Below are positions 1 through 64,000 of a stretch of 64,000 nucleotides of DNA, in pieces; the stretch's first letter is position 1; each line of letters begins with the position of its first letter. The notes beneath the pieces were generated by a model. It was not told the origin of the DNA and searched no databases. It saw nothing but the letters and a program-made list of their open reading frames with translations. The translations under genes were made by a program, and so were the position numbers. The stretch covers positions 5,146,001 through 5,210,000 of the forward strand of contig CM035351.1 in NCBI GenBank assembly GCA_020137815.1. The letters are read 5' to 3'. The DNA is from Hormiphora californensis. Taxonomy: Eukaryota; Animalia; Ctenophora.

Positions 1-374
1 TGCTTCCACCCCTCACTGATCAAGATTAGCTCTCTAATCTCCATCAAACTACACATCCAAAGTGAATATTTTAGTCCAATTCACCCTGTTTGTTTCTCTT
101 GTGTGTTTTAATGATGCAGTTTGTAATCCCGGCAGTTTATTCGGGCGGCAGTTTGAACTACAAGTATGTTATTCATCGTTTGACTGTCACACAAGAAATT
201 ATCCCACAAATTATCCATGTTATTTGTAGTCCTCCCCGCGCTAACAACAAATTATCCATGTTATCAGCCCATAGAAATCCTTGATGAGTTGTTCCTACAT
301 GTAACTTGATCGGCATCTAAGGGTTTCACTGTTCCCTATAACGGCAATGTGACGAACCGAACACTAAACTATCC

Positions 375-915
375 CAACAAGTTAGCTCACTGTTCCCCAC
401 AGCAACAAGTTAGCTCACTGTTCCCCACAGCAACAAGTTAGCTCACTGTTCCCCACAGCAACAAGTTAGCTCACTGTTCCCCACAGCAACAAGTTAGCTC
501 ACTGTTCCCCACAGCAACAAGTTAGCTCACTGTTCCCCACAGCAACAAGTTAGCTCACTGTTCCCCACAGCAACAGGTTAGCTCACTGTTCCCCACAGCA
601 ACAAGTTAGCTCACTGTTCCCCACAGCAACAAGTTAGCTCACTGTTCCCCACAGCAACAAGTTAGCTCACTGTTCCCCACAGCAACAAGTTAGCTCACTG
701 TTCCCCACAGCAACAAGTTAGCTCACTGTTCCCCACAGCAACAAGTTAGCTCACTGTTCCCCACAGCAACAGGTTAGCTCACTGTTCCCCACAGTAACAA
801 GTTAGCTCACTGTTCCCCACAGCAACAGGTTAGCTCACTGTTCCCCACAGCAACAGGTTAGCTCACTGTTCCCCACAGCAACAGGTTAGCTCACTGTTCC
901 CCACAGTAACAAGTT
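375..915. repeat. 28-bp minisatellite, 19 copies plus a partial one (CAACAAGTTAGCTCACTGTTCCCCACAG)
   Basis: Near-perfect tandem array read directly; the few variants are caacag/taacaa. Confidence 0.97.
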
Positions 916-926
916 CTCTTTTTCAG

Positions 927-1972
927 GAAAAGTGTTGCTGTGATATTATCAGAGAGTAGCATCAGTTCAGACGAAGAAGAGGGGAATGCGACAAAACCAA
1001 AGTATGTGTTTGTCTTCTGGTTCTGGTCTCGAAAGTAGAAGCTAGATTCTCATATTTAGCTACCCACACCCCCATTGTTTATCAAGACCCACCCCATTGT
1101 TTCAGGCTACCAGCTGCTATCATAATAAGCGAAGGGGAGGATGCAGATGAGGATTACCAACCAACGGAGGTACGTACCTACCACATTACATTCTTTAGCA
1201 GTTAGTTAGGAACAATTGAGTATTAAATTACCTCGTTTTGAGAGAGAATCAGTTGAAGTAACAGAAGCCCCTAACAAAAGTTCAATTTCAGGAACCTAAA
1301 GAGGCAACAGATAAATTCTTTGAAAAACTGAAGAACCTGCAAGACACTCGAAACCAGCAAAGTCCAAGATACGCACAAAACACATTACCAATGAAAATGG
1401 TAGACCCACATGAACGGGGTCCGACCATGATCAACAGAAAACACTGCTACTTCGGCCAAACTGTCCACAAAGAGCACAACTACAGTTCATCCATCGCTGG
1501 ACCATCCAATCCGGAGTGCCGGGTAACACCTCACCGAAAATTTTGGAAGAAACGGAATAAATCGTACCAATTGGAGTACAAAAAGTTTACAGACACTCTT
1601 GAAAAACCGGCGTATGTTATGAGTGAGCCGTGGATGTTTGTTCCTGTTTTATCAGATATCGACGGAGAGCTAACGACCTTGAAAACAGGGTTAGGATTTG
1701 AAGAAGTGGCGAGGGCCATGCTGAAAAAGGAACAACCTTGTAGTGCTAAGACTGTCAAGGAGTTGGTATGTGCCAGATGTGACATTGACTTTTCTTTTGA
1801 GTGGTTCACGTTCAAAGCACAGCGGTTGTGTGGGATGTGTTATAAACGGGAGGTGAAGAACCGTAATGGGGTGATTTATTGGACTGAGGTTACATCACAG
1901 GTCCGGGAGTTTACGAAACGGGAAAATATTAGGAAACCTTCAACTCCAGTTGCAGCCCCGAAAATACCCTAA
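927..1972 (+). CDS. 3' part of a spliced gene of unknown function with a C-terminal CxxC...CxxC (Zn-finger-like) segment; exons 927-1001, 1106-1169, 1292-1972
   Basis: GT-AG introns join in phase (KSVAVILSESSISSDEEEG.../LPAAIIISEGEDADEDY.../EPKEATDKFF...) and run in frame into ORF 1391-1972, which contains CARC...CGMC. The 5' end was not located. Confidence 0.7.
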
Positions 1973-3116
1973 TTTATTGCACTGTTTTTTAATTCACATT
2001 TTGATATAAAACTCGAGCTTGTTTGAATGGACTGAGGGAAGGCAGATTTTTAAACTTGTCCACCAATTGGAATTTGCTTTCATTTGTAACCACTGAATTT
2101 ACTTTCACCTGTTGATATTTTGAGTGTTTCTGCATCAGGCGACCCAGCTCCAAATGCTATAAATGACATGCTCCGCATCAAAACGCCCGCCAACCCTGTG
2201 ACCGTATTGCGCGGTGACGAGTCAAAAGGATGTTTTAGCGCGGGGCCATTTTAAGCGTGTGCGCGTAACAACGAAGTGTTGACACCGCGCGCAGTTGCAC
2301 TTTTATAAGGATCATGTCGGCGCGCCGTCCATATCTAATCCCACACATACCAATCAGACCGGGCAGCTTTGGAACTGGTCTTGCACACGGTGTGCTTCTA
2401 TTTCGGCTATTTCTCTCCAACAGTCTCTCTCCTCCTTCTAAAGTGGACCACGTGGGATGCTGCTTCTATTCACGGCTATTCGGTGATGACTACTACTAGA
2501 CCAAAGTTAGAACAAGGATAAGATGTGAGTGAAAAGAGAAAGATGTGAGTTATAGGGGATGATCTCTCTCACTCTCACTCTCTCTCTCTCTCTCTCTCTC
2601 ACTGCGTGTCATTACATGATTGGGTAATCACGGACGATCCACACCATTATTCCTCATCGCTAAATCATCATGGTTCACACTACTTAACTTGGAGTAGAAA
2701 TATCACTACTTCATACGCATGGACGGATATGATTCGACTGTGTGTCTGCTTTCAATAAGATCATATCGAAAACACATTAGATTTGGGTTGGGTAAAGTAG
2801 TACTGTATATGTATTTGAGGAGCAATATATATTGTACACACAAAGAGACCCATACACACTCCAATACAATGTCAAACAATTCTCCTCCTCCTCTATCCCT
2901 ATATTGTCCAACCTTCTCTGGTTCCCACTATTACAGCAAGAAGGGACTCCTTCCCTTCTAACCTGGTTCCCACTATTAATAGCAAGGAGTTAAGGGGCTG
3001 TTCCCCTGATGCTGCCCTTCTACTCTTGGGTCAAATTGTTCAATATAACGGTCTCACAAACACGTAGCGCAAAGTAACATATGCAAATCAACCTATATAT
3101 TTCTAATGACAGTCAA

Positions 3117-15084
<11,968 letters not shown>

Positions 15085-15314
15085 GTTTCTCTACATTCTG
15101 CTAGAGATTTTATGTTAAGCTGTGAGGTTGGAAGTGCAAAGTGTTGCAGGCAGCTAAAAACAGTAAAATTACTGGCAGCTGCCGTAGACACAGCGTGATT
15201 AATGAAGCAGAAGAGCGAAAGTGCAAAAGTGAAACACTTTGGCCTATGCTACAGGCCCTCAAAGCCCTAGAAGCCGTGGAAAACGCGCGCACTTGGGGTC
15301 TGCAGCGCATGCCA

Positions 15315-15710
15315 ATAAGGAACCATAATAAAGTTCAAGAGCCTCCAAGAGCGCACCACAATCAAGAGAGACCAAAATCAAGAGCACACCACAATCAAGA
15401 GAGACCAAAATCAAGAGCACACCACAATCAAGAGAGACCAAATCAAGGGCGCACCACAATCAAGAGAGACCAAATTCAAGAGCGCACCACATCTGGTTTC
15501 TTCTGGATAGGGAGCTCTCTTGGATGAGGTGCGCTCTTGATTTGGTCTCTCTTGATAGTGGTGCGCTCTTGATTTGGTCTCTCTTGATTGTGGTTCGCTC
15601 TTGATTTTGGTCTCTCTTGATTGTGGTGCGCTCTTGATTGTGGTCTCTCTTGGATGGGGTGCGCTCTTGGGCGCTCTTGGAGGCTCTTGAACTTTATTAT
15701 GGTTCCTTAT
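15315..15710. mobile_element. Foldback-like element with inverted arms built from ~33-bp tandem subrepeats
   Basis: ATAAGGAACCATAATAAAGTTCAAGAGCC...GGCTCTTGAACTTTATTATGGTTCCTTAT; internal repeat CACCACAATCAAGAGAGACCAAAATCAAGAGC mirrored on the other arm. Confidence 0.85.
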
Positions 15711-16172
15711 GAAACACTGCGACTGACTTTTTTGAGTTCAGCTGAGTTGAAATTTAATGAAACTCAGAACGCGCGCGAGATTTTTTTGCAATATGCGCGG
15801 CTCAAACATTGCGCGTCAAAGCAAAGTGCTGAAAAAGTGTGCTTTGATTTTGTTAAGATTCTGAGCGCGCAACAACATGATCTGCACGTTGCTAAAACAG
15901 GACTGCAAAATTGATGAACGAGGGATGTTGCAGCAGCAAGACGAAAGAAGCACGCAAAGATTTTCTCAGTTTTTCGAATGCATCTATACTGGAGCAGAAT
16001 CAAATCCAAAAACAATAGTTCTCTCTCCACACGATAATAAACAGTTCAACTGTGTGAATTTGGTACAGCTTATTTCTTTACACACACTTTTTTTATTTTC
16101 ATCATAAAAACATAAACCGCTTCTAGGCAAGGGCTAAAATCATATTGTTCTCCTATCTGGTGTATTCATAAA

Positions 16173-19229
<3,057 letters not shown>

Positions 19230-19809
19230 GAGGACACCGGTGCTACAGAGAGAGAGGGGAGGGAGTTAACATTGAACAGATAGAGGAGGAGGGAGGGGTA
19301 TGGAACGCGGAACTGAACAAGGTAGGAGGTTTGGTATCGAAGACACCTCACACTCAGGCCGCATCGCGGCCTTCGTTTGGTGCGCGCCGGCAAGGGAGGG
19401 GTAACTTCGTTACCAAGTAGGAGGTATAAAAGGTCCATATAAGTCAATAGGAAAGGAGGCAGATGGACGATGGTGTGAAAATGATTAATCTTGTCAGCTG
19501 CACAGGTGTACTGCAGCAGTCAGCTGCTGCACGGGTCTACCATGCATCACACATGTGTGGAGACAAATCGATGAGCAATGAGCATGAGAAAATGGAGAGA
19601 AGAGAGGATTGGGGAGAGATAGATGAGGGAGAGAATGGGGAGAGGAAGAGTTGAGAAAGAGAGATAGAGGTGGAGAGGATGTAGATGATAGAAACTCATA
19701 TCGAAAGCAGGACTTCTGTAAACGACAGACACACAGGGTTATACACAGAAGAGAGATGTAAAGATTGTTCACGATAGACAATTACTATCTACGACCACCA
19801 CACGGTATT

Positions 19810-19823
19810 GAAACCATAGCAAC
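19810..19823. promoter_or_regulatory. X-box-like site GAAACCATAGCAAC upstream of tektin
   Basis: Strong half site (ATAGCAAC) about 590 bp upstream of the ATG. Confidence 0.45.
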
Positions 19824-20167
19824 CAACGAGAGAGGGAGAGAGCTATAGATAGCGAGAGAGGGCTTCTAACGAGGATTGAAGGTCTCTCCGTGCACTATTC
19901 CTGCATGTCATCTCTCACTCATAACTCTCTTTCTCTCTCCGTGGCCTATATTCTAACAAGTTAATAACTTACGACATTTTCTTGAATAAACATTACAAAA
20001 AATCTACTGAAATTTAATCTACGGAATTTTATATATTTACAACTAAAAGACAGTTATTTACATTTTTACAAATGTTAAATTGTGTTAAAGTGTCCCAGGA
20101 ACTATGTTTAATCATGTTTAAAGCTCTGTCAAAGAGGTGATATAAAGTTGGTCGAAAGTGTTAAAAT

Positions 20168-20941
20168 CTATGCTGCGGCATTCACGACTTTCTTCATTCT
20201 GACTTTCCTCGGGATTGGCTGAGATAGGTCACATACTCGCTGGGACGCCTGGGCTGCTTTGGCCCCTGAGGATACTTTCCACACGTTCGGGTTCTCCTCA
20301 AGTTCCTTTCTGTCCTTGGGCCGGGCTAGCTGGCAGATGTGAGAGGAAGCTTTAGCGGACATGGTCTTGGGATGAACGACACTCTGTACTGGACAGGGTG
20401 GCAGATAGGCAGCATGGGTGTTCTTTGCTTCGGCCAAGGATTCAACTCGAGATGAAGCGACTCCCTTGAGAGCAGCCGGGCTGATTTCTGAGCTCCACTC
20501 GCTATAATCCCAGCCAGTTCCTTCCTTAACGGGCAGAGAGGCACACTTTTTGGGAACTGCAAGTTGCGATAATCTCTCAGTAGCGACAGCCTTCAGTGCT
20601 CCAGATGTTACAACCGATTGAACGGGGCCACGGGCAGTCCAATCGGGGTGGAGATTCTTAGGTTTCGATAAGTTTAAAACACCAGCGGAAGCGGAAGCAG
20701 ATTTAGCACCAGCAGACACAGCCCAAATCGGCGAGGGACGGTCTTGCGCAAAATTGTTGTGGTATGGCTTTGGGTCGCACAGCTGACCCTGCCTATCAGT
20801 CAGCAAAAACTTCGTGGATGCATTAGGATTACTCTTTACAATCTTCGACTCCGCATAAACAGACCGTTTGTCTTCAATAAACCCAGCAGGCAATGGTTTT
20901 GCTCTTGCCAAATCGGATATGCGTGCAGATTTTGTAGCCAT
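20168..20941 (-). CDS. THEG-repeat (testicular haploid expressed gene-like) axonemal microtubule-associated protein, intronless ORF
   Basis: Repeated motifs RISDLARAK, RLSQLAVPK, RVESLAEAK, HICQLARPK and RVCDLSQP, preceded by W.VS..A..A..S. A splice acceptor lies 2 nt before ATG 20941, so upstream exons are possible. Confidence 0.82.
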   Translation of the reverse strand: MATKSARISDLARAKPLPAGFIEDKRSVYAESKIVKSNPNASTKFLLTDRQGQLCDPKPYHNNFAQDRPSPIWAVSAGAKSASASAGVLNLSKPKNLHPDWTARGPVQSVVTSGALKAVATERLSQLAVPKKCASLPVKEGTGWDYSEWSSEISPAALKGVASSRVESLAEAKNTHAAYLPPCPVQSVVHPKTMSAKASSHICQLARPKDRKELEENPNVWKVSSGAKAAQASQRVCDLSQPIPRKVRMKKVVNAAA

Positions 20942-21380
20942 GCCTGTGAACAAATGCATCATGCAATAGCGAAAATAACCGAAAATTTAATCACAAATTT
21001 GAAAAATGAAATGAGAACTTGCCCATCAGACAGCAATTACACAGTGGTAGAATCTGGCAGCAGACAAACCAAACCTCTCTAAAAAGGCATCAAATAACTA
21101 GCAAGCTAAAGGATCAATCAAATAATAGCAGCATAGAACGGTATGCATACTAAAAGATCAACATTTCACTTAGCTAGGTTCATTTCCAGCTGATAAGTCT
21201 AGATGCACTACGACAGAGGATACCATGCGTCTCCATGACACTGTGCTCCTTTATCAAATTTTTTGTTGCGATTCTGATTTGAGCATTCGATTGAAGTTCT
21301 CGCGCGCCGCGCGAATCAACTGCGCAGCGATCAAAAACCAAGTCTGCGCGCTCCGTATTCGGTGAATATTGAGCGCGTTA

Positions 21381-21984
21381 GGCTATAAGCATACTGATCG
21401 TGATGATCATAATCAGGTCAGTGTGCGGACGTTTTGATGGTCACCATCAAAGGAGCGCACACACTGATGGTTATCATCATGATGGAGGCTTGATGCATCA
21501 TGATGTTCTCAAACCATAGTGTGTTCACGTTTGATCATCATGAACCATAGTGTGCTCACGTTTGATCATCATAAACCATGCTCAACTTGCTGGAACTTGC
21601 CTTTTGATCATGATCATCATGACCAGTGTGCTCAGCATGATGATGCTATCTCCCGGGAGCTCCCCCTTGCCTAGTCGCGCGCTCTGAGAGGCTGTTGCAT
21701 ATCACGTGACCTGTACAACAGCCTCTCGCGCGCGCGAAGTCGTACCACGTGGTACATATCACATGACTACAGTGCAGCCCTCCACAAGAATAAGATCAAA
21801 ACCTGCGCACACTAGGTGTTGATGATCATCATCCAACTTAAGAGACGGCTCCAGGGCCAGCTCTTACGTGATGATCATAATGTTCCGCACACTGTAGTTT
21901 TTTGCAGATGATGATGATCAAAACCATGAGCACACTTCATCTTTTTAACTGATTATGATCATCACGATCAGTATGCTTATAGCC
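21381..21984. mobile_element. MITE with ~36-bp TIRs, rich in GATCAT motifs, flanked by (T)TA/TA(A)
   Basis: GGCTATAAGCATACTGATCGTGATGATCATAATCAG...CTGATTATGATCATCACGATCAGTATGCTTATAGCC. Confidence 0.85.
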
Positions 21985-22500
21985 TAATACGAGAGCGCTG
22001 ACAAGCGTCTGAATATTTGTAGCAAAATAAAACGATTTTATTTAGAATTAAATTAAAACAGATGAGTGATGACGAATACAATTTTTGGTCAGTTGTGGAA
22101 TAAAATTGGAAATTAAAGCCTGCAGTTGTCCACTTCCACTTCCAGTCACAATTCAGAAAAAAAAACAGCTAAACTTAAAATAATACAGCAGGTCCAAATT
22201 GTCTTTAAAACAGTAACTACTAACTAAAGATTTTGTAGGCATTTTAACACTTTGCCTGTAGCGTTATCCATAAGCAATTACTTGTTAAAGAATAAATTAC
22301 ATATGTAACTGAACTGATCAAGCTTAAAATATTATAAGTTAAGCTTGACCAATTCATGAATAGTCCATTTAAACACTCAGTTATGTCATTAGCATATAAT
22401 CTTCAGGAGATCAGATAGGAGTTTCAGTTGGTAACGAAATTACCCCTCGTAATGACTACAAGCTAGGGATAATTTCGTTACCAGGAGTTTCAGCTGTAAT

Positions 22501-25500
22501 TCAGTATTGGAGTGCGGTGTCGAATGATAGCTCAGTGTCATCCAGATAAGTGCAGCTGGAGACGTATTTGCTTCGTTTCTCCGCCAACCGCAGGTCAACC
22601 ATGCTGTAACACATGTCAATGATAGCCTTGGTAACATCTCGTCCCTTTATTCCCAACGTATTGTTCATCTGGAAAGAGATTAAAGTGATTATTGATATTG
22701 TCAGTTGTCACTCTGGAAGTGGACTGTGGAGGGAGAAAGGAGAGTGCTAGGAAATCTCGACCAGTAACGAGAATTTTGTGAGAGATAGAAAGATAGAGCC
22801 CAACTCTCTATTAGAGGTAAGCGAGAGAGGGTGATTGAAGACAAGCAGGGGATGGTACCTGTGGTGAAATGAAAAAAGAACGGTGATTAAAATGGGGGGG
22901 GGGGGGTGGCTGGGGATGGGATTAAAAAGTAAGAACATTGGCCCCAACTCGATATGAGAAAATGGGACCCTCACTTTCTAATATCTATCGAGTGAGAAAA
23001 GAAGGTAATGAGATACTGCAGAGCGCTGCAGGTTTGTTACAGTACTGCACTACCATAATCATGATTACAATGGATCGAACGGGGAGATTGCTGGAGACCA
23101 AGAAAATAAATTGTAGGGGGTCGGAGGGCATAATACAAATTATGCAATGTATCGAGGCCTCCTGAACATAATATTATATCAACATAATATTATATGTTCA
23201 ACATATTGATAAAATAATGAAGTAGCTTCTTGACTCAAGATTGAACGATATATCACATATATCATTTGAGGAATGAAAAGTATCTTACCGTAGATGTATC
23301 ATAAGTGACGATTTTGCCGATACTGTTTGATACAAATCTGGCTGACTTGTTGAGGGCAGCTGCAATGGAGAGGGCCCAGTCAGGCATATCGCGAACCTGA
23401 ACCTGAGAATTTGGATTGAATTGAGTGGAACTGTCGTCAGAGAGGTTAGGGATGAGGCCAAGAGGTGTATATGTGCTAATCGAATATTAGACATGTTTCC
23501 AGTCTGTCTGCTGCAGCTCTCAAACCAGGACGAATGGACAGACTGCATAGCATGGCAAATCAGTATGAGCCACATCTCACCTTGTATCCTTGAGGAGAAA
23601 AGTTGGTTGAAATCGTCTGAGCAATATCTCGTAGCCAGAAGTTTTCTGTACTGAGAGGAGTCAGGAGAGATAGCTTGGTTAGACATGGTCGAGAGAGAGA
23701 GCTAGAGGACCCTGGACCGAGATACCGGATTTAATTCCCATATACCAAAACCTAGGGACCAAAAACTTACTGTACGATGATTCGCTTTCCCTTAGCTTCT
23801 GGCACGAGCATGGCAGCAATATGGGCATCTGCCACATCTCTCACATCTACTAGAGGCAGGTATATCTTGGGAAGCATGTTGTAACCACCCTCCAGTATCC
23901 TCTTTATCAACTGAGGGGGAGGGAGGTCAATAGTTATAATATTCAAGAAAACACGGTGACTTTTGGGGCTGTGGCATTGCCACCACAAGGTGATTTCCGG
24001 GAAAGTGAGGGGGTCCATTTGTTGAATATGTAACTGGTAACCCCTTACTCAACAAGTGGCCATCAGAAGCTGGTGATTTTCCAGGAAACTCGCCCGATAT
24101 GTTTCTGGATAAGTTCATAGATAATCATGAAGCTTCAAGCTCTGCACTTGGTTTGAATAAAACAATTCACCCCACCTCTCTACTTTACACAACATAGCAA
24201 CATACCAGCATCGAAGTACACTCCCCCACCAGAAGTGGTCCAATACACATGGTGGGATTTATGACAGCCAACTCAAAGTCAGAATTCTGTGCAATCTCCC
24301 AAGCAGTGCGTTCCGCCACTACCTTACTCAGCGAGTAAGGGTCAGATGTATTTTTGAAGTTCCACTCGTCCCCCGTGTAATGCCTGCTGTCAGCCTGGAT
24401 ACCACCTGAAATCGATCGAGAGCTTTGTTTCCTGTGTGTCTTGATTAGTCTGTCGGCTCTCACACTTGACGAATTTAGCCCGATGTGAGCTACAGCTACG
24501 ACTAGACAGGGTGCCATAGAATTAGACAGTCCCCATGCAACACCTATTGCTGTTCGACACAGACCCGGATCACCACACTCTCACAAACCTGAGATAGCAG
24601 AGATGCTACTGGTCATAATGACCCGTTTAACTGTTCCTGCCCTCTTGCACGCCTCTAGGACTCGCTTGGTGCACTCCACCGCTGGTTCCATCACTTTCTT
24701 GGCTTTCTCCATCTTCCCCTCCGAGAAGGGAGATGCAACATGGATAACGTACTTGCAACCTTGGACAGCCCTAAGGGAATATATTGGGGTAGGTAATATT
24801 AAACCCTTAATCCTTATACTGGGGGGGGGGGGGGTTTCAACCTAAAATTTTCGATTTGCCAAAATCTTGGTTACGAAGTCACCCCTATTATTGCATTTAT
24901 ATCCGTGGGGGATAATTTCATTACCAAGTCAAAATCAGGCTATCGATTGAAATTTTTAGGGTTGAATCCCCCTATACTTGTTATAGTTGTGATATACGAG
25001 AGATCTGTCTGGCGCCGCAGATCCCATCTGACTCTGAGCGCACTGTAGTAAGTTCTAAGTTTGAATTGTTATGCTAATTTAAGTAGTACTTGTTGAGTAA
25101 GGGGTGGAGAGTCTCCACCCCTTACTCAACAAGTGGAGACCCTTTGTTCAACAAAGTAGTACGATTATATCAAATCAAACTTGACTCATTTGTCCATATC
25201 TAGTATATGGCACTCTGTAAATCAAGTTGACTTGGTTGAGTTTGAGTCAATAGTAGCGATACGATTCTAGATCTAGCCAAACTTTGACTAGATCTAGAAT
25301 CGTATCGCTCCAATATAAAGCCACAGAACCTGTCAGGCCAATGCTCTGACCACAGTTCTCGCGCTTATTTGAGAGAAGCGAGAATGGGTCAGGCCAATGC
25401 TCTGACAGCACAGAACGCAATAAAGATCATATTACCCAATGAGAGCGAACAACAAACCCACAACAAAGAGCATCTTTATAAGCTTGCTGCAATTTCACCA

Positions 25501-26590
25501 AAATAGAAACTTTCACACAGTGCTATAACAGCTATATTAACTTGGAAATCTTCAAAGTAAAGGAATAATGCAGTAGAGCGAATCGTATTACGAATTGTTG
25601 AGTTGCAACTTGCAAGCTATTGGTTTAGATTAGTGATCATGACTTGCCTTGCTCGACCCTCTCTCACGTCGGAGGGTTAAAACATAACAAGCCATGATGA
25701 TGACGATCGGTTGGGTTTCTCAGAATTAGGTGTAATTATACGTGATCTAATTATTTGGAATGCATTACCTGTCCCAGTTGGTATCGGAGCGAAGATCACA
25801 CTCAAACAGTTTCAGATTGTTCACTGCGTTACGAAACTTTGTTACTGGCCTAACACGTTTACGGTCCATACGTGTTCGTACAGTACCATGGACAATGAAT
25901 CGATCTGAGGTGCAGTGGACTGGTTAGTGTGTATCAAAACATGGTGATTGGTGGACTGTTTAATGTGTCTTCACAAATACAGTGTTTTCAGCATGCAAGG
26001 GTCGAATTAAAGCGTGAACTTTCATTATACAGTCGGACCCCGATTTAGTGGCATCCTCGGGGGGGGGGGGGGGGGGGGAAATCCTGCCACTAAATCGGGG
26101 TGCTAAATCAGGGTCAAATAATATTAATTTCCTATATCGGGAGAAAAAATCCTGCCACTAAATCGGGGTGCCACTAAATCGGGGTGCCACTAAATCGGTG
26201 TGCCACTAAATCGGGGTGCCACTAAATCGGGGGCCACTAAATCGGGGGCCACTAAATCGGGGTCCGACTGTACTTGCATGTGGTTACAAAACCCATATCA
26301 GACATGGGTTTTGTAACCGCATTCATGATGCAAGTATAATTAAAGTTTGGAGGATTAGAACATAACAGGTGTGACATAATGTCACACTTGTTATGTTCTA
26401 ATTCTCCCTTTACATGTTTGTAAAGGAGGTGTGTTTCGGGGGCGGGGCGTCCGAAACACAGTCTTGCTAGGCAATGTCACACATAGTCAATTTCAATCGT
26501 CATACCGGTATTTAATAGTCGCTGTGTGATGTGAGACCCAATAAAACCAGTACATCCAGTGACCAGAACACGAGGGTTTTCAGTGGGCAT
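22501..26590 (-). CDS. NAD(P)-dependent epimerase/dehydratase of the dihydroflavonol-reductase-like extended SDR family, about 364 aa; exons 26590-26506, 25904-25769, 24770-24589, 24405-24206, 23910-23771, 23650-23581, 23402-23289, 22668-22501
   Basis: VLVTGCTGFIGSH (Rossmann fold), VHGTVR, YVIHVASP, KRVIMTSS, catalytic YSLSK, INPT..IGP and VDVRDVADAH. All splice phases are consistent. Confidence 0.92.
26030..26270. mobile_element. Pogo/Tc1-like MITE with TA target site and internal GCCACTAAATCGGGGT repeats; relatives near 32460 and 34563
   Basis: TA-CAGTCGGACCCCGATTTAGTGGC...GCCACTAAATCGGGGTCCGACTG-TA. Confidence 0.88.
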
Positions 26591-26940
26591 CGGAACTGTA
26601 AAATAGAGAGGATTATATAGATTTAGAGGAGTTATCCCAGGGGTAATACACCCCAAAATGGGATTGAGAGCTTTCAAACAAGTAGATATTGCTATAATAG
26701 TATTGAGAATAATCTGCACCTCAGTCTCAAAATATTACTCAGTACCTACCACAAGGAATAATAGTGCATTCATCCAGTGCGGTACTAGACCCGGCATCGT
26801 GAAGCGACAGACACAGACTAATCTCTGTTGTTATACTGGACATGGAGCCCCCTGCTCCAGAGGACATGTCCAGTTCTCCCGGTAGTAGATCTGAACTGAC
26901 TGAACTCATGGTCTGATTGGTCTGGTTGTGGAGGGGTTAA

Positions 26941-29126
26941 GGGTACGCTAACCAAAATTTTTTTTCGAGTGCAGGGAAATCTCTCACCGCAGGGTTGTAG
27001 GCCATGCCAAGGAGACCTCAAATATGCAATTTTAGCCCTCAATTCGAATTCATATTTTTGCTACAGCCGTTTTAAAATCGTCTTGAAAATTTCTGAAAAG
27101 ACGTTTTTGACACCCTAAAAATACATTTTCAGGGCTAGAAGCTTAAAATTATGGGGATTTGAAGGGGATAGGAAGGTTTATCGACACAAAAATTTTTATT
27201 AAAATCGGTGATGATTTTCGGTCGTGAGATTGATTTACTTTTTTCCCTCTTAAAGGCCCTATTTAGCAAAGTTCCGAAAGTTAGTGAAGGCTGTAAATTG
27301 GTGAAAAGTTGCGTCTAATGATTATCTAAGTGGCCACAAATTTTTGGCGTGTCCTTATTTGAGACAAGTTGTACAGAGCTTTTTTTGTGAAAGCCGTTTT
27401 TTTAGAAATAAAGAAATAGCCTGTATCTCAAAAACGACTGATTTTAGAGACCTGAGACCAAGCTTAAACGATTCAGAAGGTCCGATTTTGGGGGGGTCTT
27501 CTGAGAGACATTTTTCTCCTACTTCAACGGTTTTCGCTGTAATTGCGAAAAACAAATCCTTTGAAGAGGGCAAAAGAGGAGTTCCGACAGCCTGCTTCGT
27601 GCTGCTTTTCCACCTTCTTGCTAAATCCTTTTTCGCAATTACAGCAAAAACCGTTGAAGTAGGAGAAAAATGTCTCTCAGAAGACCCCCCCAAAATCGGA
27701 CCTTCTGAATCGTTTAACCCTTTGGAGACGATTGGGTCACAGGTGACCCAATACTTTGAACCCATTTAGCGTCTTTCTAGACCACGTTTGAAAGTTTTAA
27801 ATTGTTTCCAGAGTTGAAACATACATTTTTCTACCATTTTGAGGTCGTTTTGAGCCTCTGAAGTCGTCGAATTCGGAAAACAGGGCTAAAACAGTGCATT
27901 TGGTAGGCAAAATGGGTAGTTTAATGGCCATATCTCAAAATTGGTACGAGTATGCTTAAAATGGACTTGGAAAATGCAAGAAAAGTGTACATTTTACTCC
28001 GGGGTAAAGTTTCAGGGTGATATTGCAAATTTTGTGCCTCTCAGAGGCCTTCAAAGTGCTGGGTCACCTGTGACCCAATCGTCCCCTAACGCTAAAACAG
28101 AAATTTGCATTTTACGAGCATTTCTAAAGGAATGGCCGCCGATAAAAGTCCAAAACGGCATTTTTTAAACAAGTGCTAGCGACTAACCGACTCCATCATT
28201 GTTATCTCAACATCCAAGGGAGGCGATAAAAAATTTGTTGAGATCCGTGCTCCTTCAGAAAATTTTTCATCTCGGCCAATTTTGAAATTCTAAAATCGGC
28301 TACAGATGAGACAGAGAGGTCCATAGGGTGTGCAAAATGTGCAGAAAGGCCGGGTTTATATAAGTGTTATGAAGAAACATAGGGCCTAAAATGAACGGTT
28401 TTCGAGTTATGGGGCAAAATAGCTGCGAAATCTCAATTCCTGTTTTAGCGTTAGGGGACGATTGGGTCACAGGTGACCCAATAGAAATACAGGTGGTAGA
28501 ACCAAAATTCCTTTTCCTACGTTTAAGTAGGTTCAAAGTAAGTGTCTCCAGAGAGTTTTAGAGAATTCTGTCGACAGGGGGCTTATCGTCCCCAAAGGGT
28601 TAAGCTTGGTCTCAGGTCTCTAAAATCAGTCGTTTTTGAGATACAGGCTATTTCTTTATTTCTAAAAAAACGGCTTTCACAAAAAAAGCTCTATACAACT
28701 TGTCTCAAATAAGGACACGCCAAAAATTTGTGGCCACTTACATAATCGTTAGACGCAACTTTTCACCAATTTACAGCCTTCACTAACTTTCGGAACTTTG
28801 CTAAATAGGGCCTTTAAGAGGGAAAAAAGTAAATCAATCTCACGACCGAAAATCATCACCGATTTTAATGAAAATTTTTGTGTCGATAAACCTTCCTATC
28901 CCCTTCAAATCCCCATAATTTTAAGCTTCTAGCCCTGAAAATGTATTTTTAGGGTGTCAAAAACGTCTTTTCAGAAATTTTCAAGACGATTTTAAAACGG
29001 CTGTAGCAAAAATATGAATTCGACTTGAGGGCTAAAATTGCATATTTGAGGTCTCCTTGGCATGGCCTACAACCCTGCGGTGAGAGATTTCCCTGCACTC
29101 GAAAAAAATTTTTGGTTAGCGTACCC
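26941..29126. mobile_element. Palindromic non-autonomous transposon with ~620-bp arms, TTAA target site and GGG...CCC ends (Kolobok-like), copy 1
   Basis: TTAA-GGGTACGCTAACC...GGTTAGCGTACCC-TTAA; the arms are near-perfect inverted repeats. Confidence 0.9.
27718..28599. mobile_element. piggyBac-like MITE nested in the Kolobok-like element
   Basis: TTAA-CCCTTTGGAGACGAT...ATCGTCCCCAAAGGG-TTAA interrupts the host arm at a TTAA that is single in the opposite arm. Confidence 0.88.
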
Positions 29127-30754
29127 TTAAAATATTACAAGCTAGTGTTTTGCCTGTAAAATGCATTATCATGATTATAATTTAAAGCGATTCATGTAAT
29201 GCTATAAACGATATAAATCGCTTTGAATAATATTATTTGGATGAAAGCCAAAACAACACTATTTTAACATTGTAATATCTTTCAGGGACAGTCATTGATC
29301 TGCCATAGAAACTAAAACAACTCAATCTCACCAACACTACTGCATTTACTTGCTCAGAGAGTATGAACAATGAATACGAAATGACTCAACAAACATGACT
29401 GGGAATGGATAAGAGGTCTATTAGAACGAGGTAGCGCCAGATTCTCCCATATACCCCTATTATAAAGACCTGCCAGAGCTGAGCATCGGCCTGACCCTAT
29501 ACTATTCTAATTTCTTTCAATCTTTCAAATAAGGAGCGCACGAGAACTGTGGTCAGAGCATTGGCCTGACAGATAAAGCCCAACGTACACAGGTATTCAA
29601 TATGATAATGGTATACATATGCAGTATACATATGACTTTGGATCTGGTCAGGGCCCCCCTCCCAGTCCCACAAAATTAATCAGAACAGCGTTCGAATCAA
29701 TATTGTGAGGCCGGGCGAGTAATAGGGTGAGTAATAGGGTGGTGGGCCACCACTGGTGGCCCTGAGATCTCATCAACATGTAACTGTAAGCAAGTAGGGA
29801 ATCAAACATCTTTTAGTTTTACTGAGAAATCGCAAAAAGGCTAATTTCTTCATCTTTCAGTTTCAGGCTATCTGTTATCCATACTGAGTCAAATTTGCTG
29901 CTTTTGAAATTTTGGCTTTTGGGCAATTAGGCCAACTGTGTCTTCCCATTCTTATAGATTGAAAGATAAAGGTACTCTCCTAATTCTATCACCCCAGAGA
30001 GCAAATGTTTGTCTATTGTCCAAGCTCCCTCCCTCCCCTCCCGGAATGAATGGTATCACTGTTATAAAAGGCTCCACTACTGAGGTAACTCGGTAGATGA
30101 AGGCAACATATAAACTGACTTAACATCATAGTGCATGTTTCAATCGGCAACCCGCATTAAACATAGCCGATTGTTTTATAAGGCCAGACTAAGCAGTTGC
30201 TCAGGGGAATATGAGAACCTATCACCAAGGGCAGCTGTCGTTAGCAGCTGCTAAGGACAAGCCTAGTCTGGAAAGAAGTTTTCTGCAAATTTTCATTTGC
30301 CGCAAACATTGTCTAGACGTTGTTCCACCGGCGTCTAGACGGTACCCGTTTAGACAGGGTTTTCCCGAAACGGGCTTGAGACGGAGTCACACAGCTCAGG
30401 CTTGAAATGTGCTTGAAGCGAGCTTGATAGTTAGATGGAGTTGAACAAAATCATACGGAGTTGGACGAAATCAGACGGAACTTCTAAAATCAGACAACTC
30501 CGTCTGAAGACTTCTTCTTGTCTGGAAAGAACTGAACCAGCTTATGGTATAGGTACAGTGTAGGGACTTGTTGAGTACTTGAGTAAGGGGTCAACAATTG
30601 TAGGGGCAGTACTGTAGACAACTGACAAGTATACAGCTGTCAACCTATAACAATACACCATGTCCAACACACAGTCACACTAGTGCAGCTGGCTAACCCT
30701 GTGAGATTTAATGAAGCGAATCCTGCAGGGACAGTTACTAAGTATACGTAACAA

Positions 30755-30844
30755 GTAAACAACCAATCAGAACTCGTTATTTAGGTCACGTGACTGGTTA
30801 TCAGCCAATCAGGGACCAGTATTTCCTGATTCGGTCGGTTCCTG
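30755..30844. mobile_element. 90-bp dispersed element (GTAAACAACCAATCAG...GGTTCCTG) between 25-bp direct repeats; duplicate at 33315-33404, degenerate copy near 9885
   Basis: GACAGTTACTAAGTATACGTAACAA lies on both sides. Confidence 0.8.
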
Positions 30845-31198
30845 GACAGTTACTAAGTATACGTAACAATGCTACTTATAGCATGTCAATCGATATGATA
30901 GGGCGGGGTCACGTACTTGTAGTTGTACGACAAATAAAATCATTTCCTTTCCGAGAAAAGAAGTAAGATTCTTACTACCTATCTTTCTAAGATTCTTACT
31001 GAGCTCGAGTGCTATACCAATTCATTATTACAACATATCGCAGAGTGTTTACAAGCGTATTATCATATTGATGCATCCATGATACAATGTGTATTACACA
31101 CACACATGGTCGACCCCTATAGCCTGGGTCCAGTTGGGAGTAAGGAGCAGTAGCTAGCTGCCAATTGGCCATACCAAGAAAAACCTCGTCGCACTTAT

Positions 31199-32422
31199 CA
31201 CTGCGCTGGCAAGCGCAAAGGTGACCATCTCCTCCCCCCAGCCGCGCGTGCCAGAATGCAGTAATAACTTTTTTCAGTTTTTAGCCAAAAATGGCATTTT
31301 GCGACGCCCATAGCGAGGCCCCCACTGCACCGATCAGTCTGAAATTTGGTATACAGTGTCACATAGTCTAGATCTACTGTAGTTCAAAAGGGCAATTCTC
31401 TATCTCTTTTAGTTTTAGAGATACAGCATCGTACCAAAAGCAATACATGTCCCGGGTCTATCTATCTATCTATGTATCTATGGATAGACGCTGTTTTTAC
31501 CAAATTTATAATCATTTTTGAGAGAAAACGACATAAGATAGACACTTCTCGTTTGTTGCATTCGAAAGATAATCGCTCGAATTGTGTAGTCGAATAGTTT
31601 TCATGTTCTAGGTCCAACTAGAACGTCTTAATAAAGTGTAATAAAGATAAGACATTTTTCAAATCAACCAAATTTCTTTGAGCTCAGTTTATACCCTGAA
31701 GACGGCTTCTGATTGAAAAACGGAGACCACACTTATGAAAGATAATCGTCTAAACTTTCAGAAACTATATTACGAATTTGTGAAACTCTATTTCTAAGGG
31801 TCTCAAATCGCGTCTGAAGTGTTAAGACTGTATGAAAATAGATATGATGAATGTGCGTTTTTCGCCATAGCGACCTTAAATCTTGTCCAATCGATCTCAA
31901 ACTTGGTCAGCCTCTTTAACTAGATGAGGCTGATAATATTACATCCCCATCATGACGTTATAACGTCGTGACGTCACGTTATGACGTCACAATGACGTCA
32001 AAATTGAAATTTTCGTATTTCAGCGATTCCGGACGGTCTTTACACGTTCTGCTACGTCCAGACATGTATAACATCGTATTTCACATCAGAAAATACCAAA
32101 AATATACCCAAATTATGCCAAAAACTAACAGAAATTAGTTGTCTGGAAAGGTGACCACTTTTGTTGTCAAACTGACACCTTTGCCCGGCCCGGGTTACGG
32201 ATATCACCGATATCGGTGATGGGGCAAATCAGGGGGCAAATCAGGGAGTTGGAGAGAGAGAAAGAGAGCGAGAGAGATAGAGAGATAGAGATAGAGAGAG
32301 AACTCAGAGAGGGAAAGATAGTGATGTTAAAACCCGGAGAGGGCAAAGGTGTCAGTTTGACAACAAAAGTGGTCACCTTTCCAGACAACTAATTTCTGTT
32401 AGTTTTTGGCATAATTATAGTG
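31199..32422. mobile_element. CACTA/EnSpm-like non-autonomous element (CACT...AGTG, 2-bp AT target duplication) with a 76-bp-arm hairpin at the right end
   Basis: Present in duplicate A and absent in B; termini CACTG and TAGTG. Confidence 0.7.
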
Positions 32423-33021
32423 ATAGGCAATTGGAAATGTAACCAGCAACAGAAACAACTACAGTCGGACCCCCATATACCGGGAGGATTCGAACTTCCC
32501 CCGAAATAAGAAATTAACAGTATTTGACCCCGAAAACCCCTCTTCCCCCGAGCATCACGGTAAATCGGGGTCAGACTGTCAGACTAGTCTGACAGCTGTA
32601 CCACAAACTACGTATAATGAAGAATCCCACGCATTTCACAACAGGAACTGAATGCACATAACAGAGATGCAACGCATCATAATTTTCCAAGAAACAAGAA
32701 TATAACAGGCCATTTTATTTTTCTTAGTAGAACTATAATTATAGAATTAGAAGGTGCTAATATAATAAAATCGTATATCTTTAGCTTCTCGGTTTTTCTC
32801 TCCTGTTCAACCACTCACACATATCTAACTCCAAGTCAAAGTGGTAGTAAATACGCAAGGCACGACCACTCAATACATGCAAGGACGGGAGTTGGGCGAG
32901 GGGACAATCAGACGGAACTTCTAAAATCAGACAACTCCGTCTGAAGACTTCTTCTTGTCTAGAAAAGCCCTAATAGTGTACATAACTTATCAAAAGAAGT
33001 GAACCAGTTTATGGTATAGGT

Positions 33022-33115
33022 TTGGCGCCATTGCCGCCTGTCTGCTTCACAGCGAGCTCGATCTCGGTCGCTGCGCGACCTCGATCTCGCACGCACTAGG
33101 TGTCAATGTCACCAA
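33022..33115. mobile_element. Mini-MITE (TTGG...CCAA) with 9-bp target duplication GGTATAGGT
   Basis: Empty site in duplicate A; same family as 40757-41433. Confidence 0.85.
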
Positions 33116-33431
33116 GGTATAGGTACAGTGTAGGGACTTGTTGAGTACTTGAGTAAGGGGTCAACAATTGTAGGGGCAGTAGTCAGTACTGTAGACAAGT
33201 ATACAGCTGTCAACCTATAACAATACACCATGTCCAACACACTAGCAGCTGGCTAACCCTGTGAGATTTAGTGAGGCGAAACCTGCAGGGACAATTACTA
33301 AGTATACGTAACAAGTAAACAACCAATCAGAACTCGTTATTTAGGTCACGTGACTGGTTATCAGCCAATCAGGGACCAGTATTTCCTGATTCGGTCGGTT
33401 CCTGGACAGTTACTAAGTATACGTAACAATG

Positions 33432-34197
33432 TAGGATTTTATTATGCCTATAAGTTGTACCTGAAAACTTATAACACGAGACCGAAGGTCGAGTGTTATA
33501 AGTGCAACAATAATGATCCGAGACCACAGGTCGAGGCAGATTCTTGTACTTTAGTACACGAGCCTGCGAGTGCCATTAAGTCTAACTACCTCACGAGCCT
33601 GCGAGTGATGTAGTTTTACTTTTTGACCGAGCCTGCGAGGTCTAAAAGTGTAAGAATCTGGGACATTATTGTTGACGTCAGGTACAACGAAAATAGGCAT
33701 AATAAAATTGCATTGTAAAATTTTTAAAACAAGAGTGAGAGACACTTTAGGGCGTAACAATAGAACGATTTCATGATAAGGTAGCAGGCAGAGAAATCAG
33801 TATAAGATAAGATAACGCCTGAGATAGGTAAAGAGAGTGAGAGATTAGTGAGAGTGAGAGAGATAAAGAATGTGTGGGTCCGGGAGTTCGTAACTGTTAT
33901 CTTGATCTCGGTGCTGCAATGGCGTGAGAGTGTGACATAAAGAAAGAGAGAGAGAGAGAGAGGGAGTTCGTACACGCTTATCTTTCTAACGGTTTTTAAG
34001 TGTGACAGAAACAGTGGAGTAAGGAGTTCGAAGTGCAGCGGTGTTATAAGTTTTCATGTATCACTGGGGGGTGTTATAAGTGAAAACTTATAACACTGGG
34101 GGGTGTTATAAGTGAAAACTTATAACACTGGGGGTGTTATAAGTTGTACTAGCAGTGCTACCTAAAGAATTATATTATATCTCAAAATTTTACAATG
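33432..34197. mobile_element. Hairpin-rich insertion bounded by a 6-bp direct repeat ACAATG (Crypton-like?)
   Basis: Empty site in duplicate A; internal CGAGACCGAAGGTCGAG and CGAGCCTGCGAG motifs; no long TIR at the ends. Confidence 0.6.
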
Positions 34198-36056
34198 CTA
34201 CTTATAGCATGTCAATCGATATGATAGGGCGGGGTCACGTACTTGTAGTTGTACGACAAATAAAATCATTTCCTTTCCGAGAAAATAGGTAAGATTCTTA
34301 CTACCTATCTTTCTAAGATGCTTACCGAGCGAGTGCTATACCAATTCATTATTACAACATATCGGAGAGTGTTTACAAGCGTATTATCATATTGATGCAT
34401 CCATGATACACTGTGTATTACACACACACATGGTCGACCCCTATAGCTTAGGTTCCGGCCCTGAGAGTAAGGACTAAGGAGCAGTAGCTAGCTGTCATAC
34501 CAAGAAAAACCTCGTCGCACTTATTATAGGCAATTGGAAATGTAACCAGCAACAGAAACAACTACAGTCGGACCTTGCCCGAAGTGAGGGGATCGCCCTA
34601 CGGGCGCGCGAACATGGGGGGCGCGACGTGCCCAAAGTCGGACCCCGATATACCGGGAGGATCCAAACTTCCCCCGAAATAGGAAATTAACAGTATTTGA
34701 CCCCGGGAGAACCCCTTTTCCCCCGAGCATCACGGTAAATCGAGGGGTCAGACTGTCAGACTAGTCTGACAGCTGTACCACAAACTGTACGTATGTAAGA
34801 TGAAGAATCCCACGCATTTCACAACAGGAACTGAATGCACTAAACAGAGATGCAACGCATCATAATTTTCCAAGAAACAAGAATATAACAGGCCATTTTA
34901 TTTTTCTTAGTAGAACTATAATTATAGAATTAGAAGGTGCTAATATAATAAAATCGTATATCTTTAGCTTCTCGGTTTTTCTCTCCTGTTCAACCACTCA
35001 CATATATCTAACTCAAAGTGGTAGTAAATACGCAAGGCACGACCACTCAATACATGCAAGTTCAATGCAATTGCATACAGAACTCTGGAGCGGCGAGCCA
35101 CATGGCTTATTTTTAATGAAATTGCAATTCTCTTTCTTTCTCAAAATGGAATAAGCACGCTTTATGGTTCGCGTTTGCATCACAAAGTTTTGGACTGCAT
35201 GATCCAGCAGACTGCAGTACCACTACGGCCAAAGGAGCGGAATACGGATTTCTGAATGCATCCACCGAAACAAAGACCACGAAACTGAAAGTACTGAGGG
35301 CTCACGCGTGAGTTATTTCCCCCTACCCCATTCTTATCAGAGCATTGGCCCCATTCCAACTCGCACCGTACAACTATATACTTGCCATGCTACGCAGTCT
35401 GTCTATCGGCACTTAAGGGTACGCTAACCAAAATTTTTTTTCGAGTGCAGGGAAATCTCTCACCGCAGGGTTGTAGGCCATGCCAAGGAGACCTCAAATA
35501 TGCAATTTTAGCCCTCAATTCGAATTCATATTTTTGCTACAGCCGTTTTAAAATCGTCTTGAAAATTTCTGAAAAGACGTTTTTGATACCCTAAAAATAC
35601 ATTTTCAGGGCTAGAAGCTTAAAATTTTGGGGATTTGAAGGGGATAAGAAGGTTTATCGACACAAAATTTTTTATTGAAATCGGTGATGATTTTCGGTCG
35701 TGAGATTGATTTACTTTTTTCCCTCTTAAAGGCCCTATTTAGCAAAGTTCCGAAAGTTTGTGAAGGCTGTAAATTGGTGAAAAGTTGCGTCTAACGATTA
35801 TCTAAGTGGCCACAAATTTTTGGCGTGTCCTTATTTGAGACAAGTTGTACAGAGCTTTTTTTGTGAAAGCCGTTTTTTAGAAATAAAGAAATAGCCGGTA
35901 TCTCAAAAACGACTGATTTTAGAGACCTGAGACCAAGCTTAAACGATTCAGAAGGTCCGATTTTGGGGGGGTCTTCTGAGAGACATTTTTCTCCTACTTC
36001 AACGGTTTTCGCTGTAATTGCGAAAAACAAATCCTTTGAAGAGGGCAAAAGAGGAG

Positions 36057-37505
36057 GGCACTGTTAGGAATGGCCGACACTAACAATTTTTTTTTAGTGT
36101 TTTTTGTTAGTGACGTCACTAACAAAAAATTGTTAGTGTTTTCACTAACAAATTTCACTAACAAAAATTTTGTTAGTGTTTTCACTAACAAATTTCACTA
36201 ACAAAAATTTTGTGAGTGTTTTCACTAACAATTTTCACTAACAAAAATTTTGTTAGTGTTTCTAATTGGGAATGGGGTGATGCTTATGAGATACGATTCA
36301 GGGACGCCTTATTGGCAGTGGGAGAACGGGTTATGGAACATGATTGGGTGAAGCTTATTAGGATGGTTAGGCGACATGAGACACGATTCGGGGAAGGTTT
36401 TCTTCGTTTTTTTAGTAACGATGCATGGAAGATTAAGATATTTGTAAGTAGACAAGGAATTTCAAGAGAATAAAACGAAAAACACAAATCAAATAACTTG
36501 TCCACATTTAGTTGCCCTGTCCAACAATTGGAGACTGGAGTACAATACGAACGGATTACCCCACCATATGATCTTATCACCCTGCCATACCACACCATAT
36601 GATCCGTTGATCTGATTATCAAACAGACCGATTACCGCTGCACTTGAGGTATCACATATCGTCATGAGGCACAATGAATCGTGAGCAGTATCCCGTGTCA
36701 GTTGATATTATATTAGCGGTTCCGCTGCTAATGAGGTACACCGAATCGTGAGCAGTATCCCGTGTCGGTGTTCAGTGCTCACGATTCGGTGTACCTCATT
36801 AGCGGTGGAACCGCTAATACAATATCAACTGACACGGGATACTGCTTACGATTCGGTGTACCTCATTAGCGGTGGAACCGCTAATATAATATAAACCGAT
36901 ACGGGATACTGCTCACGATTCATTGTGCCTCATGACGATATGTGATACCTCAAGTGCAGCGGTAATCGGTATGTTTGATAATCAGATCAACGGATCATAT
37001 GGTGTGGTATGGCAGGGTGATAAGATCATATGGTGGGGTAATCCGTTCGTATTGTACTCCAGTCTCCAATTGTTGGACAGGGCAACTAAATGTGGACAAG
37101 TTATTTGATTTGTGTTTTTTGTTTTATTCTCTTGAAATTCCTTGTCTACTCACAAATATCTTAATCTTCCATGTATCGTTACTAAAAAAACGAAGAAAAC
37201 CTTCCCCGAATCGTGTCTCATGTCGCCTAACCATCCTAATAAGCTTCACCCAATCATGTTCCATAACCCGTATCGTCTCACACTGCCAATAAGGTGTCCC
37301 TGAATCGTATCTCATAACCATCACCCCATTCCCAATTAGAAACACTAACAAAATTTTTGTTAGTGAAAATTGTTAGTGAAAACACTCACAAAATTTTTGT
37401 TAGTGAAATTTGTTAGTGAAAACACTAACAATTTTTTGTTAGTGACGTCACTAACAAAAAACACTAACAAAAAAATTGTTAGTGTCGGCCATTCCTAACA
37501 GTGCC
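36057..37505. mobile_element. Palindromic element with 8-bp target duplication AAGAGGAG and GGCAC termini (Merlin-like)
   Basis: GGCACTGTTAGGAATGGCCGACAC...GTGTCGGCCATTCCTAACAGTGCC; empty site in copy 1 of the host. Confidence 0.85.
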
Positions 37506-37963
37506 AAGAGGAGTTCCGACAGCCTGCTTCGTGCTGCTTTTCCACCTTCTTGCTAAATCCTTTTTCGCAATTACAGCAAAAACCGTTGAAGTAGGAGAAA
37601 AATGTCTCTCAGAAGACCCCCCCAAAATCGGACCTTCTGAATCGTTTTAACTTGGTCTCAGGTCTCTAATATCAGTCGTTTTTGAGATACAGGCTATTTC
37701 TTTATTTCTAAAAAAACGGCTTTCACAAAAAAAGCTCTGTACAACTTGTCTCAAATAAGGACACGCCAAAAATTTGTGGCCACTTAGATAATCGTTAGAC
37801 GCAACTTTTCACCAATTTACAGCCTTCACAAACTTTCGGAACTTTGCTAAATAGGGCCTTTAAGAGGGAAAAAAGTAAATCAATCTCACGACCGAAAATC
37901 ATCACCGATTTCAATAAAAAATTTTGTGTCGATAAACCTTCTTATCCCCTTCAAATCCCCATA

Positions 37964-38963
37964 TAGTTAGGGGCAGTAGTCGAGTGACTGGGAAATAATT
38001 TGTGTCAAGCTGATTTCTTCACTAACGTGTCCCAATGGGTCCCCTCTAGCCCTCCTGAGTTTTTCCAAACTCGGGATGGGGTGCAACATGTTCATTTCCG
38101 GGTGGGCGTGGTACCTGTATTTTCAGCCTGAGCCCAAAACCATGAGTACCCTTAAAATAGGAGTAGAGATAAAATCGAGGGCACTAAAGTGATCAGCGTC
38201 CTCGCATTAGTGGGGGTAGGTGCCGGAATTAAGTCTCTATCTTATCTGGTTAATTAGATAATTGGATAATTAGGTTTGCGCATAACCGTTTTTTGGCTAT
38301 ATGGCTATAGCCACTTAGGAAGGGTTTAGAGACTTTTCATTGGTGCCATTTTGTGGGCAATAGCCAAGTTATGGGGGGTCGACGTCGGACTTTTAAGCTC
38401 TATCTTCAACCGTTTAGCCGTTATTTGGCTTTAAAGGTGCTCAAAATCGGGCTTTTTACCGTATTTTGCTCATTTTGAGAATCTTAAAAGCCAAATAACG
38501 GCTAAACGGTTGAAGATAGAGCTTAAAAGTCCGACGTCGACCCCCCATAACTTGGCTATTGCCTACAAAATGGCACCAATGAAAAGTCTCTAAACCCTTC
38601 CTAAGTGGCTATAGCCATATAGCCAAAAAACGGTTATGCGCAAACCTAATTATCCAATTATCTAATTAACCAGATGAGATAGACTTAATTCCGGCACCTA
38701 CCCCCACTAATGCGAGGACGCTGATCACTTTAGTGCCCTCGATTTTATCTCTACTCCTATTTTAAGGGTACTTATGGTTTTGGGCTCAGGCTGAAAATAC
38801 AGGTACCACGCCCACCCGGAAATGAACATGTTGCACCCCATCCCGAGTTTGGAAAAACTCAGGAGGGCTAGAGGGGACCCATTGGGACACGTTAGTGAAG
38901 AAATCAGCTTGAGACAAATTATTTCCCAGTCAGGGCGATATTCGGTGTTATTACCCCTAACTA
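37964..38963. mobile_element. Palindromic element with 3-bp ATA target duplication and TAG...CTA termini (Academ-like?)
   Basis: ATA-TAGTTAGGGG...CCCCTAACTA-ATA; ~470-bp inverted arms; empty site in copy 1 of the host. Confidence 0.8.
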
Positions 38964-39638
38964 ATAATTTTAAGCTTCTAGCCCTGAAAATGTATTTTTA
39001 GGGTGTCAAAAACGTCTTTTCAGAAATTTTCAAGACAATTTTAAAACGGCTGTAGCAAAAATGTGAATTCGACTTGAGGGCTAAAATTGCATATTTGAGG
39101 TCTCCTTGGCATGGCCTACAACCCTGCGGTGAGAGATTTCCCTGCACTCGAAAAAAAATTTTGGTTAGCGTACCCTTAAGCGCCTTCGGGCTCGCGTAAG
39201 CTCACACCGGGCCGAAGGCCCGGTGTGAGAGCTGACAGACAAGGAACATGTCAACTATATACACTTAAAGTTAAATCTCGATTAACCAGACCTCGATTGA
39301 TCATGTAATGAACGAGTTACCGGACTCCGGAGTAGGAGTCCGGTAAATCAAGATCTTAAGAGTCCGGTAAATCGGGGTTTGATTGAATCTATAATAAGTT
39401 GTTGAGTATTTGAGTAATATATAAGGAGTCTCCACCCCATACTCAACAACCTTATATTTATGATAGTTCATACTTGATTGAAGAGGTTTTACACAATTAA
39501 ATACACTTCAAAAGATTAAAATAACTGAAGCTAAGAAATTGAAATGTACGTTTGCATTTGTGAGTGCTATTAAATTTGATAAATTAGCTTGAGATCACAA
39601 ATATACTTCTAGAACTAAGAGTGAGAGAGAGAGAGTGA

Positions 39639-39701
<63 letters not shown>

Positions 39702-40756
39702 CGCTGTATATTGAAGTTTCTAATAGAAAGACAGAGTGCAAGTGTGGTCATACTCATCGTCAGCCGGCAGCCATATATTGCGAGGGCCTTTATTATAATA
39801 GCCACGACAAGAGACTAGAGATATACCGGCCGAGAAGTAATAAAGCTCTATACATAGAGTGCTTAGAGACTGTCATGATAAACATAAAGTATACATGAAA
39901 TTACAAGAAGCCTTCACATTTATCAGGCCTCATACGACATACCTAGCTTATCAAGCTTCATGTAGCTTGACAAAGAGCATCTCTAGCTCGAGAGAGTCGG
40001 AGTGGAGAGAGAAGACTGGAGAGTGGGATCGCTCCGGGAGGGACCAACTTACAAAAAAAGAACCCGGGTATGTTAACCACAAGTACTCGAGTACTTTGTA
40101 TCAAAAGACGTGTGATTTCACACGAAAAAGCTATTCATAGTCGGACCCCAACAGAATTTTAAGTGGTCGGCAGCATGACTCGTAGTCGTACTGAAGCCGT
40201 TTTTCTTTGTTGAGTAAGTTTTTCTAGCAAGTTGATTTTGCACCAATTGCCGTTGAGTAGCAAAATCCCATCCATCGTCGTGTCTCGTGACACGATCAAA
40301 ATGTATTAGCGGATCGCATGTTTTACAAAATTGAAGTGAGCAAGGTCAAAACTGAGTTTGCCTAGGCGTTTCGTAATACAGACGAAAAATGTAAACTAAG
40401 CTTTTCTGACTTTCAACACCTTTCTTAGTGGTATTGCTTATATATATTGGGAGAGAAATGTAAAATGAATGTATAAAGGGAGTGTTTGTAATTATGTAGA
40501 ACATAGCATTCTAATATAATTTCTAATTCTATTTATAAACTACTTTGTAGAAACCTTTTGTGATAAAGTGATACATATCATATAGCTGCTAACATGCACA
40601 TTATGTTTTCTTGGCAAAGCGATGGAATTTTTGCCAGTTATTAAGCCCTCCGGCCTCCGCTGTCAGAGCATTGGCCTGACCCATTCTCGCTTCTCTCGGA
40701 GCACGCGAGAACTTTGTTGAGTAAGGGGGTTACTCAACAACGAGAACTGTGGTCAG

Positions 40757-41433
40757 TTGGTGACATAGACACCGTGTGCTACCAAGATTGAGCTCACACA
40801 CAGGTGTCTGCTCCGCCTCAAAAAGGCACGTTTCTTTCAAGGGATGTTGCACGCGATCGACTGGACCGATTTGCATCCGGTTTGTCGCAAAAGACTACAA
40901 ATGATCCTAATACACTGGAAAATACCCGAGAAGTTTGTTTGTCAACAGGAAGTGGGTCAAAATTGACACTGAAGTCAAACCTATAATCTGGCTTCCGAGA
41001 GTTTCTGCACTACGCCCATGCGATTTAGAAGATATTGGGAGATATGTTGATGCAATTAGCATCGGCTATTAATGCCGGGTATTTTCCAGTACTCACAAGA
41101 GTTCAACCTATCCTCTGATACCCTCAGATTCATTCTACACCGTCTGGGAGTGGTGCAAAAAGGCTCGGAAGCCATATTATAGATTTGACTTCAGTGTCAA
41201 TTTTGACCCACTTCCTGTTGACAGACAAACTTCTCGGGTATTTTCCAGTAAACTAGGACCAATTTGTAGTCTCTTGCGACAAACCGGATGCAAATCGGTC
41301 CAGTGGATCACGTGCAATTTGGCTTGAAATACACGACCCTTTTTTAGGGGGCGGAGCGGACACCTATGTGAGAGCTCGATCTCGGACGCTGCGCGACCTC
41401 GATCTCGCACGCACTAGGTGTCAATGTCACCAA
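40757..41433. mobile_element. MITE (TTGGTGACAT...ATGTCACCAA, 9-bp target duplication TGTGGTCAG) containing an inner inverted-repeat element (about 40790-41377)
   Basis: Target duplication and TIRs read directly; inner arms of about 200 bp are inverted. Confidence 0.82.
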
Positions 41434-42655
41434 TGTGGTCAGAGCATTGGCCTGACAGGGCCTCCGCTAATTCTCTCAAAATGATCTGTATGGCGCCGAG
41501 ATCTGAGAATCAAATCGGGGTCTGGCCCCGCCAGACAGAAAATGATTAATTTTAATCTCACGAGTGAGAGCCGACCACTCGAATGATTGAGGAGACCGAA
41601 CCAAGTATCAAGTAAGTAGTGAATCGAAGGAGGAGCGGATAAAAACTAGGCTAAATCATTAAAACTACTTCTTTCTAATGTCTAATGATAATTCATTCAC
41701 CAAATTACAAACGACAATTAGTATTACAAACTATCTGTAACAGGGACTCCTAGCCACTGCAGCTGGCACACAATCACACATATCAACAACATGAGCACAA
41801 TTCGTACCACACACACACACATCAAGCTCATTAATTATAACTGCTTACACCTCTGACACCTTGCTTCATCCACATTTTCTGCCGCAGCAGTGTCTGAAGT
41901 TTTCTCTCTCAGCTCTCTATTTCGGTGTTTTTTTTCTGAGAAGAAAACTGAGAAACTATATTCTATTGGCCTGTCTCTCAGTGAGAGAGAAACAGAGCGA
42001 GAACGATATATGTGAACATCGAATATATTTCCAACCACCACAAATTACTCTAAAAGTATTCTAAAAGTAAATATATGCCAACCTCACTGACGTCTAAAAT
42101 AAATAATTGCTCTCTGTCGCCGGGTCGCCCTCTTCGACAATTTCGACCTGGCCAATGGCCAGGTCGAAATTGTCGAAGAGGGCGACAGAGAGCAATGTTC
42201 ATAGCTAATGAAGTTTCAATTATCTGCTTTCGTTGCAGCGCTTATTGGTTGTTGAGGCACTGCCTCTCTCCAGGCTGCTCATTATAACGGACCCTGATAC
42301 TACTCAACAAGTTATTGGTGAGCCCGTGAAGTAGTACAGAGTTATATAGCCACGCAAGTTCCAAACTATTTTGAAAGCCAGGTTACTTAAGTGGTTTTGG
42401 TTTCGAATTTTCATACTTATCTTGAGCATGAATTTCAAGAGTCCCAAAAATTTCAATGAATTTAAAAAGAAGGTTCAAAATCTTGTTATGAGGGATTGAC
42501 GCCAAACTACAAAGTTAGTTGAAATTTACATGTGCACCCTCTGTGCTATTATAATATGTGCTATTGTAATATATTTTTAAGGTTCGCTCTAAGTATAGAG
42601 AATATAGAACCTCTTTAAGTTCTAACATGAGACAGGAAGACTGAAGATTTGAGTG

Positions 42656-42737
<82 letters not shown>

Positions 42738-44550
42738 GGAGAGAGATTGGGAGAGTGAGGGCCAATTGAAATGCAAGATATTGAATCACTCAGCTATTGA
42801 TCAAAATGCAAACTCAAAGCAACCGCTCACAAGCTCTTTGCTTGATTTTCCTGGAATTTAAGTGATTTATTCAACGCGAGTCGAATGCAGGGTTTGACTG
42901 GGCTGAGTTGTGGGGTAGCATTTTACAATGGATCGAATTCGCGACGCGATATATTATTTAAGTGGTCATATAACTATAAGTAAATTCGTTTGGTTTCCTA
43001 TTGAACCATTTATTGGATTGATTTCAGTGGAGTGATTTCAGTGATTTCATAATCGACAAAAGTCGGATAGATGCTCGATATTGGAAGAAGTTACATGTCT
43101 TTCCTGTTGTCCAACAACTTATTGGCCCATCAGGGCCCGGTAATACAAATCGATCGAGCCATACCAAGAGCAGATTCTGAAAAGAAATTCTCGCCCAGAA
43201 ATTCTCGGAATGACCCTCCAAAATCACCATTTATATCAAATGATTTGCCTATTTGAGGAAGGTCGCACAAAGGGGTCAACAAACTTGATGCATGTTATGA
43301 TTGGTGCAGGCCTTTCTCCCATCATTGATCTACACATGATTGCTAGAAATGAGTCGTGGCGTTATGCAAAGAGGTTTTCTACGAGTAAAGTCTTCTGTAG
43401 TGATAATTAGGACAGGCGGCCGTGAGTACTTTCAGGAGAAAGTGTATAAATATTGATGGTGGAGAACCTCTCTCATCGCTGAAAATAACCATGGATATGT
43501 CCTAATTTGATCTACAAAAATCCGAAATTTCCTGCTACATACATACTTGAAGTTCTTTCACGTGACAACCCCTAGGCAGATAATTAATTTGATACAACAA
43601 GGATACTATAATTAGTAGAGTGCATATATTCTAGCTTTGTTGTATGCTATCCAAAACTCGTATGACATTGACACCTATAATATAGCGTGACCGAGATTGA
43701 GCTCGCACAATATATCTGCAAAGCAGAGACTACTAGTCTGACTAGAGAGATAGATAGAGAGATAGCAACGATACCAAATGCAAAGGTAACGCTGGTCTAG
43801 AATTATAAATTCTCGTAGTATAACAAGCGACTCTTGGAGGTGTTGCATTGAGAATGATATCTCTTTGTGTGGGCATGCGTTGTGGTTAATATTTATATAG
43901 TGTGTATTATCAAACTAAAAATAACTTATTTAAGAAACAGAAATTAATTTCGGTATTGACATTAAAACATTTAATTTATTAAATTGTCCAGCAGATAACA
44001 CGTATAGATATGAAGAGCGTCCTGATCCTTCAGAAAAACTTCTGTAGCACCCCCTGGAGCTACTTTTTTGAACACCACTTCGCTGATACACGATCAGTAA
44101 AGGGGCTTGTTTGAATTCTTAACAAACGGACGCATTCACCAAACCCACGGAATTCCTCATTCTCACTTACACACGCACCAAAACACACACTATGTATAAT
44201 AACGTACCCAAGTCATGAAATGACATACTCGCACACTAAATATAATTCTACTTTGAAAATAAAAATATAACAAGATATACACCACCCGCGAGATATTTAC
44301 AGTTGCAGATGTACTGCAGATTATAATAATACATTTTCAACAACTCTATCAACTTTTGTTTTGATCTCAAAATTTTTACACGAACCCAAAATATTATCAA
44401 CGGTTTCATCCAAAATAATGGATAACGCGTTGTATTTAAAATACTACTGCTAATGTAAGAATATATTGTTTTCATTTTCAATATATTACAAACGTTTATT
44501 AAACGTCGTTTAAGATACAATTCAGACATGATAAAAAGAAAACAAGTGGA

Positions 44551-44628
<78 letters not shown>

Positions 44629-44837
44629 TGGAGAGAAGAAGGGGTGAGACAGACGGCTGCAGGGGTGAGGAAGTTTCAAAATATTAATTTATCCGGATGA
44701 AAAGAGAAACAGATTTCAAGAAATGAACGAATAATGGAGAGAGAGAGAGAGAGAAACAGAGAGATAATGAACAGGAAAAGATTTAGAAGAAGGAAGGATG
44801 GATAACACTATTACATTACAATACAGGGTTTACTAAA

Positions 44838-46693
44838 CTAGTTACTACGCCTGGTACACTGGTGTTTACTAGGACTGACTCTCCGACACTCAAGGTTATC
44901 CAAACAGGGACAGCCGCTCCCGCTCAACACGTGGTAATGAGGATAACACGTGGCCCCTTCACCTGAAACATAACATTTGTATTACATTTTGGGGGAAGGG
45001 GGGAATTTTGGGAAGGGGGAAATTTGGGAAGGGGGGATTTTGGAAGGGATTGAGTGGACCAGGAACAAGGTACAGGAAGAACAAGAATATGTTAGTAGTA
45101 CGTACCTAGTTTGTCCCAGCATTTCTTGAATCTACAGCACTTGTTAACTGGACAATTCGCCGATGAATTACAGGTAGGAGACTGACAAGGAAAATAAGAT
45201 ATTAGAGAAAAGTATCATGGATCTTTTTATCATGGATCCGATGTATCACTGATCTACCTGATCAAATGCCTCATACTGCGTGTGTTATCATATTGTTTTC
45301 TTAAGACTACTATAGTTAAATCTTACCTCTTCTTGGCACGTGTAAACGGGGAATGGGGTGAAGTCCTCCATGTACGACAGACACACTAGGCCGTCTTCAC
45401 AGGGGCACTGTGATCCATCAAGGCCCCGTAAACAGTATTCGCCGCCATTCACCCGACCCTTTAGATGACCTTTCTTAACACACACCCCACCATCGTTCTC
45501 GGTATATCGGACTAGGCAACAGTACTGGCTGCCGGGACACCCTGGATGAAGGTTGTGTGTTAGAAAATGCAGAAATAACATTCTGTTAACTCAACTCTTC
45601 GCTGGTTGACCCGTTTGGAGCTACAGTACGCCAGTTCTATTTATAGTTCTATTATGCATGTATTTATGATTTCTTAGTGAACGATTTCTATAAACTACGT
45701 GAAAGATACTCTCTCTGTAAGAAGTTGTCACCCCCCCCCCTTTTTGATTTCGTGCACTTGGTTTGTTCGCGTGCCTATTACATGTTAACCGTGTGGTGCA
45801 TTCGTAAAAAAGTAATAAACATAATAAAATTCGACGTTTGGGGTGACAACTTCAAAAATTTACGAAAAAAGGAACTATTTTATATCTTATTATCTTACCA
45901 TTGTCGACACAGTTGGTAATATCCGGCCTAATCCTCATACATTTGTTACGATGGCATATCCTGTTAACTGTACACGTCTCTGACTCAGGACATACAGGAT
46001 TGCAGTCTTTATCAGCTCCACAGGGTATGCTGCACCTGTGAGAGAAGGGGACCGGGTTTTAGCTTGTAGAATATACGGGGCCGGGAATATACAAATGTGT
46101 GGCCGGTACGGGTTATGTTCTAGCTTGTAGAATATACAACTGTGTGGCCGGTACGGGTTATGTTCTAGCTTGTAGAATATACAACTGTGTGGCCGGTACG
46201 GGTTATGTTCTAGCTTGTAGAATATACAACTGTGTGGCCGGTACGGGTTATGTTCTAGCTTGTAGAATATACAACTGCATGTGGCCGGTACGGGTTATGT
46301 TCTAGCTTGTAGAATATACAACAGTGTGGCCGGTACGGGTTATGTTCTAGCTTGTAGAATATACAACTGTGTGGCCGGTACGGGTTATGTTCTAGCTTGT
46401 AGAATATACAACTGCATGTGGCCGGTACTTTGATAACAGGGCAAGCCAATAACAGGGTGTTTTTTGACACACCAGCAGCATCAAGACTGCAATTCGATTA
46501 ACGACAAGCCTGTATATAAGACAAGTCATGCATGATAACAAAATTCCATGTTTTCACGTCATAAAATAATGTTCTGAAGAATTAGTAAAACCTCAAGTTC
46601 AGCCTATAATTACTTGTTTTGTTCAAACAAGCCAAATAATTACCTTGATCGAAGGATAAGGAGAGATGATAGAAAGGTAATCGTTAGTAGCAT
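44838..46693 (-). CDS. Probably secreted Cys-rich protein (~200 aa) with two tandem prokineticin/colipase-fold domains; exons 46693-46644, 46035-45899, 45541-45327, 45181-45106, 44962-44838
   Basis: Hydrophobic N-terminus MLLTITFLSSLLILRS. Domain 1: CVDNGCPGSQYCC..GVC..GEYC..CPCEDGLVC..YTC. Domain 2: CNSSANCPVNKCC..KC..GEGATC..CPCLDNLEC..HQC. Splice phases are consistent; exon 1 is less certain. Confidence 0.82.
46097..46427. repeat. 45-bp intronic minisatellite, about 7 copies
   Basis: TGTGGCCGGTACGGGTTATGTTCTAGCTTGTAGAATATACAACTG repeated. Confidence 0.95.
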
Positions 46694-48615
46694 ATCGACC
46701 CAGTTTATCAATCATAACATGACCTGTGAGCGAGAGAGTGGATGAGGTTTCCAGTTGACGATATTACAAACTCTTTCAAGGGACGGATTAGGGAAATACC
46801 ACAATAATAAAATATATTACGAATGACGTTAGTGTTAAATAAGCTGCGAGATCGGGACAATAAAATCAATTTTACCAGCACCACGGTCTGGGAATAAGAG
46901 TATTAGACAACTAAAGTATCTTATGGAATTTATCACGCGGGGAGGGTGGGTCGAACAAGGCAAAAGATTATTAGTTCTTCTCAGCCGTAGCCCATAATAA
47001 TGACGTGTTTCTAGAAGAATTTATCACTGATAATTAGCAGAAGATTTAACCGTGCGGGGCGATCAGGGACGAGCTGGAACTATTAGGTTAGGATCACGCC
47101 GGGTCAAAATCAATAAACCAGGATGCAGAGGCTGCAGTTCTGAATCATGTAGCATCTTTACAACGCGATCAAGATGTTGAAGTGGGAAATGAACCTGATA
47201 TTTATACCCCCGACTCGGATTGAGAGGAGAGTTTCTTAAAATAAATCGCAGTTCGGAAGATCTTATAGTAATGGGGTTTTAAAAGGTAGAAATGCTTTTA
47301 GGATGATGTTACTCTGATGGTATGGTAGTCGTCAGCATAAGTGCAGTGGTACGGGTATATATCGGCAGAGTGATAGATTAGAGAGAAGAAGCAATTTAGA
47401 ACTCCGATCACTATTTTACAATTTCAATTTTAAAAGTGTTCCTGAAAACTGCAGGGGACTCATGTATCGTTATCGCTCATACTTGGATACAGCCTAGGTA
47501 AAATATCGGTGTGGTATAATAGGAGCAAAGCAAACAGCTGAACCCAGCTAATATTTCTGCATTGGGTCTGTTACTTCTTTGTCTGGTGTGATTCTCGTTT
47601 AGTTTGCTTAGTACGCGGTAGGTGGTCTAGTAACTGTCGAATGGCGAACTAGAAACCGGATATTCGAAAAACAGCGGGATCAAATGGGGAGAGGGAGGGA
47701 AGGAGAGGAAGAGAGTGAGACGTGAGTGAGAGACAGAGAGAGAAAGAGAGGGAAGGTACAGATAGAGAAACAAAGAGAGAGGGGACAGACAGGAGTCATG
47801 TGCTGAGAAGAAACAGATAAACGTGGAAACAGCTCAAATCCAGGAAAGATCTCCTGTCGAAACGAATATTCCAGGTAGAAGTTTTGCAAGGTCTGCATGG
47901 CATACAAAGTTTATTCGTGCAGTTTTAATAACTCGATAATCAGCTTGTTATGAGCTGTGAGAGAGAAAGAAAGATAAAAAACAGGCACTGTCAAAGTTTT
48001 AAAACCCAGGAGAAACACGTCTCGATTATAAAGCCCCCATAAAGCCTTGCCGTATATCAAGCAGGCCATGATAAGTGTAGGATAATACACCGATAACAAA
48101 ACAGAAGGAATACAGCGTGTGTGTTTCACTATGTCAGAAGGACGTGTATATTTATACCGCTGCTGCACATAGCTTGGGAGACAGACAGCCAACCAATTCT
48201 CTATATCATTTCTGCCTGTCTCATTTATCCGTGTGTCTCTCTCTCTCGTTTGTGTGGAAGAGGAGTAGAAGTAAAGACTAATTTACGCCCCCTGTCCAGA
48301 CCTATGGTACCTGTTACTGTTCTCTAAATAGAAGGACACGTAATTTCTAAAAACTGCTACAAGCACACTTCTAAAAGCCTTGATACCGATTCTTTGCAGC
48401 AGTGATAATATCTTGATCTTATCATGAGGTAATTTCAATAGAACAGGATGGTAAAAAGAGACTGTAGTGGGCAAAAGTTTATGAGGCGCTTGAGTATTAG
48501 GATTAGGATGAAACATGGTAAAAGTAGAACTTTCATTAGTGACCTTAAGTTCTACTCCTAACTTCATAGCCACAACAATATATCAGCATATATATACCAA
48601 GATAACACATGTATG

Positions 48616-48734
48616 ATATCGAGTACAAAGTAAGAACTTATTCTACATGTGATTAGTACGTGACTCAACCGTTTAACCTGCTGAATCACGTACTGATCAC
48701 ATGTAGAATAAGTTCTTACTTTCTACTCGATATC
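48616..48734. repeat. Short palindromic (MITE-like) hairpin; similar hairpins near 25256, 42107 and 49078
   Basis: GATATCGAGTACAAAGTAAGAACTTATTCTACATGTGAT...ATCACATGTAGAATAAGTTCTTACTTTCTACTCGATATC. Confidence 0.75.
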
Positions 48735-50044
48735 CATACAAATGTGTTTACTTTAAACGTCCCCACTATTTTATAACGGAAGCATGCAAACTGGAATACT
48801 CGATGCTTCACTGCGTGTCACTGGCTATCTGCACTGTAACAAGAGCCGTGGGAGAGATGCAGGGACAAAGGGAAATATCTGATAAGGGGCGAATAGATTG
48901 TAAGGCAGATAATGGTAGAAAAGTGGGGTGATGCGTAAAAACGATTAAATTTCAATTGATTAAATTTTATAACAGGCATTAGGGCGACAAAGATAGCAGT
49001 TCCAGGAAGTAAGAGGGTCGATAAGAAAATTTTGAGAGGGGGGATAGTACCACTTGTTAGCGTATCAATAAACATAAAGGCGGATAATAAAGCCCGGATG
49101 TCTCTAGTCTTTGAAGTTTGGATACCCGAATTATCCTAGCTTGTTTAACCGGGTTTTATCGATACCGCCTACTAACTCACCATTTGTCCGATGCTAGTTC
49201 CCTCTTGGCCACATGAAAACATGTCGTTCATACTTTAGTTCCCCTAACACCGGTTGTTTGACGAAAAACAGCTGTCCATTGGAATTTGAAATTTCTGCAG
49301 AAATTCCAATGCTGTGGTACCTGTAAATGAGAGAACTATTATCCCGGATTCGCTGTCGTGCATTAGTTAATATGGAACTCACGGAATGAACTCTTAATTC
49401 AGCACATATTACGTCATACACATGGTACAGGGGGAACCGGAAACTTGAATTCCTCGAAGTGGCTCTCCAGAGTCCCAGCTCCCGCCGCGGTTATGTGGAC
49501 AAAGTGCGCGCGGAGTCAGCTACAAAAAAGGCTCCGCGCCGTACATACCACAGAGCAGTGGCCTCTCTCGCTGGAGCAGCAGTTTGGAATTCTTCAGTTG
49601 GCTGATATCTGGACTCAGGAGGGTAGTAGCCAGTAAAAAGGAGGAGACACAGTACATCCTCTTTCCTGTGTATATCCATGCTGTAGCTAATGGGTAAATG
49701 GGTTAAAGTTTGTTGTTTGGTAGTGTGGTCGGGGGAGTACGGAAACGCTTGGGTAAACAATGTGTGTGCTAATATAATGTGTATTTACACCCGCTGTATA
49801 TTTTACATAACATATGAAAACACAATAAAACCTGTAAACATATAATAACTAGTATAAAAGAAATTAAAAAGGGAGCGAGAATTATTAACCTAGAACCGGG
49901 TTGCCTTGCTCGACCCTGTCTCGCCGTGCCCTGGTTTGAACAAAACATTGGGCACGTCGCGCTATCCCCTGCCCTGGTTTGAACAAAACAAAACAAGAAC
50001 CTGGAATGATGCTCACTATCTTGCATGCAATTTGTGTGTATTCT

Positions 50045-53000
50045 TTAAGAGAGTGCATCATCGGTGTGAAGAGAGATTCTCATGTCCCACATATCATCAC
50101 ATACACTGGAGAGGGCTGCTGCTGCGTTATCAGTGGCCTGGGTCGGTCCCTGTTCTGTCCCACCAGAGGCCGTGGAAGGGGTCTGGTTTGGTTCCGTCCC
50201 GGCAGATGGAGAGACATGAGGGAGCTGTTGGTCCGCCGGGGGCTGGTAAGTAGGTGGGTAACTGGAACCAATAGGGTAACCATGGTTACCATTGTATTGT
50301 GCATGGTAACCATGGTTACCATTTAACTGTTCAGGGTAACCATGGTAAACATCATATTGTCCAGGGTAACCATGGTTAGCACTATATTGTGCAGGGTAAC
50401 TTTGAGCTTGGTTAACATCATAGTCTCCATAGTTACCACCACTGTTACCTTGGTAACCATTTGGATCAGCACCATAATGATAACCATCACTCTGTCCTCC
50501 ATGGTAACCATGGTTACCATCATATTGTCCATGGTAACCACCGTCCTGATGATAACCACTGTTAACAGGTCTATTGCTAACTTTATCCTCTACTAGTGCG
50601 TCAGGGCGGCCACCCCTCCCACCTCTGGAACCTCCCACCATCCCCCCTGAGGTTGGGGGAGGTGCCAACTCAGGCTCCCTGGCCAGAGCTAAAGGTGTAG
50701 CACCAGTAATTACAGGTAGATAATTCTCACTGGGAATCGGAATGGGGGACTCTGTACAGTTAAAAAACATTGGTGTAGTGTGCCGAACGGTGGTGTGAGT
50801 CTCTGTACCCTGGAGCAGTCTCCTGAAATCATAGGAATTTTGTTGAGATTTAGAAGCAGGGATAAAGAGTTTAGAGGGATCAAGAGAATAAAATTTGCAA
50901 TAAAAAATAGTAATATCTCCAAAGTTAGGGCACCTGATTAGATCGCTGTTCATTACTGGGCGTGTTTCAAACTGCTGCTGGTGTCGCACGAACCCGACCA
51001 GTGGAGGAGGAACCTGACCAGCCTGAAATGAAGGAATTTAGATATTTTTCGTAACCAAATTGCAGAAAACGGGAATTTTATAGGGTGACAACATTCTAAG
51101 TACAGGGTACAGAGGACACTGGACAGACATCATGAGAACCGATAAAAGCGAGGTAGACTGCTCTTATCTGTTAATTACTGCACTTCCTAACACTACACCA
51201 GTCCCCACACCACCCTAACCGCATCACTTCCGAAAGGATGATCCGGCACTATGCTGTCTCGCCTGTTCGGCGAGACTTGGCTGTGTGACTGTTTACAGTC
51301 CCAGATGAGCGGCCCAAACCAAACCAGACCAAACCGCATCACTTCACCCCTACCCTACCCCTACCCTACCCTACCCTCCCACTCCAGTCTGCTTCCCCAA
51401 AACATATCTAACCTGTGTCACAAGAGCAGATAGTTTAGGTGGGAGGGTGTCCACGACAGCGCATAGAGCGTAGGAGAGATCCCTGGCGTGTTTTATAACT
51501 GGGTCTATGTCCAGTTTTGCAGTGACACTCTGTGCCCAGTAGAGGACCTGGTCTGATGTTGCACACGCTAGCACCTAGCAAGAGAGACAGGGTGTGTATT
51601 TGATGAGACCTAGGATTATTAAAGTTGAATATTAAGTTAATATTATTAACTGTAAATTGATATTAGACGAGACTAAATACCTGTTCCTTATTGGTTATGA
51701 TAAGAGCAGAAGCAAAGAATATTTCAAAATGGGCGGTGTTGTGTTGAGCGAATAGAATGTCCCATAGCCGCAGGATTGAGTCCATTTTAAATTCGTTCTT
51801 GAACAGCAGAAGGAACCACCTAAAGGTAAACTTGTTGATTTATTGAGATCATACCTCATTTAATTTGTAACTCATGACATGGAACGTGATAGTGGAAGAC
51901 TGAGTTTTCATTTCAAGTGGGTGATGTAATAGTTATCAATCGTCACCCACCTAAAACAGAAAAGCCAATGCCCGCATGTTATCTTCTCAATGTGATTATA
52001 AAGCTCTTCATCAAAGTGTTGGATAAGGTCTGCTGTCGAGGAAAGTTGCGGGGATATGTCAAGGGTTAGGAGCCGGTCTCTCAGTTGAGGCATCAGCTTG
52101 ACAAAGCACCAAAAAGTGAGAGACTCGTCCTGTGGGGTATATCGCAAAGAAAGGTATGAGAAACTGTCACAATATAAATTATGTAAAAGATGCTAGAAAG
52201 AGTTGTTGTGTTCTAACCCGCGGGCCCACGACACCGGGGGGGGGGGGGGGGGGGGGGCTGGGATTTGTAAAAATTGAAAGTTTTGTCGGTATATTTCAGG
52301 AAGCGACCGAATATTCGGTTCGGTTCGGTTCGGTTCGGAAATTCGGTGTTTTTTGGGCGGTTCGGTTCGGTTCGGTTCGGTAGGAAATTTTGGCCGAACC
52401 ACCGAATTTTTTGGTCAAACAAGAATAAATGCATTATGTTTCATAATGCTATGTTTCCCCGCCAACCTTTCATTTCTAACACGAAGGCGGGACAGACATT
52501 TCAGATCATTTATAAATCAACCAATCAGTATAGAACAAATCCTTGTGTTTTAGTAGCACTAAATTGCACGCCACATTGCGGAATTGCGCGGCACACAATT
52601 CCTGAAAACGTGTCAATGAAGTGGTTTATGAAGGAGCAGGTTGTTGTTGTGAGCGCGGCTCTAGTTGCTACATGTTGCCCCTCGCAACCTGAAACGGGAC
52701 AAGAGAGCTGACTTGCTACACATAGTCACTATATCCGTTTAGATTTCTAAACCCCTATGCCTTTTTGCAATGGTTTCGTCCCTGAGTCCGTCAATAAATC
52801 GCTCTTTAATTTCGTGATTACCATTTTTCCGATGTAGTAGTCGGGATCGTCTGTAATCTGTATCTGGGGTCGTCTCGTGATCGTCGAGGAGTTTGGAGAT
52901 GAAACCAATTCGCTCGTAGAAATCCATGACAGATTCTTCTAACTGTTGCGTTGCCTGTCTCAGTGCCAGTTTTGCAGATAGTTTCATTGTAGGCGATGTT

Positions 53001-56000
53001 AGTGCTGCGATCACCCGAGATCTCACCTCCCTCCAATTTGCTTTTTGCTCTGTCGTGAGATTCAGATCCCTCAATTTATCTTTACATTTCTCCGGCAGGT
53101 CTGTAAGGAGACTGATGTACCTATGTTCTCTCATCGGGCATTGAGGTAACTTCCTTGTACTCCTCGAACTCCCTCAAATATTGCTGGAAAGTCGTTTTCT
53201 CGTCGTAAATTTTGGGCTTATTTGCGACGGAATAAGAGATTTGAAGATCCTTCTTCGCTTGCCTGAGCTTTGCTTTAACATCCTCTGCTGTGAAGGTCAC
53301 GTTGCCATCTGTCACGTCGACGAAGAATGTGGGTGTCTCTGTATACAGATCTGTCTGATAAACTGTCTGTCATCCACATCTGTGATTCCGCCTCCGAACA
53401 CAACAGTAGTTAGGTCACAGCACCAATTGTTGTGTCTATGATTTGGGCTCTGTGTGTTTCGTGATAACCCAGTTAGTTCGTGTTGTGTTGACAGTTGGAG
53501 TGGACTGTTTGGCCGTGTTTGACTATTGATGTCTGTCGTTGGTTGTAGTTGTATATTGGTACCAAATAATGAGTCGTTGTCTTCGGTGGGTCAAACTAAT
53601 ACAGGGTGTCCCACTGTCTTTGCATCACCTGTGATTTTGGGTGATGAGTGGCTTCCATTCAAATGCTCATAACTCATCGAAAAATAGGTCAAAACGGCTC
53701 AACCAAAAACAGTGTTGTAGAGAATTGTCAGGCGAACATTTGGGTACAAGATTGATGTTCCAAGTCTTACCAACCGTCAGATATATCGTCTTAAAGTCAA
53801 AAATATGTGTTCATGAAATCCGACCGGGGTTCACGTTTTGAAAAATTCACAAATGCAAAGTTGCTCGGATCACATTGCATCCCTCATAAGAGTTGAAGGA
53901 AATTGTCTGGCGGTCATTTTGGTACCCGGGTTTTTGTCCTAGCTCAATGTTTAGAGTGTCTTATGACTGTCAGAACTGGAATTTTCACAAAAGTGGTCTC
54001 AGGTATCTCATTACATTTTGCTCTGTTATGAAGCTCATTGCTGCTTGAATAACATCTTAGTGCATGATAGGGTTGAGATAGACCACATGGGTATCCTACA
54101 CATTAACAGGGGCCTTGCCAAATCGTCATAACAACCCTGTCAAGTGTCTAGATGAAATTGAGACGATATGTGCTGATTATCATGGGATTACACACGACAC
54201 CGAGCCACCTAATTAGGCGTTGTGAGCCGATACCAACCAAGACTCAGCGTAGAAAAATCTTTATGTTCCTACAGTCATAACGCAACTAAAACGTAGAGCT
54301 ATGGAAAAAATCATGGTATCAAAATGAACCTTAGACGATTCCAATGAAGCTCTTATAAATTTCAAACCATTTTACCCATTTGTTGATGACACGTGATCCC
54401 CTCAAAAATGTTGGTTGAATTTCGTCTTTAGACAGTCATAAGACACTCTAAACATTGAGCTAGGACAAAAACCCGGGTACCAAAATGACCGCCAGACAAT
54501 TTCCTACAACTCTTATGAGGGATGCAATGTGATCCGAGCAACTTTGCATTTGTGAATTTTTCAAAACGTGAACCCCGGTCGGATTTCATGAACACATATT
54601 TTTGACTTTAAGACGATATATCTGACGGTTGGTAAGACTTGGAACATCAATCTTGTACCCAAATGTTCGCCTGACAATTCTCTACAACACTGTTTTTGGT
54701 TGAGCCGTTTTGACCTATTTTTCGATGAGTTATGAGCATTTGAATGGAAGTCACTCATCACCCAAAATCACAGGTGATGCAAAGACAGTGGGACACCCTG
54801 TAGTAGAACGTTACAATTATCACTCACTCAAGATATACAACTGTAAGTCTAAGTCGTTCTAAGATGTTAAGAAGCCCGGTTGTGCTCTTCGGTCCTGGTC
54901 TTATATACTGTTCCGTCTCGTACTGGTCTCACATGGTGACCTTAACGAAGTCACCAGTTCCACCAGCACGAGTGGGTCAATCAAGTCATTCCGGGGGATT
55001 CTCTCCCTGAGCTATCACTTACATGTTTGCACAACCTAGGTTGGGTCCGGTGTAAACCTGTCAGGTTAACCTGATTGGATCATAATGCTTCAGTTCTCTA
55101 ACTGTTATCTAACACTGTCAGGCTGGTGTCCGATGCAATCAATATCAGCTAAGTAAGATATAATAAGATTTAATCACTACACATCCTATAGTACAGGGTG
55201 TCCCACTGTCTTTGCATCACCTGCGATTTTGGGTCATGACCGGGCTCCATTAAACTAACCAAAACTGATCGAAAAATTGGTCAAAATGGTTCTAACAAAA
55301 ACCAGTGTTCTAGAGAATTGTCTGGCGAACATTTTGGTTGCAAGATTGACTTTCCAAGTCTTACCAATCGTCAGATATATCGTCGTAAAGTCAAAATTAC
55401 GTGTTCATGAAATCCGACCGGGGTTCACGTTTTGAAAAATTCACAAGTGCAAAGTTGCTCGGATCACATTGCATCCCTCATAAGAGTTGTAGGAAATTGT
55501 CTGGCGGTCATTTTGGTACCCGGGTTTTTGTCCTAACTCAATGTTTAGAGTGTCTTATGACTGTCTAAAGACGAAATTCAACCAGCATTTTTGAGGGGAT
55601 CACGTGTCATCAACAAATGGGTAAAATGATTTGAAATTTACAAGAGCTTCATTGGAATCGTCTAAGGTTCATCTTGATACCATGGTTTTTTCCATAGCTC
55701 TACGTTTAAGTTGCGTTATGACTGTAGGAACATGAAGATTTTTCTATGCTGAGTCTTAGTTGGTATCGGCTCACAACCCCTAATTAGGTGGCTCGGTGTC
55801 GTGTGTAATCCCATGATAATCAGCACATATCGTCTCAATTTCATCTAGACACTTGACAGGGTTGTTATGACGATTTGGCAAGGCTCATGTTAATGTGTAG
55901 GATACGCAAGTGGTCTATCTCAACCCTATCATGCACTAAGATGTTATTCAAGTAGCTATGAGCTTCATAACAGGGCAAAATGCAATGCGATACCTGAGAC

Positions 56001-59000
56001 CACTTTTGGGAAAATTCCAGTTCTGACAGTCATAAGACATTCTAAACATTGAGCTAGGATAAAAACCCGGGTACCAAAATGACCGCCAGACAATTTCCTA
56101 CAACTCTTTTGAGGGATGCAATGTGATCCGAGCAACTTTGCACTTGTGAATTTTTCAAAACGTGAACCCCGGTCGGATTTAATGAACACGTAATTTTGAC
56201 TTTACGACGATATATCTGACGATTGGTAAGACTTGGAAAGTCAATCTTGCAACCAAAATGTTCGCCAGACAATTCTCTAGAACACTGGTTTTTGTTAGAA
56301 CCATTTTGACCAATTTTTCGATCAGTTTTGGTTAGTTTAATGGAGCCCGGTCATGACCCAAAATCGCAGGTGATGCAAAGACAGTGGGACACCCTGTATA
56401 TACAAGGTGGGCCACGGATTGTTGGTCATGGTTAGCGAGGTGGTGCGTCAAAACGGTGATAGTTGTGAGAATAAAAGTTATGGGAGCACTCTGGATCAAT
56501 TCCTTGGTAACTTTTTCCATAATTTTTTGTCAAAAATTCGAAAATTCATTTTTCATTCCTTCATTCATTTCTCGTTCATTCATGATGTGAGCATCCTAAT
56601 TTTCCATCATTAGGCTATTTTTCTTTGGCTTGAATTTATCTTTCCAATGAGCACCATGAAAATGAAATTGAAGCACCAGGTCACTCAGCAGTCGAGAAAA
56701 TGTTCATGCATGATTTTGGCTCTTTTTGCGACTTTCAAACAGCTGTATCACAGCTACCTTTCGTTCAATCTTCTTAAAACTTTGGGAAAACATTAGATAA
56801 GCAAAGATCTTTGCTCACAAGAAAAATCAAGGCCAAAGGTCAAAGTTCATTTTTCATTTTTGTTAGTTCATTCCGTTCATTCAGGAATCAACATCCCTAA
56901 AGTGATGAAAAGGTTTGGGTTTTGTTTGGCCCATGTCCTGCAATGATAGAGAGGTGTAATAGCGTGTTTCCGGGCTAGTTTGTGGGTGTCCATGTGATCA
57001 TGATGATATCTGACACCTTTTCTGAGCCATAACTAAGGGATTTTCTCAAATTCAAGCATGTAACTTGGTTTTTCTGCGATTAGTACCGTGCAGCAATGTT
57101 ATGAGATCTCATAACACCTCAAAAATGATGATTAGCTCAATGAAATGAGTTGATTTATGATTGAAAAGATTAAAACCGATGACAAATTGAACGAAACGAA
57201 CAATTACATCATCAATCAACTCATTTCATTGAGCTAATCATCATTTTTGAGGTGTTATGAGATCTCATAACATTGCTGCACGGTACTAATCGCAGAAAAA
57301 CCAAGTTACATGCTTGAATTTGAGAAAATCCCTTAGTTATGGCTCAGAAAAGGTGTCAGATATCATCATGATCACATGGACACCCACAAACTAGCCCGGA
57401 AACACGCTATTACACCTCTCTGTCATTGCAGGACATGGGCCAAACAAAACCCAAACCTTTTCATCACTTTAGGGATGTTGATTCCTGAATGAACGGAATG
57501 AACTAACAAAAATGAAAAATGAACTTTGACCTTTGGCCTTGATTTTTCTTGTGAGCAAAGATCTTTGCTTATCTAATGTTTTCCCAAAGTTTTAAGAAGA
57601 TTGAACGAAAGGTAGCTGTGATACAGCTGTTTGAAAGTCGCAAAAAGAGCCAAAATCATGCATGAACATTTTCTCGACTGCTGAGTGACCTGGTGCTTCA
57701 ATTTCATTTTCATGGTGCTCATTGGAAAGATAAATTCAAGCCAAAGAAAAATAGCCTAATGATGGAAAATTAGGATGCTCACATCATGAATGAACGAGAA
57801 ATGAATGAAGGAATGAAAAATGAATTTTCGAATTTTTGACAAAAAATTATGGAAAAAGTTACCAAGGAATTGATCCAGAGTGCTCCCATAACTTTTATTC
57901 TCACAACTATCACCGTTTTGACGCACCACCTCGCTAACGTAACCATGACCAACAATCCGTGGCCCACCTTGTACAAAATCATGCATGAGCATTTTCTCAA
58001 CTGCAACGTGACCTGGTGCTTCAATTTCATTTTTATGGTGTTCATTGGAAAGATAAATTCAAGCCAAAGAAAAATAGCACCATGATGGAAAATTAGGATG
58101 CTCACATCATAAATGAACGAGAAATGAATGAAGGAATGAAAAATGAATTTTCAAATTTTTGACAAAAAATTATGGAAAAAGTTACCAAGAAATTGATCCA
58201 GAGTGCTCCCATGATTTTTATTCTCGCAACTATCACCGTTTTGACGGGACAACTCGCTAACCCTTACCAACAATCCGTGGCCCACCTTGTACTTAGTTTC
58301 TTTTAATGCAGCTGACATGCCTCCTTCAACCCAAGCTCCTGCAAGTGTCGGACAAGTGGTGTTAGCAGATAAAATTGATGCAGTTGAAGAGCAGTTCACT
58401 GTCAATGAAGTGGTCGAGCGATCAGGATGGGGCTACTATCAACAGAAGATGCTTCTTGTAACTGGGATCATTTCCTTTGCCACTGCAGCTGAGGTGTGGC
58501 TGGTTGGAATTATTCTAAAGAATATAAAATGCGAATGGGACTTATCGTCCTCTCAGGAATCCTTGGTTATTGCTATACTGTTCCTATTCTATTCCATTGG
58601 AAGCCTAACTTGTGGGTACTTTGCTGACAAATACGGCCGATGGGTTGTTCTGGTGATCACAATCTTCATAACCGGTATCTCAGGGGTTGCCTTTGCTTTC
58701 GCTCCTAACTATTACTTCTTTCTGATTTGTCGCTCTTTCGCCGGGTTCGCCATGGGTGGAAACTATGCCATTTGCATGGTATACTCCCAGGAAATGATGT
58801 CCGCAGCTCAACGGGCAAAAACAATGTTCGTGATGGAAGCGTTCGTGGTGGGAGGGTTCCTGTACCCGAGTTTGGTCGCGTTGGTGGTCATGGATATGGA
58901 GAATGGATGGCGGATCCAGGCTTTCATTACAGCTATGCCCCTTGTGGTAGCTGGAGTTCTCGGCTTATTCTTCCTCGACGAATCACTTCGGTTTCTTGTG

Positions 59001-61157
59001 ATTAATGGAAAGGTGGAAGAGGCACTGAAAATTGTGAATAAAATTTACAAGGAAAATGATCTTAAACCCTTTAAGGGATCTTTGACGGTCATACTGGAAC
59101 GAAAAGGAACGATTGCTGACGTCTGGGCAGCGCCACATACCTTTGAATACATACAGCTAACAATCCATTGGGCGTGTGACAATTACCTATTCTTCGGGGT
59201 GTTCCTCCTCGGCCCGAATATGCTGAGTGATGACTACTGTGGTATGGTCTCCTTTTTCAACGCCACTATGGTAGACGACACCGGATGTGATGTTTTCACT
59301 AACGCAGGGTATTGGTGTTTTGCAGTTATCGCCGTCGCTGTCTTCCCCGGGAACATCCTTTCTATGTTATGTGACTGGATCGGTAGGAGAGCATCATTTA
59401 CGGGGATTATCCTCGTTGGCCTAGTCTCTACGATATTTATGTTTGTCTGCCTCACTAGCTGGGTCACCATCACCGCACTTATTGTCTGTGTCGTCTGTTA
59501 CACTGCAATAACTGCCATTGCCTGGATATACACCCTTGAATTATATGCAACCTACACCCGGGGAACTGCTACAGGAGTCCATAATGCGATTGGGAAGCTA
59601 GGTGCAGCGCTAGGCACCTACCTCACTACTTACCTGTATGGCTACGGGGTGGAGTATGCCTTGCTGAGCTTCGTGGTGGTCCAATCCATAAATTCCATTG
59701 TGGCACTCTTTCCGAAAAGAGAAACAAAGGGGGCAGTGTTGCAGGATGCTAGATCGAAGGCTAGTGTCTGAAGGTGTATAAGGTCCAAATGAGGCACGGA
59801 GCTTTTCTGAATCAGCTTTTCAAGACGAATCCAACGCAACCGGAATTAACTTTCTATCTTATCGGGAAGGTTCGGTTCACTCACACTCATTTTTAGTCAT
59901 TTTTGCCGCACTAGCCAATCAGAGGCCAGAATTTCGAAATCCAGCCCTCTGATTGGATCACACGGCTAAAAATGGAAAAAGTGAACCACTGCATGGATTG
60001 TAAGAGTTGGAGAAGCAGGAAACAAAGTGTCCTATGGAACAATCGATTAGATTAAAGCGAGGGAGAATTAGAACGGCCTCGATTTTGATTTTATTTGGTG
60101 TACAATTAGAAATATTTTTAGGTCTTACTCAACCAAAAAGCGATGTTTTTACTTGATCCAACCCGAAGCCGTTGGCAAGCCCAGGCACTCTGTAGATAGA
60201 AGACATATATAGGTGGCAGGTGCTACGTAAATAGAATGAAGCTTGAGAGTCGATTTATTTCTCTCAAGATGGACTTCTAAATGCCTAAAATGAGTGAAAT
60301 CGGTTAAAAAATTTTCCGGGGGGCATCGCCCCCCCCCCCACCGGGAGCTTTGCAACTGGACCCCATTGGGGGACTGCAGCTGCGGCACCCAAACCCCTGC
60401 CGCTGCTTCTCCGGCGTCGCTTCGCGGCACCGTCGTCTCACACCTAAAAAATTACGGTGCCTCGCACCGTCCCCCCCCCCTGAGAAATTTCCGTGTCGTG
60501 GGCCCTGAACCCTCCTTTACATTTGTGAAAGAGGGTCGTCGGTCGGGCTAGGCAAAGAAAGAGTAGGCAGGGAAGTGCCAGACGCCAGTTTAGTTGGGGA
60601 ATATCAAACCTTGAGAATCAAGAGGAGGGGAGCTACAAGTTCATTCATTCCTTGCACATAAGAAACTTCAGTGTCATAGACAGATAATGTGATCAGTATT
60701 CTTCTCAACATTCGTAGTCCTTCCGAATCCTCTGACTCAAAATAATGGTGTTTTCGTTCCGTTCTTAGTACGTCCTTTCCTACGGTCTAGAGAATTAAAT
60801 TTAGAAAACAACAAGAGAATAATAAAATATTAAATAACATATTCAGTGTTCACTCCGCCCTATACAACACACCTTGATAGCACTTCTCATTTCCTTGTCG
60901 AAAAATGTTGGTTCTGCGTTTATCCACCCATTTCGTATCCTCTCATATTCAGTCTGTAGTTTCAGCTTGGTGTGTGACCTCTTTGCAGCACTGCTGGTTC
61001 TCTCCCAGAGGTTCAGTAAGGTAGGCCATGCCTGAGACCGAATGTCGTCGGCCAAGCCAAAGTGATACGAAGTTTTTCTGAGCTGATACTCATCCAAGAG
61101 CTGCCCTGTAGCATCAAAGAACGATGACCACGTCTCCAACCTAATTTTTTGGTCCAT
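50045..61157 (-). CDS. TBC-domain Rab GTPase-activating protein (TBC1D15/17/25-like) with a low-complexity C-terminal tail; exons 61157-60873, 60786-60610, 52129-51951, 51819-51681, 51574-51413, 51022-50045 (possibly a small in-frame intron near 50823-50933)
   Basis: IRSQAWPTLL, KDVLRT (R finger), YVQGMNEL (Q finger), TFWCFVKLM, FCFRWFLLLFKNEF and LRLWD; exons are in phase. Confidence 0.9.
52739..53330 (-). pseudogene. Frameshifted Ty3/gypsy-type gag remnant
   Basis: FQQYLREFE...W.EV.......Q..EESVMDFYERI...IKERFIDGLRD across two overlapping frames; no pol seen. Confidence 0.75.
53413..55181 (-). mobile_element. 5' LTR (55181-53428, interrupted by a MITE) plus primer-binding site of the gag remnant
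   Basis: The minus strand starts TGTAGTG and ends CACAACA, contains TATATAA, and is followed by AT-TGGTGCTGTGAC, similar to the complement of the tRNA-His 3' end. Confidence 0.65.
53602..54800. mobile_element. Tc1/mariner-like MITE with ~370-bp TIRs and TA target site, copy 1
   Basis: TA-CAGGGTGTCCCACTGTCTTTGCATCACC...GGTGATGCAAAGACAGTGGGACACCCTG-TA. Confidence 0.92.
55194..56396. mobile_element. Tc1/mariner-like MITE, copy 2 (core in opposite orientation, slightly diverged)
   Basis: Same termini and TA target site as copy 1. Confidence 0.92.
56403..57971. mobile_element. Palindromic Tc1/mariner-like element with ~770-bp arms; partial older copy at 57974-58289
   Basis: TA-CAAGGTGGGCCACGGATTGTTGG...CCAACAATCCGTGGCCCACCTTG-TA. 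Confidence 0.9.
58317..59771 (+). CDS. MFS transporter, SV2/SVOP-like (sugar porter/SLC22 family); intronless and nested antisense in the TBC gene intron
   Basis: About 484-aa ORF with roughly 12 hydrophobic segments; GWGYYQ, GYFADKYGR, ES.RFL...GK.EEA, DWIGRR, YTLELY.T..RGTA.G and ETKG motifs. Confidence 0.93.
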   Translation: MPPSTQAPASVGQVVLADKIDAVEEQFTVNEVVERSGWGYYQQKMLLVTGIISFATAAEVWLVGIILKNIKCEWDLSSSQESLVIAILFLFYSIGSLTCGYFADKYGRWVVLVITIFITGISGVAFAFAPNYYFFLICRSFAGFAMGGNYAICMVYSQEMMSAAQRAKTMFVMEAFVVGGFLYPSLVALVVMDMENGWRIQAFITAMPLVVAGVLGLFFLDESLRFLVINGKVEEALKIVNKIYKENDLKPFKGSLTVILERKGTIADVWAAPHTFEYIQLTIHWACDNYLFFGVFLLGPNMLSDDYCGMVSFFNATMVDDTGCDVFTNAGYWCFAVIAVAVFPGNILSMLCDWIGRRASFTGIILVGLVSTIFMFVCLTSWVTITALIVCVVCYTAITAIAWIYTLELYATYTRGTATGVHNAIGKLGAALGTYLTTYLYGYGVEYALLSFVVVQSINSIVALFPKRETKGAVLQDARSKASV

Positions 61158-61668
61158 TGCGAGGCCTAATTCGTCATAACGTCGGCAGAAAATATCAGAC
61201 AACAAAATCTGTTTCTGAAAAACTGCGACTGTTTGGTTTCAAAACTTTTATTTTTTGAGGTTTTAAAATCCGACGCGCAAAACAAAAATCAATAATTCAA
61301 TTGCGCGTACTCGCGCGCGCGACAATTTCAGCTCTTGGCCGGTCTCTTCAATATCAAATTTGATGAAGGAGCAGTTTTCGTTGATGCGTGCAGTTTTCTG
61401 AGCTGGCTCCCTGCAATATAAGCGCGCGCGCACCATTTCTTTGTAAGATATTGGACGTTTCTGCCCGCCATATTGAATCCACGTACACAGCGTGTACAAA
61501 TCAGTGTCCATATGACGTCGTATGTTGTACTTTTTTTCTCGTTTTTTGACTTCTGACTTCTTTGACTGATTTGTTAAGCCTTTAGTGATGCTAGATGTGA
61601 CGTTTCCGACGCTCACTCGCCGATCGGGACTACGTCCGCTTGTGACTTTGGGAGTAAAAAACTGTTAA
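61158..61668. promoter_or_regulatory. Bidirectional promoter region between the TBC gene and EPC
   Basis: Head-to-head ATGs about 510 bp apart; CpG-rich GCGCGCGC motifs. Confidence 0.65.
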
Positions 61669-62604
61669 ATGAGTAAGGTATCGTTCCGTGCCCGTGCCCT
61701 TGATGCTACGAAGCCACTTCCGATCTACAGGAGCGAGGAGATACCTGATTTATATGACTACAATGTCATCAATCGGGCCGTTCCCCAGATGCCCACCGGC
61801 ATGGAGAAAGAGGAAGAAAGTGTAAGTTGCGCGCGGCCGATTTTCAGCCGCGCGCGCAGTGCTGACAGCCGTACTCTCTCCCGCGCGCGGTCACGTGATA
61901 TGTCCTCGTGACACCCAAATTATGTGCTATTTCTGTCACCACACATTCACTGTCTTCTCTCGCGTGTGTGTGTGTATTTGCGTCCTGTCCCGCATGCCGG
62001 TCATCTCTGAACCTCATCTTCCATTTCCTAGTTACACACTAGTCGCCGTCCAATTAGGGTGGTTAATTAGTTAGTAATTAGCGATAATTGGATTCCCCCT
62101 CTCTCGCAGGAGAAACATCTGCAACAAGCCATCGCTGTAGATGCTCTACAAAAGGACAAACCTATTATTCCAACCCCTGATAGCTGCTCCAATGTCCCCT
62201 ATTATTCTGCAGTGTACCGGAGTAAGGTTAAAGTTCCCCGGGATTTCATCAAACTTTCTGGTAAGAACAGTGCTGACAGTTTCAAATGGGGTAAAGGTAG
62301 TTAGTCAACTTGACATGTTAACCACCCTTTTCTTAACCTTCTAATTCTAATCGTTAGGGAACAGCAGTACCATGACAATTTGAACGCTAGCGGGTCCTCT
62401 GTTATTGATTCACCTCATGTCTACCAACATTCCCACATCGAATCACTTCTTCATTCTGCCCCTTCACATGCAATGTAATCTGTCTACTAGGTTCTAACCC
62501 TCTTTCTTCTCTCAGCGTTTGATGCCCTTGGTCTTGATGCCGAGTATGCGGATTATGATATGGACTCAGAAGATGAGGACTTCCTCAAATCATGTAACAC
62601 TAAG
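61669..62604 (+). CDS. EPC1: Enhancer of polycomb homolog (NuA4/TIP60 subunit), 5' exons 61669-61821, 62110-62260, 62516-62604; continues beyond what I can trace
   Basis: MSKVSFRARALDATKPLPIYR..IPDL...INRAVPQMPTGMEKEEESEKHLQQAI..IPTP..DYDMDSEDE matches the EPC N-terminus. EPC1 versus EPC2 cannot be resolved. Confidence 0.93.
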
Positions 62605-63043
62605 GTTAGTTAATTCCCGAGCAAGGCCCCAGATCTAACTTGGTAAAAAGTTAAACCACCCGGAGCCCACTTGTTTCATCCCTAACAGCACTATGTGATA
62701 ACTAACAAGTTTTGGCCATGGGGGGTTTCGAGACTCAAGGGTTCTAAAAAGTAATGTTTTTAATTTTTATCGTTGGTGTTGTTCACAATTGCAATGGGGG
62801 TCTCATGTTAGTTGTTGGTAGTTGCAATACAACAGTATGAACATTACTTGCCTTCTGTGGCTCACACTCCGCTCACACCGTCATTTTATTTAATAAAATG
62901 AGGGTTCGGCAGATCAGAACTATCAATCATCATCGTGCATATTCATGTCATCAACTGTCATGACTGTATTCTTACTTCCCATCCCTCTCTTTTCCTCCCC
63001 ACTTTCTTCTGCTTACTGTAACAGCTGTCTTCATTTCCGTGTG

Positions 63044-63131
<88 letters not shown>

Positions 63132-63297
63132 TTCTCTCACCAGTCACCACCCACAACCTGAGAGGAGCTGCAGCTGTAGAGGGGTAGGTAAATACTTCCT
63201 GGATGTCAATTAGCGATTATACATTTCCTGTTCTTGGGGCTTGAGCGGATTGTACTGACAGCCACCCCTTTCTTTATCCATTTTCTGTTTCACGCTC

Positions 63298-63426
<129 letters not shown>

Positions 63427-63447
63427 CTCTCTCTATCTCTCTCTCTA

Positions 63448-63493
<46 letters not shown>

Positions 63494-64000
63494 CTCTCTC
63501 CATTGTATTATAAATATGTAGTAAAAAATTAAAAACTTGTATTACTTTGTATTCTCATTCCTCTTATTGTTTCTTTCAAAAGAAGTGCAAGATAACCACA
63601 ATGATATATGTGCATTTAACATACCCCCCCCCCCCCTAAATACCAAATTATCCCTACCTTTTACCATATTCAGCCATTCTAAATCGCGATATAATTCACC
63701 CACCCATCATCCCTAATTCAGATGCCCCCCGCAGCAGCTGCCTCATGTCTCAATAATACCCCACAACACTTTATAATACACTACCTTCCCTACTGCCATG
63801 CTGGAATTATGCCCATATATCGGCTATCGCCCTCCCCCAGTCTCTCGTTGTATCACCCGACAGCCAGAAACTATAATCATCAGACCCAATTTGTCTTTCA
63901 GGACTTTTCAGTGTTTCAAGCTAATCCACTTTCTAACCCTCTCTCTCAGGAACAAGAACCCAATTTCTAACCTCCACCACCCCTTTCTCTTGCCCATCTT

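What the first reader, a model, noticed from the sequence alone, without database searches (positions are those of the whole stretch)
44838..46693. Hidden, probably secreted protein with two tandem prokineticin/Dickkopf-CRD2 (colipase-fold) domains
Seen: five small exons splice in phase into a ~200-aa protein with a hydrophobic N-terminus, a 7-Cys N-terminal module and two 10-Cys domains with spacing C-C-CC-C-GxxC-CPC-LxC-C. Domain 2 reads CPCLDNLEC against prokineticin-1 CPCLPNLLC. Known: this fold is used by prokineticins, AVIT/MIT toxins, astakines, Dickkopf CRD2 (LRP5/6 binding) and colipase; the AVIT N-terminus is absent here. Inference: if the host is a ctenophore, where I recall Dickkopf being reported missing, this could be an undescribed Wnt modulator, GPCR ligand or tentacle/colloblast toxin with an unusual double-domain architecture. 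The ORF track shows only one exon.
Basis: partly seen in the sequence, partly recalled or inferred. Interest (0 to 1): 0.85.

Follow-up and report, generated by a model that had tools for sequence, protein, structure and literature searches.

The report
Comb-jelly double prokineticin-like secreted protein
An intact five-exon gene, likely from a comb jelly and partly conserved in a related genome, encodes a predicted secreted protein with two linked cysteine-rich domains of the prokineticin/Dickkopf type; it likely works as a two-headed binding signal rather than a true Dickkopf, and would extend this protein family to one of the earliest-branching animal lineages.

Summary
Observation confirmed. 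Five GT-AG exons on the minus strand (46693-44838) give an open 200-aa frame with a hydrophobic N-terminus and 27 Cys: a 7-Cys N-module and two 10-Cys domains. An intron read-through ORF from another genome (P0006) keeps exon 4 (19/26) and exon 5 (37/40) while the intron between them has diverged, so the gene is real and constrained. A neighbouring gene points to a Pleurobrachia-like ctenophore. Colipase-fold evidence is consistent but weak: Prokineticin E=0.0016 (below cut-off), MIT1 E=0.044, Dkk/Colipase_C E about 0.1; structure models were too poor to test the fold. It is not an AVIT prokineticin. It is probably not a Dickkopf: no CRD1, and 0 of 11 listed LRP6-contact positions are identical in either domain. 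Tandem colipase-fold genes are already known from anthozoan nematocysts (PMC11896702), but those are cleaved polyproteins; this one has no dibasic linker and carries an extra half-domain. No transcript, expression site or function is shown. The scan had not noted it before. New variant of a known kind; interest 0.5.

The parts
46644..46693 (-). Exon 1: ATG and most of the predicted signal peptide (aa 1-17); phase-2 donor
   Evidence: 9-residue hydropathy 1.4-2.3 over the first 8 windows; the more hydrophobic of two phase-2 ATG-donor candidates between 46036 and 49500 (2.61 vs 1.1). No signal-peptide predictor was available; small residues at -3/-1 fit cleavage after aa 16 or 18.
45899..46035 (-). 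Exon 2: end of signal peptide, N-terminal Cys module (C18-C49) and first Cys of domain 1 (C59)
   Evidence: Pfam DUF7107 E=0.0017, below cut-off.
45939..45992 (-). Four-Cys finger C32-C49 (spacing 5,5,4), a half colipase-type domain
   Evidence: 9 of 21 identical, ungapped, to the N-half of domain 2; 10 of 5000 Cys-fixed shuffles reach the score; tblastn self-hit.
45327..45541 (-). Exon 3: nine of the ten Cys of domain 1 (acidic: net -5, pI 4.8)
   Evidence: The C-half alone hits DIKK1-2-4_C-subdom2 E=0.099 and Colipase_C E=0.1; the whole exon has no Pfam hit.
45106..45181 (-). Exon 4: N-half of domain 2 (five Cys)
   Evidence: 19 of 26 identical to P0006; DUF7107 E=0.013, Dumpy_DPY E=0.21.
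44838..44962 (-). Exon 5: C-half of domain 2 (five Cys) and stop codon
   Evidence: 37 of 40 identical to P0006; Pfam Prokineticin E=0.0016, 19.1 bits against cut-off 21.6; PDB 1imt E=0.044.
46036..46643 (-). Intron 1 (608 nt), containing a 45-bp minisatellite (46085-46428, 7.6 copies)
45542..45898 (-). Intron 2 (357 nt, phase 1), between Cys 1 and Cys 2 of domain 1
45182..45326 (-). Intron 3 (145 nt, phase 0), in the six-residue linker between the two domains
   Evidence: P0006 starts matching at this acceptor.
44963..45105 (-). Intron 4 (143 nt, phase 1), between Cys 5 and Cys 6 of domain 2
   Evidence: P0006 carries a 53-residue insert (about 159 nt) at the same place, only 16 of 52 identical to the best translation of this intron.
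44495..44500 (-). Candidate polyadenylation signal AATAAA, about 340 nt after the stop
   Evidence: not tested.
46694..46725 (-). Putative 5' UTR: a splice acceptor just before 46723 and two out-of-frame ATGs (46720, 46715)
   Evidence: the ATG at 46715 would open a 31-aa overlapping frame.

Best explanation
This is an intact five-exon gene, likely of a Pleurobrachia-like ctenophore, for a predicted secreted 20-kDa protein in which a half-domain finger and two predicted colipase-fold (prokineticin/astakine-like) domains stay joined, and it likely acts as a non-enzymatic, two-headed ligand for one of the animal's own extracellular or cell-surface proteins. Steps: (1) shown: exon chain, open frame, Cys pattern, internal repetition; (2) inferred: secretion, with cleavage after aa 16-18 (cleavage after C18 leaves 26 Cys, 13 possible disulfides); (3) inferred: both 10-Cys domains take the colipase fold; (4) inferred: the domains are not cut apart, because the linker has no dibasic site; (5) inferred: the nearly invariant C-terminal half of domain 2 is the binding surface and its partner is a conserved self protein. 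It would not activate a receptor by the AVIT mechanism, and probably does not bind LRP5/6 as Dickkopf does.
For: Gene structure and Cys spacing. Domains 1 and 2 are related beyond their cysteines: 15 of 2000 Cys-fixed shuffles reach the score. The finger matches the N-half of domain 2 (10 of 5000). Of 24,736 Pfam models, the only hits for the two C-halves are colipase-fold families: Prokineticin for exon 5, DIKK C-subdomain 2 and Colipase_C for the C-half of exon 3. The only PDB hit for exon 5 is 1imt, 16 of 35 aligned residues identical by my count of the printed alignment. Domain 2 spacing 5,4,0,4,9,11,1,5,9 compares with 5,4,0,10,9,17,1,5,10 in Xenoturbella prokineticin 1 (read by eye from supplement file 1 of PMC11521371). 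Exon 5 is 37/40 and exon 4 19/26 identical in P0006, against 16/52 for the translated intron. No AVIT, RGD/KGD, HFW or FQRC motif, and no dibasic pair in the linker. Invertebrate prokineticin-like proteins without AVITGA are thought to work by another route (PMC8398477, passages).
Against: All profile hits are below curated cut-offs, and exons were scored one at a time. Whole exon 3 and the two-domain profile A2 found nothing in PDB sequences; the best PDB hit of the exon 3 C-half was urokinase, E=1.8. Only one true homologue was found among 1.84 billion representatives, and it covers domain 2 only; the species distance is unknown and probably small, since its intron is still detectably related (0 of 1000 shuffles), so 93% identity is weaker evidence than it looks. 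No partner, expression site or transcript is known. The closest published architecture, in anthozoans, is found in nematocyst venom.
Confidence: 0.52

Rival explanations
1. A prey-capture or defensive secretion of tentacle gland cells or colloblasts, parallel to the tandem colipase-fold proteins of anthozoan nematocysts.
For: Multi-domain colipase-fold proteins without AVITG are abundant in the Eunicella nematocyst proteome and come from five-exon genes (PMC11896702 section 3.2.4). The best PDB hit is a venom member of the family, 1imt. Ctenophore tentacles may secrete toxins (PMC6278862, passages).
Against: Single copy in the window, no paralogue cluster. Exon 5 is 37/40 conserved, whereas venom peptides usually diversify fast (general knowledge). 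No cleavage site in the linker. PMC6278862 has 0 occurrences of 'prokineticin' or 'colipase' in its main text. No expression data.
Confidence: 0.16
2. A divergent Dickkopf-like Wnt modulator: domain 1, or both domains, bind ctenophore LRP5/6.
For: 10-Cys CRD2-type pattern twice; the best Pfam hit of the domain 1 C-half is DIKK1-2-4_C-subdom2, E=0.099. Domain 1 has conservative changes at 3 of 11 listed LRP6-contact positions. Mnemiopsis has LRP5/6 but no recognised DKK, and the authors allow for unrecognised antagonists (PMC2959043). Hydra dkk1/2/4 lacks CRD1 (PMC6425005).
Against: 0 of 11 mapped LRP6-contact positions are identical in either domain; the R236 position is Q and G, the F234 position is G in both; the loop carrying H204/W206 is only four residues in domain 2 and varies in P0006. 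No Dickkopf_N hit for the N-module. CPC, not CYC, at the CxC site. Domain 2 scores best with Prokineticin. Caveat: the mapping is Cys-anchored, the contact list is second-hand, and one anchor (C263) is recalled.
Confidence: 0.13
3. An antimicrobial colipase-fold peptide like Hydra NDA-1.
For: NDA-1 is a taxon-restricted, secreted, cationic 10-Cys colipase-like peptide in a non-bilaterian (PMC5614986, passages). Domain 2 is basic (net +6, pI 8.9).
Against: The charge is not conserved: the four charge changes in the exon 4 block of P0006 lower it by 5. Domain 1 is acidic, so the mature protein is near neutral (pI 7.7).
Confidence: 0.08
4. A structural or matrix finger-repeat protein (Dumpy/DUF7107-like) or a digestive lipase cofactor, without a signalling role.
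For: Exons 2 and 4 hit DUF7107 and Dumpy_DPY weakly; the domain 1 C-half hits Colipase_C at E=0.1. If C18 is retained, one Cys is unpaired and could cross-link.
Against: Small size and only five finger units; the conserved part is the prokineticin-like C-half, not the fingers.
Confidence: 0.08
5. The gene model is partly wrong (a different first exon, or exons 1-3 and 4-5 belong to separate transcripts).
For: No RNA support; the homologue covers only exons 4-5; two out-of-frame ATGs precede the start.
Against: All four junctions are canonical and in phase. Intron 3 is only 145 nt and exon 4 has no start or signal of its own. The two-exon candidate upstream stops before it could join exon 2.
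Confidence: 0.03

Closest known systems
Prokineticin/AVIT family and MIT1 (Pfam PF06607; PDB 1imt); invertebrate astakines and prokineticin-like proteins
   Same: Signal peptide plus 10-Cys pattern with CC, GxxC, CPC, LxC; best profile and PDB match for domain 2.
   Different: Two domains plus a half-domain instead of one; no AVIT(GA) and no RFP signature; Cys4-Cys5 loop of domain 2 only four residues; below the Pfam cut-off.
Anthozoan multi-domain colipase-fold proteins U-GRTX-Esi15/16 (PMC11896702)
   Same: Non-bilaterian, tandem colipase-fold domains, no AVITG, five exons and four introns.
   Different: Those are precursors cut at propeptidase sites; here the linker has no dibasic site. Their exon 2 appears from the text to hold 6 of 10 Cys of the first domain; here the domains are split 1|9 and 5|5 Cys, with an added N-module. 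Figure 4 and the supplements were not visible, so orthology was not tested.
Dickkopf (CRD1 + CRD2)
   Same: Secreted, a Cys-rich N-module followed by a colipase-fold domain; the Cys5-Cys6 distance (9) and the LxEGxxC positions of domain 2 agree with DKK1 numbering.
   Different: No CRD1; two CRD2-like domains; LRP6-contact residues not kept.
Hydra NDA-1 (PMC5614986)
   Same: Taxon-restricted secreted 10-Cys colipase-like protein of a non-bilaterian.
   Different: Single cationic domain released from a precursor; here two oppositely charged domains, and the charge is not conserved.
Dumpy DPY module / DUF7107 four-Cys finger (PF21164, PF23416; PDB 1oig)
   Same: Finger with Cys spacing 5,5,4 in the N-module; weak hits for exons 2 and 4.
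   Different: Here a single free finger in front of complete 10-Cys domains.

Membership tests
Colipase-fold superfamily (colipase, prokineticin, Dkk CRD2) | Ten cysteines in the order C, C, CC, C, C, CxC, C, C | tested here: met
   Both domains.
Colipase-fold superfamily (colipase, prokineticin, Dkk CRD2) | Profile match at a curated cut-off | tested here: inconclusive
   Prokineticin 19.1 bits vs 21.6 on half a domain; DIKK C-subdomain 2 and Colipase_C 13.2 bits vs 27 and 23.7. Whole domains could not be scored because introns split them.
Colipase-fold superfamily (colipase, prokineticin, Dkk CRD2) | Three-dimensional fold of two disulfide-directed hairpin subdomains | tested here: inconclusive
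   Models had mean pLDDT 50 and 42; fold searches on them are not meaningful.
Colipase-fold superfamily (colipase, prokineticin, Dkk CRD2) | Disulfide connectivity | not testable with these tools
   Needs protein chemistry or a solved structure.
Prokineticin/AVIT family | N-terminal AVIT(GA) needed for receptor activation (PMC11521371, PMC8398477) | tested here: not met
   No AVIT in the protein.
Prokineticin/AVIT family | Single prokineticin domain directly after the signal peptide | tested here: not met
   N-module plus two domains.
Astakine | Two astakine signature motifs inside the domain | not tested
   The passages read mention the signatures without giving them.
Dickkopf | CRD1 (Dickkopf_N, 8-10 Cys) | tested here: not met
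   The N-module has 6-7 Cys, no CC and no Dickkopf_N hit at E<=10. Hydra dkk1/2/4 also lacks CRD1, so this alone does not exclude membership.
Dickkopf | CRD2 with ten conserved cysteines | tested here: met
   Twice.
Dickkopf | LRP6-contact residues of CRD2 | tested here: not met
   0 of 11 mapped non-Cys positions identical in either domain (12 listed in PMC9532339, Q184 not mapped); 3 conservative in domain 1.
Dickkopf | Phylogenetic grouping with Dkk CRD2; LRP5/6 binding and Wnt inhibition | not testable with these tools
   No family sequences were held as usable proteins; function needs bench work.
Anthozoan tandem colipase-fold precursors | Five exons, four introns, several colipase domains | tested here: met
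Anthozoan tandem colipase-fold precursors | Propeptidase (dibasic) sites between the domains | tested here: not met
   Dibasic pairs only at 85, 153, 186 and 197, none in the linker 132-137.
Anthozoan tandem colipase-fold precursors | Shared intron positions | tested here: inconclusive
   The text implies a 6|4 Cys split of their first domain, against 1|9 and 5|5 here; figure and sequences not seen.

The most novel reading that the evidence does not exclude
This is the unrecognised ctenophore Wnt co-receptor modulator: a proto-Dickkopf in which a finger module and two CRD2-like domains clamp LRP5/6 bivalently, showing that colipase-fold control of Wnt signalling goes back to the last common ancestor of all animals.
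Probability: 0.13. Interest if true: 0.85.

Novelty: new variant of a known kind. Interest (0 to 1): 0.5.

Why it matters
Dickkopf is reported from sponges, cnidarians and bilaterians but was not found in Mnemiopsis (PMC2959043), and prokineticin/colipase-like peptides are discussed for cnidarians and bilaterians (PMC6425005, PMC11521371). I found no paper placing a colipase-fold protein in ctenophores (searches; open-access library only). A constrained ctenophore gene of this type would push the superfamily back to the base of animals and give a concrete candidate with which to test whether ctenophores have a secreted LRP5/6 modulator. The linked half-domain + domain + domain layout is also a natural example of the fold growing by hairpin duplication. 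If it is a lineage-restricted ligand or secretion with an unknown partner, the interest is moderate.

Tried and rejected
No RNA holder was listed; the one added run laid no contig on 43500-47500, and it was not shown to hold this organism, so this says nothing about expression. No whole genome is held, so paralogues outside the window were not searched. The ESM Atlas gave no result for exon 3 or P0006. Word-indexed protein searches: exon 3 against longer proteins, 0 of 2 candidates; P0006 residues 42-163 against proteins of 89-286 aa, only itself of 4 candidates. No full-length orthologue and none from lobate ctenophores was found; these searches are insensitive for such proteins. P0007 (E=1e-6) is an unrelated repeat ORF matching a 12-residue stretch. 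Metagenome loci L001-L004 (4 of 38 pattern matches) are chance matches of 14-15 residues in GC-rich DNA without the other cysteines. Structure predictions of exon 3 (pLDDT 50) and of P0006 with its intron insert (pLDDT 42) were too poor; Foldseek had no match at E<=0.001 and VIA-align none at Z>=5. A five-disulfide spider peptide at rank 4 (E=1.6) is not significant, and the preprint 10.1101/485722 calls it non-homologous to the colipase fold. PDB sequence searches with exon 2 and the exon 3 C-half gave only chance-level hits. NCBIfam: 0 of 5 proteins hit. The profile comparison is circular (both sides hold exon 5) and was discarded. Alignments A1, A3-A6 misplaced cysteines and were not used for searches. 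NxI/V motifs (three occurrences) are at chance level. An alternative 5' end from the candidate exons at 49679-49181 is excluded by stop codons. No complex prediction was run: no ctenophore LRP5/6 or full-length protein was available as input.

Full report
1. Observation. The region was read on both strands. Five minus-strand exons (46693-46644, 46035-45899, 45541-45327, 45181-45106, 44962-44838) are bounded by GT..AG introns of 608, 357, 145 and 143 nt in phases 2, 1, 0, 1, and give 603 nt: 200 aa and a stop, with no internal stop. There are 27 cysteines: seven in an N-module (C18-C49), ten in domain 1 (C59-C131) and ten in domain 2 (C138-C195). Only exon 3 sits in a listed in-frame ORF of 80 aa or more. 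A motif for the C-half occurs twice in the window and in 0 of 100 resampled windows (a lenient control, because the motif was written from this gene).

2. Independent evidence that the gene is real. An HMMER search of 1.84 billion cluster representatives with a profile of the two C-halves returned 2 proteins. P0007 is an unrelated repeat ORF. P0006 (E=1.4e-16), from a 2044-base ENA contig, is an ORF that reads through an intron: it holds a block 19/26 identical to exon 4, a 53-residue insert, and a block 37/40 identical to exon 5. The insert lies exactly at intron 4 and is only 16/52 identical to the best translation of that intron, though still above 1000 of 1000 shuffles. So a related genome has the same exon borders and the exons are constrained relative to the intron. 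This covers exons 4-5 only. No RNA holder was listed. Exon 1 is the best local candidate for a first exon, but two out-of-frame ATGs precede it.

3. Host and neighbourhood. The intronless MFS ORF at 58245-59771 is 84-86% identical to two proteins that their source labels Pleurobrachia bachei, and 45% to a Bolinopsis protein. The host is therefore likely a Pleurobrachia-like ctenophore. Other neighbours are tektin, THEG and RabGAP-TBC exons. The gene is single in the window; no genome was available for a wider search.

4. What the domains are. Exons were scanned separately. Exon 5 hits Pfam Prokineticin (E=0.0016; 19.1 bits, cut-off 21.6) and, among PDB sequences, only 1imt (E=0.044). Whole exon 3 hits nothing, but its C-half hits DIKK1-2-4_C-subdom2 (E=0.099) and Colipase_C (E=0.1). 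Each hit is weak; together they point to one superfamily. Domains 1 and 2 share 20 identities, 11 of them non-Cys, and 15 of 2000 Cys-fixed shuffles reach the score, which fits an old tandem duplication. The finger C32-C49 is 9/21 identical to the N-half of domain 2 (10 of 5000 shuffles) and lacks the cysteine that would bridge to a C-half, so it reads as a half-domain; exons 2 and 4 both hit DUF7107 weakly. The colipase fold has been described as two hairpin motifs in tandem (10.1101/485722, passages). Structure prediction could not test the fold: pLDDT 50 and 42, no meaningful fold match.

5. How it likely works. Shown: anatomy, repetition, conservation pattern. Inferred: secretion, with cleavage after aa 16 or 18 (after C18 an even 26 Cys remain); no catalytic motif; domains kept together, since no dibasic site lies in the linker; acidic domain 1 (pI 4.8) and basic domain 2 (pI 8.9). 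The C-half of domain 2 is nearly invariant, including its aromatic and histidine-rich loop, while the N-half varies and loses five charges in P0006. I read this as a two-headed, non-enzymatic ligand whose conserved face binds one of the animal's own proteins (0.52). The partner is unknown, and P0006 may be from a close species, which weakens the argument from conservation.

6. Comparison with known families. AVIT prokineticins need the N-terminal AVIT motif (PMC11521371 and PMC8398477, passages); it is absent. Dickkopfs carry CRD1 and CRD2, though Hydra dkk1/2/4 lacks CRD1 (PMC6425005, passages; PMC8400703, passages). The N-module is not a CRD1. Mapping by cysteine anchors 11 of the 12 non-Cys LRP6-contact residues listed in PMC9532339 (passages; a second-hand list; anchor C263 recalled) gives 0 identical in either domain and 3 conservative in domain 1. 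Dickkopf was not found in Mnemiopsis, which has LRP5/6, and the authors allow for unrecognised antagonists (PMC2959043, passages), so a divergent Wnt modulator remains possible (0.13). The double architecture has a precedent: five-exon genes for multi-domain colipase-fold precursors are conserved in Anthozoa and abundant in Eunicella nematocysts (PMC11896702, section 3.2.4 read whole; figure and supplements not seen, and they could bear on orthology). Those are cut into single domains; this protein lacks such sites and appears to have other intron positions. Hydra NDA-1 shows an antimicrobial use of the fold (PMC5614986, passages). A study of ctenophore tentacle genes has no mention of prokineticin or colipase in its main text (PMC6278862, passages), nor has a Mnemiopsis neuropeptide preprint (10.1101/2021.03.31.437758, term search). 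PMC3877318 and PMC13128682 (passages) add nothing on ctenophore Dkk.

7. Novelty. Searches for ctenophore with dickkopf (28 papers, 25 listed), with prokineticin (1 paper, seen as a listing only) and broader term sets (listings) showed no description of such a protein; subscription journals and most supplements were not covered. The scan's own notes had no look-alike. Earlier notes on Dkk/colipase-type finger modules in prokaryotic surface proteins (unchecked) caution that the finger itself may be widespread. Verdict: a real, previously unnoted ctenophore member of the colipase-fold superfamily with its own architecture, a new variant of a known kind; function not shown; interest 0.5.

Noticed in passing
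window 49679-49181 (minus): Two candidate exons (GT-AG) between the TBC gene and the focal gene. They give a 61-aa peptide with 4 Cys (ATG 49657) or an 85-aa peptide (ATG 49679), both with a hydrophobic N-terminal stretch; possibly a second small secreted protein. The first exon in the 85-aa frame had no Pfam hit.
   Followed up: partly
window 52192-50045 (minus): RabGAP-TBC gene (Pfam E=6.9e-9) whose apparent last exon is a 330-aa low-complexity ORF with a 30-bp repeat at 50273-50400.
   Followed up: no
window 58245-59771 (plus): Intronless 508-aa MFS/SVOP-like transporter ORF, 84-86% identical to two proteins labelled Pleurobrachia bachei; one of them (P0001) is fused to an asparagine-synthase-like piece, perhaps a gene-model artefact.
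   Followed up: partly
window 16652-19008 and 20168-20986 (minus): Tektin exons and a THEG-repeat ORF close together.
   Followed up: no
window about 53600-56400: Two approximately 1.2-kb elements with matching inverted ends and shared internal sequence, seen by eye; likely non-autonomous DNA transposons. A gag-like remnant lies next to them at 52739-53173 (Pfam E=0.036).
   Followed up: no
window 46085-46428: 45-bp minisatellite (7.6 copies, 97% matches) inside intron 1 of the focal gene.
   Followed up: no
window 46725-46694 (minus): A strong splice acceptor 30 nt before the start codon, followed by two out-of-frame ATGs; it could mark an upstream non-coding exon or a trans-splice site (the latter known in ctenophores from recall).
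   Followed up: partly
P0006: A database 'protein' that is an intron read-through of a eukaryotic gene on a metagenome contig; such ORFs can serve as evidence for exon borders.
   Followed up: yes
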